Positions 1 through 56,891 of a stretch of 56,891 nt of DNA are shown here, piece by piece (within the stretch, counting starts at the first letter, position 1; each line of letters starts with the position of its first letter). The translations under genes were made by a program, and so were the position numbers. The notes under the pieces were generated by a model. That model did not search any database. It worked only from the letters and a program-made list of their open reading frames with translations, and was not told where the DNA came from. The stretch is taken from the NCBI GenBank assembly GCA_964446635.1, contig CAYUPJ010000001.1:1-56891 (forward strand), read 5' to 3'. The DNA is from an uncultured Anaerolineae bacterium. GTDB taxonomy: Bacteria; Chloroflexota; Anaerolineae; VGOG01.

Positions 1-73
1 AGAGTTTCTGTCCTGGCGAATGGCGCACCGGGCCATGGAAGACTCGCAATGACATCATGAAGGGGGACTTACT

Positions 74-370
74 ATGGAGCGGAGCATCGGCGCTACCGAT
101 CTGCGGCAGCGGTTGACCGACATCCTACAAGCGGTGCGAGAACGGGGTGAAACTTACATCGTCGAGACCTTCGGTCGGCCCCAGGTGGCGATCATCAATC
201 TGGACGAATATCGCCAAATCCAGCGTTTCCGGCAGGAGCGGGAAGCGTTCTTTGAGTGGCTGGAGGCCACTGCAGGCCGCAATGCCGAGCGCAACGTGGG
301 TCTGAGCGATGAGGAGGTGCGGGCGATCATCGAGCAGGCCCGCAAAGAAGTCGCCTGCGCTGGGGGATAA
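74..370 (+). CDS. Phd/YefM-family type II antitoxin
   Basis: 98-aa ORF. The N-terminus IGATDLRQRLTDIL...ETYIVETFGRPQVAIINLDEY fits the Phd/YefM pattern. It ends 3 nt before the PIN ORF. Confidence 0.75.
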   Translation: MERSIGATDLRQRLTDILQAVRERGETYIVETFGRPQVAIINLDEYRQIQRFRQEREAFFEWLEATAGRNAERNVGLSDEEVRAIIEQARKEVACAGG

Positions 371-373
371 GCT

Positions 374-955
374 GTGCTGCGCGTAGCCATGGACACCAGT
401 TCGTTAGTCAGTTACGTGTTGACTCGAGGCGAGTTGATGCGCCGGGTCGTGGCGTACTGGCGAGACGGCGCTTTTATTTTGCTCTCTTCCCCAGCCACGC
501 GGGCCGAACTGGCTGACGTGTTGGCCCGGCCGACCATCCGACAGTTGGCCGTGGCTCTCCTGGACGAGCTGGTGCGGGGGCTGGAACGCTTCACGGAGCA
601 CGTGCCGGGGGTTCTGGACCTGGCCGGCGCCTGCCGGGATCCACAGGCTTGTGGTGAGCGCAGTCGAACCAATGACAAGTTCCTCGCCTGCGCGGTGGAG
701 GGAAGGGCTCATTACTTGATCAGTAGCGACGATGATTTGCTGGATATGCGCCGCTATCGGAACGTGGCTATTGTCAATCCGGGCCAGTTCCTGCTGGCGC
801 TGGAGTTGTACCCGATGGAGGCGAGAGCGATGGCAGCCCGTTTTGGTCGCAACGTGCTGGCGGACATCCAGACCACTGTGCCCTTGGAACCGGAAACGGC
901 GGCGCGGGTGGCAGAGGCGCTGAAAATTGCTTCGACCGGCTCAGTACAAGGCTAA
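374..955 (+). CDS. PIN-domain toxin (PIN_3/VapC-like)
   Basis: VAMDTSSLVSYVL, CRDP...NDKFLACAVEGRAHYLISSDDDLL are PIN_3 acidic-residue motifs. GTG start at 374 (alternative ATG at 389). Contains an 8-9 aa repeat-derived insert. Confidence 0.7.
   Translation: MLRVAMDTSSLVSYVLTRGELMRRVVAYWRDGAFILLSSPATRAELADVLARPTIRQLAVALLDELVRGLERFTEHVPGVLDLAGACRDPQACGERSRTNDKFLACAVEGRAHYLISSDDDLLDMRRYRNVAIVNPGQFLLALELYPMEARAMAARFGRNVLADIQTTVPLEPETAARVAEALKIASTGSVQG
648..669 (-). repeat. Dispersed ~21-nt core repeat copy, minus orientation, in-frame inside the PIN CDS
   Basis: cttgtggtgagcgcagtcgaac. Its reverse complement matches the TTCGAC-NNNN-CTCA..ACAAG family (18/22 identical to the copy at 49060). Confidence 0.6.
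931..951 (+). repeat. Dispersed ~21-nt core repeat copy at the 3' end of the PIN CDS
   Basis: ttcgaccggctcagtacaagg, compared with ttcgactgggctcagtacaag at 49060 and ttcgacagggctcagtacaag at 50753. Confidence 0.65.
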
Positions 956-1009
956 GCGGCGGAGCTACAACAATACTTGGAGTATAATTCTTGTGAAAGA
1001 GGAAAACCT

Positions 1010-1234
1010 ATGCAAACAGTAGCAATCCCTCAGATTACAGAACGCCTGCGAAAACTACCAGCAGACAAATTGGTAGTTGTGTACGACTTCGTTTCTTATC
1101 TGGTAGAACGAGAGACGGAACAAGCAGGGCCAGAGGGGTTTTCAGAAGCCTTTCAGACCATGTTAGCATCTGAGGCTGTGCTCCGACGAGACTGGGATCG
1201 ACCTGAAGAGGATATAGCATGGGCAGATTTGTGA
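1010..1234 (+). CDS. Putative antitoxin partner of MazF (DUF2281-like)
   Basis: Small ORF MQTVAIPQITERLRKLPADKLVVVYDFVSYLVERE. RBS gaggaaaa lies upstream of ATG 1010. It overlaps the mazF-like start by 16 nt. Confidence 0.55.
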   Translation: MQTVAIPQITERLRKLPADKLVVVYDFVSYLVERETEQAGPEGFSEAFQTMLASEAVLRRDWDRPEEDIAWADL

Positions 1235-1551
1235 AAGGTGACGTCGTTGTCGCCCCGTTCCCTTTTTCCGATTTGAGTGCTGCCAAGAAACGTCCGGCGT
1301 TGGTAGTGGCTTCGCTCACCGGTGACGATGTGATCTTGTGCCAGATTACCAGCAAAACCGTAGCCGATAGCTATGTTATACCCATCACGACTGCTGACTT
1401 CATAAGTGGAAGCCTACCCCAGGACAGCAACATTCGTCCGAACCGTCTCTTTACAGCCGACGCAAACATCATCTTGTACCGTGCGGGTGTATTAGTCCCC
1501 AAGCGGGTGCAAGAAGTTGTAACAAAGATTATCCAGATTGTAAGTGCGTGA
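1219..1551 (+). CDS. MazF/PemK-family endoribonuclease toxin
   Basis: GDVVVAPFPFSDLSAAKKRPALVV...IRPNRLFTAD is the typical PemK/MazF SH3-like barrel signature. Confidence 0.8.
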   Translation: MGRFVKGDVVVAPFPFSDLSAAKKRPALVVASLTGDDVILCQITSKTVADSYVIPITTADFISGSLPQDSNIRPNRLFTADANIILYRAGVLVPKRVQEVVTKIIQIVSA

Positions 1552-2864
1552 CAGTCAGTGTACTCAACCGAGCACGCATGAACCCAAACTACAATGATAT
1601 GGAGCGAGAAATCCAACTCCCCTACGGTACTGATACCCTCAAGTTTCGTGTGCCTGAGGCCAACCTGGCAGGCGTCTACTCTCCGCAACTCGTAACCCCG
1701 TGCACCGACCCGGCGGCGGAGATCGGGCGCGCCCTGACCCATCCCCTCGATACCCTGTCCCTCTCTGAGATGGTGCACTCCCACGAGAAGGTGGTCATCC
1801 TGGTGGATGACCACACCCGAGCCACGCCGGCGGCGCAAATCCTGCCTCCACTATTGGACGAATTGCGGGCCGGCGGGGTCCAGGATGAGAACGTGACCAT
1901 CCTCATCACCCACGGCACGCATCGCTTGAGTAGCGAAGAAGAGGTGCGGCGTAAGGTCGGTAATGACGTTTACGGACGCTTCCGCATCGTGCAGCACCAG
2001 TGTACCGACGAGGAAAACCAGGTCTACCTGGGGCTGACCAGCCGGGGTACTCCGGTGTGGGTCAACCGGCTGGTCGTCGAGGCCGACCGCTGTATCGGCA
2101 TCGGTCACATCGGCCCCAGCCCGTATGCTGGCTACTCCGGGGGCAGCAAATTGATCCTTCCGGGCGCAGCATCGCTGGATACTATCAACGCCAATCACAG
2201 CCTCGTTCCCCTGGGGTTCCGCCGGCCGGGGCGGGTAGACCTGCCCTGCCGGCTGGACATCGAGGAAGCAGCGGCACTGGTGAGGCTAGATATGGTCGTG
2301 AACGTGGTGCTCAGCCAGGACGAGCGGATTGTGCGGGCCTTCGCCGGGACGCCGGGCCGGGTCTTCCAGGAGGGACTGGCGCTGGCGCGGCAGGTCTACG
2401 AGGTGGCGTGTCCAGATGAGATAGACATTGCCATCACCTCTGGTTATCCCTACGAGCTTGACCTCTACCAGGCGGTGCGAGCTGTCGAGTATGCGGACGT
2501 GGTTGTGCGTGAGGGAGGCAGTATTTTGCTGGTCGCCGCCTGTCCCGACGGCGTCGGGGGCCAGGAGATCTACCACTTGATAGCCGACCAGGCGAAGAGG
2601 CCTGACGATTTCTTGCGCGACATCGTACGACGTAACGGCAAGGTAACATTTAGCGTGCTGGGATACGTCCTGGCGCGGATCAAAGCGGAGAAGAAACTGC
2701 ACATCGTGACGGAAGGCATCCTGGAGGCGGAGCTGGAGGCGATGGGCTTTCACCGTCCGGCCTCTCTCCAGGCCGGAGTGGACGCGCTGTTGAGGGAGTA
2801 CGGCCCCCAGGCGCGGGTGGCCGTCTTCCCCATGGGCTCGTCCACGATTCCTGTTGTGGTATAA
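1548..2864 (+). CDS. LarA-family (DUF2088) nickel-pincer-cofactor-dependent racemase/epimerase
   Basis: Motifs DDHTRATP, THGTHR and YAGYSGGSKLILPG (the conserved Lys region) match LarA. The GTG at 1548 overlaps the mazF stop. Alternative ATG starts at 1578 and 1599. Confidence 0.7.
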   Translation: MTVSVLNRARMNPNYNDMEREIQLPYGTDTLKFRVPEANLAGVYSPQLVTPCTDPAAEIGRALTHPLDTLSLSEMVHSHEKVVILVDDHTRATPAAQILPPLLDELRAGGVQDENVTILITHGTHRLSSEEEVRRKVGNDVYGRFRIVQHQCTDEENQVYLGLTSRGTPVWVNRLVVEADRCIGIGHIGPSPYAGYSGGSKLILPGAASLDTINANHSLVPLGFRRPGRVDLPCRLDIEEAAALVRLDMVVNVVLSQDERIVRAFAGTPGRVFQEGLALARQVYEVACPDEIDIAITSGYPYELDLYQAVRAVEYADVVVREGGSILLVAACPDGVGGQEIYHLIADQAKRPDDFLRDIVRRNGKVTFSVLGYVLARIKAEKKLHIVTEGILEAELEAMGFHRPASLQAGVDALLREYGPQARVAVFPMGSSTIPVVV

Positions 2865-2899
2865 CCCCCTAACCCCTCCCCTGGTGGGGGTGGTGAAGG

Positions 2900-2919
2900 G
2901 GGGTAGGGGTGGGGGTGGG
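2900..2919 (+). repeat. G-tract (G-quadruplex-type) motif, inverted partner of 3795-3814
   Basis: Part of ggggggtaggggtgggggtgggg (2898-2920). Positions 2900-2919 are the exact reverse complement of 3795-3814. Confidence 0.8.
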
Positions 2920-2987
2920 GCTCTGGGAAGGAGAGCTCCTTAATAACAAAAGTCATATCAGTCAAACTAAGAAAGGAGAATATTATC

Positions 2988-3779
2988 ATGGAGAAAAGAA
3001 CGCCTGAAAAGGCACGTCGCACGACGAGCCGGATTGGAGGGGTTTCCGTTGCCTGGGTGACCCTGTTCGGCGCTTTGTGTGGCGTGACAGGACTGGTTCC
3101 TATCTTCCCTTACGTCGGAGGTGGCGGGTACGTGCCGCTGACTACCCCGCTCTGCGCCATCGCTCCCCTGCTGCTGGGGCCGGTGGGGGGCGTGGTCGCC
3201 GCCATTGTCGGTGGGGTGATCGGGATGTTTATCGCTCCCGCTGCCTACCCGCTGGTAGTGGTGGACATCTTCCTCAACGCGGTGCTTCCCGCCCTCTTCG
3301 TGGCGCTCATGGTCAGGGCAGACCGCTTGTGGAAGGTCGCCGTGCCGCTGTTCATTGTCCTCGGCATCCTGGGCTGGCTGGTGCCCTTCTACGTTCCGGG
3401 CGCGGCGGCGGGATTCGGCAGGGTGCCCGAGCCGCTCTACTTCATCATGGCTGCTCTCTATTGGGTTCCTTCGACGATCATCGTTGGTTCGCCCCTGGGC
3501 AGACGGTTGATACCCAGGTGGGTGGTCTCTAAGAAACGCGCTGAACGGTATGGCGGCATCTTCCTGGCGATCGTGGCGGCGATGTTCGTGTGGTGGCTGC
3601 CCTGGACTCGCCCTTACTGGTATCAGTTCAACTTCTCCGCCGAGCTGGGTGTCGCCACCCACGTTGCCTACTCCTGGTGGGTGCCAGCGCTTTCGGCCAT
3701 CACCGCGGTCATCACCATCCCCATCGTCGAGGCCCTGGAGCGCAGCGGGTTGCCCAAGATCGAGGGCGCAATCTGGTAA
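2988..3779 (+). CDS. Polytopic membrane protein, candidate ECF-transporter substrate-binding (S) component
   Basis: 263-aa hydrophobic ORF with several predicted TM helices, directly upstream of the ECF A-A' and T genes. Confidence 0.5.
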   Translation: MEKRTPEKARRTTSRIGGVSVAWVTLFGALCGVTGLVPIFPYVGGGGYVPLTTPLCAIAPLLLGPVGGVVAAIVGGVIGMFIAPAAYPLVVVDIFLNAVLPALFVALMVRADRLWKVAVPLFIVLGILGWLVPFYVPGAAAGFGRVPEPLYFIMAALYWVPSTIIVGSPLGRRLIPRWVVSKKRAERYGGIFLAIVAAMFVWWLPWTRPYWYQFNFSAELGVATHVAYSWWVPALSAITAVITIPIVEALERSGLPKIEGAIW

Positions 3780-3794
3780 ACTGAGTCCCTCCTT

Positions 3795-3836
3795 CCCACC
3801 CCCACCCCTACCCCTCCCCCGCGTGCGGGGGAGGGG
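3795..3836 (+). repeat. C-tract motif (G4 on the minus strand) plus a 10-bp GC hairpin
   Basis: cccacccccacccctacccc, then stem cccctccccc (3811-3820) / gggggagggg (3827-3836) with loop gcgtgc. It abuts the RBS aggag of the ATPase gene. Confidence 0.75.
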
Positions 3837-3852
3837 GTTAGGAGAACTGCAC

Positions 3853-5613
3853 GTGGCCAATGACGTTATCATCTCGTTACAAGATGTCACCTTCGCCTAC
3901 GAGGGCGATGTGGTTGCCCTGCGCCATCTGAATCTCACGGCCCATAAGGGCGAATTCGTCGTCGTGTTGGGGGCCAACGGCGCGGGCAAATCCACGCTCT
4001 GCTACCTGCTCAGTGGCATCGTGCCCCACATCTACGGCGGCCGGCGCCAGGGCGACGTATCGGTGGCCGGCCTCGATCCGTGGGACGAGCCGCTGTACAT
4101 CACCTCTCAGCGTTGCGGGGTGTTGATGCAGGACCCCGAGGTGCAGTTATTCATGCCCACGCTGAAAGCAGAGCTGGCCTTCGGTCCGGCCAACCTGGGC
4201 ATGGCCCGGGACGAGATTATCAGGCGCTCGCAGGCCGCCCTGTCATTGGTGCGGCTGGAAGGTCTGGAGGAGCACAACCCGCGCGACCTCTCCGGCGGGC
4301 AGAAGCAGCGCGCGGCGCTGGCCGCCGTGCTGACCATGAACCCCCAGGTGCTGGTGCTCGACGAGCCCACCTCGCAACTCGACCCGCTGGGCCGCTGGGA
4401 GGTGGTGGAGGCCATCGAGCGCCTGAAGCAAAAGGGCGACCTGACCATCGTGATGACCACCCACGAGACCGAGGAGATCCTGCGCCTGGCCGATCAGGTT
4501 ATCGTGCTGGAGCGAGGAGAGACCGCGCTTCAAGGCCCACCCGCGGAAGTCTTCGCTCAAGCCGAGCAACTGGAGGAGGCCGGGGTCAAGACCCCGGCGC
4601 TGATCCTGGTCCAGTCGAAGCTGCTCGAGCGTGAAACTGGCCGCCTGGGTGAGGAGCGGGTTAATCTCACCATCTCCGAGGTCGCCGACCAGACCCGCGG
4701 GGCGGTAGAAGCGGGGAGGCTGGCCGTACATCCCGACGCCCTTCTCCAGCCACGATCAATGGCACCGGACGCCCCCGTCATCCTGGAGGCTCGCGATCTG
4801 ATCGTGGAGTACCCCGGCCCGCCGCGCGTCGTGGCGCTGCGGGACGTAAGCGTTCAGGTTCGCCAGGGCGAGTTCGTGGGCATCGTCGGCCAGAATGGGT
4901 CGGGGAAGAGCACGCTGGTCAAGTGCTTCGTGGGCCTGCTGCGGCCCAGGAAAGGGGAGGTCCTGTTCAGGGGGGAGAGCATCAGGAAACTTTCGATAGG
5001 GGAGATAGCCCGCCGCGTGGGGTTGGTGCTGCAGAACCCCGACTATCAGTTATTCACTGCCTCCTGCCGCGACGAGGTTCGCTTTGGGCTGCGCAACGTG
5101 GGCGTGCCTCCCCAGGAGATGGAGCAGCGAGTCGAGGAAGCGCTACGACTGGTGGATCTGAGCGAGGAGGCCGATCTGTTTCCCTTCCGACTCTCCTTTG
5201 GCGACCGACGCAAACTGGCCGTGGCAGCGACGCTGGCGCTTGAGCCTGAGGTGTTGATCATGGATGAGCCGACCACGGCCCAGGATCACCGCGGACGATA
5301 CCAGTTGGCCGAGTTGGCCCGGCGCTTCCACGAAGAGAAGCAGGGCACGGTGGTGATGATCACCCACGACGTGGACTTGATCGCCCGCTACGCTCACCGG
5401 CTGATCGTTCTCTACGAGGGCCAGGTGTTGCTGGATGGCCCTACGGCGGAGGTATTTACGCAGGTAGAGAAACTCAAGAAGAGCTTCGTCGTGCCACCAG
5501 TGGCGGCTCAACTGGCCGCGGAACTGGTCCCCCTGGGTGTGCCGCCCTACGTGATGACGTTGGAGGAACTCTACCAGGTGCTCGTGCCCCAACGCGACGA
5601 GGAGGTGGTGTAG
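3853..5613 (+). CDS. ECF/ABC transporter ATPase, duplicated (EcfA-EcfA' fusion)
   Basis: Two ABC cassettes: GANGAGKST...LSGGQKQR...LVLDEPT and GQNGSGKST...LSFGDRRK...LIMDEPT. GTG 3853 follows RBS aggag. The track ORF from 3550 overlaps the upstream gene. Confidence 0.85.
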   Translation: MANDVIISLQDVTFAYEGDVVALRHLNLTAHKGEFVVVLGANGAGKSTLCYLLSGIVPHIYGGRRQGDVSVAGLDPWDEPLYITSQRCGVLMQDPEVQLFMPTLKAELAFGPANLGMARDEIIRRSQAALSLVRLEGLEEHNPRDLSGGQKQRAALAAVLTMNPQVLVLDEPTSQLDPLGRWEVVEAIERLKQKGDLTIVMTTHETEEILRLADQVIVLERGETALQGPPAEVFAQAEQLEEAGVKTPALILVQSKLLERETGRLGEERVNLTISEVADQTRGAVEAGRLAVHPDALLQPRSMAPDAPVILEARDLIVEYPGPPRVVALRDVSVQVRQGEFVGIVGQNGSGKSTLVKCFVGLLRPRKGEVLFRGESIRKLSIGEIARRVGLVLQNPDYQLFTASCRDEVRFGLRNVGVPPQEMEQRVEEALRLVDLSEEADLFPFRLSFGDRRKLAVAATLALEPEVLIMDEPTTAQDHRGRYQLAELARRFHEEKQGTVVMITHDVDLIARYAHRLIVLYEGQVLLDGPTAEVFTQVEKLKKSFVVPPVAAQLAAELVPLGVPPYVMTLEELYQVLVPQRDEEVV

Positions 5614-6420
5614 ATGCAACCCGTATTCCGCTACACCCACCTGGACACGCCCATTCACCGATTGCACCCGTTGGTTAAGCTGGCCTACGTGCTATTGACG
5701 CTGGTGCTGGTCATGTACCCGATCAAGGGAGGCGATTTGCCGATCCTGCTCATCTGGCTGGGTTTCTCAGCAGTGCTGTGGGCCGTGGCCCGCGTCGAAC
5801 TGCGGCGCTTCACCACGTTGCTGAAGATCCTGACCGGCACGTTCATCTTTCTGATCCTGATCCAAGGCTTCACTTATCGTGGCGGCCACACCCCTCTCAT
5901 CGTTCTGGGCCACCTGAAACTCTGGGAGGCGGACCTGGGTGTGGTCACCAAAGAGGGGGTGTGGTTTGGGCTCGTGCTCTGCGTGCGTATCCTGGTGGCC
6001 ACCTCGTCGCTGCCGCTGTTCGTGATGACCACGCCCACCTCGGCCATCATGACGGCCATGGGCAAACTGCGCATCCCCCAGATGGCCACCTTTATGTTTG
6101 TCAGCGCCCTCTCGTTCACCACGTTGATCTTCGAGATGTGGGGCTCTATTGTGGATGCACAGAAGCTGCGCGCTTTCGACATTGATTCGATGAACTTCGT
6201 CAAGCGCGCGGTGAAAGCTTACGTCCCGATCATCACCCCGTTGATCCTGCTCTTATTCCGCAAAGCCAACGACTTCCAGATCGCCATGGAGACCAAGGGG
6301 TTCGGCGCTCCCGTCGAACCCACCGAGATCGAGACCCTCACCGCTCGCCCGGCGGATTACCTCTGGCTGGCTTTTATCGTGAGTGTCTTCGTGTTGTGCA
6401 CGGTACTGAAATTCACGTGA
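5614..6420 (+). CDS. ecfT: ECF transporter T component (CbiQ/EcfT family)
   Basis: The N-terminus THLDTPIHRLHPLVKL and its multi-TM profile are typical of CbiQ/EcfT. The start abuts the ATPase stop. Confidence 0.8.
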   Translation: MQPVFRYTHLDTPIHRLHPLVKLAYVLLTLVLVMYPIKGGDLPILLIWLGFSAVLWAVARVELRRFTTLLKILTGTFIFLILIQGFTYRGGHTPLIVLGHLKLWEADLGVVTKEGVWFGLVLCVRILVATSSLPLFVMTTPTSAIMTAMGKLRIPQMATFMFVSALSFTTLIFEMWGSIVDAQKLRAFDIDSMNFVKRAVKAYVPIITPLILLLFRKANDFQIAMETKGFGAPVEPTEIETLTARPADYLWLAFIVSVFVLCTVLKFT

Positions 6421-6435
6421 CATGTTTTCACGCTT

Positions 6436-6481
6436 CACGTTTCACGTTTTACGCTCCGTGATGCGTGAAACGTGAAACGTG
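6436..6481. repeat. Heptamer-array hairpin (CACGTTT)n / (AAACGTG)n
   Basis: cacgtttcacgttttacgc (6436-6454), loop tccgtgat, gcgtgaaacgtgaaacgtg (6463-6481). The arms are complementary except for one position. Confidence 0.75.
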
Positions 6482-6497
6482 GGAGGAGGACCGAACT

Positions 6498-7805
6498 GTG
6501 GAAAAACCCCCGTCTTTTGAAGAACTGGTTGCGCACCTGGACGACCTGCTGGCCCCCTGCCTGGCGCAGGATTGGCCCAACCTGCCGGCAGACCGCGCCC
6601 AGGGAGTCTACGTGTACGGGCACGATGGGCGACGCTATCTTGACTTCCTGGCCGGTTTCGGGGCCTGCAACGTGGGGCACAATCACCCGCGTGTCGTGGC
6701 GGCGGCCCGCGAGCAGATGGAGCGCATGGTCCACGCCCCCTTGGGAGTGATCGCCCCCGAGATGACCCTGCGACTGGCCTGGGAGTTGGGGCAGATCACG
6801 CCCGGCGGCGCGGACATGTTCTTCTTCGGCAACAGCGGGGCCGAGGCGGTCGAAGGGGCGCTGAAACTGGCCCGCTACGTGACGGGGCGGCGCGGCATCG
6901 TCGCCTTCCTGGGCGGGTTTCACGGACGCACCATGGGGGCGGCGACGGTCACCACGTCCAAAGTGAAGTATCGCACCGGCCATGGGCCCTTCCTCCCCGA
7001 CGTGTACTTCGCCCGCTTTCCCTATCCTTATCGCTCGTCGGCCCTCGACGCGGAGGCGTGCGCGCAGGAGGCTCTGGAGGACATTGAGCGGCTGTTCGAG
7101 TACGTGGTCGCGCCGGAGGACGTGGCCGCCTTCCTGGTGGAGCCGATCCTGGGTGAGGGAGGCTACGTCATCCCGCCGCGGAGTTGGCTGGTTGCCCTGC
7201 GCGAGATTTGTGACCGACACTCCATCCTGCTCATTGACGATGAAGTGCAGACCGGCTTTGGCCGCACCGGGGAGTGGTTTGCGGCCCAGGCGTTTGGCGT
7301 GGAGCCGGACATCGTCTGCCTGGCCAAGGGTATCGCCAACGGGTTTCCACTGGGGGCAACGGCGGCGCGTAGGGAACTGATGGTCCAGTGGGGGCCGGCC
7401 TCCCACGGCACCACCTACGGCGGCAGCCCCATCTCCTGCGCGGCGGCCCTGGCGACGCTGGAGGTGATCCGCCAGGAGAACCTGCTGGAAAACGCCCGCG
7501 CCCAGGGCGGTTACATACTGGAGGCCCTGGGCGAGCTGCAGGCCGAAGTGCCCATCGTGGGGGACGTGCGGGGCGTGGGGTTGATGGTCGCCGTCGAGTT
7601 CGTCAGGCCTGGCACCGACAAGGAGCCGAACACCGAAGCCGTCCGCCGCATCCTCCAGCGAGCTCTCGACGGCGGGCTGCTGCTGTACCCCTGCGGCCAC
7701 TGGACCCAGACCATCCGCCTCATCCCGCCGCTGACCGTCACCCGTGAGCAAGTGGAAGAGGGGCTGGAGATCTTCCGCCAGGCGGTGCTGGCCGAATCGG
7801 CCTGA
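6498..7805 (+). CDS. Class-III PLP-dependent aminotransferase (GabT/ArgD-like)
   Basis: GNSGAEAVEGALKLAR, DEVQTGFGRTGEWFA and KGIANGFPLG are present. GTG 6498 follows RBS gggaggagga. The mirror ORF on the minus strand is a shadow. Confidence 0.85.
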   Translation: MEKPPSFEELVAHLDDLLAPCLAQDWPNLPADRAQGVYVYGHDGRRYLDFLAGFGACNVGHNHPRVVAAAREQMERMVHAPLGVIAPEMTLRLAWELGQITPGGADMFFFGNSGAEAVEGALKLARYVTGRRGIVAFLGGFHGRTMGAATVTTSKVKYRTGHGPFLPDVYFARFPYPYRSSALDAEACAQEALEDIERLFEYVVAPEDVAAFLVEPILGEGGYVIPPRSWLVALREICDRHSILLIDDEVQTGFGRTGEWFAAQAFGVEPDIVCLAKGIANGFPLGATAARRELMVQWGPASHGTTYGGSPISCAAALATLEVIRQENLLENARAQGGYILEALGELQAEVPIVGDVRGVGLMVAVEFVRPGTDKEPNTEAVRRILQRALDGGLLLYPCGHWTQTIRLIPPLTVTREQVEEGLEIFRQAVLAESA

Positions 7806-7907
7806 TTTCAAAGGCTCAAAGATTTTTTGCCCCTTTTCGATGAGGTGAGAAAAGACGGAGTTCTGCTCTATGGTGAAAACCTCGACTTAGGACAAGAGAC
7901 TTAGGAG

Positions 7908-9023
7908 ATGAACTCACGACAACGGGTGATGGCGGTTCTCCGCCACGAGCAGCCTGATCGCGTGCCGGTGGACCTGGGTTCCACGGCAGTGTCCGGCATC
8001 CATCGTCGGGCCAACGATGCTCTGAAGGCCCTGCTGGGCATCGAGGCCGACGAGCCGGTGCACGACTTGGTTCAGGGCCTCGTCGTCCCCGATGAGCGCA
8101 TCCTGCAACGGTTTGGCGTGGATTTCCGCCGCGTGGCGATGCGACCGTCCGCCGCTGCCGTCGCCGCTTGGCCCGCAGATAGCGATGACACCTACCTCGA
8201 CGAGTGGGGGATGCGGCGGCAGCGCACCGAGCTGTACTGGGACATCGTAGAGCATCCGCTGGCGGACGCCACGGTGGAAGACCTGCGGCACTACCCCTGG
8301 CCCGACCCCCACGATCCCTGCCGGGTGGAAGGCCTGGCCGAGGAGGCCAAACGCCTCTACGAAGAGACCGACTATGCCCTGGTGGCCGACTTCCTGGGCG
8401 GTGGTGTCTTCGAGCAGGCCCTCTGGATGCGGGGCTTCGAGCGCTTTATGATAGACCTGGTGGCCGACGAACCCTTTGCCACCGCTCTCCTGGACACCTT
8501 GCTGGAGCTATACATCGAATTCTACGATGTCTACCTGGAGGCGGTGGGCCGCTATATCCAGATTGTGGCCCTGGGGGACGACCTGGGGATGCAGACCGGG
8601 CCTCTCATCTCGCCGCAGCTCTACCGCCGACTGATCAAGCCCCGGCACAAGGAACTGTACGACTTCATTCATTCGCGCACCGAGGCCAAGATACTGCACC
8701 ACACCTGCGGCAGCGTCTTTCCCTTGGTGCAGGATTTGATTGACGTGGGGGTGGACATCCTGAACCCGATCCAGACCTCCGCCCGGGGGATGGACCCGGC
8801 GGCCCTCAAACGGGAGTTTGGCCAGCAGTTGGTCTTCCATGGGGGGATGGACGTGCAGCACATCCTCCCTTTCGCTACGCCGGAGAGCGTCAGGGAGGAG
8901 GTGAAGCACATAGTGACCATTCTGGGGCAGGGGGGGGGTTACATCTTTGCCCCCAGCCACAACATCCAGGCCGATGTTCCACCGGAGAACATCTTGGCCA
9001 TGTACGAGGCCATTCAGGAGTAA
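7908..9023 (+). CDS. Uroporphyrinogen-decarboxylase (URO-D) family protein, MtaA/CmuA-like
   Basis: The N-terminus SRQRVMAVLRHEQPDRVPVDLG and overall length fit the URO-D superfamily. RBS taggag. Confidence 0.7.
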   Translation: MNSRQRVMAVLRHEQPDRVPVDLGSTAVSGIHRRANDALKALLGIEADEPVHDLVQGLVVPDERILQRFGVDFRRVAMRPSAAAVAAWPADSDDTYLDEWGMRRQRTELYWDIVEHPLADATVEDLRHYPWPDPHDPCRVEGLAEEAKRLYEETDYALVADFLGGGVFEQALWMRGFERFMIDLVADEPFATALLDTLLELYIEFYDVYLEAVGRYIQIVALGDDLGMQTGPLISPQLYRRLIKPRHKELYDFIHSRTEAKILHHTCGSVFPLVQDLIDVGVDILNPIQTSARGMDPAALKREFGQQLVFHGGMDVQHILPFATPESVREEVKHIVTILGQGGGYIFAPSHNIQADVPPENILAMYEAIQE

Positions 9024-9098
9024 TGATCAGCCCTCCGACACAATCCTGTGACGTCCCATGCTTCAGAGGAACTCAGGGGAACTCGTGAGGTGTTTGCT

Positions 9099-9875
9099 AT
9101 GTCTATGAAAGCTCTGGACCTGAACCCGTTTTTCTTCGCTGGCGGCCCCACCGGCTGCCTGCTCGTTCACGGCTTCAGTGGCAGCCCGCCGGAGATGCGC
9201 CCCATGGGGGAGTACCTGGCTCAACAGGGGCTGACGGTGTTGGGAGTGCGGCTGGACGGCCACGGCACTACCCCTGAGGACATGGCCAGAACCACCTGGC
9301 GCGACTGGCTGGCCTCGGCCGAGGAGGGGGTGCAAGAACTGATGGGGTGCTGCAACCAGGTCTTTGTGGCCGGCCTGTCCATGGGCGGGCTGATTACTCT
9401 ACATCTGGCGGCTCATTACCCTCTGGCCGGAATCGTCCCCATGTCCGCGCCCGCCTACATCGCCAACTGGCGCTTTCGCTTCATGCCCCTGGCCCGATAT
9501 TTCATCAATTGGATCACACCCGACATTGAATCAGACCTGACTGACCCCGGGGCCGAAGAGCGTATTTTCTCCTACCAGGTACTTCCTGTCCGCTGCATCG
9601 TCAGCCTGGGGGAGATACTGCGCCTGGTCAGGCGGGAGCTCTCCCAGGTCAAGGTGCCTGCCCTGATCATGCAGGGTGAAAAAGACCACCACATTCCCGC
9701 AGACAGCGCTCGCCTTATCTTCGAAGAGCTTGGAAGCGGTGAAAAGGAGATCGCCTGGTGGCCGAACTCTGGCCACTGTATCACCGTGGACAGCGAGCGG
9801 GAAGCGGTATGGGCTCGGGCGTGCGACTTTATCGCTGCCCACGTTGCAGAGAAACACGATTTGACAAAAGTATAG
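9099..9875 (+). CDS. Alpha/beta hydrolase (esterase/lipase)
   Basis: LLVHGFSGSP oxyanion region and the nucleophile elbow GLSMGG. Probable start at ATG 9099. Confidence 0.75.
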   Translation: MSMKALDLNPFFFAGGPTGCLLVHGFSGSPPEMRPMGEYLAQQGLTVLGVRLDGHGTTPEDMARTTWRDWLASAEEGVQELMGCCNQVFVAGLSMGGLITLHLAAHYPLAGIVPMSAPAYIANWRFRFMPLARYFINWITPDIESDLTDPGAEERIFSYQVLPVRCIVSLGEILRLVRRELSQVKVPALIMQGEKDHHIPADSARLIFEELGSGEKEIAWWPNSGHCITVDSEREAVWARACDFIAAHVAEKHDLTKV

Positions 9876-9889
9876 AAAACGGCTATAAT
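9861..9889 (+). promoter_or_regulatory. Consensus sigma-70-type promoter upstream of rpoB
   Basis: TTGACA (9861-9866), exactly 17 nt of spacer, then TATAAT (9884-9889). Confidence 0.6.
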
Positions 9890-9999
9890 ATAAACTTGCG
9901 TTTGTTACCCTAGCCCAGTTTTCGAGGGTGCAAGTGTCCCAGCGGATTGTTTTTTTGGTGGTCTCTTTGCTTGAGGAGAGGGGAAACCAGAGGTAGCTT

Positions 10000-12900
10000 A
10001 TGATCAGTAACCTTGTCAGTAATCTTGGTCGCAAATCGTATGCCAGAATCTCAGACGTACATAGCTTGCCCGACCTGATCGAGGTGCAGTTGAGCTCCTT
10101 TACGTGGTTTCAGGGCGTGGGCCTGCGGGAACTGTTTGATGAGATCTCGCCCATCGCCAGCTACGGCGGGAATCTGGAACTTCACTTTCCTGGCCTTGAT
10201 CAACAGTTGAACGAGGAGTTCGGCCTGGATTATCGCTTCGAGGAGCCCAAGTATACTGAGAAAGAGTGTCTGGAGAGGGACATCACCTACGCTGCCCCTT
10301 TGTACGTGAAGGTCATGCTCTATAACAGGGAACTCGACCAACCCATGGTGCAGGAGATCTTTATGGGCGATTTCCCCATCATGACCGAAAGCGGCACTTT
10401 TATCATCAACGGCACCGAGCGGGTGGTGGTCAGCCAGTTGATTCGCTCTCCCGGCGCCTACTTCGATGCCGAGGAGGATCGGACGACGGGGCGCTTGCTC
10501 AGCACGGCCAAGCTCATCCCCGACCGGGGAGCGTGGATGGAGTTCGAGACCCGCAAGAGCGACTATGTTATCATCAAGTTCAACCGCAAGCGCACCTTCC
10601 CCGTGACGATCCTCCTGCGGGCCCTGGCGGCGGTGGACGATGGCACCGACAGCAAGATTCTCAAGGACGGCAGCGACGAGGAACTGTTTGAGCTGTTCGG
10701 GGATATTGATAACATGCCCGACCACCCGTACATCGCCACCACCATCCAGCAGGAGCCGGAGTGGGAGCTGAAGGATGGGCGCACCGTGGCTGATGAGGCC
10801 CTGCTCGAGTTCTTCAAGAAGATGCGCCCCGGCGACCCGCCAACTCTCGATAACGCCAGGGAATATCTGAGGGCCCAGCTCTTTGACCAGCAACGCTATG
10901 ATTTGGAGAGGGTAGGGCGCTATAAGCTCAATCAGCGGCTTGGCCTGAACATACCACTTGAGCGACGCACCATCACCAAGGAAGACATCGTCAGGCTGGT
11001 GGAGCGCATGATCCGCATCAACAATGGGGTGGAAGCTCCCGATGACATAGACCATCTGGGCAACCGACGGATCAAGACCGTGGGCGAGCTCATCCAGAAC
11101 AAATTGCGCATCGGATTCAGGCGCATGGAGCGGGTGGTGAAGGAGCGCATGAGCATCCGCGACCCAGAGCAGGTCACTCCTGTGGCCTTGATCAACATCC
11201 GCCCTGTAGTAGCAGTCATCCGAGAGTTCTTCGGTGGCAGTCAGTTGTCCCAGTTCATGGAGCAAACCAACCCCCTGGCCGAGCTCACCCATAAGCGGAC
11301 CCTGTCGGCCTTGGGCCCAGGGGGGTTGAGGCGCGAGCGAGCGGGCTTCGACGTGCGTGATGTTCACCACAGCCACTACGGCCGCATCTGTCCCATCGAG
11401 ACCCCCGAAGGACCTAACATTGGCCTTATCGGTCGCTTGGCCACCTACGGCAAGGTGAACGACTTTGGCTTCATTGAAACTCCGTATCGCAAGGTCATCA
11501 GGACCGTGCCCAACGAATACGAGCGGTTGGTGAATAAGACCTTGCGAGAGCAGGTTCTCGACCCTGACACTGGGGAGGTGGCGGCTGAGGCGGGCACTGT
11601 CATTACCCCGGAGCTAGCCGAGCGCATTGCAGCGCTTCCCTCCTTGGAGGACGACGTCAAAATCAGGCCTGTGGTCACCAACGAGATCACCTACCTCTCG
11701 GCCGACGAGGAGGACAAATATACCATCGCCCAGGCCACCGCTCGCTTGGATGACCGGGGTCAGTTCGTCAACCCTCGCGTCTCAGTGCGGCGCAGTCAGA
11801 AGTTCCTCTTTGAGGCAGCAGAGAAGGTAGACTACATGGATGTCTCTCCCAAGCAGATTGTGGGCATCTCGGCGGCTCTCATCCCCTTCCTGGAGCACAA
11901 TGATGCCAACCGGGCCTTGATGGGCTCCAACATGCAACGCCAGGCGGTGCCCTTGATTACCCCTGAGGTGCCCCTGGTGAGTACTGGTATGGAGTGGGCC
12001 GCTGCCATTGACTCGGGGCAAGTGATTTCGGCCCGGCAGGATGGCGAGGTGGTGAGCTCTACCGGCCGCCAAGTTGTGGTGGCTGGCGACGATGGCCATC
12101 AAATCTACTCCTTACGCCGATACAACCGTTCCAATCAATCCACTTGTATTGATCAGCGCCCCGTTGTGAACAAGGGGCAACGTGTTAAGAGGGGAGAAGT
12201 GTTGGCCGATTCCTCCTCTACCGATAGCGGCGAGTTGGCTCTGGGGCAAAACGTGCTGGTTGCCTTCATGTCCTGGGAGGGCGGCAATTATGAGGATGCT
12301 GTTCTGGTTAGCGAGAGCTTGGTGCGGGACGATAAATTTACCTCCATTCATATCGAGAAACACGAGATTGAATCCCGCGACACCAGGCTCGGTCCTGAGG
12401 AGATCACTCGCGACATTCCCAATGTGGGAGAAGAGGCCCTCAAGAACCTCGATGAGGGGGGGATTGTGTACATTGGGGCGGAGGTGGGGCCCAACGACAT
12501 CCTGGTGGGCAAAATCACTCCCAAGGGTGAGAAGGAGCTGACTCCTGAGGAGAAACTCCTCAGAGCCATCTTTGGCGAGAAGGCCAGGGAGGTCAAGGAT
12601 TCGAGCCTGCGCCTGGCCCACGGTGAACGAGGCAAGGTGGTTGATGTAAGGATATTCACCCGCGATGAGCACCGAGACCTGCCGGCTGGCGTTGACAAAA
12701 TGGTGCGAGTCAGCGTGGCTCAGCGGCGCAAGATCACCGAGGGCGACAAGATGGCTGGCCGCCACGGCAATAAGGGAGTGATCTCCAAGGTGCTTTCTGT
12801 TGAGGATATGCCCTTCCTCGCCGATGGCACTCCAGTGGAGTTCATTCTTAACCCCTTGGGTGTGCCAGGTCGTATGAACATCGGCCAGATCCTGGAGACC

Positions 12901-13932
12901 CACTTGGGTTGGGCCGCCAACCGGTTGGGATTCCGAGCCTTCTCGCCCGTTTTCGATGGGGCTGACGAGGATGAGATTGCCGCAGAGCTGGCGCGGGCCT
13001 GGCTCATTGACAAAGCCTGGGAAAAAATCACAGAGCGGGCCTGGCAGTGGATGGAGGAGATGGAGTACGATCCTGAGTCCTTGGAGGACGACGAAGAAGC
13101 TCGCCTTCTCTACATCAGCCAGTGGTTGGAGGGGAAGGGCTACGACGAGGAAGCCCTATCCCTGGACCGAATCTATGCCCGGCGTTGTGTTCTTCGAGAG
13201 TGGCTGAAGGAGCAGAGCTACGACCCTGAAGCTATCTTGATCTTTGAGAATGATCCGCGCTCCTGGGCCGAGAGGGATGAAGCGGACCGTCGAGCGCGCG
13301 TGGTTTGCCTGTGCCTCTGGCTGGAGGAAGCATCTCAGCGAGACGACGCTACGGCGCTGAGTGATGAGGAGGTGGAGCTGGAGGCCTGGCGCGTGAGCAA
13401 AGAGACTGGCGTCCCTCTGCCCACTTTGGGGAAGACCATCCTCTATGATGGCAAAACCGGTGAGCCGTTTGATCAGCCGGTAACGGTCGGCGTGATCCAC
13501 ATGATGAAGTTGGCGCACTTGGTGGAAGACAAGGTGCACGCTCGTTCCACGGGGCCGTATTCTCTGGTCACCCAACAGCCCTTGGGAGGCAAGGCCCAGT
13601 TTGGTGGCCAGCGCTTCGGCGAGATGGAGGTCTGGGCTTTGGAGGCCTATGGGGCTGCTCATACCTTGCAGGAGATGCTCACTATCAAGTCTGACGACGT
13701 CGTTGGGCGGGTAAGGACCTATGAGGCCATCGTCAAAGGAGAGGAGATCCAGGAACCTGGCGTGCCGGCTTCTTTCAAGGTTCTGGTAAAGGAACTGCAG
13801 AGCCTGGGCCTCTCTGTGGAGGCGGTCAATGCCAACGGCGAGGTCTTCAGATTCGGGAAGGACGAGGACGTGGATAAGCTTCCTCGGCTTGGTCTGGGCT
13901 TGGGTTTGCCGAGATACGGGAGAGGAGGCTGA
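10000..13932 (+). CDS. rpoB: DNA-directed RNA polymerase subunit beta
   Basis: 1310 aa. Contains RpoB blocks such as [32 protein letters not shown] and [17 protein letters not shown]. Confidence 0.97.
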
Positions 13933-13949
13933 AGGTAAAATTGTGCGAT

Positions 13950-13978
13950 TTGCTCTTTTTCGTCATTTGTGCTATACT
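13950..13978 (+). promoter_or_regulatory. Putative promoter of the str operon (extended -10)
   Basis: TTGCTC (13950-13955), 17 nt of spacer ending in TGC, then TATACT (13973-13978). Confidence 0.45.
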
Positions 13979-14114
13979 ACTTATTTGATACTGTGAACTA
14001 GTAGCTCTTTAGCTCACTTCATGATGAGCGCGTTAGGTTGAAGACGAGGCCATTGCGACTCTCTCACGATGGCCTCGTTCAGTGAATTTATCCCCCTTGA
14101 GAGGAGGGCGTAAC

Positions 14115-14546
14115 TTGCCAACCATCAATCAACTGGTCAGAAAAGGACGGAAGGCGCAAAGGAAGAAAAGCAAAGCTCCCGCTTTGCACTTCACTTTCAA
14201 CGCCCTGAAGCAGAAGAGGGAGTGGCGTTCCAAAGGGGCGCCTCAGAAGCAAGGCGTCTGTACTCAGGTCAGAACGATGACGCCAAAGAAGCCCAATTCC
14301 GCTCTGCGCAAGATCGCGAGGGTGCGTCTCACCAACGGCGTCGAGGTCACGGCCTACATCCCCGGCGAGGGGCACAGCCTGCAGGAACACTCCGTGGTCC
14401 TGATCCGGGGCGGCCGGGTCAAAGACTTGCCAGGTGTTCGCTACCATGTGATCCGGGGGACCTTGGATTCCGGCGGGGTCGAGGATCGCCAGAGAGGGCG
14501 TTCAAAGTATGGCGCCAAGATGCCCAAGAAATCGAGGGTGGAGTAA
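14115..14546 (+). CDS. rpsL: 30S ribosomal protein S12
   Basis: TTG start gives (M)[12 protein letters not shown] after RBS gagaggaggg. The [10 protein letters not shown] motif is present. Carries an internal insert. Confidence 0.95.
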
Positions 14547-14574
14547 ATCTTGAAGTTGGTAGTAGGAGTTTAGT

Positions 14575-15045
14575 ATGTCCAGACGTTATCGTCCTTCCAA
14601 GCGGGAGACCAAGCCCGACACAAAGTACAGCAACGTGCTGGTGACCAAGTTCATCAGTAAACTGATGAAGGGTGGTAAGAAGAGCCTGGCGGCCGGAATC
14701 CTCTACAATTCATTGGACATTATCGAAGAGAGGATGAAGAAGAACCCTTTAGAAGTGTTTGAGCAGGCCATCAATAACGCATCTCCAGTCCTGGAGGTGA
14801 AGCCCCGGCGAGTTGGCGGGGCGACTTATCAGATTCCGATGGAGGTGCCAGCCGACCGGCAGATCTCGCTGGCCATGCGCTGGCTGGTGCAGTCAGCTAG
14901 CAGTCGTTCCGGCAAGTCCATGGCCGAGAAGTTAGCCAGCGAACTGATGGATGCCGCTCAAGGCACTGGGGCCACCATCAAAAAGAAGGACGACACTCAC
15001 AAGATGGCCGAAGCCAACAAAGCCTTTGCCCATTATCGGTGGTAG
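14575..15045 (+). CDS. rpsG: 30S ribosomal protein S7
   Basis: [11 protein letters not shown]...[11 protein letters not shown]...AFAHYRW. Confidence 0.97.
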
Positions 15046-15086
15046 GTGGGCTGTGACCGTCCTGTGTTGAGCTCAGAGCTGTGGCC

Positions 15087-17165
15087 ATGCCTAGAGAATA
15101 CCCCTTGGAAAGGATGCGCAACATAGGCATCATTGCCCACATAGATGCGGGCAAAACCACCACTACCGAGCGGGTGCTCTTTTACACAGGCCGTACCCAT
15201 CGTATGGGGGACGTAGACGATGGGACGACCGTCACCGACTGGATGGACCAGGAGCGGGAGAGGGGCATCACCATCACCGCTGCGGCCATCACTTGCTATT
15301 GGCGCGATCATCAGATTAACATCATTGATACGCCAGGCCACATAGACTTCACCGTCGAGGTGCAGCGTAGCTTGCGAGTCTTGGATGGGGGCATTGTTCT
15401 CTTCGATGCCGTGGCGGGCGTGGAGCCCCAGTCCGAGACGGTCTGGCGACAAGCCGATTTCTACAAAGTGCCGCGCATTTGCTTCGTGAACAAGATGGAC
15501 CGCGTGGGGGCCGACTTCTGGCGCACCATCGGGATGATCGAGGAGAGGCTGGGGGCCAATTCTGTGGCCCTGCAGGTGCCGACTGGGGTAGAGGGTTCTT
15601 TCCGCGGTGTCGTTGATCTCATCAACATGCAGGCCATCTCCTACAGCGACGAGCTGGGCGCGGAATCCGAGGTCGGGCCGATACCAGCCGAGTTGCAAGA
15701 GGAGGCGGCCCAGAGGCGAGAGCTCCTGGTGGAAAAGGTGGCCGAGACCGACGAGGCCCTGACCATCAAGTATCTGGACGGCGAGGAGATCACCGCTGAG
15801 GAGTTGCGGCGCGCTCTGCGCCAGGCCACCCTGAGCGGTGAATTAGTGCCCGTGCTTTGCGGGTCGGCTCTGCGGAACAAGGGCGTGCAGTTCATGTTGG
15901 ATGCGGTAGTGGACTACCTGCCTTCGCCGCTGGACAGACCGCCTATCGTTGGGATTAACCCCAAGACCGAGGCTCAGGAGAGCCGTCCTGCTGACGAGGA
16001 AGCACCCTTAGCTGCCCTGGTCTTTAAAATTGTAACTGACCCCTATGTGGGCCGCCTGGCCTATTTCCGGGTGTACTCAGGCAAGGTTAAGGCCGGGCAG
16101 GCGGTGCGCAACGCCAATAAGAACGCAAAGGAGCGCATCGGCCGTCTGCTGCGCATGTACGCTAACCGCCGCGAGGAGATAGACGAGGTGCTGGCCGGTG
16201 ACATCGGGGCTACGCTGGGGCTCAAGGACACCTTAACCGGTGAGACCCTGTGCGATTTCAACCGCCCCATTGTCCTGGAAAGCATCAAATTCCCGGAACC
16301 GGTCATCTCGGTGGCCATCGAGCCCCGCACCGAGGCCGATCAGGACAAGATGAGCGAAGCCTTGAACCGGTTGGCCGAAGAGGATCCCACCTTTAAGGTG
16401 AAGATTGACGAGGATACGGGCCAGACCATCATCTCCGGCATGGGAGAGTTGCACCTGGAAGTCCTGGTCGAACGTATGTTGAGGGAGTTCAAGGTCAGGG
16501 CTGGTGTGGGACGACCTCAGGTGGCCTACAAGGAAACCATAACCAGGCCGGTGCGGGCCGAGGGGCGATTCGTTCGTCAGACGGGGGGGCGAGGCCACTA
16601 CGGCCACGTCTGGCTGGAGCTGGAGCCCTTGGAGAAGGGCGAGGGCTTCGAGTTCGAGAACAAGCTCGTGGGGGGGGTTATCCCCAAGCAGTTTATCCCC
16701 TCCGTGGAGCGAGGCGTTCGTGAGGCTCTGGACAGTGGCGTCTTGGGCGGCTATCCGTTGATTGACTTAAAAGCTATCCTCGTAGACGGTTCTTACCACG
16801 AGGTGGATTCCTCGGATGTGGACTTTAAGATCGCTGCCTCTATGGCTCTGAGAAATGGCGTGCAACAGGCTGATCCCGTCCTTTTGCAGCCCGTGATGAA
16901 GCTGGAGGTCGTGGTTCCGGAGGAGTTTGCAGGCGAGATCATCGGCGATCTGAGCGCGCGAGGAGCTCAGATCGAGGGGATGAGGCCCCTGAGCGGGAGC
17001 TTGCAGGCCATCCAGGCTCATGTGCCTTTGGCAGAGATGTTTGGCTATGCCACTGATCTCCGATCGAAGACGCAAGGGCGCGGTGTTTTCACCATGGAAT
17101 TCGATTACTATGATCAGGTGCCGCCCGAAGTCATGGAGCGGGTCGCTTTGGGGGAGCAGCGTTGA
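15087..17165 (+). CDS. fusA: Elongation factor G
   Basis: [38 protein letters not shown]. An in-frame GTG at 15081 is an alternative start. Confidence 0.96.
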
Positions 17166-17207
17166 GGCCCCCAGCACTATAACTGTTTGAAGGAAAGGAG
17201 AATTTCA

Positions 17208-18410
17208 ATGGCTAAGGAGCATTTTGAGAGGACGAAGCCGCACGTGAACGTGGGGACGATCGGGCATGTCGCTCATGGAAAGACAACCCTCACTTCGGCG
17301 ATGACCAAGGCCCTGAAGACGAAGGGATTGGCCAAGTTCGTTCCCTTTGACGTCATCAACGCGGCTCCAGAAGAGAAAGCTAGGGGCTTGACCATCGCCA
17401 TCAGCCATGTGGAGTACGAAACAGAGAAGCGCCACTACGCCCACATAGACTGCCCCGGTCACCGGGACTATATCAAGAACATGATCACTGGTGCGGCGCA
17501 GATGGATGGGGCCATTTTGGTGGTGGCTGCTGACGATGGGCCGATGCCGCAGACGAGGGAGCACTTGTTGCTGGCACGGCAGGTGGAGGTGCCCTCGATG
17601 GTCGTGTTTCTGAACAAGGTGGACAAGATGGCGGACGCGGAGTTGTTGGAGTTGGTGGAATTGGAGATGAGGGAGCTATTGGACGAGTATGGATTTCCTG
17701 GGGATGAGACGCCAATCGTGAAAGGGAGTGCGTTGTTGGCTATGATGAGCGAGTCCACCGATCCTGGGGCTGCGGAGTATGAGTGCATTTGGGAGATATT
17801 GAGGGTGGTGGATGAGTACATACCCACGCCCATTCGGGAGATGGACAAGCCGTTCTTGATGTCGGTAGAGGACGTATTCAGCATCAAGGGCCGGGGTACA
17901 GTAGTGACGGGTAGAGTTGAGCGGGGGACGGTCAAGGTTGGAGAGGAGATCGAGGTTGTCGGGTTGAGGGATGCGGCGAAGAGGACGGTGGTGACAGGGG
18001 TGGAGATGTTTCACAAGACGTTGGACGTTGGGGAGGCTGGGGACAACGTCGGGTGTTTGCTGCGAGGGATAGATCGGGACGAGGTGGAGCGGGGTATGGT
18101 GTTGGCGAAGCCTGGTTCGATCAAGCCGCACACGGCGTTTTTGGGAGAGGTGTACGTGTTGAGGAAGGATGAGGGAGGGAGGCACACGCCGTTCTTCAGT
18201 GGGTATCGGCCGCAGTTTTTCATTCGGACGATGGACGTGACGGGGTCGGTGGTGTTGCCTGAGGGGGTGGAGATGGTGATGCCTGGGGACAACGTGAACA
18301 TGAATGTGAAGTTGATAGTGCCGGTGGCGTTGGAGACTGGGTCGCGGTTTGCGATTCGGGAAGGTGGGCGGACCGTTGGGTCTGGTGTGATCACCAAGAT
18401 CCTGGAGTAG
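17208..18410 (+). CDS. tuf: Elongation factor Tu
   Basis: [55 protein letters not shown] aaggag. Confidence 0.96.
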
Positions 18411-18541
18411 AGGTAAGCCTCTTGCGATGGGTGAAGGTCTCGTTCGACTGAGCTCACGACGAAGTCTTGACCGAGCCCTTTTCACCTCGGTCGGGAGACC
18501 ATCGGCGATCAAAGGAGGGAGGGAGGAAGCCTGAATAGATT

Positions 18542-18850
18542 ATGGCCAAGCAGAAGCTTAGGATCCGTTTGAAGTCTTACGACCATCGAGTGATTGACCA
18601 GTCGGCGCGACTGATAGTGGAGACAGCGGAGCGCACAGGGGCTACCGTGATAGGCCCCGTGCCTCTGCCGACCAAGATCGAGCGGTTCACTGTGCAGCGC
18701 GCGACTTTTGTGGACAAGAACTCACAAGAACACTTCGAGATCCGCACCCACAATCGGCTTATAGATGTCTTGGATCCAGACTCAAAAACCATAGACACGC
18801 TGATGCGCTTGAACCTGCCGGCTGGAGTGGACATAGAAATCAAGCTTTGA
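18542..18850 (+). CDS. rpsJ: 30S ribosomal protein S10
   Basis: [18 protein letters not shown]...[13 protein letters not shown]. Confidence 0.97.
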
Positions 18851-18903
18851 CGGTTTTCAACGACCCATAGGCTAGTAAGTGACATAGGTCATAGAGAGTG
18901 ATT

Positions 18904-19560
18904 ATGAAAGGAATCTTAGGCAAGAAAGTGGGGATGACCCAGGTCTTCGATGAGAAGGGGGAGGTGATCTCTGTTACGATCATCGAAGCAGGGCCCTGCT
19001 TTGTGACGCAAAAGAAAACAGTGGGAAAAGACGGGTACACGGCCATCCAGTTGGGCTTCGAGGAAGTCAAACAAAAGCGCCTGACCCAGGGCCAGTGGGG
19101 CCATTTGCAAAAGAACAAGCTGCCCCCACTGCGCCAACTCCGTGAGATTCGGGTGAATGAGAGCGAGCTCGAGGGGTATAAGGAGGGGCAGAAGATCAAC
19201 GTTGGCATCTTCGAGGCCGGTGAAATAGTGGATGTGATTGGCCTATCCAAGGGCCGGGGCTTCGCCGGGGTGGTGAAGCGGCACGGCTTCCGAGGCGGGC
19301 CCAAAACCCGTGGCCAGTCGGACCGGCTCCGCGCGCCGGGCTCCATCGGCCAGACCACCTCGCCGGGCCGCGTTTACAAAGGGAAACGCATGGCTGGCCG
19401 GATGGGCAATCAGCGGGTCTCTGCGCAAAGTCTGCAGGTGGTCCTGGTGGATCCTCAGCGCAACCTCCTGGCTGTGAAAGGGAGCGTGCCCGGAGCCAGG
19501 AATGGGCTGGTGCTCATTAGGGAAGCGAGAAAGACGGTCGTCCTGAGAAAGAAGAGGTAG
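18904..19560 (+). CDS. rplC: 50S ribosomal protein L3
   Basis: [25 protein letters not shown]. Confidence 0.96.
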
Positions 19561-19581
19561 AAACCAGAGTTGGTGGGAGAT

Positions 19582-20226
19582 ATGCGAGTTCCTATACACA
19601 ACATCGCGGGGGAAATCGTTGGCGAGGTAGAGTTGCCAGAAGACATCTTTGGTGTGCCCATCAGCGTGCCGGTGATGCATCAGGCTTTGGTGCGCCAGCA
19701 GGCCAATGCCCATCTTGGCACCCACAAGACCAAGACCAGGGGCGAGGTGAGCGGGGGTGGCCGCAAGCCTTGGCGTCAAAAGGGGACGGGACGGGCCCGC
19801 CAGGGCAGCACTCGGGCACCCCAGTGGCGAGGTGGCGGTGTAGTCCATGGCCCTGTCCCGCGTAGCCATCGCCAGAAGATGCCTCGCAAGATGCGGCGTT
19901 TGGCGTACAAATCAGCCCTATCCGCTAAAGCCATGGAAGGACAGATCATCATCCTGGATGATCTGCAGATGCCTGCTCCTAAGACCCGGCAAATGGCATC
20001 CATTTTGGAAGCTTTAGACGTGGACTCCAGTGCCCTGATCCTTTTACCGGAGAGGAACTTTAACGTCGAAAAGTCGGCCAATAACCTGCCCGATGTGAAA
20101 ACGTTGCGCGCCAGCTATCTGAACATACGCGACCTTCTAGGCTATCACTACCTGGTTATGCCCTTGGGGGCCTTAGAGGTCATTGAGCTAATATTGGCAG
20201 ACCGAACACTGGACACTGAATACTGA
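19582..20226 (+). CDS. rplD: 50S ribosomal protein L4
   Basis: HQALVRQQANAHLGTHKTKTRGEVSGGGRKPWRQKGTGRAR. The start is uncertain (19570 or 19582). Confidence 0.95.
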   Translation: MRVPIHNIAGEIVGEVELPEDIFGVPISVPVMHQALVRQQANAHLGTHKTKTRGEVSGGGRKPWRQKGTGRARQGSTRAPQWRGGGVVHGPVPRSHRQKMPRKMRRLAYKSALSAKAMEGQIIILDDLQMPAPKTRQMASILEALDVDSSALILLPERNFNVEKSANNLPDVKTLRASYLNIRDLLGYHYLVMPLGALEVIELILADRTLDTEY

Positions 20227-20244
20227 TCCAGGGGATGAGGTGTG

Positions 20245-20535
20245 ATGAACATCTACGAGGTTTTGGTACGCCCCATTAGTACAGAGAAGACGGGTTTCCA
20301 GTCGGATTATCTCCATCAATATACTTTTGAAGTTGATTGCCGAGCCAATAAGCTCCAGGTGAAGGAGGCGGTGGAGGAGATCTTCGATGTAGACGTTGTC
20401 TCCGTCAATGTCATGAACATGCCCGCCAAGAGAGGGCGTTTCGGCCGGCGTCACATAGTAAGGAAGCTCGCCTGGAAGAAAGCAGTGGTCACGCTAGCGC
20501 CAGGACAGCGTATCGAGTTTTTCGAGGGAGTGTAG
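20245..20535 (+). CDS. rplW: 50S ribosomal protein L23
   Basis: MNIYEVLVRPISTEK...YTFEVD. Confidence 0.95.
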   Translation: MNIYEVLVRPISTEKTGFQSDYLHQYTFEVDCRANKLQVKEAVEEIFDVDVVSVNVMNMPAKRGRFGRRHIVRKLAWKKAVVTLAPGQRIEFFEGV

Positions 20536-20571
20536 CGTTGAAAGCTCAGAGTGTTGGGAGTTGGAGAGATC

Positions 20572-21408
20572 ATGCCTGTTAAGACCTACAAACCCACCTC
20601 GCCAGGGCGGCGGGGAATGAGCGGTTATGATTTCGAAGAGATAACCAGGACCGAACCCGAGAAGGCCCTCCTAGCTCCTTTGTACAAGAGAGCTGGGCGG
20701 AACGTGCGGGGCAAGATTACCGTCCGCCACCGAGGCGGCGGCCACAAGCGAAAGTACCGTATCATTGATTTCAGACGGGATAAAGCAAGTATTCCTGCGC
20801 AGGTGGATTCTGTTGAGTACGACCCGAATCGGTCGGCGCGCATCGCTCTCTTGGTCTACACGGATGGCGAGAAGCGCTATATCATTGCTCCCCTGGGCTT
20901 GCAAGTGGGCGACATCCTCATGTCCGGGCCTGAGGCCGAGATCCGCGTGGGCAACACTTTGCCCATCGCCAACATCCCCGTAGGCACTCTCATCCACAAC
21001 ATCGAGTTGAAGCAGGGGAAGGGTGGGCAGTTGGTGCGGGCTGCCGGCTGCTCGGCCCAGCTCCTGGCCAAGGAGGGCAAATATGCCCACGTGCGTTTGC
21101 CTTCCGGGGAAGTACGCTTGGTGCACCAGGGGTGCATGGCCACCATTGGCCAGATAGGCAACACTGAGCACGGAAACATCAGGCTGGGCAAGGCTGGACG
21201 CAAGCGTTGGCTGGGCTGGCGGCCCGCGGTGCGTGGCTCAGCTATGTCGCCGGAAGCCCACCCCCATGGTGGGGGCGAAGGGCGCACACCCATCGGGATG
21301 CCCTCGCCAAAATCTCCCTGGGGTAAGCCTACCCTGGGCAAGAAGACGCGCAGACGTAAGGATACGAATAAGTGGATCGTGCGTCGGCGGAGTAAGAAGC
21401 GGCGCTAG
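20572..21408 (+). CDS. rplB: 50S ribosomal protein L2
   Basis: [15 protein letters not shown]...[11 protein letters not shown]...HPHGGGEG. Confidence 0.97.
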
Positions 21409-21423
21409 GTAGGAGGTTGCGTC

Positions 21424-21711
21424 ATGGCGAGATCGTTGAAGAAGGGGCCGTATGTGGAGCCCAAACTGCTCGGCCGAATTGAGGACATGAACAAGCGGGG
21501 CGAAAAGCGGGTGATCAAGACGTGGTCCCGAGCTTCGACTGTCTTCCCCCAGATGGTTGGCCATACCATCGCGGTGCATGATGGCAGGCGCCATGTGCCC
21601 ATCTACATCACTGAGAACATGGTGGGGCACAAGTTGGGGGAGTTTGCTCCCACCCGGACTTATCGGGGGCATGCTTATAAAGAGAGGAAGAGCCGGGTTA
21701 TAAAGAAGTAG
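21424..21711 (+). CDS. rpsS: 30S ribosomal protein S19
   Basis: [11 protein letters not shown]...[16 protein letters not shown]. Confidence 0.97.
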
Positions 21712-21722
21712 CGGTAGGGAAC

Positions 21723-22073
21723 ATGGCTTTTGAAGTTAGAGCGGTCATTAAATACGTGCGTATGTCTCCACGCAAGGTGCGCCTGGTTATAGATCAGGTG
21801 CGGGGCTTGGCGGTGGACGATGCTTTGGCCATCCTCAAGTTCACACCAAAGGCAGCGGCTAAGCCGGTGGCCAAGGTGATCAAGTCGGCTATGGCCAACG
21901 CTGAAGAGAACTTTGGGCTGTCTAGAGAGGACCTATACGTCTCTCAGATCTTCGCTGACGTTGGTCCTACTCACAAGCGGTGGAAGGCCGGAGCGCGGGG
22001 GAGAGCCAAGCCCATCTTGAAGCGTACATCTCACATCACTGTTGTCCTTGAGGAGATGGAAGCTAGAAGTTAG
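21723..22073 (+). CDS. rplV: 50S ribosomal protein L22
   Basis: [16 protein letters not shown]...ILKFTPK. Confidence 0.96.
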
Positions 22074-22110
22074 ACGTTGGAGGTTAGAGGATGGAAGGGC
22101 CACTGACTAC

Positions 22111-22134
22111 CTGACCATCCGACCACCCGACCAA
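22111..22134 (+). repeat. 24-nt direct repeat, copy 1 (upstream of rpsC)
   Basis: ctgaccatccgaccacccgaccaa. Identical to 22824-22847 except for one C/T. Confidence 0.8.
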
Positions 22135-22150
22135 CTGAAGGGAGGATCTA

Positions 22151-22804
22151 TTGGGGCGAAAAGTACATCCTCTAGGTTTCAGGTTAGGGATCATTAAGGA
22201 TTGGCAAGCGCGATGGTTTGCTGACGGAGAGGAGTATGCCAATCTCTTGCAGGAGGACCTGAACATCCGCGAGTTGATACGTGATCAGATGGGACAGGCT
22301 GGCATCTCCAGAATTGAGATCGAGCGTTTCCCCAGACAGGTCAGCATCATCATTTGGACGGCCAAGCCGGGCATCATAATCGGGCGCAAAGGGGCGAACG
22401 TCAGAGACTTGCGTCAGGATTTGGAGAAGTTATCAGATAAAAAGGTTCGCATTGACGTCCAGGAGATCGAGCGACCTGAATTAGATGCCTATCTTGTGGC
22501 CGAGAACATAGCTGCTCAGTTGGAGCGCCGGATTGCCCACAGCCGCGCGATGAAACGAGCGGCAACGCAGGCTATGCGCTTGGGTGCTGAGGGAGTCAAA
22601 ATCATTTGTAGTGGCCGCTTGTCTGGCGCTGAGATGGCCCGCCGGGAGGGGGTGATGGAGGGGCGGGTGCCCCGCAGTACCATCCGAGCCGATATTGATT
22701 ATGGCTTTGCTGAAGCCTTGACCACTTATGGCCGCATCGGCATCAAGGTGTGGATTTACAAGGGCGAAATCTTGCCCGAGGCGGCGGAAGCAGCGGCTAT
22801 ATGA
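22151..22804 (+). CDS. rpsC: 30S ribosomal protein S3
   Basis: [23 protein letters not shown], with a TTG start. Confidence 0.96.
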
Positions 22805-22823
22805 TTTCGGATTGTGGATTGAT

Positions 22824-22847
22824 CTGACCATCCGACCACCTGACCAA
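22824..22847 (+). repeat. 24-nt direct repeat, copy 2 (upstream of rplP)
   Basis: ctgaccatccgaccacctgaccaa. Confidence 0.8.
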
Positions 22848-22862
22848 GTGGAGTGAATCGTC

Positions 22863-23276
22863 ATGTTGATGCCTAAGAGGGTTAAGTATCGCAAACAGAT
22901 GCGGGGTCGTATGAAAGGCCGGGCTTCCCGCGGGGCTACGGTGGCCTTTGGCGATTATGGTCTTCAGGCTTTAGAGCCCTGCTGGATGACCAGTCGTCAG
23001 ATCGAGGCTGCCAGAAGGGCTATCGTCCGCCATGTCAGGCGTCGAGCGAAGGTGTGGATAAGGGTCTTTCCCGATAAGCCTGTCACTAAGAGGCCGGCCG
23101 AGACGCGAATGGGCAAGGGCGGGGGCACCTTAGATCATTGGGTGGCAGTGGTCAAGCCAGGCCGCATCCTCTTCGAGATGGCTGGCGTTAGTGAAGATGT
23201 AGCTAAGGAAGCCATGCGCTTGGCTTCCCGTAAGCTGCCGATAAAGACCCAGTTTGTGAAGCGGCTGGAGATATAG
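22863..23276 (+). CDS. rplP: 50S ribosomal protein L16
   Basis: [19 protein letters not shown]. Confidence 0.97.
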
Positions 23277-23284
23277 GGGGTCTG

Positions 23285-23497
23285 ATGCAAGCACGTGAGA
23301 TCCGAGCTATGGCTGCGGAGGAGATCCAGCGTAAGCTGGAAGGAGCTCAGGAGGAGTTTTTTAACCTGCGGTTCCAATGGTCAGCCAGGCAAATAAAGGA
23401 CACCAACCGGCTTACCCAGGTGAAGAGGGATATCGCTCGCTTGAAGACCATCTTGCGCGAAAAGGAGCTGGCCCAACTGTGGGAGGGAGAGGATTAG
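23285..23497 (+). CDS. rpmC: 50S ribosomal protein L29
   Basis: [27 protein letters not shown]. Confidence 0.93.
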
Positions 23498-23499
23498 CT

Positions 23500-23781
23500 A
23501 TGACGGCGGGGCGTAAGAGGTTGATTGGTCGCGTGACCAGTGATAAGATGGACAAGACTGTCGTGGTGGAAGTAGAGAGGCTGCAGCGCCATCGTTTCTA
23601 CCGCAAGGTGGTGAAGAGAACTGAGAAGCATATGGCTCACGATGAGGAGAATGCATGTCGCATCGGCGACTTGGTGCGTATCGTCGAGTCGAGACCCTTG
23701 AGCCGCAGGAAGCGTTGGGTCGTTGAGGAAATAATGGGAGCGGAGGACTGGGAGCTGGTCGAGGATTTCGACAACCAGTAA
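23500..23781 (+). CDS. rpsQ: 30S ribosomal protein S17
   Basis: ATG 23500 gives [28 protein letters not shown]. The track ORF from 23377 overlaps rpmC. Has a short acidic C-terminal extension. Confidence 0.93.
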
Positions 23782-23809
23782 CCGGCATCCTAATTGGGGA
23801 GAATGGGGG

Positions 23810-24178
23810 ATGATTCAGCAGGAGTCAAGACTGAGGGTAGCCGACAATACCGGCGCCAGGGAGATCCAATGTATCAGGGTATTGGGTGGCTCAGCGCGTC
23901 GCTATGGGGGGGTAGGCGATGTTATCGTTGCCTCGGTGAAGCAGGCTACCCCCACAAGCTCGGTCAAGAAGGGGGAGGTGGTGCGGGCGGTCATCGTTCG
24001 CATAGCCAAGGAGTACGGCCGCCCCGATGGTTCTTATATCCGATTTGACGAAAACGCGGCCGTGATCTTGGATGATCATCAGAACCCCAAGGGGACACGT
24101 ATCTTCGGTCCCGTCGGTAGGGAGCTCCGCGATAAAGGATTCATGAAGATTGTCTCCCTGGCCCCAGAGGTGTTATAA
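23810..24178 (+). CDS. rplN: 50S ribosomal protein L14
   Basis: [27 protein letters not shown]. Confidence 0.97.
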
Positions 24179-24192
24179 CTAGGAGATCGGTG

Positions 24193-24564
24193 ATGAGAGA
24201 GATAAGAAAGGGTGACAAGGTGGAGGTCATTCGCGGCGAGGACCGTGGGAAGAGGGGGACTGTTCACCGAATCTTACCTGAGAAGGCCGAGGAAGTCAAG
24301 AAAGGTAAGAAGAATAAAGAGAAAAAGCATGGTTGGGTGGTTGTTTCGGGCATCAATCTGGTCAAGAAGCACCAACGGCCCATGCCAACCGGAGGCCGCA
24401 TGCAGGCCCAAGCGGGCATTATCGAGTTCGAGGCTCCGATTCATCTATGCAATGTCATGCTGGTCTGTCCCCAGTGTGACCAGCGAATCAGGGTGGCTTT
24501 CCAGTTTCTAGAGGATGGCGGCAAGGTGCGTGTTTGCAAGAAATGTGACGCGATCCTAGATTAG
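24193..24564 (+). CDS. rplX: 50S ribosomal protein L24 (variant with CxxC...CxxC)
   Basis: IRKGDKVEVIRGEDRGKRGTV...GINLVKKHQRP. The C-terminus has CPQC and CKKC. Confidence 0.93.
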   Translation: MREIRKGDKVEVIRGEDRGKRGTVHRILPEKAEEVKKGKKNKEKKHGWVVVSGINLVKKHQRPMPTGGRMQAQAGIIEFEAPIHLCNVMLVCPQCDQRIRVAFQFLEDGGKVRVCKKCDAILD

Positions 24565-24582
24565 TTCTTTAGGGAGTTTATT

Positions 24583-25125
24583 GTGCCAAGGCTAAGAGAT
24601 AGTTATCGTGAGGAAATTATTCCTGCTTTAATAAAGGAGTTTGGCTATCGCAACGTGATGGAGGTGCCGCGCCTGCAGAAGATCGTAGTGAACGTGGGCG
24701 TAGGCGAGGCTCTGCAGGATGCCAAAGCTCTGGATCACGCTGTCCAGGACATCGCCACCATCACCGGCCAGCGGCCCATCGTGACCAGGGCCAAGAAGTC
24801 TATTGCCGGCTTCAAACTGCGCGAGGGTATGGCTATCGGTGTTAAGGTTACCCTGCGGGGGAACCGGATGTACGATTTCTTAGATCGGCTATGTAATGTT
24901 GCCCTTCCTCGCCGACGTGACTTCCGTGGCGTCTCTCTCGACGCCTTCGATGGCCGAGGCAACTATACCTTGGGCCTTCCGGAGCAGCTTGTGTGGCCGG
25001 AGATCGATTACGATTCCATTGACAAAGTGCGGGGCATGGAGATCAGCATCGTCACCACAGCCAAGACCGATGAAGAGGGGCTGCGCTTGTTGGAGCTTTT
25101 AGGGGTGCCCTTTGCAAAAAGATGA
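24583..25125 (+). CDS. rplE: 50S ribosomal protein L5
   Basis: [42 protein letters not shown]. Confidence 0.96.
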
Positions 25126-25135
25126 GCCAGCTTAA

Positions 25136-25169
25136 GGTGCAACGCACTTTTCGAAGTGCACTGCACCTG
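25136..25169 (+). repeat. 34-nt hairpin-type element, copy A (rplE-rpsN spacer)
   Basis: ggtgcaacgcacttttcgaagtgcactgcacctg. This is the exact reverse complement of 25821-25854. Confidence 0.85.
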
Positions 25170-25195
25170 CGAGACTTTGCCAATTAGGAGGGACT

Positions 25196-25378
25196 GTGGC
25201 TAAGAAGTGCATGATGATACGGGAGGAGCGTAGAAAGTACAAAGTACGGGTGCGCAATCGCTGTCAACGGTGTGGCCGTCCCCGGGGTTATATCCGTCGT
25301 TTTAAGCTCTGCCGTATCTGTTTCCGCCAGCTTGCTCTGGAAGGCAAGATCCCAGGCGTAGTCAAAGCTAGTTGGTGA
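25196..25378 (+). CDS. rpsN: 30S ribosomal protein S14 type Z (zinc form)
   Basis: 61 aa with CQRCGRP...CRIC and a C-terminal KASW. Confidence 0.95.
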
Positions 25379-25401
25379 AATCAGGAGTAGGAGTCCCAGT
25401 A

Positions 25402-25809
25402 ATGACCATGACTGATCCCATTGCCGACATATTGACCCGTATCAGGAATGCCATCATGGCTGGCCATAGCTATGTGGTTGTTCCCGGCTCAAAAATAAAG
25501 TTAGCTATTGTCAGAATCTTGAAAGAGGAAGGCTTCATCGAGAACTACGATGTCACCAAGGATCGTCCTCAGCCGATGATCAGGATTTGGTTGAAATTCG
25601 CCGGAGATAGAAAAGACAGGCGGTGTGCGATCACAGGCCTGCAGCGGGTCAGCAAACCGGGGCGTCGGGTCTATACCGGCAAGAAGGACATCCCTTGGGT
25701 GCTCAGTGGCATGGGCATCGCTGTCCTGTCCACATCCAGGGGGCTTATGACGGGCAAGGAAGCTCGCCGTCTCGGTATCGGTGGCGAACTGTTGTGCTAC
25801 GTTTGGTAG
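25402..25809 (+). CDS. rpsH: 30S ribosomal protein S8
   Basis: MTMTDPIADILTRIRNA. Confidence 0.96.
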   Translation: MTMTDPIADILTRIRNAIMAGHSYVVVPGSKIKLAIVRILKEEGFIENYDVTKDRPQPMIRIWLKFAGDRKDRRCAITGLQRVSKPGRRVYTGKKDIPWVLSGMGIAVLSTSRGLMTGKEARRLGIGGELLCYVW

Positions 25810-25820
25810 TTTCTAGTAGC

Positions 25821-25854
25821 CAGGTGCAGTGCACTTCGAAAAGTGCGTTGCACC
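25821..25854 (+). repeat. 34-nt hairpin-type element, copy B (rpsH-rplF spacer), inverted
   Basis: caggtgcagtgcacttcgaaaagtgcgttgcacc. Confidence 0.85.
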
Positions 25855-25871
25855 TCAAGGGAGGTATTTCA

Positions 25872-26423
25872 GTGTCACGCATAGGTCGTATGCCGATTAC
25901 CGTGCCCAAAGGTGTGCAGGTGGATATAAAAGACAGTCACGTAACAGTGAAGGGGCCCAAAGGCGAATTGCGCCGCTCCTTCAGTCCAGACATGAAGATA
26001 GCCATCCAAGACGGTCAAATCGTGGTGACTCGCCCTACGGACAACCGGCAGCATCGGGCTCTGCATGGGTTGACGCGAGCATTGCTGGCTAATATGGTGA
26101 TCGGGGTGACCAAGGGGTATCGCAAGGACCTGGAGATCCAAGGAATTGGTTATCGTGCTGAGATGCGAGGCAATAGCCTTGTCTTGTACGTGGGCTTTTC
26201 ACATCCGGTAGAGATGGCGCCGCCTTCGGGTATAACCTTTGACATTGAGGGGCGCGGCAAGAACATCGCCGTCGAGGGGATTGACAAAGAGTTGGTCGGC
26301 GAGATAGCGGCTAGGGTCAGGCGAGTTCGCCTCCCTGAACCCTACAAAGGCAAGGGCATCCGCTATGTGGGCGAGCACGTGCGCCAAAAAGCTGGCAAAG
26401 CGGGCAAGGTAGGAGCAAAGTAG
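25872..26423 (+). CDS. rplF: 50S ribosomal protein L6
   Basis: GTG 25872 gives (M)[18 protein letters not shown]. The track ORF from 25623 overlaps rpsH. Confidence 0.95.
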
Positions 26424-26448
26424 AATTCTTGGAAGGGACGAAGTGACG

Positions 26449-26811
26449 ATGAGTGAGCGAGCTGAATTGGCGCGCCAGCGGCGGCACCGGCGGGTGCGGA
26501 AGAAAGCAGTGGGGACCGCTGAGCGCCCCCGTTTGAATGTTTTCAGAAGCCTGAAGCACATCTATGCCCAAGTGATTGACGATGACAAGGGACACACCTT
26601 GGTGACTGCTTCCACCCTTGACCCTGAGCTGCGCGGAAAACTGACTGGCCTTACCAAGGCCGAGCAAGCCAAGCTGGTGGGAGGGCTTTTAGCTGAGCGA
26701 GCCCTGGCGCAGGGCGTGAAGCGAGTGGTCTTCGATAGAGACGGCTATAAGTATCATGGGCGGGTGAAGGCCCTAGCCGAGGGTTCGCGCGAGGCCGGAC
26801 TGGAGTTTTAG
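26449..26811 (+). CDS. rplR: 50S ribosomal protein L18
   Basis: [35 protein letters not shown]. Confidence 0.95.
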
Positions 26812-26822
26812 AAGGAGGATGG

Positions 26823-27353
26823 ATGGCGAGGGAAGTTTTCGAGGAGAGGGAAGAGCTAGATGAGCGGGTGGTGCATATCGCACGCACAGCCAAGGTGATC
26901 AAGGGCGGGCGGCGTTTTGCCTTTCGCATCGTTGTTGTGGTGGGCGATAACCAGGGCAATGTGGGTGTCGGGGTAGGCAAGGCGCGCAATGTGCCCGATG
27001 CGATCCGCAAGGGAGCAGAGCAAGCCAAGAAGAACATGAGGAAGATTAATTTGGTTGGCACGACGATCCCTCATGAGGTGATAGCTCAGTTCGGCGCGGC
27101 CAAAGTCCTTTTGAAGCCAGCATCGCCGGGCACGGGGGTCATCGCTGGCAGTGGAGTGCGGGCCGTGGTGGAGGCAGCGGGTATCCGCGACATATTGACC
27201 AAGTCTATGGGCAGCTCTAACATTCTCAACGTGGTCAGGGCTACCATGAAGGGGCTTGCGCAATTAAAAGATGTCGCAGAAGAGGCCAGACTCCGGGGCA
27301 AGCCTGTAGCAGACTTGACTCCCTTTTGGGCGAAGGAGCGGATTAGTGGCTAA
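26823..27353 (+). CDS. rpsE: 30S ribosomal protein S5
   Basis: [27 protein letters not shown]. Confidence 0.96.
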
Positions 27354-27588
27354 CAAGCAGACCGAGAAGAAAATCGAAGGCCGAAAGAAACAGAAAGAAG
27401 CTAAGTTGCGCATCAAGTGGGTGAAGAGCAGTATTGGCTATTCCAAGCGGCAGAAGGTGACCATTAAGTCCCTAGGTCTCAGGCGGCTGGGTGACACGGT
27501 GGAGTGGAAAGACGACCCGGTGACCAGGGGGATGGTTAACAGGGTGAGACACTTGGTCGAGATTGAAGAATTCGTTGCTGGAAGCTAG
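27346..27588 (+). CDS. rpmD: 50S ribosomal protein L30 (with N-terminal Lys-rich extension)
   Basis: [36 protein letters not shown] start overlaps the rpsE end. Confidence 0.9.
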
Positions 27589-27634
27589 CTACAGACCAAT
27601 GACCTAATCTACCAATTTACCAACGTTGGGGGCC

Positions 27635-28114
27635 ATGATGACGTTACACGAATTACGGCCCGCTGAGGGGGCCAAGAAGAAGAGGAAACGAAAGGGGCGC
27701 GGGATTGCTGCTGGGCAGGGCAAAACCGCTGGCCGGGGTACCAAGGGGCAGAATGCCCGCTCTGGTGGGGGTGTGCGTCCCTACTTCGAGGGCGGCCAGT
27801 TGCCTCTAGTACGGCGCCTACCCCACAAGCGGGGCTTCACCAACATCTTCAAGGTACACTACACTCCGGTCAACCTCGATCGGTTGGATGTTTTCGCTGC
27901 GGGGGAAGAGGTTAGCCCAGTTACTTTGGCTGAGGCAGGCATCATCAAGTCGCCCTGCGAGCCAGTGGCTATTCTGGGGCGCGGTGAGCTGGATCGGCCT
28001 CTTACCGTCAAGGCCCATCGCTTCTCGGCCAGCGCCCAGGAGAAGATCCTGGATGCCGGCGGCACGGTGGAAGTGATGTCGCGAGGAGGACTAAATGATA
28101 CAAGCTGCCCGTAA
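27635..28114 (+). CDS. rplO: 50S ribosomal protein L15
   Basis: [33 protein letters not shown]. The start is ambiguous (27626, 27635 or 27638). Confidence 0.94.
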
Positions 28115-29399
28115 TGCTTTCAAGCTGCCTGACCTGAGGCGCAGGATCTTGATCACTTTTCTCATCTTGGTTGTTTACCGCTTGGCTGCCCACATTCCTG
28201 TACCCAATGTGGATCCGGTGGCTCTGCGCCAGGTCTTTGAAGCCAACCAACTCCTGGGTCTGCTGGATATGTTCTCTGGCGGCGCCATGTCCGACTTTTC
28301 GGTTATGGCTATGGGGGTCTACCCTTACATCACGGCTTCCATTGTTATGCAGCTCTTGATGCCCCTCATCCCCAGATTGGAGGAGATATTCAAAGAGGGT
28401 GAGGCTGGGCGCAACAAGATGGAGCAATACACCTATTACTTGGCCATCCCCTTATCTGCCCTGTCGGCCTATGGCCAGGCCCAGTTGTTGCAGAGCCGAG
28501 GCGTCATCACCAACTTCGGCCTTTCTGGGGCGACACTCTTGCCTACCATCGCTACTGTCTTAACCCTGACGGCAGGTACGATGTTTGCCATCTGGCTAGG
28601 GGAGCTGATCACAGAGCAGGGCATAGGCAACGGCCTTTCTATCATCATTTTTGGCGGCATTGTGTCTGATATACCACAACGGGTGGGTGCCTTACTGGTA
28701 GGTGACGTGCGAGGGTTGATAGCCTTTGTTATTATCATGGCTATTACAGTGGCGGTTATCGTCATTGTGCAGGAGGGACAACGACGCATCCCGGTTCAGT
28801 ACGGCAAGCGGGTGCTGGCCATGCGGGGCAGCCGATTGCGCATTGCCGGCGGTCAGAGCACCCACATTCCTTTGCGGGTCAATGCGGCGGGCATGATCCC
28901 GCTCATTTTTGCCCAGTCCTTTTTGATGTTCCCTGGGGTCATTGCTTCCTACTTCGTCTCGGTGCAAAATCAAACGGTGGCCAATATAGCCAACGCCATA
29001 TACCAGATTTTCAACGGCCGGAGCCATTTCTACTACATCATGTACTTCCTGATGGTCATTGGCTTCACCTATTTCTACACCGATGTAGTCTTCCAGCAGC
29101 AGAACCTTCCTGAGAACCTGCAGCGTCAGGGGGGGTTCATCCCCGGCATCCGCCCTGGCAAGCGTACCGCCGATTACTTAAACGGAGTTATGCGGCGCAT
29201 TACCTTGGTGGGGGCTATCTTCTTGGGCATGGTAGCCGTTCTGCCCTGGATAGTTGGCGTGCTCGGGGTCGTGCAGAACCCTGGGATGATGCTCATCACC
29301 AGTGCTGGCTTGCTCATCGTGGTTGGCGTGGTGTTGGATACCATGAAGCAAATGGAGGCTCAGCTTTTGATGCGCCACTACGAGGGCTTCATCAAGTAA
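28095..29399 (+). CDS. secY: Preprotein translocase subunit SecY
   Basis: [24 protein letters not shown]...[14 protein letters not shown]. Confidence 0.96.
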
Positions 29400-29405
29400 T
29401 GTTCT

Positions 29406-30155
29406 ATGATAATCCTGAAATCGCCCTCGGAGCTGGCACGCATGCGCCAGGCCGGTCGCATCGTGGCCGAGGTGCTGGCTGTCTTGCAGCAGGAGGTCAG
29501 GCCTGGCATCAACACCGCCGAGCTAGACGAGTTGGCCTGTCAGATCATTATCAAGCACAAGGCAACTCCTTCCTTCAAAGGCTATCGTGGCTTCCCGGCC
29601 TCTTTGTGTGTCTCGATCAACGAAGAGGTGGTGCATGGCATCCCCAACAAGAAGCGGTATCTAAAGGAGGGCGATATCGTCAGCTTCGACGTGGGGGCCA
29701 TTTATCAGGGGTATCACGGCGATGCGGCCGTGACTGTGGGGGTGGGGGAGATCACCGAGGCGTCAAGGAAACTGTTAACGGTGGTGGTTGGAGCCCTGGC
29801 GGCGGGCATTGCACAGTCACGGGCCGGGAAACGCACTGGTGACATATCGTGGGCCATTCAGAATTATGCCGAGAGCAGGGGCTATTCGGTAGTGCGGGAG
29901 TACACTGGCCACGGTATCGGCCTTCAGATGCATGAGGACCCGCAAATACCCAATTACGGCCAGCCTAAACGGGGCGTTCTGTTGAAGCCGGGCATGACTT
30001 TCGCGCTGGAACCCATGGTCAGCGAGGGGGATTGGCGCACGCAAGTCCTGGCCGATAATTGGACGGTGGTTACCAAAGATAGGAAGCTCTCGGCTCACTT
30101 TGAGCACACCATAGCCGTCACCGAAGGTGAGCCTGAGATACTGACTCGCTTATAG
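29406..30155 (+). CDS. map: Type I methionine aminopeptidase
   Basis: [19 protein letters not shown]...VHGIP...[16 protein letters not shown]. Confidence 0.95.
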
Positions 30156-30177
30156 GTCTAGATTGGAGGTTTTAACG

Positions 30178-30291
30178 GTGAGAGTTTCAGCATCGGTTAA
30201 ACGGCGCTGTTCTAGGTGCAAAATCGTCAAACGCAGGGGCGTAGTTCGCGTGATCTGCGAGAATCCTAAGCACAAGCAGCGGCAAGGATAG
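30178..30291 (+). CDS. rpmJ: 50S ribosomal protein L36
   Basis: Not in the ORF track (37 aa). Hand translation from GTG 30178 gives (M)[36 protein letters not shown], then a stop. Confidence 0.93.
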
Positions 30292-30309
30292 TGTAGAGGG
30301 AGGTAAAAG

Positions 30310-30699
30310 ATGGCACGAATTGCCGGAGTGGATTTGCCTCGGAACAAGCGGGTGGAGGCCGGCTTGACTTACATCTACGGCATCGGTCGCTCGGCCAGCC
30401 AGGAGATTCTGGCCAAGGCGGGCGTTAGTCCCGACACCCGGGTCAAGGACTTGGCCGAGACCGAGATTAGCCGATTGCGCGAGGTGATTACGTCTGATTA
30501 CAAAGTTGAGGGTGATTTACGTCGTGAGATCAGCCAGAACATCAAGCGCTTGATGGAAATCGGTTGCTACCGTGGGCTTCGCCACCGTCAGAACTTGCCC
30601 GTGCGTGGTCAGCGAACCAAGACCAATGCCCGCACCAAGCGGGGCCCACGCAGGACGGTGCCCGGCCGCGGCCGCAGACGCGGAATGAAGAAGGGATAG
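30310..30699 (+). CDS. rpsM: 30S ribosomal protein S13
   Basis: [26 protein letters not shown]. Confidence 0.97.
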
Positions 30700-30709
30700 G
30701 GGAAGAAGG

Positions 30710-31102
30710 ATGGCGCAACGAAAGGGCAGAAGAACAACTCACCGCGCGCGCAAGGCGGTTCCTTATGGACAGGCTCACATTCATGCCACGTTCAACAACA
30801 CGATCATCACCATGACTGACCAGCAAGGGAATGCCCTCGCTTGGGGGAGCGCAGGCACCGCGGGCTTCAAGGGATCGCGCAAGAGTACCCCCTATGCGGC
30901 GCGCTTGGCCGCTCAGCAGACGGCCAGACAGGCCATGGATAATGGCATGAGGGAGATAGACATTCTCGTTAAGGGGCCTGGGCCTGGCCGAGAGGCGGCC
31001 ATTCGTGCTTTGCAAACGGCGGGCCTCAAGGTGAGATCCATCACCGATGTAACCCCCATTCCCCACAATGGCTGTCGCCCACCCAAGAGGCGAAGGATGT
31101 AG
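30710..31102 (+). CDS. rpsK: 30S ribosomal protein S11
   Basis: [18 protein letters not shown]...[13 protein letters not shown]. Confidence 0.97.
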
Positions 31103-31116
31103 AACGAGGAGGTGAA

Positions 31117-31755
31117 ATGGCCAGATATACCGGCCCGGCTTGCAAACAGTGTCGGCGGGAAGGGGAGAAGCTGTTCCTGAAAGGCGAACGGTGTTTAACC
31201 GCCAAATGTGCTCTTGATCGGCGTTCCTATGCTCCTGGCATGCATGGCCGTGAGTCCCAGTTCCGCCGCAGACGACCATCGGAATATGCCCGGCAGCTTC
31301 GAGAAAAGCAAAAGGCACGCCGTATCTATGGCATCTTGGAGAAGCAGTTCCGACGATACTTCAAAGAAGCCGAGAGGCGCAAAGGACTAACCGGCGAAAA
31401 CCTGCTGATCATTCTAGAAAGCAGGCTGGATAACGTCGTCTATCGGCTTGGGTTTGCCGATTCGCGATCCCAGGCTCGCCAATTGGTATGCCATGGTCAC
31501 TTCAACCGCAATGGGCGGAGGGCCGACGTCCCTTCGATGCTGGTGGAGCCGGGAGACGTGATATCAGTGCGCGAGCGGAGCAAGAAGTTGACCTATTTCA
31601 AGGACCGGGCAAGGGAGCTAGAGCGCAAGGTTGTACCGGATTGGATGAGCCTGGACACTCTCAGTATGTCGGGGCGTATCTTGAATCTTCCCGCGCGAGA
31701 AGACCTAGACTTGCCTTTGAGCGAGCAGTTGATTGTCGAGTATTACAGCCGTTAG
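31117..31755 (+). CDS. rpsD: 30S ribosomal protein S4 (Cys-rich N-terminus)
   Basis: [31 protein letters not shown]. Confidence 0.97.
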
Positions 31756-31805
31756 AGTGGTTCTTGGCGCTAGCTTTATCCTCCTAGAGGGAGGGGGTTA
31801 GGCTA

Positions 31806-32792
31806 ATGACAAGTCAGGAAGGCAGTCCTTTGATGAGCAGTGTTTTGCCCAAGGTCGTGTGCGAGATTAGCTCGAGAGGTTATGCGCGCTTTGTCATCGG
31901 CCCTATGGAAAGTGGCTATGGCATAACCATTGGCAATGCTTTGCGACGTGTTCTCCTCTCGTCCCTGACCGGAGTGGCGATCACATCCATCAGGGTCAGT
32001 GATGTGTACCATGAGTTCTCAACCATACCTCATGTCAAGGAAGACATGACTCAGTTGATTCTCAATCTAAAGCAAGTGCGGCTGAAGATGCACTCCGAAG
32101 ATTCTGATCCGGCCCACTTGCGGTTGGAGGTACAGGGCGAAGGCGTGGTGACGGCCGGTGATCTGGAATGTCCCAGTGATGTGGAAATCATCAATCCCGA
32201 TTTGTACTTGTTCACCGTAGACTCCGATGAGGCCGAGTTGGAACTGGAGATAACGGTCCAGACAGGTAAGGGTTACTCGCCCGCTGAGGAGCGGAGCAAG
32301 TTGCCCATCGGAGAGATCCCGGTTGATGCTATCTTCAGCCCCGTTCGCAAAGTCGGTTGCGAGGTGGAGCGAGCCCGCGTCGGTCAGACGACCAACTTCG
32401 ATCGGTTGATCATGGAGATATGGACCGACGGTACCATTCAGCCCCTCGATGCTTTGAAAGAGGCTGCGCAGATCTTGGTGAAACATCTATCGTTGGTAGC
32501 TGGTGTAGAGGAAGAGGCTCCAGAGGAAGAGGTTGAGGAAGAACATATACCCGTCCATGTTTACGAGATGTTGATCGAGGATTTAGACCTCAATGTGCGG
32601 GTCTACAACTGCCTCAAGCGGACTGGGATAACAAATGTGGGAGAGGTGCTCGAGAAGCTGGAAAAGGGCGACGAAGAGATGTTGAGTATCCGGAATTTCG
32701 GTCCCAAGTCTTTGAGAGAATTGCGGGAAAAGCTAAGGGAGAGGGGCTTGCTGTTGACCGAAAAAGAATCTAAGGGAGTGACTACTTCATGA
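31806..32792 (+). CDS. rpoA: DNA-directed RNA polymerase subunit alpha
   Basis: [18 protein letters not shown]...[16 protein letters not shown]. Confidence 0.96.
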
Positions 32793-33142
32793 GACATCGG
32801 AAAGCGGGCCGCAAGCTAGGTCGCTCCAGCGGCCAGCGCGGAGCTCTATATAGAAACTTGATAACTGAATTGTTTCGCCGTGAGCGGATAAAGACAACGG
32901 AGGCCAAGGCCAAGACTATTCAGGGGAAGGCAGAGAAGCTGATCACTTTGGGTAAGCGTGGCGATCTCCACGCCCGTCGGCTGGCCGCCGCCAGGTTGAA
33001 CGATCCGATCATCGTCCGGAAGCTTTTCGATGAGTTAGCTCCTCGCTATGAAGGGCGAGCCGGCGGCTACACTCGCATATACAAACTGGGACGACGTCAG
33101 GGCGATAGGGCGCCCATAGTCCTTTTAGAGTTGGTGGAGTAG
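32789..33142 (+). CDS. rplQ: 50S ribosomal protein L17
   Basis: [24 protein letters not shown]. The ATGA overlaps the rpoA stop. Confidence 0.96.
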
Positions 33143-33143
33143 C

Positions 33144-33959
33144 TTGAGGCTGGAAGTTGGAGGTCGGAGGCCTGCCCTGAGACTAGCCGAAGGGGTGGAA
33201 GTTGGAAATCCGAAATCGGAGGCCAGCACCCAACAACTTTTGGCCGTCGTCGAATACGATGGCACCGATTACTTCGGCTTCCAGATACAAGCCCAGGGCC
33301 CGACGGTTCAGGGGGAGATAGAGAGGGCGCTGGCAGCGGTTACTCAGGAGGAGATCAGGATCATTGGGGCGGGCCGGACGGACGCCGGCGTTCATGCCAG
33401 GGGGCAAGTGATTGCCTTTAGTACGGCCTGGCGACATCCCATTGAGGAGCTTCAACGAGCACTTAATGCCGTCTTGGCCGAAGACATCGCGGTGCATGAG
33501 CTGAGGCCTGTGGCCGAGGGTTTCCACCCCCGCTTCGATGCCGTAAGCCGGGAGTATCGCTACACTATCTTCAACCAACCCTTGCGTTCGCCTTTGGCCC
33601 GACGTTTCGCCTATCATTTCCCTCAGCCTCTCGACGTAGTAGCGATGAACGAGGCGGCGGGCGTCCTGGTTGGCATCCATGATTTCGCTTCGTTTGGACA
33701 AGCGCCTCAGGGCGATAACACGGTGCGCGAGGTGTACTGGGCCCAATGCACTCGAGAGATGTCATTCGTTTACCTCGACATAATAGCAAACGCTTTTCTT
33801 TATCGGATGGTAAGGAGACTGGTGAGCACGTTGCTGTTGGTGGGAACAGGAGAGCTATCTCCGGAGGGGTTTGAAAGGATTCTCCAGGCTGTTGATCGAG
33901 ATGAGGCTGGCCAAACCGTTCCGGCTCATGGGTTGTGTTTGATGAAGGTAAACTATTGA
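33144..33959 (+). CDS. truA: tRNA pseudouridine(38-40) synthase TruA
   Basis: VEYDGTDYFGFQIQ...GAGRTDAGVHA. The true start is uncertain. The first ~32 codons are repeat-derived, and an in-frame TTG at 33240 is an alternative. Confidence 0.85.
   Translation: MRLEVGGRRPALRLAEGVEVGNPKSEASTQQLLAVVEYDGTDYFGFQIQAQGPTVQGEIERALAAVTQEEIRIIGAGRTDAGVHARGQVIAFSTAWRHPIEELQRALNAVLAEDIAVHELRPVAEGFHPRFDAVSREYRYTIFNQPLRSPLARRFAYHFPQPLDVVAMNEAAGVLVGIHDFASFGQAPQGDNTVREVYWAQCTREMSFVYLDIIANAFLYRMVRRLVSTLLLVGTGELSPEGFERILQAVDRDEAGQTVPAHGLCLMKVNY
33151..33222 (+). repeat. Composite repeat: TGGAAGTTGGA-type flanks around a minus-orientation core copy (33171-33191)
   Basis: tggaagttggaggtcggagg | cctgccctgagactagccgaa | ggggtggaagttggaaatccgaaatcggagg. 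The core is 17/21 identical to 50146-50166. Confidence 0.7.
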
Positions 33960-33973
33960 CGGAGGACTGGTAG

Positions 33974-34402
33974 GTGAAAACATATACAGCCAGAGTAGAG
34001 GACATAGAACGAGAGTGGTTCTTGGTGGATGCTGAGGGCAAGACGTTAGGGCGTCTGGCTTCGGGTATCGCCAACGTCCTGCGGGGCAAGCACAAGCCCA
34101 TTTACACTCCCCACCTTGATTGTGGTGACTACGTCATTGTGGTCAACGCCGACAAAGTGCGGGTCACCGGGCAGAAGCTGGACCAAAAGATCTATTATCG
34201 CCATTCGGGTTATCCTGGCGGGCTCAAAAGCATCAACTTGAGGGATCAACTGCAGAAACACCCGGAGCGGGTGCTGGAGGCTGCCGTGCGAGGGATGCTG
34301 CCCAAGAACCGGCTGGGTCGAAAAATGTTCAAGAAGCTCAAAGTGTATGCAGGTGATTCCCATCCCCATCAAGCTCAACAGCCTAAGCCGTTGGAGTTTT
34401 AA
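33974..34402 (+). CDS. rplM: 50S ribosomal protein L13
   Basis: [29 protein letters not shown]. Confidence 0.96.
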
Positions 34403-34430
34403 GGCGAGTCTTCATCGAGAGGAGAGGTTA

Positions 34431-34823
34431 ATGGAAACTGTTTATTATGAGGGAGTAGGGCGACGGAAGGCGGCGACGGCTCGTGTGCGGCTCTATCCCG
34501 GCGAGGGTAACATCATCATCAACGACAGGCCAGTGGAGGAGTACTTCCCGCGGGAGGGTGATGCGCTGGTTCTAATAGAACCGCTAAAGGTCACGGGCAC
34601 CGTGGGCAAATTCAACGTCTCAGTCAAGGTTCAGGGTGGAGGCGTATCTGGCCAAGTGGGAGCTGTACGTCATGGTCTCGCTCGGGCCTTGTTGGCGGCC
34701 GATCCCAAATTGCGACCCGTTTTGCGCAAGGGCGGCCTCCTGACCCGGGATGCACGCATGAAGGAAAGGAAAAAGCCCGGACTCAAGCGCGCCCGTAAGG
34801 CGCCGCAGTACACCAAGCGGTAA
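34431..34823 (+). CDS. rpsI: 30S ribosomal protein S9
   Basis: ATG 34431 follows RBS gagaggagagg. [19 protein letters not shown]...KAPQYTKR. Confidence 0.96.
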
Positions 34824-34902
34824 AGCTTATTCGAAACTGTACCATTTCACCTCGCCTTGGTAGCTGAAACCGTGATTCAGGCCAAGTACAGCTACAATTG
34901 AT

Positions 34903-34944
34903 AGCCCCCATCTCTTACGCCAAGGGATGGGGGCTTGCCTTTTT
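34903..34944 (+). terminator. Rho-independent terminator closing the ribosomal supercluster
   Basis: Stem agcccccatc (34903-34912) / gatgggggct (34926-34935), followed by tgccttttt. Confidence 0.7.
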
Positions 34945-34994
34945 GAGAGAAATGGGGTATCATTTAGGCCGTGTCGCAGAGGAGGAACGGGGGA

Positions 34995-35963
34995 ATGGCG
35001 CGAGCGCTGATCACGGGCATCTCCGGCTTCGTCGGTAGCCACCTGGCCGAGCATCTTCTCGAGCACACCGGCTGGCAGGTGGCTGGTACGGTCTACGGCC
35101 CTGAGGACAATATCGAGCATCTGCGAGACAGGCTGGAACTCTACCCGGCGGAGCTTTCAGAGCTGGAGACAGTGATCTCCATCGTAGAGCAAGCGAAGCC
35201 AGATTACATCTTTCATCTAGCTGCTCAGCCCCTTGTCTCCCTCTCGCGGCGCGACCCCTGGGGGACCCTGGCCAATAACATCCGTCTCCAGCTCAATATC
35301 CTGGAAGCCGTCGCCAGGCTGGGCTCGATGGCCAGGGTACTGGTGGTTGGCTCCAGCGAGGAGTATGGGCTGGTGCGGCCCGACGAGTTGCCCATCAAAG
35401 AGACCAACCCCTTGCGCCCCACCAGCCCCTACGCGGTGAGCAAAGTAGCCCAAGACATGCTGGGGCTGCAGTATCACTTGAGCCACAAGTTGTTCACCGT
35501 GCGAGTACGGCCCTTCAACCACATTGGTCCCCGCCAGAGCCTGGGCTTCGTAGCTCCGGACTTTGCCAGCCAGATAGCCGAAGCGGAAGCGGGTTTGCGA
35601 GAGCCTGTCATCCGGGTCGGCAACCTGGAACCCCAGCGCGATTTCAGCGATGTTCGGGACGTGGTGCGGGGATACCACCAGCTCATCACCCAGGGGGAAC
35701 CAGGGGAGGTCTACAATCTGGGCTCAGAGCAGGCTCGATCAGTCAGGGAAATACTGGAGACATTGATAGCCATGAGCAAAGTCCCCATCACCGTCGAGCA
35801 GGATTCGGAACGCTTCCGGCCCACCGAGGTCCCGGTGATAGTCAGCGACTGTACCAGGATTCGGGAGCGGACTGGCTGGCGACCGAAGATTTCCTTCGAG
35901 CAAAGTCTGCAGGACGTGTTGGACTATTGGCGGGAAAGAACCCGTCTGGCAAATGGCAGATAG
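34995..35963 (+). CDS. NAD-dependent epimerase/dehydratase, GDP-4-keto-6-deoxy-D-mannose reductase (Rmd)-like
   Basis: MARALITGISGFVGSHL Rossmann motif and YAVSK catalytic motif. Adjacent to gmd. Confidence 0.7.
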   Translation: MARALITGISGFVGSHLAEHLLEHTGWQVAGTVYGPEDNIEHLRDRLELYPAELSELETVISIVEQAKPDYIFHLAAQPLVSLSRRDPWGTLANNIRLQLNILEAVARLGSMARVLVVGSSEEYGLVRPDELPIKETNPLRPTSPYAVSKVAQDMLGLQYHLSHKLFTVRVRPFNHIGPRQSLGFVAPDFASQIAEAEAGLREPVIRVGNLEPQRDFSDVRDVVRGYHQLITQGEPGEVYNLGSEQARSVREILETLIAMSKVPITVEQDSERFRPTEVPVIVSDCTRIRERTGWRPKISFEQSLQDVLDYWRERTRLANGR

Positions 35964-36031
35964 CAGATAGCAGATGGCAGATAGCAGATAGCAGATGGCA
36001 GATGGCAGATGGGCTATCAGCCATCAGCCAT
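35956..36031 (+). repeat. Tandem heptamer array (GCAGATR)x8 followed by inverted CAGCCAT units
   Basis: Eight contiguous 7-nt units at 35956-36011. The array starts inside the last codons of the reductase gene. It is followed by ggctatcagccatcagccat. Confidence 0.85.
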
Positions 36032-36045
36032 ATAAGGAGAGGTAG

Positions 36046-37026
<981 letters not shown>

Positions 37027-37028
37027 TT

Positions 37029-38456
37029 ATGAAGATCACGTTCGGCACCGACGGGTGGCGGGGTAAGATAGCCGAGGATTACACTTTCGACAACGTGCGG
37101 CGCTGCGCCCAGGGCTTCGCCCGCTATTTGCTCGATAAAGGTATGGCTGAGGGTGGCGTGGTGGTGGGCTACGACCGCCGCTTCGTCTCAGAGCACTTCG
37201 CCGAAGCCGTGGCCGAGGTGATGGCCGCTCACGACATCCATGTCCACCTCACCCAGGGAGCCACGCCTACCCCCGTCATCAGTTACAGCGTAGTGGCGCT
37301 GGAGGCCGGGGGAGCGGTTAACATCACTGCCAGCCACAACCCGCCCTCAGACAACGGCTTCAAGGTGCGCGATCGTTACGGGGCCGCGATTGATCCCCAC
37401 GATCTCAAGGAGATCGAAGCCCTCATCCCCCCCATTGAGGAGGTGAAATGCTTGCCTCTGGACGAGGCCGAGGCTAAGGGCCTGGTGGAACGCTTTGACC
37501 CGGTGCCAGCCTACATCGAGCACCTCAAGGATCTGATTGACGTAGAGCCCATAAGACGAGCAGGGCTGTTAGTCGTCCACGACGCCATGTGGGGAAACGG
37601 CGCCGGGTGGTTCGAGCGCATTTTGGGCGGCGGCGAGACGCACATCGTCAGCATCCGCCAGGAGCGCAATCCCCTCTTCCCCGGCATGATCCGTCCTGAG
37701 CCCATCCCACCCAACATCGAAGCCTGCCAGGAGAAGGTTAGGGAGCTCGGCGCCGATGTGGGCATCATCAACGACGGCGACGCCGACCGCATAGGTCTCG
37801 TGGACGAGAAGGGAGGCTTTCTCAACCAGCTCCAGGTCTACGGCCTGCTGTCGCTGTACCTTCTACAGGTGCGGGGCTGGCGGGGCCCCATTGTCAAGAC
37901 TCTCTCCACCACCTCGATGCTCGATAAGCTGGGGGAGATCTACGGCGTCCCCGTCTACCACACCGGGGTGGGCTTCAAGTTCGTGGCCCCCAAGATGCTG
38001 GAGGTGGACGCCATCATCGGCGGGGAGGAGAGCGGAGGATACGCCTTCCGAGGAAACATCCCCGAGCGGGATGGGATATTGGCTCCTCTATTCTTCCTCG
38101 ATTTCATGGTGCAAACGGGCAAGAGCCCATCTCAGCTTTTAGAATACCTGTACGAGGTCGTTGGCGCTCGCTATTTTTACGACCGCATTGATCGCTACTT
38201 CTCCCCTGAGGAGGGGGAGGCCGTGCGGCGGCGGGTCAAGGAGGCCAGGCCAAAGCTACTGGCAGGCCTCCAAGTGACCGGCCTCGACATTACTGATGGG
38301 TACAAATACAGCTTGGAGGACGGTGGCTGGCTTTTGATTCGCTTCTCCGGCACCGAGCCTGGCCTGATCCGCATCTACTGCGAGACCACCCATGAGGACA
38401 AGGTGGGGGCGCTTTTGGAGGAGGGGATGGGGCTGGCAGGGCTGGCAACGGATTGA
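37029..38456 (+). CDS. Phosphomannomutase/phosphoglucomutase
   Basis: [33 protein letters not shown]. Confidence 0.9.
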
Positions 38457-38480
38457 TAGCGGATAAACGGATGGAACCGA

Positions 38481-38729
38481 GTGGACGTTATTGACTTCAG
38501 CCGAGAGCACAAGGCGCTAGCGGCGAGGGAAGAAGAATTTCGAGGTAAACACGTCATCGTCGTTGGTGACGAAATCTATCCATTCGAAAACGGGGAGGAA
38601 GGGTTGCGAATCCTGGCGCGTGTCAGAAGAGAGCATCCCCATAAGATTTCCCTCGTCACTTATGTGATGAATGAGGAAGATCTTATCCTTCGAGATGTCT
38701 GCTGGTTGAGAAGCACCTTGGCCATATAG
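38481..38729 (+). CDS. Small DUF5678-like protein
   Basis: 82 aa. FRGKHVIVVGDEIYPFENGEEGLRILARVRREHP resembles the DUF5678 pattern. GTG start. Confidence 0.45.
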   Translation: MDVIDFSREHKALAAREEEFRGKHVIVVGDEIYPFENGEEGLRILARVRREHPHKISLVTYVMNEEDLILRDVCWLRSTLAI

Positions 38730-38744
38730 GGTGGGATTGGGAGG

Positions 38745-39035
38745 TTGGTTATGGAAACGATAACTGTTTTGAGAGAAGCTTCTGAAAGGTTAGGAATACC
38801 CGAGGATACCCTTCTGAGGGAAAGCTTCACTTCTTACCTGCGAGAGCGGAAACGCGCGTTGATGGCCGAGCGGTTCGAGATGCTCTCCCGTCACGGAGTG
38901 AATTCGCCCGAAGAACTCAAGGGGAGAATTGAGGAAGGAGAAGTCCCCGAACATCCGACTTGGGAAGATTACATCGAGCTTACCAATTTAGAGGATGAAC
39001 TAGCCCGTTTAGAAGATCATCTCCGTTCCCTTTAG
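38745..39035 (+). CDS. Hypothetical helical protein, possible antitoxin-like partner
   Basis: 96-aa charged ORF between the DUF5678-like and DUF6516-like ORFs. I recognise no family. Confidence 0.4.
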   Translation: MVMETITVLREASERLGIPEDTLLRESFTSYLRERKRALMAERFEMLSRHGVNSPEELKGRIEEGEVPEHPTWEDYIELTNLEDELARLEDHLRSL

Positions 39036-39052
39036 ACCGAGGTACCCTCAAG

Positions 39053-39445
39053 ATGACAGTCATTCCCTGGACAACCTTTGATGCGATAGCCCTTTCTGAA
39101 TACCGAGACGTCGTCGAGATGGTAGAGTCTATCCTCTCGCCTGCAGGGCGAATGAGGAAACTGCGGGTCTACCTTCTCGATGGCAGCTTTGTTGATGTGT
39201 GGTACTCTTTGAAAGGCGATTATTCGTTTCACTGGGAGCGGCGCTTTATCAATGGCTCGCTCTACCGCCATGACAACGCACCTCACGCTCGATGGCGTTA
39301 TGTCCCAACCTTCCCCAAGCACTTTCACAATGGTCGAGAAGACAACGTGGAAAGCAGCTTCATCAGCGATTCCCCTGAGGAAGCATTGCGGGATTTCCTC
39401 GACTTCGTGAGAGGAAAACTGGCGGAGATTGCCCGAGGGGCATAG
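39053..39445 (+). CDS. DUF6516 / TumE-like toxin-family protein
   Basis: YSFHWERRF...YRHDNAPHARW...TFPKHFHNG matches my recollection of the TumE/DUF6516 His-rich motif. Confidence 0.55.
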   Translation: MTVIPWTTFDAIALSEYRDVVEMVESILSPAGRMRKLRVYLLDGSFVDVWYSLKGDYSFHWERRFINGSLYRHDNAPHARWRYVPTFPKHFHNGREDNVESSFISDSPEEALRDFLDFVRGKLAEIARGA

Positions 39446-39448
39446 ATC

Positions 39449-40249
39449 ATGTTTCTTACCGACACCCACACTCATCTCGACTTCCCAGAGTTCGACGGCG
39501 ATCGAGAGCATGTCATTGAGCGAGCAGCGACCGCCGGGGTAGGGGCTATGGTTAACGTTGGGGCCGACCTGGCTTCGAGCCAGGCGGCGGTGGCCCTGGC
39601 CGAGGCGCACCCTCAAATCTACGCAGCGGCGGGAGTGCACCCTCACGACGCCAAGACCGTGACGGGGGAGATGCTGGAGGAGCTGAGGGCTTTGGCCAGT
39701 CATCCCAAGGTCATCGCCATCGGCGAGATCGGGTTGGACTTCTATCGCGATCTCTCGCCGCGAGATAAACAGCATCAAGCCTTTGAGCAGCAGTTGGCCT
39801 TGGCGAGCGAAGTAGGGAAGCCGGTCATCATCCATGATCGCGAAGCCCACCAGGAGATTATGGCTACTCTGCGCCACTGGGTCGAGGACACCCATCAGCC
39901 ATCGGCCATCAGCCATCAGCCAGTAGGTGTTCTACACTGCTTCTCAGGCGATCTGGCTATGGCCCAAGAGGCCATTGAACGGGGCTTCTATATCTCCATC
40001 GCCGGTCCCGTGACCTTTCAAAATGCCCGCCGCTTGCGCGAGCTGGTCCGCCAACTACCCTTAGAAAAGCTCCTGATAGAGACTGACTGTCCCTTCTTGA
40101 CACCCCATCCCCATCGAGGAAAACGCAACGAGCCTGCTTACGTGAAGTTGGTGGCTCAGGAAGTCGCCCGCATAAAAGGATTATCGCTCGAAGAGGTGGT
40201 ACGCGTCACCTCAGACAATGCCCGAGCACTCTTTGCATTGAAATTTTGA
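39449..40249 (+). CDS. tatD: TatD-family metal-dependent hydrolase
   Basis: DTHTHLDF, GEIGLDFYR, IIHDREAH, LHCFSGD, ETDCPFL. Confidence 0.9.
   Translation: MFLTDTHTHLDFPEFDGDREHVIERAATAGVGAMVNVGADLASSQAAVALAEAHPQIYAAAGVHPHDAKTVTGEMLEELRALASHPKVIAIGEIGLDFYRDLSPRDKQHQAFEQQLALASEVGKPVIIHDREAHQEIMATLRHWVEDTHQPSAISHQPVGVLHCFSGDLAMAQEAIERGFYISIAGPVTFQNARRLRELVRQLPLEKLLIETDCPFLTPHPHRGKRNEPAYVKLVAQEVARIKGLSLEEVVRVTSDNARALFALKF
39903..39932 (+). repeat. Heptamer array (CATCAGC/CATCGGC)x4 inside the tatD CDS
   Basis: catcagc catcggc catcagc catcagc ca, encoding HQPSAISHQP. Same unit as at 36012-36031. Confidence 0.8.
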
Positions 40250-40265
40250 ACGAAAGGAAGAAGCC

Positions 40266-41234
40266 TTGAAGGTCATCTCCATCTTCGAGCTCATCCGCGA
40301 GGACCTGGAGCGTGTAGAGCGCAAGATGCGCGAAGTCTCTAGCATTGAATACCAGCAGTTGAGAGTAGCACTGGATTATCTTCTGGGTAGCGGAGGCAAG
40401 CGGTTGCGCCCTGCCCTGGTTTTACTGGCGAGCAAATTCTATCCCGCTGATGCCGAGAAGGTCACCTCCCTGGCTGCAGCGGTGGAGACGCTGCACACAG
40501 CCACCCTTATTCACGATGACCTAATAGACAACGCTTTCTTACGCCGCGGCAACCCTACCCTGAACGCCTTATGGAACAGCGCAGCGACGGTGCTGACTGG
40601 CGATTACCTCTTCGCCCGGGCCGCGGCTTTTGCCGCCGAGACAGAGAGCGTGCGTGTGGTCTCTATCTTCGCCCAAACCCTGATGACCATCTGTGGTGGT
40701 GAGTTGAGGCAGATCTTTGACAGTGATGAGGGACAAACGACCAGGGACTACTACTACCAACGCATTTACAGCAAGACTGCCTCCCTATTTGCCGCGTCAA
40801 CAGAAACAGGAGCCATTCTAAGCGGAGCCCCAGAGCCAGAAGTGCAAGCTTTGCGCGATTATGGCTATAATTTGGGAATGGCCTTTCAAATCGTGGATGA
40901 CGTCCTCGATTTCGCAGGTAACGAGGGTGATCTAGGCAAGCCCATCGGCAGCGACCTGCGCCAGGGAATCATCACGCTGCCCGCCATCCATTTCCTGGAA
41001 GCCCATCCAGAGGATGAGGTAGTAACTAGAGTGCTAACCGGCCGAGATGAGGAAGACGCTGAGGTGCGGGCCGCAGTGGAGAGGATCAAAGAGTCAGGAG
41101 CCATCGAATCGTCCATGGCCGATGCCGAGAGTTTTGCCGCCAGAAGCCGCAATGCACTCTCGGTCCTGCCCCACAACGAGTATTCCCAGGCCATGCTTGA
41201 TTTAGCTGACTTTGTGATAGAACGGCAAAAGTGA
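40266..41234 (+). CDS. Polyprenyl diphosphate synthase (trans-IPPS, hepta/octaprenyl type)
   Basis: Aspartate-rich motifs LIHDDLIDN and FQIVDDVLDF. Confidence 0.88.
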   Translation: MKVISIFELIREDLERVERKMREVSSIEYQQLRVALDYLLGSGGKRLRPALVLLASKFYPADAEKVTSLAAAVETLHTATLIHDDLIDNAFLRRGNPTLNALWNSAATVLTGDYLFARAAAFAAETESVRVVSIFAQTLMTICGGELRQIFDSDEGQTTRDYYYQRIYSKTASLFAASTETGAILSGAPEPEVQALRDYGYNLGMAFQIVDDVLDFAGNEGDLGKPIGSDLRQGIITLPAIHFLEAHPEDEVVTRVLTGRDEEDAEVRAAVERIKESGAIESSMADAESFAARSRNALSVLPHNEYSQAMLDLADFVIERQK

Positions 41235-41305
41235 GGATAGCCCGAAAGTGCCCACTTGTGATAAATGTCCATGACGCGGCGGCCCAGGAGCCGCCGTCTT
41301 AGCAA

Positions 41306-41326
41306 TTGGAGGTTGGAGGTTGGAGG
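41306..41326 (+). repeat. (TTGGAGG)x3 heptamer array overlapping the RBS and start of the GT2 gene
   Basis: ttggagg ttggagg ttggagg. The annotated TTG start (41320) lies in the third unit. Confidence 0.85.
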
Positions 41327-42288
41327 CTGGAAACGATCTGTCCATTGTAATTGTGAACTGGAACGTACAAGAGCTCCTGAGGCGTTGCCTTCATTCCATC
41401 ATGTCCAACTTCCAACTTCCAATCCTTCGGCGGGCCTCAGGACAGGCTTCCAACTTCCAGATTGAGGTCATCGTGGTTGATAACGCTTCCTCGGATGGTA
41501 GTGTGGCGATGATAGAAGAGGAGTTTCCCCAGGTGCGACTCCTCGCTAACAGCGAGAACGTAGGCTTCACCGTGGGCAACAATCAGGGCATCGCCGTCAG
41601 CCGAGGACGATACATCCTGCTGCTGAACCCAGACACCGAGATCGTGGGCGACACCCTGCCGACGATGGTCGAGTACATGGATAATCACCCCCCAGTGGGA
41701 GCGCTGGGACCGCAGCTCCTGAACCCTGATTGGAGCATCCAGTCCTCGCGGCGCCGCTTTCCAACCATGGCTACTGCTTTCTTAGAAAGCACTATCCTGC
41801 ACCAGTGGTTCCCCGACAATGCTGTCCTGCGGCACTACTACATCCTTGACCGCCCGGACGGTGAGATACAAGAGGTGGACTGGGTCACCGGCGCTTGCTT
41901 GCTGACGCGCCGCGAGGCCATCGAAGAGGTGGGTTTATTGGACGAGGGCTTCTTCATGTACTCCGAGGAGCTGGATTGGTGCCGTCGAGCACGGGAACGA
42001 GGTTGGAAGGTGATCTACCTGCCCACGGCCAGAGTGATCCACCACGGAGCACAATCGAGCGAGCAGGTGAAATCCTTCCAGCACATCCAATTCCAGCGCA
42101 GCAAAATCCGTTATTTCCGCAAGCATCATGGCCTGTGGCAAGCGGAGGTGTTGCGATTATTCATCCTGACCACCTATCTCTACCAACTGATTGTGGAAGC
42201 GCTCAAATGGCTGGTGGGACATAAGCGCTCGCTGCGAGTGGCGAGGGCGAAAGCCTACTGGCAGGTGTTGCGGTCAGGGTTGCAATGA
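41320..42288 (+). CDS. Family 2 glycosyltransferase
   Basis: LSIVIVNWN...VIVVDNASSDGS...LLLNPD. Contains a repeat-derived insert SNFQLPILRRASGQASNFQ. Confidence 0.85.
   Translation: MEAGNDLSIVIVNWNVQELLRRCLHSIMSNFQLPILRRASGQASNFQIEVIVVDNASSDGSVAMIEEEFPQVRLLANSENVGFTVGNNQGIAVSRGRYILLLNPDTEIVGDTLPTMVEYMDNHPPVGALGPQLLNPDWSIQSSRRRFPTMATAFLESTILHQWFPDNAVLRHYYILDRPDGEIQEVDWVTGACLLTRREAIEEVGLLDEGFFMYSEELDWCRRARERGWKVIYLPTARVIHHGAQSSEQVKSFQHIQFQRSKIRYFRKHHGLWQAEVLRLFILTTYLYQLIVEALKWLVGHKRSLRVARAKAYWQVLRSGLQ
41404..41460 (+). repeat. Composite repeat inside the GT2 CDS: (TCCAACT)x3, core (41426-41446), TTCCAACTTCCAG
   Basis: tccaacttccaacttccaatcc ttcggcgggcctcaggacagg cttccaacttccag. Confidence 0.75.
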
Positions 42289-42304
42289 GAGCGAAAGGGG
42301 AACT

Positions 42305-45300
42305 ATGCCTATGAGCAAAGTGTTTCTTTCTTCGACCTGGGTGGATTTGAAAGAACATCGTCGGGCGGTAATTGAGGCCCTGGAGCGATTGCGGCACCAG
42401 GGTCTGGAAGTGGAGTGGCGGGGGATGGAATACTTCGGGGCCAAAGACGATTCCCCGGCCAACACCTGCCAGGAGGCTGTGGACTGGGCCAACGTCTACG
42501 TTGGCATCTTTGGCCTGCGCTACGGTTCCCTTGACCCCCAGCGGGGCCTCTCCATGACCGAGTTTGAATACCGCCGCGCTGTCGCCCAGGGCAAGCACCG
42601 CCTGCTCTTCCTGATTGACGAGAAGTATGCCCAGCGTACCATGGCCAGGCATGCAGAGAAGGACTCCCAGGCTCAGGCAAAGCTGCAAAAGCTCAAGGCC
42701 GATGTCCTGGATCGGTGCGTGGAGGCCCATTGCACCGACCCCGGTGACCTGGCAGCCCGGGTGGTGACCGCCCTCCAGCCATATCTCCCCCCACCAACGG
42801 GACGCGCCAGCGTTGAGGAGCCATACCTGCGCTTCCTGGTGGAGGCCGACTGTCGCTACCTGCCCCTGCGCGGCCGTGACCCCCGAGAGAGCTCCCAGGC
42901 CGGCCTGCCTCTGCGGTTGGAGAAGGTCTACATCGCCCTCAACACCACTGAGCGACCTCCTGCCTCCAGGGAAGCAGCCCGCCCAGAAGCCTTTGGGCGT
43001 GAAGAGCAGAAGCCAATCTCGGCTCTGCGGCTGACTCTGGACAACCGGTGCCTGCTTCTCCTGGGTGAGCCTGGCTCGGGCAAGTCCACCTTTGCCGAGC
43101 ATCTGGCCCTCTGTCTGGCCGGTGAGCGGTGGCAGCCGGGCAGTGGCTGGCTGAAGTGGCTGACCACGCCTGACGCCTCCTGGTCTGATCGTGCCCCCTT
43201 GCCGGTGCGTCTACGCTTGCGGGAGTTCGCCGCCGATGTGGCTCGTCTGCCCACCGACGAAGGCCTGACCGGACAGGCCGAACACCTTCTGGCCTACCTG
43301 GAGAAGACCTTGCGGGCCGGCAACTTTCACCCCAACCTGCCTGCACACGTCCTTGGACTGTTAGATCGTGGCGATGTCCTGTTGGTGCTGGACGGGCTGG
43401 ACGAGGTCAGCGACCCCAATCGCCGCCAACGGGTGGCTGAGGCCATCGCTGATCTCAGCCACCACCGCTGTAGCCGTGCCCGCATTATCGTCACCTGTCG
43501 CCTCCGCCAGTACCCGCTAGACCAGGCCGGCCGCCCTGTGGCCCCCTGGTCTCTGCCGGGGTTCCGTGCCACCACTCTGGCCGACTTTGATGCCAGTCAG
43601 GTAGACACCTTCGTGGACCTCTGGTTTGGCGAACTGTGTGACCAGAAGCGTATCACCCCCGTTCAGCGCCAGGACAAGGCCACATCACTGAAGGCAGCCA
43701 TCCGCACCCGGCCAGACCTGCGGGCCATTGCCCCGCGCCCCATCATCCTCACCCAGATGGCCATCGTACACGACGTGCGTGGCGAACTCCCTCCCACCCG
43801 CTTGCAACTCTACATGGAATGTGCTGAATTGCTGTTGTGGGAGTGGGAACGACTGCGGGCCGAACAGGCGGGCCGGCGCGAAAGCGCCGACGAGTTCATC
43901 CAACGCCTGGGCGCCCCTGGTCTACGCCGAGAACATCTGCAAAGTGCCCTGGATCACGCCGTCTACGACGCTCACGCCCAGCCCGGCCAGGCCGCTGATG
44001 CTCCGGCCAACATCACCGAGGAAATCCTGAGCAAGCACCTGACAGTTTGCCTGGAGCGCACGGGTTTGCCCCGTCACGAGGTGGTGGGCCGGGTGCAGCG
44101 GTTCATAGACGAATACTTGCGGTTGCGCAATGGTCTCATCGTCCCCGCTGGCGAGGGAACCTTTCAGACCCCCCACCGCAGTTTCCAGGAGTTCCTGGCC
44201 GCCAGGCACCTGGCGGTCAACCGCATCCGCTCCTTCACCAGCGAAGTGCCTGGATTGGTCAGGCAGAACTATGACCTGTGGCGGGAGGTCTTCTTGCTGG
44301 CGGTAGGCCAGGCCGGACTCAACAACGCTGTGGATGCCATAGACCGTCTATGCCCGTTGGCTCTACCAGAGACTCCGGACGGCTGGCAGCATCTCTGCCT
44401 GGCCGGCCGGGCTCTCGCTGAGGTGGGCCTGCCCACAGTGCGCGGCGACGAGAAGGGGCCAGGTCTGGAAGAGCGTGTCGAGCGCCTGCTCTACCACACC
44501 ATGCGGGATACCGACGAGCATGACGTGCCTCACGACCCGCCTCGCGTCCCCATCCGCACCCGCGCCGACGCTGGCGAGGTATTGGACGAGCTGCGCTCGC
44601 TGCCGAAAGACCTGGACGCCTTCCTGCCAGTGCCGGCGACCAAACCTGCCTTCTGGATGGCCCGCTATCCCGTCACCAATGCTCAGTACGAACGCTTCAT
44701 CCAGGCGGGAGGCTACGGGGAGCGACGTTGGTGGAGCGACGAGGGCTGGAAGTGGCGCCAGGGAAAACCGCGTTGGGAGTGGCAGAGGACGGATCGGCCC
44801 GATTTCTGGGATGACCCTCGCTGGAATCGAAAGAGCTACCCGGTGGTGGGCGTCACCTGGTATGAGGCGGAGGCCTACTGCAACTGGCTGACAGAGCAGA
44901 TGCGAGAAGCGGAATGCAAGATTCAGGTGGTCAATGCCAACGAGGAGATCGGCGAGCTGCGACTGGAGAACTGTCGCGTGCGGTTGCCTACGGAAGAGGA
45001 GTGGTTACTGGCTGCGCGGGGGCAGGGGAGCCGGGAGTATCCCTGGGAGGGCAGTTTCGACCCGGCCCGGGCGAATACCAGTGAGAGCAACCTGGGTAGT
45101 ACTACACCTGTAGCCATGTATCCCGCTGGAGCCAGCACGCATGGCGTCTGGGACATGGCCGGCAACGTCTGGGAGTGGACTGGGTCATGGTATGATGAGA
45201 AGACCAAAGACTCCCGTGTGTTGCGTGGCGGGTCGTGGTTCTACGATCTGGACTTCGCCCGCTGTGCGTTCCGCGACTGGGACTACCCCGACTACTCGTA

Positions 45301-45346
45301 CCTCAGCTTCGGGTTTTGGGTCGTGGTTTCCCCCGGCTCTCCCTAG
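42305..45346 (+). CDS. DUF4062-NACHT-FGE/C-type-lectin STAND NTPase (NLR-like), the DGR variable protein
   Basis: N-terminus SKVFLSSTWVDLKEHRRAV...VYVGIFGLRYG...EFEYRRAVAQGKHRLLFL. Walker A GEPGSGKST (43064-43090) and Walker B VLLVLDGLDEV. C-terminal FGE-sulfatase motifs YPVTNAQYERF, WYEAEAYCNWL, RLPTEEEW, GNVWEWT and LRGGSW. ATG 42305 follows RBS aagggga. Confidence 0.88.
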   Translation: MPMSKVFLSSTWVDLKEHRRAVIEALERLRHQGLEVEWRGMEYFGAKDDSPANTCQEAVDWANVYVGIFGLRYGSLDPQRGLSMTEFEYRRAVAQGKHRLLFLIDEKYAQRTMARHAEKDSQAQAKLQKLKADVLDRCVEAHCTDPGDLAARVVTALQPYLPPPTGRASVEEPYLRFLVEADCRYLPLRGRDPRESSQAGLPLRLEKVYIALNTTERPPASREAARPEAFGREEQKPISALRLTLDNRCLLLLGEPGSGKSTFAEHLALCLAGERWQPGSGWLKWLTTPDASWSDRAPLPVRLRLREFAADVARLPTDEGLTGQAEHLLAYLEKTLRAGNFHPNLPAHVLGLLDRGDVLLVLDGLDEVSDPNRRQRVAEAIADLSHHRCSRARIIVTCRLRQYPLDQAGRPVAPWSLPGFRATTLADFDASQVDTFVDLWFGELCDQKRITPVQRQDKATSLKAAIRTRPDLRAIAPRPIILTQMAIVHDVRGELPPTRLQLYMECAELLLWEWERLRAEQAGRRESADEFIQRLGAPGLRREHLQSALDHAVYDAHAQPGQAADAPANITEEILSKHLTVCLERTGLPRHEVVGRVQRFIDEYLRLRNGLIVPAGEGTFQTPHRSFQEFLAARHLAVNRIRSFTSEVPGLVRQNYDLWREVFLLAVGQAGLNNAVDAIDRLCPLALPETPDGWQHLCLAGRALAEVGLPTVRGDEKGPGLEERVERLLYHTMRDTDEHDVPHDPPRVPIRTRADAGEVLDELRSLPKDLDAFLPVPATKPAFWMARYPVTNAQYERFIQAGGYGERRWWSDEGWKWRQGKPRWEWQRTDRPDFWDDPRWNRKSYPVVGVTWYEAEAYCNWLTEQMREAECKIQVVNANEEIGELRLENCRVRLPTEEEWLLAARGQGSREYPWEGSFDPARANTSESNLGSTTPVAMYPAGASTHGVWDMAGNVWEWTGSWYDEKTKDSRVLRGGSWFYDLDFARCAFRDWDYPDYSYLSFGFWVVVSPGSP
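45213..45332 (+). repeat. DGR variable repeat (VR)
   Basis: 120 nt aligning to 46947-47066 with 20 mismatches, 19 of them at TR adenines. Covers the last ~40 codons of the NACHT protein. Confidence 0.9.
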
Positions 45347-45395
45347 TTCTGGTTTCTGAAATGCTGGTTTCTGGTTGCTGATTTCTGGGGGGAGT

Positions 45396-45420
45396 CTGAG
45401 GGGGGCAAAGCCCCCCTCAG
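45396..45420 (+). promoter_or_regulatory. GC-rich hairpin downstream of VR (candidate DGR target-recognition element and/or terminator)
   Basis: Perfect 11-bp stem ctgaggggggc / gcccccctcag with loop aaa. A second small hairpin, ggcgc-gaa-gcgcc, lies at 45429-45441. Confidence 0.55.
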
Positions 45421-45492
45421 AGGGTATCGGCGCGAAGCGCCGTCGCGGGTAGTGGTTTGTAAACCCTATGCTCTGCTAGAAACATAGAACTG

Positions 45493-46557
45493 ATGAAGAC
45501 ATATCGCAACCTCTATCCCCAGGTCTGGGCTTTCGAGAACCTGTACCTAGCCTACCGCAAGGCCCGCAAGGGCAAGCGAGGCCGGGAACCGGCGGCCACC
45601 TTCGAGTTTGATTGGGAGGTCAACCTGCTCCAACTCCAGCAAGAGCTGACTACCAAGACCTATCAGCCCGGCCCATACCACAGCTTCTACATCCACGAGC
45701 CCAAACGGCGTCTCGTCTCCGCCGCTCCTTTCCGTGATCGTGTCGTACACCACGCCCTCTGCAACGTCATCGAGCCCATCTTCGAGCGCCGCTTCATTCA
45801 CGACAGCTATGCCAACCGCGTGGGCAAGGGCACCCATCGAGCTTTGGATTGCTGTACTTTCTTCGCCCGGCGATACAGCTATGTACTCCAGTGCGATGTC
45901 AAACAGTTCTTCCCCAGCATTGACCATGCCATTCTGAGACGCATCCTGGCCCGCTACGTCGCCGACGAAGATGTACTGTGGCTGGCGGATCGCGTCCTGG
46001 AAAGTGGAGTAGGCATCCTTTCCGAAGAGTACGAGATGCAGTGGTTTCCGGGTGACGACCTGACGGCAGCTCTTTGCCCCCGTGGCCTGCCCATCGGCAA
46101 CCTCACCAGCCAGTTCTGGGCCAACGTCTATCTCAACGAGCTGGATCAGTTTGTCAAGCGCACCCTCAAAAGCCCAGCCTACATCCGCTATGTAGACGAT
46201 TTCCTGCTTTTCAGCGACGACAAGCTCACTCTGCATGCTTGGCGTGAGGCCATCATCAAGTTCCTGGTCAGCCTGCGCCTGCGCTTACACGAGAGCCGCG
46301 CTCAGGTCTATCCTACGACTGAGGGCATCCCCTTCCTGGGCTTCAGAGTCTACCCGACTCATCGTCGCCTGAAACGGACCAAGGGCCTTGCCTTCCAACG
46401 GAGACTGAAACGGCTCCTGGCAGCCTACGCCACCCGCGAAATCGAAAGCGAGCAACTGAACGCCTCGGTGCAGGGTTGGGTAGCTCATGCTTCCCATGGC
46501 GACACCTATGGCCTACGTCGGGCTGTGCTGGGAGCGAGTTCCATACCTCGGAGGTAA
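45493..46557 (+). CDS. DGR-type reverse transcriptase
   Basis: 354 aa. RDRVVHHAL, ANRVGKGTH, LPIGNLTSQFWANVYLNELD (46093-46113 encodes IGNLTSQ), catalytic YVDD (46189-46200). Confidence 0.9.
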   Translation: MKTYRNLYPQVWAFENLYLAYRKARKGKRGREPAATFEFDWEVNLLQLQQELTTKTYQPGPYHSFYIHEPKRRLVSAAPFRDRVVHHALCNVIEPIFERRFIHDSYANRVGKGTHRALDCCTFFARRYSYVLQCDVKQFFPSIDHAILRRILARYVADEDVLWLADRVLESGVGILSEEYEMQWFPGDDLTAALCPRGLPIGNLTSQFWANVYLNELDQFVKRTLKSPAYIRYVDDFLLFSDDKLTLHAWREAIIKFLVSLRLRLHESRAQVYPTTEGIPFLGFRVYPTHRRLKRTKGLAFQRRLKRLLAAYATREIESEQLNASVQGWVAHASHGDTYGLRRAVLGASSIPRR

Positions 46558-46561
46558 CGTC

Positions 46562-46915
46562 ATGAAGGAATCACCTATCTTCGCTCGCACCCATGACATG
46601 CTATTATGGCTCATCCCGCATACCACGAACCACTTCCCTCGATCGCAGAGATTCGTGATGGCCAAGAGGGTACAAGACAGGGCCTTGGACTTTCAGGAGC
46701 TTATCCTGGAAGCGGGACTGAGCAAAGACTCTCAGCGAGCAGAACGACTGGCCCAGGCTGACATAGAGCTGGCCAAGCTGCGTTTCCACCTGCGACTGTG
46801 TCATGAAATGAGACTGTTCTCGCTGGGACAGTATGAGCATGTCGCCCGCATGGTGGCCGAGATCGGTCGGCTGCTGGGTGGGTGGCGCGAATCAGCGGCA
46901 ACACCGGCGGATTGA
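46562..46915 (+). CDS. avd: Avd-like accessory variability determinant (four-helix-bundle protein)
   Basis: 117 aa. FPRSQRFVMAKRVQDRALDF...LRFHLRLCHEMRL...IGRLLGGW resembles the Avd / 23S-IVS protein family. ATG 46562 follows RBS ggagg. Confidence 0.8.
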   Translation: MKESPIFARTHDMLLWLIPHTTNHFPRSQRFVMAKRVQDRALDFQELILEAGLSKDSQRAERLAQADIELAKLRFHLRLCHEMRLFSLGQYEHVARMVAEIGRLLGGWRESAATPAD

Positions 46916-46946
46916 ACGCCATATTGTGGGGGCAGACCGAAGGAGA

Positions 46947-47066
46947 CCCGTGTGTTGCGTGGCGGGTCGTGGAACAACAATCAGAACAACGCCCGCTGTG
47001 CGTACCGCAACAGGAACAACCCCGACAACTCGAACAACAACATCGGGTTTCGGGTCGTGGTTTCCC
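46947..47066 (+). repeat. DGR template repeat (TR)
   Basis: Adenine-rich. Read in the VR frame it carries 11 AAC codons (NNNQNN..NRNN..N.NNNI). Noncoding, starting 31 nt after the avd stop. Confidence 0.9.
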
Positions 47067-47198
47067 ACGATCCTCTACACTGGCCAGGAATACCGCACGC
47101 CCAAGGGTTTGCGGTCGAGGCCGCAAAGGAGAGCCGGCGTGGTCTGTTTCCCGGCCGACGGTTGAGCTCTGGTCTGACCGTCGGGCAAATACACAATA

Positions 47199-47254
47199 GC
47201 CCCGCCCCCTGTGGTAGGTCTGAGCCTGTGGAGGACCGAAGCCTGGGGCGGGGC
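47199..47254 (+). ncRNA. Structured GC-rich region downstream of TR (candidate DGR RNA spacer element)
   Basis: 10-bp stem gccccgcccc (47199-47208) / ggggcggggc (47245-47254) enclosing ~36 nt. No convincing ORF. Confidence 0.35.
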
Positions 47255-47322
47255 ACCCTTGCAAAGCAGGCACCCTTTGGTCGAATTCCATTTCAATTGT
47301 AGCACAACAAAAGCGGAACCTA

Positions 47323-47503
47323 TGAAAGCCTGTCTAATCACCGGCGAATTCCCACCCATGCAAGGCGGCGTGGGCGATTTCCTAACGAGCTGGGTAAGGT
47401 GTTGGCAAAGCTGGGAGTTGAGGTCAGCGTCGCTACTCTGGCGCGTATCGCCGCCTACCGACAGGTGCGGCGGAGCAGGCTGCAACCCTGGAGAATAGAA
47501 GTG
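47323..47503 (+). pseudogene. 5' remnant of a GT4 glycosyltransferase paralogue (frameshifted)
   Basis: MKACLITGEFPPMQGGVGDF compared with MRIVLISGEFPPLQGGVGDF at 50007. After a 1-nt frame change it continues NELGKVLAKLGVEVSV, compared with NELGKALAELGHEVHV, and then loses similarity. Confidence 0.6.
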
Positions 47504-50005
47504 ATGAGTCCCCGTCGCTGGTGGGCTGCTGCTCTTCTAATTGTACTGGTGGGTGTCGTCAGTTCGATTTACATCATTACCGCCTTCGCCACGGCCGACG
47601 GACGCCCGGTGGCGCCTTTGGACGATGCGTACATCACCTATCAATACGCCCGTCAGATCGCGCGGGGCTATCCCTACCAGTACAACGACGGGGATCCCCC
47701 GACGACGGGGATGACCAGCCCACTGTTCGGTTTCCTGCTGGCAGGGGTTTACCTCTTGGGCTTTACTGGCGAGCGGCTCGTCGCTTTCGCTGTGGGAGCA
47801 GGCGTGCTCTGGCTGGTACTGATCGCCTGGCTGACTTATCGCCTGACTTCCCATCTGACAACCGATACAGGCTGGTCACTGATTGCAGCCGTTCTCGTCC
47901 TCCTCAGTGGCCCGGTGCAGTGGGGATGCTTCAACGGGATGGAGACGGGGTTCTTCACCGTGCTGACCCTGGCTGCCCTGGACGCTTTCCTGGCCGGGCG
48001 AACCGCCTGGTGCGCTCTGTGGTTGGGCCTGACGGGGCTCACCCGACCCGAGGGCCTGATCCTGATCGGGTTGATTTGGGTGGTGACCCTGACGAAGGGC
48101 CTCCTCAACTCCGGCGTCGTTCGTCGGAAACAGATGGGCATTCTTTCAGTGGCGGTTGCGGTGGGACTCGTGCCTCTTCTCATCAATTGGACGCTTACCG
48201 GCACAACCGCCGCATCAGGCCTCCAGGCCAAGTCCTGGTGGTTTAACGTTCCTTTCTATCCGGTGGACATCATCCGCTTCATCTTTGGTTTCTACGGACG
48301 GATTATCGTTCGCTTCCTGGGGTGGGAATCCCCTGCCCGCTGGTTCGCGCCGCCCGGCTTCCTCTTGCTCTCTATCCTGGGGTGGGTCAGCCTGGGGATG
48401 CGACGCCGCTGGACGGCGCTGGCCGTGACCGCTTTGTGGTTCCTGGTGGGCACGTTGTCCACCGCCACCTTGATCACAGCCACCTGGCATCTGGGCCGCT
48501 ATCAGGTCCCGTTTGTGCCGCTGGTCATCGTTCTGACGGTCTGTGGCCTGACATTCTTCTCCGGTCGAGCGGTGCAATGGTGGCCACGCGTCCTGTTGGG
48601 GTTGGCGACGCTCCTGCTATTGAGCTTCTCCATATACGGAAGCCTGAGTCTTGTGCGCTCCTATCGTAGCGCAGTTGGCACGATGGTTCGACAGCAACTG
48701 GCAGTTGTGGAATGGCTGCAGGAGAATCTGCCTCCTGATGCCCGCGTGGGCGTCCATGACATCGGCAGTCTGCGTTACCTCGGCCAGCGGGCAACTTATG
48801 ATCTGATCGGCCTGACGACAGCAGATGCCGCCATCGCCTGGCGGCACGGCGCGGGGAGCGTGTTTGAACTGATGGAACACTCGCCCATGCGTCCCGACTA
48901 CTTCGCCATCTATCCGGACATCTTCTTCATCCCCTACCTGGCGGCAACTGATCTGTTCGCCGACGAGTTGTTTCGAGTGGAGGTGCCCGACTACTCCGGC
49001 GTCACCAGTGCCGGCCCGGTCCAGGGGGTGTGGCGGGCCGACTGGCACCTGACCGATACTTCGACTGGGCTCAGTACAAGCAGCGGTGAGCAGTTCTACC
49101 AACCTGATGTCCGGGAACGAACAGCCGGCTTCAGGCTGGTAGATAGGCTGGACGTGGCCGATCTCGATGACGAGGCGGCCCACGGCGTGAAGTGGTGGCA
49201 CGATGCCCGCCCTTCCGGTTGGCCCACTGAGGTGTGGCAATTGACCTACCGCGACCCCCCTGATCGAGAAGTGCTGGACGGTGGGCGGTTGTTGACCGGC
49301 GGCGTATCCTTCGAGGTGGCGACCAGGCCCGGTGAGCCGCTGCAGATCGTGGCTCGGCTGCACGCTCAGGAGGCAGGAGCGGTGCGGGTGGAAGTGAGCG
49401 GACGGGACTTGGGGCGCTGGGCCTATCCTGCCGTGCCGGGCCAGTGGCTGGAGACGGTGTTCTGGGTGCCGGCCGAGGCCATCACCAGCTCTCAGACGCG
49501 CGTCGTGCTGCGGGTGGACGCGTCCAACCCGGACTTTCGCTACTACGCCCCCTATCACTTCTGGTTCCTGCAGGGGGAAGTAGAGATCGTGCACCGATTA
49601 GAGGTCACTTTTGACGGGGGGTTCCGCCTGGTAGGCTTCGACCTGCCGGAGCGAGCCTGGCATCCCGGCGATGTGATGCTAGTGACGCTCTACTGGCAGG
49701 TCACCGCGCCGACCCAGAGTGAGGCCAAGGTTTTCCTCCACCTGTACGACGCCGATGGCCGCCTGGGTCCTCAATCCGACGGCTGGGCCTTTCACGGCAC
49801 CCGCCCTCCCCACACCTGGTACCCAGGCGAGGTCGTGATTGATCCCCGGCCCCTGGCCTTGCCAGCGGACCTGCGGCCAGGTCAGTATTCGCTGGAGGTG
49901 GGCCTGTACAACCCCGATGGGGTAGTGCGGCTTGCGGCCTACCTCAACGGTGTTCGTCAACACGAGGACCGGGTACCTTTGACAGTGATCGAGGTCATGG
50001 AGTAG
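47504..50005 (+). CDS. GT-C-like polytopic membrane protein with extracytoplasmic C-terminal domain
   Basis: ATG 47504. Many TM helices, DDAYITYQYA motif near the N-terminus. The C-terminal domain is shared with the 51297-53345 protein. Confidence 0.65.
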   Translation: MSPRRWWAAALLIVLVGVVSSIYIITAFATADGRPVAPLDDAYITYQYARQIARGYPYQYNDGDPPTTGMTSPLFGFLLAGVYLLGFTGERLVAFAVGAGVLWLVLIAWLTYRLTSHLTTDTGWSLIAAVLVLLSGPVQWGCFNGMETGFFTVLTLAALDAFLAGRTAWCALWLGLTGLTRPEGLILIGLIWVVTLTKGLLNSGVVRRKQMGILSVAVAVGLVPLLINWTLTGTTAASGLQAKSWWFNVPFYPVDIIRFIFGFYGRIIVRFLGWESPARWFAPPGFLLLSILGWVSLGMRRRWTALAVTALWFLVGTLSTATLITATWHLGRYQVPFVPLVIVLTVCGLTFFSGRAVQWWPRVLLGLATLLLLSFSIYGSLSLVRSYRSAVGTMVRQQLAVVEWLQENLPPDARVGVHDIGSLRYLGQRATYDLIGLTTADAAIAWRHGAGSVFELMEHSPMRPDYFAIYPDIFFIPYLAATDLFADELFRVEVPDYSGVTSAGPVQGVWRADWHLTDTSTGLSTSSGEQFYQPDVRERTAGFRLVDRLDVADLDDEAAHGVKWWHDARPSGWPTEVWQLTYRDPPDREVLDGGRLLTGGVSFEVATRPGEPLQIVARLHAQEAGAVRVEVSGRDLGRWAYPAVPGQWLETVFWVPAEAITSSQTRVVLRVDASNPDFRYYAPYHFWFLQGEVEIVHRLEVTFDGGFRLVGFDLPERAWHPGDVMLVTLYWQVTAPTQSEAKVFLHLYDADGRLGPQSDGWAFHGTRPPHTWYPGEVVIDPRPLALPADLRPGQYSLEVGLYNPDGVVRLAAYLNGVRQHEDRVPLTVIEVME
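49060..49080 (+). repeat. Dispersed core repeat copy in-frame in the membrane-protein CDS
   Basis: ttcgactgggctcagtacaag encodes TSTGLSTS. With flank tgaccgatac it is 29/31 identical to 50743-50773. Confidence 0.8.
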
Positions 50006-50006
50006 A

Positions 50007-51275
50007 ATGCGCATCGTATTGATCAGCGGTGAGTTCCCGCCCCTGCAAGGCGGGGTGGGGGATTTCACCAACGAACTGGGTAAGGCGCTGGCAGAACTGG
50101 GCCACGAAGTTCACGTGATCACCAGTGCCTCAAACAACACGCAACCCTGTCCTGAGCGAAGCCGAAGGAACGCAACACGCAACACGATAATTGTCCATCG
50201 CAGTGTCCACGGCTGGGGCTGGGCCTCTTGGCGACGCATCATCCAGCTTCTGAGCGAGATCCGCCCCGACATCATCAATATCCAATATCAAACGGCAGCC
50301 TATGGGATGCATCCGTCCATCAACTTTCTGCCCCTGCACCTGCGAATGAGTAGCCATCCGTTTATCCGTTACGCCCATCCGTTGACCACCTTCCACGACC
50401 TGAAAGTGCCCTACCTCTTTCCCAAGGCTGGCCCCCTACGCTGGTGGGTGAACCTGGCCCTGGCCCGCTGGAGCGATGCGGCCATCGTCACCAACGCCGA
50501 GGACTTCGCCAGACTGTCAACTTATTCGTTTATCCGTTCCCTATCGCTGATCCCCATCGGCTCGAACATCAGCCCTGAACCTCCGGCAGGCTATGATCGA
50601 GAGGCTTGGCGAGTCAACCGGGGACTGAAACCCGATGATCTCTTGTTGTCTTACTTCGGCTTCCTCAACGAGAGCAAAGGAGCCGAAACCCTGGTCCGTG
50701 CCCTGGGTAGGCTGGTGCAAAGAAGATACGACGCGCAGTCAGTGACCAATACTTCGACAGGGCTCAGTACAAGTCTCCAATCTCCAATCTCCAATATCCA
50801 ACTAATGATGGTGGGAGGCAAGGTGGGCTCCAGCGATCCTACCAACGTGGCCTATCTGAAGAAAATCGTCGGTTTGATCGAAGAGCTGGGCCTGACGGAT
50901 AGGGTGCTTTGGACAGGTTACACTTCCCAGCCCGAGGTTTCGGCCAACCTCCTGGCCTCCGATATCTGCGTCCTCCCCTACCGGGACGGGGCCTCCTTCC
51001 GACGGGGAAGCTTCATGGCGGCCTTGGCCCATGGCCTGCCTATCGTCAGCACCTGGCCACGAGTTGATGTGCCAGAGTTACGGCATGGGGAGAACATCCT
51101 CCTCGTTCCCCCCGACGCCCCCGTCGCGCTGGCCGAGGCGGTCGCCAGGCTGGCCGAGGATGCCAGGCTGCGGCGACGCCTGGGTGAGGGGGCCGCCAGA
51201 TTGGCCCAGGACTTCACCTGGGGGAAGATCGCCGAGAAGACAAAGGCACTTTATGAAGAACCCCTGGGCCATTAA
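50007..51275 (+). CDS. Family 4 (GT-B) glycosyltransferase
   Basis: GGVGDFTNELGKALAELGHEVHVIT...EGFGLV-type C-terminal region. Has two repeat-derived inserts. Confidence 0.85.
   Translation: MRIVLISGEFPPLQGGVGDFTNELGKALAELGHEVHVITSASNNTQPCPERSRRNATRNTIIVHRSVHGWGWASWRRIIQLLSEIRPDIINIQYQTAAYGMHPSINFLPLHLRMSSHPFIRYAHPLTTFHDLKVPYLFPKAGPLRWWVNLALARWSDAAIVTNAEDFARLSTYSFIRSLSLIPIGSNISPEPPAGYDREAWRVNRGLKPDDLLLSYFGFLNESKGAETLVRALGRLVQRRYDAQSVTNTSTGLSTSLQSPISNIQLMMVGGKVGSSDPTNVAYLKKIVGLIEELGLTDRVLWTGYTSQPEVSANLLASDICVLPYRDGASFRRGSFMAALAHGLPIVSTWPRVDVPELRHGENILLVPPDAPVALAEAVARLAEDARLRRRLGEGAARLAQDFTWGKIAEKTKALYEEPLGH
50133..50186 (+). repeat. Composite repeat in the GT4 CDS: ACGCAAC-type flanks around a minus-orientation core (50146-50166)
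   Basis: Exactly 54 nt and codon-aligned, encoding NNTQPCPERSRRNATRNT. Core is cctgtcctgagcgaagccgaa. Flanks are acgcaac ... cgcaacacgcaacacg. Confidence 0.75.
50743..50801 (+). repeat. Core repeat copy (50753-50773) followed by a (TCTCCAA)x4 heptamer array in the GT4 CDS
   Basis: tgaccaatacttcgacagggctcagtacaag tctccaa tctccaa tctccaa tatccaa, encoding TNTSTGLSTSLQSPISNIQ. Confidence 0.8.
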
Positions 51276-51296
51276 CAGAAGTGGAGATTTCCCTAA

Positions 51297-53345
51297 GTGA
51301 AAGAAGGTCCACTGATGCAGGAGATAAGTGAACCGTCTTTGCGCGCCAACCAACTGCTCCGCAGCTCAGGGGATTCATTTTGCGGGAGAACCCCTCTATA
51401 CCTCAGGGCATCACCTATCGTGGCTCTCCTCATCGTCCTTGCCGTAGGCGCCGGTTTCCGATTCTTTAACCTTGGCCTTGTGCGTCATAGCTACGATGAT
51501 AGCTACCCAATCTACGAGGCGCTCCGCATCCTCGATGGGCATAAGCTGCTGCTCACTGGGCAGCCGTCTTCTGTCTTCCTGGATAATCCTCCTCTGATGA
51601 GCTATCTGCAGGCGATTCCGCTCCTGGTCTGGCGGTCTCCCTGGGCAGTATACATCTTCATCACTGCACTCAACACTATTGCGATATGGTTTGTGTACCG
51701 ATCAGCACAACAGCTTCTTGGGAATGCTGTCGGATTACTATCAGCATTTTTGTTCGCCATCAACCCGTGGGTGGTCTACTTCAGTCGCACTACCTGGGTA
51801 CAGGCATTGATACCCTTTTTCACAGCCCTCATCGCCTGGGGGCTGTGGCCGACCATCGCGACGGAACACCGTTCTCCATCCCGTGTGCTGGTTGCGGGAT
51901 TGGCAGTGACAGCGATGATGCAAACTTATATCCAGGCCTGGGGAGTGCTGGTGCAGACAGGGCCATTGGTGACTCTGTTCCGCCGCAGAATTCCTCGCCG
52001 AGCGCTCTATGTGGGAATCTCCATCTTCGCTCTGGCCCTGGTAGTGTACGGCGGCGGCCTATCAGAGAGATGGGAAACGAACCGCACTAAATTACTGGGA
52101 TTCCTCTCCAAAGGCGAGCTTCGCCTGACACGAGAAGGGTTGGACCACGCCGTCCGACTTGTTACCGGGCGAGACTTCGAGTACGTCTACGGCTGGGGGG
52201 AAACGAGGGAATACAATCTTCGACGGGCATCCTCATTGGCGGTACACTACCTGTTAGGTGCAGCATTGATTACTGGAGTGACACGTGCCGTGATAGAGTT
52301 GCGGCGACGAGGAAGAGGTCAGCGGACTGCGGTGGTGCTACTGGTCTGGTTTGCCGTGCCAATCTTGCTGGCGAGCATCTCTGCCTATCCTGTACACCCA
52401 CACTATCTTCTGCTAAGCTGCCCGGCAGGTCATATGCTGGCTGCGTGGGGAATCTCACCACTGTTGCACCGCAAGGGGCTACGGTGGATCGTGATCTTTA
52501 TTCTGTTGGTTATCGCTATCCTGTTTGGATTCAATCTCTATCAAGCCAGCGAGGAAGTAGCCACCAGACCAACGGGACCAGAGTTTAACGACTGGGCTCT
52601 AGGAGCGGGCGCCAAAATGGGAGCTGCTGTGCGCGATTTATCCAAGGGCGATGGCTACCCTCAAAGAATCTGCGCCAAAGGGCATGAGACACTGCTCAGC
52701 AGCCTGAGCGGAACCTACCTAACAACTCTGGGAGAAATCGACTTTCCGAACTATGTACTTCTGCCGGGCGAGGACCCGCTGTTGTATGTATTGGTCAACA
52801 CTGTCCCTGAGCCAGAGGCCCTGGGACCGTTACAAGAATCATTTCCTGAACACGACATTATATTTGCTGACGGTACCCGTGTTTCCTTCCTTCGAGCGTT
52901 GCCATACAGTCGGGACAGGGCCCTTGCGCTGCCGGATGCGGTTCTTGACTGGCCCAGTGAAGCTGGGCTAACAATGCTGGGCTACAGTCTAAACGCGGCA
53001 GTCCGGCCCGGCCAACCGATTCACTGCACAACGTATTGGCGTGTCGAAGAACTGCGTCCAGGGCGAGAGGAATGGTACATTGATGCCTTCTACCATCTGT
53101 TGGACCAGGCTGGTCAGATCATTACGAACGTCGGTGGACACGGTCAGTGGGGCTACCACTGGCAGCTCGGTGACGTGTATGTGGATCGAGTGAGCATTCC
53201 GGTCCCGGCCGATCTGGCTCCAGGAGAGTATCGGATCGAGATTGGCCTCTTTGATTGCATTCACACGCGCAATTATCCCCTGCGTTCGCCCGACGGCCCG
53301 ATCTACGCGGTGGTCGTTCCCGTCACGGTTGAGAAAGCGGACTGA
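51297..53345 (+). CDS. GT39/PMT_2-like membrane glycosyltransferase
   Basis: Polytopic N-terminal region plus a C-terminal domain (LTMLGYSL...TTYWRVEE...EYRIEIGLFD) paralogous to the C-terminus of 47504-50005. Start uncertain (GTG 51297 or ATG 51315). Confidence 0.65.
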   Translation: MKEGPLMQEISEPSLRANQLLRSSGDSFCGRTPLYLRASPIVALLIVLAVGAGFRFFNLGLVRHSYDDSYPIYEALRILDGHKLLLTGQPSSVFLDNPPLMSYLQAIPLLVWRSPWAVYIFITALNTIAIWFVYRSAQQLLGNAVGLLSAFLFAINPWVVYFSRTTWVQALIPFFTALIAWGLWPTIATEHRSPSRVLVAGLAVTAMMQTYIQAWGVLVQTGPLVTLFRRRIPRRALYVGISIFALALVVYGGGLSERWETNRTKLLGFLSKGELRLTREGLDHAVRLVTGRDFEYVYGWGETREYNLRRASSLAVHYLLGAALITGVTRAVIELRRRGRGQRTAVVLLVWFAVPILLASISAYPVHPHYLLLSCPAGHMLAAWGISPLLHRKGLRWIVIFILLVIAILFGFNLYQASEEVATRPTGPEFNDWALGAGAKMGAAVRDLSKGDGYPQRICAKGHETLLSSLSGTYLTTLGEIDFPNYVLLPGEDPLLYVLVNTVPEPEALGPLQESFPEHDIIFADGTRVSFLRALPYSRDRALALPDAVLDWPSEAGLTMLGYSLNAAVRPGQPIHCTTYWRVEELRPGREEWYIDAFYHLLDQAGQIITNVGGHGQWGYHWQLGDVYVDRVSIPVPADLAPGEYRIEIGLFDCIHTRNYPLRSPDGPIYAVVVPVTVEKAD

Positions 53346-53420
53346 AATGGAATAATGTGAACATATTCGCTTATACACCGTCAGCAAAAATTGCCTGTCC
53401 CTTTTGAGGAGGAGGACAAC

Positions 53421-56400
53421 ATGAAAAGAGCGCTCAATTTCACCTCAGGCTCGGCCGTGGCCCTGGTTCTGCTGATTGCCTTGGCTGCGCAGTTCATATC
53501 CGGTGCGCCACCGGACCGAGAACAGTCGGCTGCCTCGGTTGCGCCGCGAGGCTCAGGGAGGACCCTTGTCGTCACCAGCACCGCTGATAGCGGCCCCGGC
53601 ACCCTGCGCCAGGCATTGCTGGACGCACAGAGCGGCGACACCATCACTTTCGATCCAGCGGTCTTTCCGCCAACCAGCCCGATGATTATCACCCTCACCA
53701 GCAGCCTGCCAGAGCTCAGCCAAGGCAACCTCACCATTGACGCCAGCAACGCCGGAGTGATCCTGGACGGCAGCAACATCGGCACCACGCCGGAGACGTT
53801 GCTTCTGGACGATGTCAGCCTGACGCTGGACGGCGGGCCAAACCTCATCGCCAACGGCGACTTCACCGCTGGCCTGGGACACTGGCGGCCCTGGGATGGT
53901 GCTCCCGGCACGACGCGTAGCCTCAACAGCAGCGACTTTACTTCGTCGCCCTACAGCTATCAGTGGAGTAGCGTGGCCCACGCTGGCGAGAGCTACACAG
54001 TGTACGACACCACCGATACGAGCGACCCCTTCGATGGGTGGCCCTATAATCACCCCTTTTATAACGGCAGCACGGTCTGGATATCCGCAACAGGTGGCAG
54101 CACAGTCGAGTTGCGCTTCTGGTACAGACATAGACCAGTAATGGCCAGGTTGCACGCTTTGTTCTCAGATGGCCATGAAGAGGGGATCGGTGAATGGTGG
54201 TTCGACTGGCAGGTCGACTGGACAGAGGTGGCTACCAGCCAGACCCTGCCAGCCAATGCTGTGGGCGTAGCCTTGGAGTTGCGCTTCGCACACTCAGAAT
54301 TCTATACCAGTGGATTATCAATAAGATCCGATGGGAACACCATCTGGGGTTTGCAGGTCATCCACTTCCCCGGCGCAGGAATCGCCTTGTGGCACCGCAC
54401 CCGAAACAACACGATTGGTGGAGACCGAGGTGTCAGCGCCGGGCCGTTGGGCCAGGGCAACCTGATCAGCAGCAATGGAGACATTGGCGTAGGCCTCATG
54501 GATGCGTCCTTCAACACGATCAGGGGCAACTACATTGGCACTGACCCGAGTGGCACAGTGGCTTTGGGCAACCGCTACTATGGTGTCTACATGAACGGGG
54601 CTAGTCACAACCAGGTGATAGACAACCTGATCAGCGGCAACGGTGGAAGTGGTGTGGTCCTGTGTGGTACTAGTGATACCCACCATAACACCATCAGCGG
54701 CAACTACGTTGGCACGGATGCCAGTGGCATGGCCGCCATCGGCAACGGTGGGAACGGTGTGGCTATCCAGGACGGCGCAAACTACAACCTCATCGGCGGT
54801 GATGCTCCGGATGAGTGCAACCTCATCAGCGGCAATGGCGGTGATGGCGTTTCCATCTTGGGCAGCGGCACAAGGAGCAACACTGTCTCCGGCAACTACA
54901 TTGGCACGGATGCCAGTGGCATGGCCGCCATCGGCAACGGTGGGAACGGTGTGGCTATCCAGGACGGCGCAAACTACAACCTCATCGGCGGTGATGCTCC
55001 GGATGAGTGCAACCTCATCAGCGGCAATGGCGGTGATGGCGTTTCCATCTTGGGCAGCGGCACAAGGAGCAACACTGTCTCCGGCAACTACATTGGCACC
55101 GACGCCAGCGGCCTAAACGTCCTGGGCAATCATATCAGTGGTATCTCCATCAGTGGGGGCGCCAGCTATAACGTCATCGGCCCTGACAACATCATCGCCT
55201 ATAACGGCGAAAATGGCGTGTGCGTGCACAGCCGGAGTTCGCTGGGCAACACCATCACCCAAAACAGCATCCACGACAATGTCGGGATGGGCATTGACTT
55301 GTGGGATGGCGACAACACCGAACTGGCTGCCCCTGTCATCTTCGACTTCGACTTGGGCGCTGGCACTGTAACGGGCGCCACATATGCCAATTGCACAGTC
55401 GAGATCTTTTCCGACAGCAGCGACGAGGGAGAGGTCTACGAAGGCCGGACGACAGCCGACGGCTTAGGTTTTTTCACCTTCAACAAGGGCACTCCCTTCA
55501 CCAGTCCCCGTCTGACTGCCACGGCCACCGACGCCTACGGCAACACCAGCGAATTCTCAGCGCCTACCTCGGGCACACGCAGAGCTCTGATCCTGCAAGA
55601 GGGAAACAATCTGCCTAAAACCCGACTCCGGCCCAAGCGATCGCAAGAACTTGCAGACAACCGCATTGGAAGTATCTGCACCCCGCCCTCGTGCCCACAA
55701 GACGAGAGAACTGTCGCTGATTTTGCCGCGCTAGGCGTGAAGCGGATCCGGTTGTCTCTCAATGAGCTTGATTACGATCAGGTGGAGTGGAGTAAGCCCG
55801 AACTTTACATCGCCCCGGGCGACGATGACTGGATCACTGCCATAGCTAGCAATGGTATAACCATCACCTATGTCCTCAGTTTTTGGGACAAAGCGGACCA
55901 AGCTGGGAGAGAGCACCCAAGCTACCCTACGTTCAAAACAGAAGACCAGATCCAACGCTATCTTGATTACGTGCGCTTTATCGTGCGTCATTTCAAGGAC
56001 CGCGCTCGTTATTTCGCAATATACAACGAACCTGAAAACACAATAGAGGTAGCTGACTATATCAACCTCGCTAGGCGAGCGGTCCCCGTCATTCGCCAGG
56101 AGTATCCAGAGGCGAAAATAGTGGTTGGCGATAACGGTACCTATGGTGGGCCATGTGGATGCAATCCATACGGTCGCAACTACTTATTTAGCATCCTCCG
56201 CTCTGACATCATGCCTCTGGTGGACGAGGTCGCCTGGCATCCCTCGCATGGGGCTGCTCCGGACTGCGACTACTACAGGGAATATTACTACGCATATCCA
56301 TCCCTCGTGCAGGAGATTAAGGATGTGGCTTCCACCCATGGGTTTATCGGAGAGTACAGTGGTACAGAGCTACAATATCGGAATCCAGAGAACTATGATC

Positions 56401-56858
56401 CCGGTGAACCCTGCACACATAGCAAGGTGGTATGTGCCAAATATTATATTCGGGGAATCGTGATGCACCTGGGTATGGATGTTTCTACAGGGGTTGTTGG
56501 AACGTTTACGCATTCAGCGTATTCAGTATCTCTCTGGCCGGTTCGAAACCTATGCACCATCATGGCCGGCGTCAGAGCCATTACCATACCTGTGGAATTG
56601 CAGATCGAGGCCACGAACGTCATGAGCTATGGCTTTTCCCTGCCTAACGGTGACCGCATGTTGGCGCTGTGGACCAACGGCGTGGCAGTCGACGACGACG
56701 CCGGGATAACGTCTACCCTCGTGCTGCCGGGCTTCGCGTGGCATAAGGCGGTCGGCATCGACGTCCTGCACAGCTTCGCGCAACGGATGATAACAAGCAG
56801 TGAAGGCGACAATCTGGTCATCCGTAACCTGCTGGTTAACTTGACATTGTTAAATTAG
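53421..56858 (+). CDS. Secreted right-handed parallel beta-helix repeat protein with C-terminal clan GH-A-like glycoside hydrolase domain
   Basis: Signal peptide MKRALNFTSGSAVALVLLIALAA. Repeated NxISGNxxxG units. FAIYNEPEN motif in the C-terminal domain. RBS gaggagga before ATG 53421. Confidence 0.7.
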   Translation: MKRALNFTSGSAVALVLLIALAAQFISGAPPDREQSAASVAPRGSGRTLVVTSTADSGPGTLRQALLDAQSGDTITFDPAVFPPTSPMIITLTSSLPELSQGNLTIDASNAGVILDGSNIGTTPETLLLDDVSLTLDGGPNLIANGDFTAGLGHWRPWDGAPGTTRSLNSSDFTSSPYSYQWSSVAHAGESYTVYDTTDTSDPFDGWPYNHPFYNGSTVWISATGGSTVELRFWYRHRPVMARLHALFSDGHEEGIGEWWFDWQVDWTEVATSQTLPANAVGVALELRFAHSEFYTSGLSIRSDGNTIWGLQVIHFPGAGIALWHRTRNNTIGGDRGVSAGPLGQGNLISSNGDIGVGLMDASFNTIRGNYIGTDPSGTVALGNRYYGVYMNGASHNQVIDNLISGNGGSGVVLCGTSDTHHNTISGNYVGTDASGMAAIGNGGNGVAIQDGANYNLIGGDAPDECNLISGNGGDGVSILGSGTRSNTVSGNYIGTDASGMAAIGNGGNGVAIQDGANYNLIGGDAPDECNLISGNGGDGVSILGSGTRSNTVSGNYIGTDASGLNVLGNHISGISISGGASYNVIGPDNIIAYNGENGVCVHSRSSLGNTITQNSIHDNVGMGIDLWDGDNTELAAPVIFDFDLGAGTVTGATYANCTVEIFSDSSDEGEVYEGRTTADGLGFFTFNKGTPFTSPRLTATATDAYGNTSEFSAPTSGTRRALILQEGNNLPKTRLRPKRSQELADNRIGSICTPPSCPQDERTVADFAALGVKRIRLSLNELDYDQVEWSKPELYIAPGDDDWITAIASNGITITYVLSFWDKADQAGREHPSYPTFKTEDQIQRYLDYVRFIVRHFKDRARYFAIYNEPENTIEVADYINLARRAVPVIRQEYPEAKIVVGDNGTYGGPCGCNPYGRNYLFSILRSDIMPLVDEVAWHPSHGAAPDCDYYREYYYAYPSLVQEIKDVASTHGFIGEYSGTELQYRNPENYDPGEPCTHSKVVCAKYYIRGIVMHLGMDVSTGVVGTFTHSAYSVSLWPVRNLCTIMAGVRAITIPVELQIEATNVMSYGFSLPNGDRMLALWTNGVAVDDDAGITSTLVLPGFAWHKAVGIDVLHSFAQRMITSSEGDNLVIRNLLVNLTLLN
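54711..55094 (+). repeat. Perfect 192-bp tandem duplication (2 copies) within the beta-helix region
   Basis: 54711-54902 and 54903-55094 read identically by eye. The identity continues 5 nt into the third unit. Confidence 0.85.
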
Positions 56859-56891
56859 ACAAGTGTTCTATTGACGATTGACCAAAATTGT

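Follow-up and report, generated by a model that had tools for sequence, protein, structure and literature searches.

The closest described relatives of the locus reported here are the DGR-diversified NACHT/STAND-lectin "antigen sensors" of multicellular and filamentous bacteria (Doré et al. 2024, PNAS; PMC10907252), whose RT clade 5D includes Anaerolineae/Anaerolineales. In both cases a cellular DGR (RT, Avd and TR) lies beside a STAND target with the VR in a C-terminal FGE-type lectin, the host belongs to filamentous-lineage Chloroflexota, and the proposed product is a hypervariable intracellular sensor tied to cell death. The architecture class is thus already known and was interpreted likewise by Doré et al.. 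The preliminary description of this DNA had mentioned comparative surveys that record DGR targets fused to STAND NTPases in filamentous bacteria. The targets there are commonly duplicated, whereas there is a single target here, and what was there an "extension without characterised domain" at the N-terminus can here be named as DUF4062, a term absent from the text and supplements of that paper. Our literature search found no experimentally tested DGR-diversified STAND protein.

Other known systems share parts of this layout. Swarozyc (KpSwz) and Evangelion carry an N-terminal DUF4062 TIR-like domain with a catalytic Glu (E97 in KpSwz, bioRxiv 10.64898/2026.05.01.722283; E88 here), and likewise unite effector and sensor logic in a single polypeptide; they differ in having a helical auxiliary sensor (in KpSwz, for the phage portal) and in lacking NACHT, lectin and DGR, and neither of the two DUF4062 preprints (10.64898/2026.05.01.722283; 10.64898/2026.06.25.731849) mentions retroelements or FGE domains. 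Given these differences, the protein described here is not a member of either system, and only the effector is common. The bNACHT (Kibby et al. 2023) and Avs STANDs share the effector-NOD-sensor layout with swappable effector heads, but their sensors are germline-fixed, while the sensor here is retroelement-diversified; a 2026 STAND survey (PMC13581612) illustrates STANDs with FGE-sulfatase sensor modules and makes no mention of DGRs. Eukaryotic TEP1, NWD1, NWD2 and NPHP3 also have an N-terminal DUF4062 followed by NACHT, but carry C-terminal WD40 or TPR repeats and no diversification mechanism. The DGR of Bordetella phage BPP-1 (Mtd/bRT/Avd) and Treponema TvpA are further points of comparison. 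The RT here is nearest to what we take to be bRT; an Avd and adenine-specific copying from TR to VR are also common ground, as are a lectin fold whose C-terminus holds the VR, an IMH-like end with a downstream hairpin, structured RNA beside the TR, and the TvpA-like FGE subtype. The BPP-1 gene order is mtd-avd-TR-brt, which differs from target-RT-avd-TR-spacer here, and the BPP-1/TvpA targets are a phage tail fibre and a surface lipoprotein, whereas the present target is predicted to be cytoplasmic and signalling-competent.

The cassette and its putative receptor

The window, meaning the whole stretch of 56,891 nucleotides that was analysed, covers positions 1-56,891 (forward strand) of contig CAYUPJ010000001.1, assembly GCA_964446635.1, from an uncultured Anaerolineae bacterium. 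The cassette runs 5' to 3' as target, RT, Avd, TR and spacer RNA, all on the + strand; every feature named in the preliminary description is present, at or very near the position it gave.

42296..47263, +, whole DGR and target cassette, about 5 kb, the sole block common to the related locus L001
42311..45346, +, target gene, DUF4062-NACHT-FGE/CLec protein of 1011 aa (1013 aa from ATG 42305)
42317..42784, +, DUF4062 (TIR-like) domain, predicted NADase effector, Pfam PF13271
42566..42568, +, codon of Glu88 (TEFE88Y), predicted catalytic residue
43049..43627, +, NACHT P-loop NTPase, Pfam PF05729
43064-43090, +, Walker A, GEPGSGKST
43376-43408, +, Walker B, VLLVLDGLDEV
43490-43501, +, sensor Arg in VTCR
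43628..44638, +, helical region from NACHT to lectin, with a conserved PHRSFQEFLAARHL motif at 44171-44212
44639..45325, +, predicted FGE-type C-type-lectin fold, C-terminal sensor, Pfam PF03781
45213..45335, +, VR, the last ~41 target codons
45309..45343, +, IMH-like VR 3' end, a G+C-rich stretch equal to the TR save at 45317, then a VR/TR sequence difference
45347..45392, +, three copies of the motif [T/G]CTG[G/A]TTTCTG, from stop codon to hairpin
45395..45421, +, perfect 12-bp G+C-rich hairpin with 3-nt loop, 3' of the VR
45428-45442, +, second small hairpin
45493..46557, +, DGR reverse transcriptase, RVT_1 E 1.3e-19
46093-46113, +, RT motif IGNLTSQ
46189-46200, +, RT motif YVDD
46562..46915, +, Avd accessory protein, Pfam bAvd E 2e-18
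46947..47069, +, TR, with adenine in 17 codons, most of them AAC
47070..47258, +, non-coding RNA that follows the TR, structured and conserved, a spacer-like segment of the DGR RNA

In a blastn comparison, the window and L001 share a single block (42296-47263, matching L001 7986-13024 at 78.6% identity), with no homology found outside it and with different flanking genes; the cassette recurs as a unit in another genomic context. Between the two loci, dN/dS is 0.12 for target residues 1-740, 0.10 for the RT and 0.14 for Avd, and all three are under purifying selection. The neighbours of the cassette are glycan-synthesis and housekeeping genes, among which no defence island was seen. No second VR was found within the window, and the only local target of the DGR is this NLR-like STAND receptor. 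It is probably cytoplasmic, since it has no hydrophobic segment (the maximum Kyte-Doolittle value over 19 residues is 1.14). While the longest target ORF begins at TTG 42191, the start at ATG 42311 agrees better with homologues beginning MSKVFLSS and with the gene as called in the database (P0001, 1011 aa).

The DUF4062, NACHT and FGE-sulfatase matches in the target all exceed the curated Pfam cut-offs, so that the domains read from the letters in the preliminary description stand, DUF4062 spanning residues 5-92 (E 9.5e-21). The view expressed there that DUF4062 is functionally uncharacterised is out of date: the two 2026 preprints cited above (10.64898/2026.05.01.722283; 10.64898/2026.06.25.731849) define it as a TIR-like NADase with a catalytic Glu, whose depletion of NAD+ brings about phage defence by abortive infection. 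Among solved structures, the N-terminus of the target is matched by KpSwz DUF4062 (10wc_A, E 1.6e-7) and by human TEP1 (11gz_A), and the AlphaFold model of the domain (pLDDT 84) has a beta-alpha-beta topology, with nucleoside 2'-deoxyribosyltransferases and TIR domains as the best Foldseek matches. E88 is invariant across 19 DUF4062 homologues, and in the alignment with the KpSwz E97A chain it falls opposite the substituted Ala. By sequence and model, we predict that the N-terminal head is an NADase; this identity sharpens the receptor model of the preliminary description and does not contradict it.

NACHT covers residues 249-441 (E 1.9e-10, 41.3 bits vs a cut-off of 26.7), with both Walker motifs in place, and 59 homologues all keep G254, P256, G257, G259, K260, D363 and R399; Pfam NPHP3_N also matches the target. 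Between NACHT and lectin, a helical region is indeed present, which is probably more than a spacer and would correspond to the helical/winged-helix portion of the NOD module; H624 and E629 are invariant in the 59 homologues. Judging from established STAND architecture, the conserved His may be the NOD winged-helix His. No PADLOC defence model, including those for Avs and bNACHT, matches the target, and NCBIfam EruA scores 42 bits (cut-off 1000).

Close relatives have a NOD that is 82-84% identical and an unrelated N-terminus, while in one homologue (P0028) the lectin domain is 78% identical and the NOD only 28%; effector and sensor modules are exchanged between relatives. Alternative heads in the family are TIR_2, metallophosphatase, trypsin, CHAT and HNH, and no DGR lies within 6 kb of some of the DUF4062-NACHT-FGE homologues. 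What this locus adds to the known class is a now-identifiable effector, together with evidence of effector/sensor module swapping.

Proposed mode of action

We propose that the target-RT-Avd-TR operon is transcribed, and that the TR RNA with its structured 3' spacer would be copied by RT and Avd into cDNA, with misincorporation opposite template adenines. With the IMH-like end and the hairpin beyond it as guides, this cDNA would take the place of the VR in the 3' part of the target gene. As many as 17 codons of the lectin's ligand-binding face would be rewritten, the TR having a coding potential of ~1e17 protein variants, while nothing would change in the scaffold of the lectin, in the NACHT switch or in the N-terminal domain. 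The receptor would be auto-inhibited until its lectin domain binds a matching ligand inside the cell, in all likelihood a protein of a phage or other invader; the NACHT module would then exchange nucleotide and oligomerise, bringing the DUF4062 TIR-like domains together. Once clustered, these would hydrolyse NAD+ and the infected cell would stop growing or die, an abortive infection that would spare the clonal filament. We infer that the DGR is active today, that NACHT drives activation by a ligand, that the head is an NADase and that the cassette serves in defence, as well as an immune or self/non-self function for the receptor; as a whole, an active DGR-diversified NLR-like receptor with an NADase head, acting in antiviral abortive infection, seems to us reasonably probable. 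Observations that count against this reading are the missing defence island and PADLOC match, the frameshifted VR of L001, the Arg to Trp change at 45317, the failure to find strain variants of the VR, and the DGR-less homologues.

The same anatomy might serve self/non-self (kin) discrimination or other non-viral sensing within or between filaments, the protein being a diversifying allorecognition or regulatory sensor that can be likened to fungal HET/NWD NLRs. Such a role would suit a cytoplasmic protein encoded among housekeeping and glycan-synthesis genes and matched by no PADLOC model, as it would the presence of DUF4062-NACHT in eukaryotic NWD1, NWD2, TEP1 and NPHP3 and the regulatory tuning proposed for cyanobacterial DGR targets (PMC7517822). 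However, a neighbouring cell is not directly visible to a cytoplasmic lectin sensor, the bacterial DUF4062 roles defined by experiment comprise antiphage NAD+ depletion only, and the alternative heads (TIR, protease, HNH, metallophosphatase) are typical defence effectors; we consider this alternative unlikely.

Diversification of the lectin sensor

The best PDB match of the RT is 8ub7_A (190 bits, E 5.9e-55), an RT in complex with Avd that we take to be Bordetella phage bRT, while group II intron RTs and chains deposited as retron-type RTs score 75-85 bits (85 bits, E 3.7e-23 for a group II intron RT). The RT thus groups with a DGR RT, in keeping with its original assignment, and not with the group II or retron-type enzymes; a group II intron identity was rejected, the NCBIfam group II model scoring 148 bits, under its cut-off of 300. 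For the proposed Avd, both bAvd and NF033474 DivGenRetAVD (97.2 bits, cut-off 80) exceed their thresholds, and the match to Avd chains in the PDB is weak.

VR and TR, offset by 1734, differ at 21 positions, and 20 of these are TR adenines, a pattern with a binomial chance of ~1e-11 given 30 adenines in the 123 nt of the TR. Nineteen adenine mismatches (45239-45308) are spread over 16 codons, the number of variable codons first proposed, and the other, at 45333, is a fixed difference between IMH and IMH* that is shared with L001. This adenine-specific divergence records past retrohoming. The sole non-adenine mismatch, at 45317, turns the near-invariant scaffold Arg of GFRVV into Trp, which could mean that the VR has drifted since it was last overwritten, or that the fold is weakened. 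With the AAC/AAT codon design of the TR, stop codons cannot arise.

After the G+C-rich stretch, the VR has CCGGCTCTCC and the TR has ACGATCCTCT (IMH*), a difference kept in L001, where the motif repeated three times downstream of the stop codon occurs in four copies. The hairpin that follows (DNA fold z-score -3.9) is kept in L001, where a C-G pair has become T-A by a compensatory change, and is a candidate for the DGR target-recognition hairpin/cruciform; a T-run is absent, and terminator prediction does not call it. The RNA 3' of the TR has five compensatory pairs between window and L001, and compensatory change in 14 of 37 predicted pairs across these two and the loci L043 and L081; it matches no Rfam family. 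The TR of L001 is near-identical to that of the window, while the VRs differ at adenine positions; a 1-nt deletion in the L001 VR frameshifts its tail. Searches for population variants found no strain variants of the window VR.

Some of these findings could be explained by a fossil DGR that diversified its target in the past and no longer works, leaving a receptor that is fixed in specificity or decaying: the altered scaffold Arg, the frameshift in the sister locus, the lack of population variants and the missing adjacent DGR in some homologues all point in this direction. Yet RT, Avd and target are intact (dN/dS 0.10-0.14), the catalytic YVDD and IGNLTSQ are present, the AAC design is kept in the TR, conservation of the IMH, the hairpin and the spacer RNA includes compensatory changes, and the VRs of sister cassettes differ while their TRs are near-identical, and we regard a fossil as distinctly unlikely.

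An actively diversified receptor, the reading we prefer, would carry its variable residues on a lectin fold. FGE-sulfatase matches residues 779-1007 of the target (E 8.8e-47), and the model of the C-terminal domain (pLDDT 93, pTM 0.92) is matched in Foldseek by EgtB, OvsA, FGE and TvpA (2y3c, E 3.7e-13), and the modelled fold is thus of the FGE type of C-type lectin, resembles the Treponema DGR variable protein TvpA and bears out the earlier FGE/CLec assignment. That this domain is a SUMF1/EgtB/PvdO-family enzyme, and the protein an NTPase-regulated oxidase and not a receptor, is highly improbable: homologues are annotated "SUMF1/EgtB/PvdO family nonheme iron enzyme" and EgtB, OvsA and FGE match the domain best in both sequence and fold, but all equivalog models fall far under their cut-offs (EgtB 90 bits vs 360; PvdO 28 vs 500), the N-terminal half of EgtB is unmatched, the fold also matches TvpA, and a fixed active site is incompatible with a DGR that rewrites the C-terminal ~40 residues. 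Across 57 family members, mean column entropy is 3.22 bits at the 16 diversified codons, against 1.24 at VR codons lacking a TR adenine and 1.83 for the remainder of the FGE domain (Mann-Whitney p = 2e-8); the lectin scaffold is conserved while the diversified positions are hypervariable.

The target protein and its retroelement

The target gene lies on the + strand and ends at 45346, as the preliminary description had it, and encodes 1013 aa when counted from the ATG at 42305. The ATG at 42311 is the likely start, given the 1011-aa gene call of P0001, the target protein in the database, and homologues that begin MSKVFLSS. The features of the cassette are as follows.

Features of the target gene and its DGR (window coordinates, or residues of the target protein)
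42305-45346, + strand: target ORF
aa 5-92, + strand: DUF4062 (Pfam PF13271, E 9.5e-21, 74.2 bits vs a cut-off of 24.7)
aa 249-441, + strand: NACHT (Pfam PF05729, E 1.9e-10, 41.3 bits vs a cut-off of 26.7)
aa 779-1007, + strand: FGE-sulfatase (Pfam PF03781, E 8.8e-47)
45213-45335, + strand: variable repeat (VR), the last ~41 codons of the target
45347-45392: CTGGTTTCTG-like motif, [T/G]CTG[G/A]TTTCTG, in three tandem-like copies lying between the stop codon of the target and the 12-bp hairpin
45395-45421: perfect 12-bp G+C hairpin 3' of VR, followed by a small second hairpin
45493-46557, + strand (as the target): reverse transcriptase (RT) with IGNLTSQ and YVDD motifs
46562-46915, + strand (as the target): Avd (NCBIfam NF033474 DivGenRetAVD, 97.2 bits vs a cut-off of 80; Pfam bAvd)
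46947-47069, + strand: template repeat (TR)
47070-47258: conserved 190-nt putative spacer-like RNA region directly 3' of TR, with three predicted hairpins

All three domains proposed for the target protein score above the curated Pfam cut-offs, and the Walker A (GEPGSGKST) and Walker B (VLLVLDGLDEV) motifs are found where the preliminary description had read them; in an alignment of 59 homologues, GxPGxGK, D363 and the sensor arginine R399 are invariant. The protein contains no hydrophobic segment and is therefore probably cytoplasmic. An extracellular adhesin, the classical kind of DGR target, was rejected, given the absence of a signal peptide or transmembrane segment and the presence of the NTPase. 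Against PADLOC v2, which covers Avs1-5 and the bNACHT clades, the protein gave only two weak, P-loop-only matches (E > 5e-4), which places it outside these groups, and the NCBIfam EruA model, with a cut-off of 1000 bits, scored 42.

Among solved structures, the RT is most similar to 8ub7_A (E 5.9e-55, 190 bits). This chain was deposited with an Avd chain, and we take the pair for the bRT-Avd complex of Bordetella phage. Scores of 75-85 bits are reached by group II intron RTs and by chains that carry the name 'retron-type RT'; with 148 bits, the NCBIfam group II intron model stays below its cut-off of 300. IGxxxSQ is a DGR-specific RT signature. By these scores the RT is closer to bRT than to the RTs of group II introns or retrons, which answers the question raised beforehand in favour of a DGR, and the proposed Avd passes its family profile as well. 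The RT shares 53-57% identity with the RTs of Accumulibacter DGRs (loci L033 and L048).

VR and TR form the longest direct repeat of the region. They differ at 21 positions, 20 of which are TR adenines, a bias with a chance probability of ~1e-11 by our own arithmetic, and 19 of the mismatches are confined to 16 codons (aa 979-1002). A further mismatch, at 45333, is the fixed difference between the 3' ends of VR and TR (IMH vs IMH*) and recurs in the sister locus L001 (JGI Ga0315268_10000414). The sole mismatch not at an adenine is at 45317, where TR has C47051 and VR has T; it converts a nearly invariant scaffold arginine of the GFRVV motif to tryptophan (R1005W), in a column with an entropy of 0.51 bits among 57 homologues. 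This change could be real decay, or it could be an assembly artefact in a heterogeneous region. TR contains 17 adenine-containing codons, most of them AAC, so that its coding capacity is ~1e17 sequences and a stop codon is impossible. No second VR was found within the window.

The stretch after the target stop codon folds better than 200 of 200 shuffles (z = -3.9). The asymmetry of IMH and IMH* and the hairpin/cruciform-type sequence 3' of VR, both candidate homing features, are kept in L001, with one compensatory change in the post-VR hairpin stretch; the [T/G]CTG[G/A]TTTCTG motif is present there in four copies at the equivalent place. The post-VR hairpin was also considered as a terminator and rejected, as it is not terminator-like, and promoter and terminator scans gave no more matches than shuffled sequence. 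Downstream of TR, compensatory change is seen in 14 of the 37 predicted pairs across four loci, and we take this conserved stretch for the part of the DGR RNA that resembles a spacer. The non-coding parts gave no match to known Rfam families, the single match being a chance miRNA.

Sensor and effector domains

The C-terminal domain is modelled with a pLDDT of 93 as an FGE-type C-type-lectin fold, in line with the fold proposed from the sequence, and matches EgtB, FGE and the Treponema DGR variable protein TvpA (2y3c, E 3.7e-13). Membership of the FGE/EgtB enzymes is not supported, as every enzyme equivalog falls far under its cut-off. The likeness to TvpA extends to the pattern of variation, namely a hypervariable patch at the C-terminal end of an FGE-sulfatase fold whose scaffold is conserved: among 57 family members, mean column entropy is 3.22 bits for the 16 diversified codons, compared to 1.24 bits for the non-adenine VR codons and 1.83 bits for the remaining lectin domain (p = 2e-8).

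The N-terminal domain (model pLDDT 84) matches the solved DUF4062 domain of KpSwz, a Swarozyc protein (10wc_A, E 1.6e-7), and human TEP1, and resembles nucleoside 2'-deoxyribosyltransferases and TIR domains. Glu88 of the TEFEY motif is invariant in 19 homologues and aligns to the catalytic position that is mutated in the E97A chain of KpSwz. Taken together with the Pfam score, the TIR/NDT-like fold and the conserved catalytic glutamate identify a TIR-like DUF4062 domain. The earlier statement that DUF4062 is functionally uncharacterised is out of date, because two 2026 preprints (bioRxiv 10.64898/2026.05.01.722283 and 10.64898/2026.06.25.731849) show it to be a TIR-like NADase in abortive-infection phage defence. 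The same preprints point out that the arrangement DUF4062-NACHT also occurs in human TEP1, NWD1, NWD2 and NPHP3; neither mentions retroelements or FGE domains. Swarozyc and Evangelion, a second DUF4062 antiphage system, join a DUF4062 core to an auxiliary, helical region as sensor. The target differs from both in that the match to KpSwz is limited to aa 5-130, the remaining protein being NACHT and FGE.

The cassette as a unit with exchangeable ends

A homologue of the target, P0002 (77% identical), is encoded on L001, where the order target-RT-Avd-TR is as in the window and the flanks are unrelated metabolic genes. The DNA common to the two loci is restricted to 42296-47263, with 78.6% identity. 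Between them, dN/dS is 0.12 for aa 1-740 of the target, 0.10 for the RT and 0.14 for Avd, which indicates purifying selection on all three parts. The two TRs are near-identical, and the VRs differ at adenine positions. In L001, VR is 1 nt shorter than its own TR (L001:11083-11095), and the ENA contig k141_538101 is identical there; this deletion frameshifts the last ~20 codons of P0002, giving the tail ...SGFGLWFPPALLKFWFLEF. It could be a real inactivation or decay, or it could be a consensus or assembly artefact of a heterogeneous VR.

Among the homologues, the ends of the protein are exchanged around the NACHT-containing core module (NOD). In P0004-P0006 the NOD and linker are 82-84% identical to those of the window, and the N-terminus is unrelated, helical and unannotated. 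In the wider set P0004-P0027 (NOD 57-84% identical), a helical N-terminal domain of ~165-200 aa replaces DUF4062; a Pfam search of this domain in the close relatives gave no significant match, and the domain may represent an effector or adaptor head that has not been described. P0028 is a mosaic of another kind, with a lectin domain 78% and a DUF4062 domain 58% identical to the window and an NOD of only 28% identity, which points to recombination near aa 700 that moved the DGR-targeted sensor between NACHT cores. The swap points among relatives lie at about aa 165 for the N-terminus and aa 700 for the sensor. Other heads in the family are TIR_2, metallophosphatase, trypsin, CHAT, HNH and kinase domains, and DUF4062-NACHT is elsewhere paired with HEAT or TPR sensors. 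The family thus has a tripartite effector-NOD-sensor layout with exchangeable end modules, and this exchange of effectors and sensors is the shuffling typical of NLRs.

Relatives of the target occur in Chloroflexota, Nitrospirota, Verrucomicrobiota, Desulfobacterales, Methylococcales and others, and about a third of NACHT+FGE loci carry RT and Avd within 6 kb. In a Nitrospira sp. (UBA6909, DKBD01000050.1; locus L056), a DUF4062...FGE protein adjoins a DGR RT and Avd; as this is a different phylum, the combination of DUF4062 with a DGR-lectin is not confined to Chloroflexota. Two further DUF4062-NACHT-FGE homologues, L095 (GCA_016190665.1 JACPQD010000029.1) and L097 (JGI Ga0604949_0000191), have no RT or Avd within 6 kb; either a distant DGR may act on them in trans, or they may be germline-fixed. 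Uma2-family nuclease genes surround L097, and a Cas6 gene adjoins it.

Looked up as exact sequences, the RT (354 aa) and the 117-aa and 142-aa forms of Avd gave no record. A metagenome scan with the IMH 20-mer GTGGTTTCCCCCGGCTCTCC recovered six loci, none of them a strain variant of the window. Two loci, L083 and L088, were considered as alleles of each other; this was rejected, since only ~300 nt around VR are in common and they are therefore different loci. Short Logan contigs of runs ERR3804377/8 and ERR4334730-36 contain the S7 gene of the window organism. Among species-representative genomes, the top match to the target is only 33% identical, so that for this gene the source species is not represented there.

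Proposed function and genomic setting

In multicellular bacteria, NACHT/nSTAND1-lectin proteins diversified by DGRs were described by Doré et al. 2024 (PMC10907252), who proposed that these targets are antigen sensors; the window target thus adds a member to a class that is already published. Their dataset places Anaerolineales within RT clade 5D, which the cassette fits by architecture and host class. They report that N-terminal extensions of many targets are uncharacterised and that some targets have TIR or peptidase heads, and DUF4062 is not mentioned in their text or supplements. Related DGR-linked conflict systems were described by Kaur et al. 2020 (PMC7159879), and a 2026 STAND survey (PMC13581612) lists FGE-sulfatase sensors on STANDs without mention of DGRs. 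What is new here is modest: the effector of this DGR-diversified target can now be named, as DUF4062, and the exchange of both effector and sensor is documented from sequence comparison.

The observation made in the preliminary description, an NLR-like protein whose sensor tip is diversified by its own DGR, is confirmed, and its interpretation as a candidate diversifying immune sensor is supported. What the receptor binds, how it is activated and what it sets off are inferred from what is known of its family. We think it possible, though somewhat short of probable, that the 5-kb block is a portable, self-contained anticipatory immune receptor. Its own retroelement would continually re-randomise the lectin paratope of a single cytoplasmic NLR-like protein, over ~1e17 variants; binding of a matching invader protein by the paratope would switch on the TIR-like NADase, and the cell would be sacrificed. 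The cassette would spread as a unit between Anaerolineae genomes, swapping effector heads and sensor modules as it does so.

If this is true, cells within one clonal filament would differ in receptor specificity, and the cassette would be the prokaryotic equivalent of a receptor repertoire that is diversified somatically, coupled to an innate effector of cell death. A bacterial adaptive-like repertoire of intracellular immune receptors, generated by retroelement-driven hypermutation, has been a hypothesis since 2020-2024, but the published examples are for the most part multi-gene, with effectors that are unknown or act in trans. This cassette is unusually compact, in that a single polypeptide combines sensor, switch and effector, and RT, Avd, TR and spacer RNA all fit within 5 kb, and since 2026 its DUF4062 effector has a defined biochemical read-out in NAD+ hydrolysis by a catalytic glutamate. 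It is therefore a practical construct for testing the hypothesis, and would address ligand-specific activation by VR variants, DGR function in a heterologous host, and DUF4062 activation through NACHT oligomerisation, the last of which bears on human TEP1, NWD1 and NPHP3. Should the hypothesis be wrong, the cassette is one more catalogued DGR target.

The window RpoB shares 84-87% identity with proteins from MAGs of Anaerolineales and Anaerolineae; the window is chromosomal, since it carries rpoB and an apparent ribosomal-protein/fusA/tuf/secY/rpoA cluster. A defence-island context was rejected, as the neighbouring genes are not defence genes; the cassette is flanked by GDP-sugar, glycosyltransferase, TatD and polyprenyl-synthase genes. 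Directly 3' of the cassette, and before GT4, PMT_2-type and beta-helix genes, lies an 868-aa ORF (47399-50005, + strand) whose long, very hydrophobic N-terminal half is apparently multi-pass membrane. This ORF has no match in Pfam, NCBIfam or PADLOC; it may thus be an unannotated glycosyltransferase-C-like enzyme. Further upstream, and unrelated to the cassette, an ORF at 3550-5613 (+ strand) encodes a double ABC_tran ATPase that is ABC-F-like, lacking a membrane domain, and shows a faint, sub-threshold match to nSTAND1.
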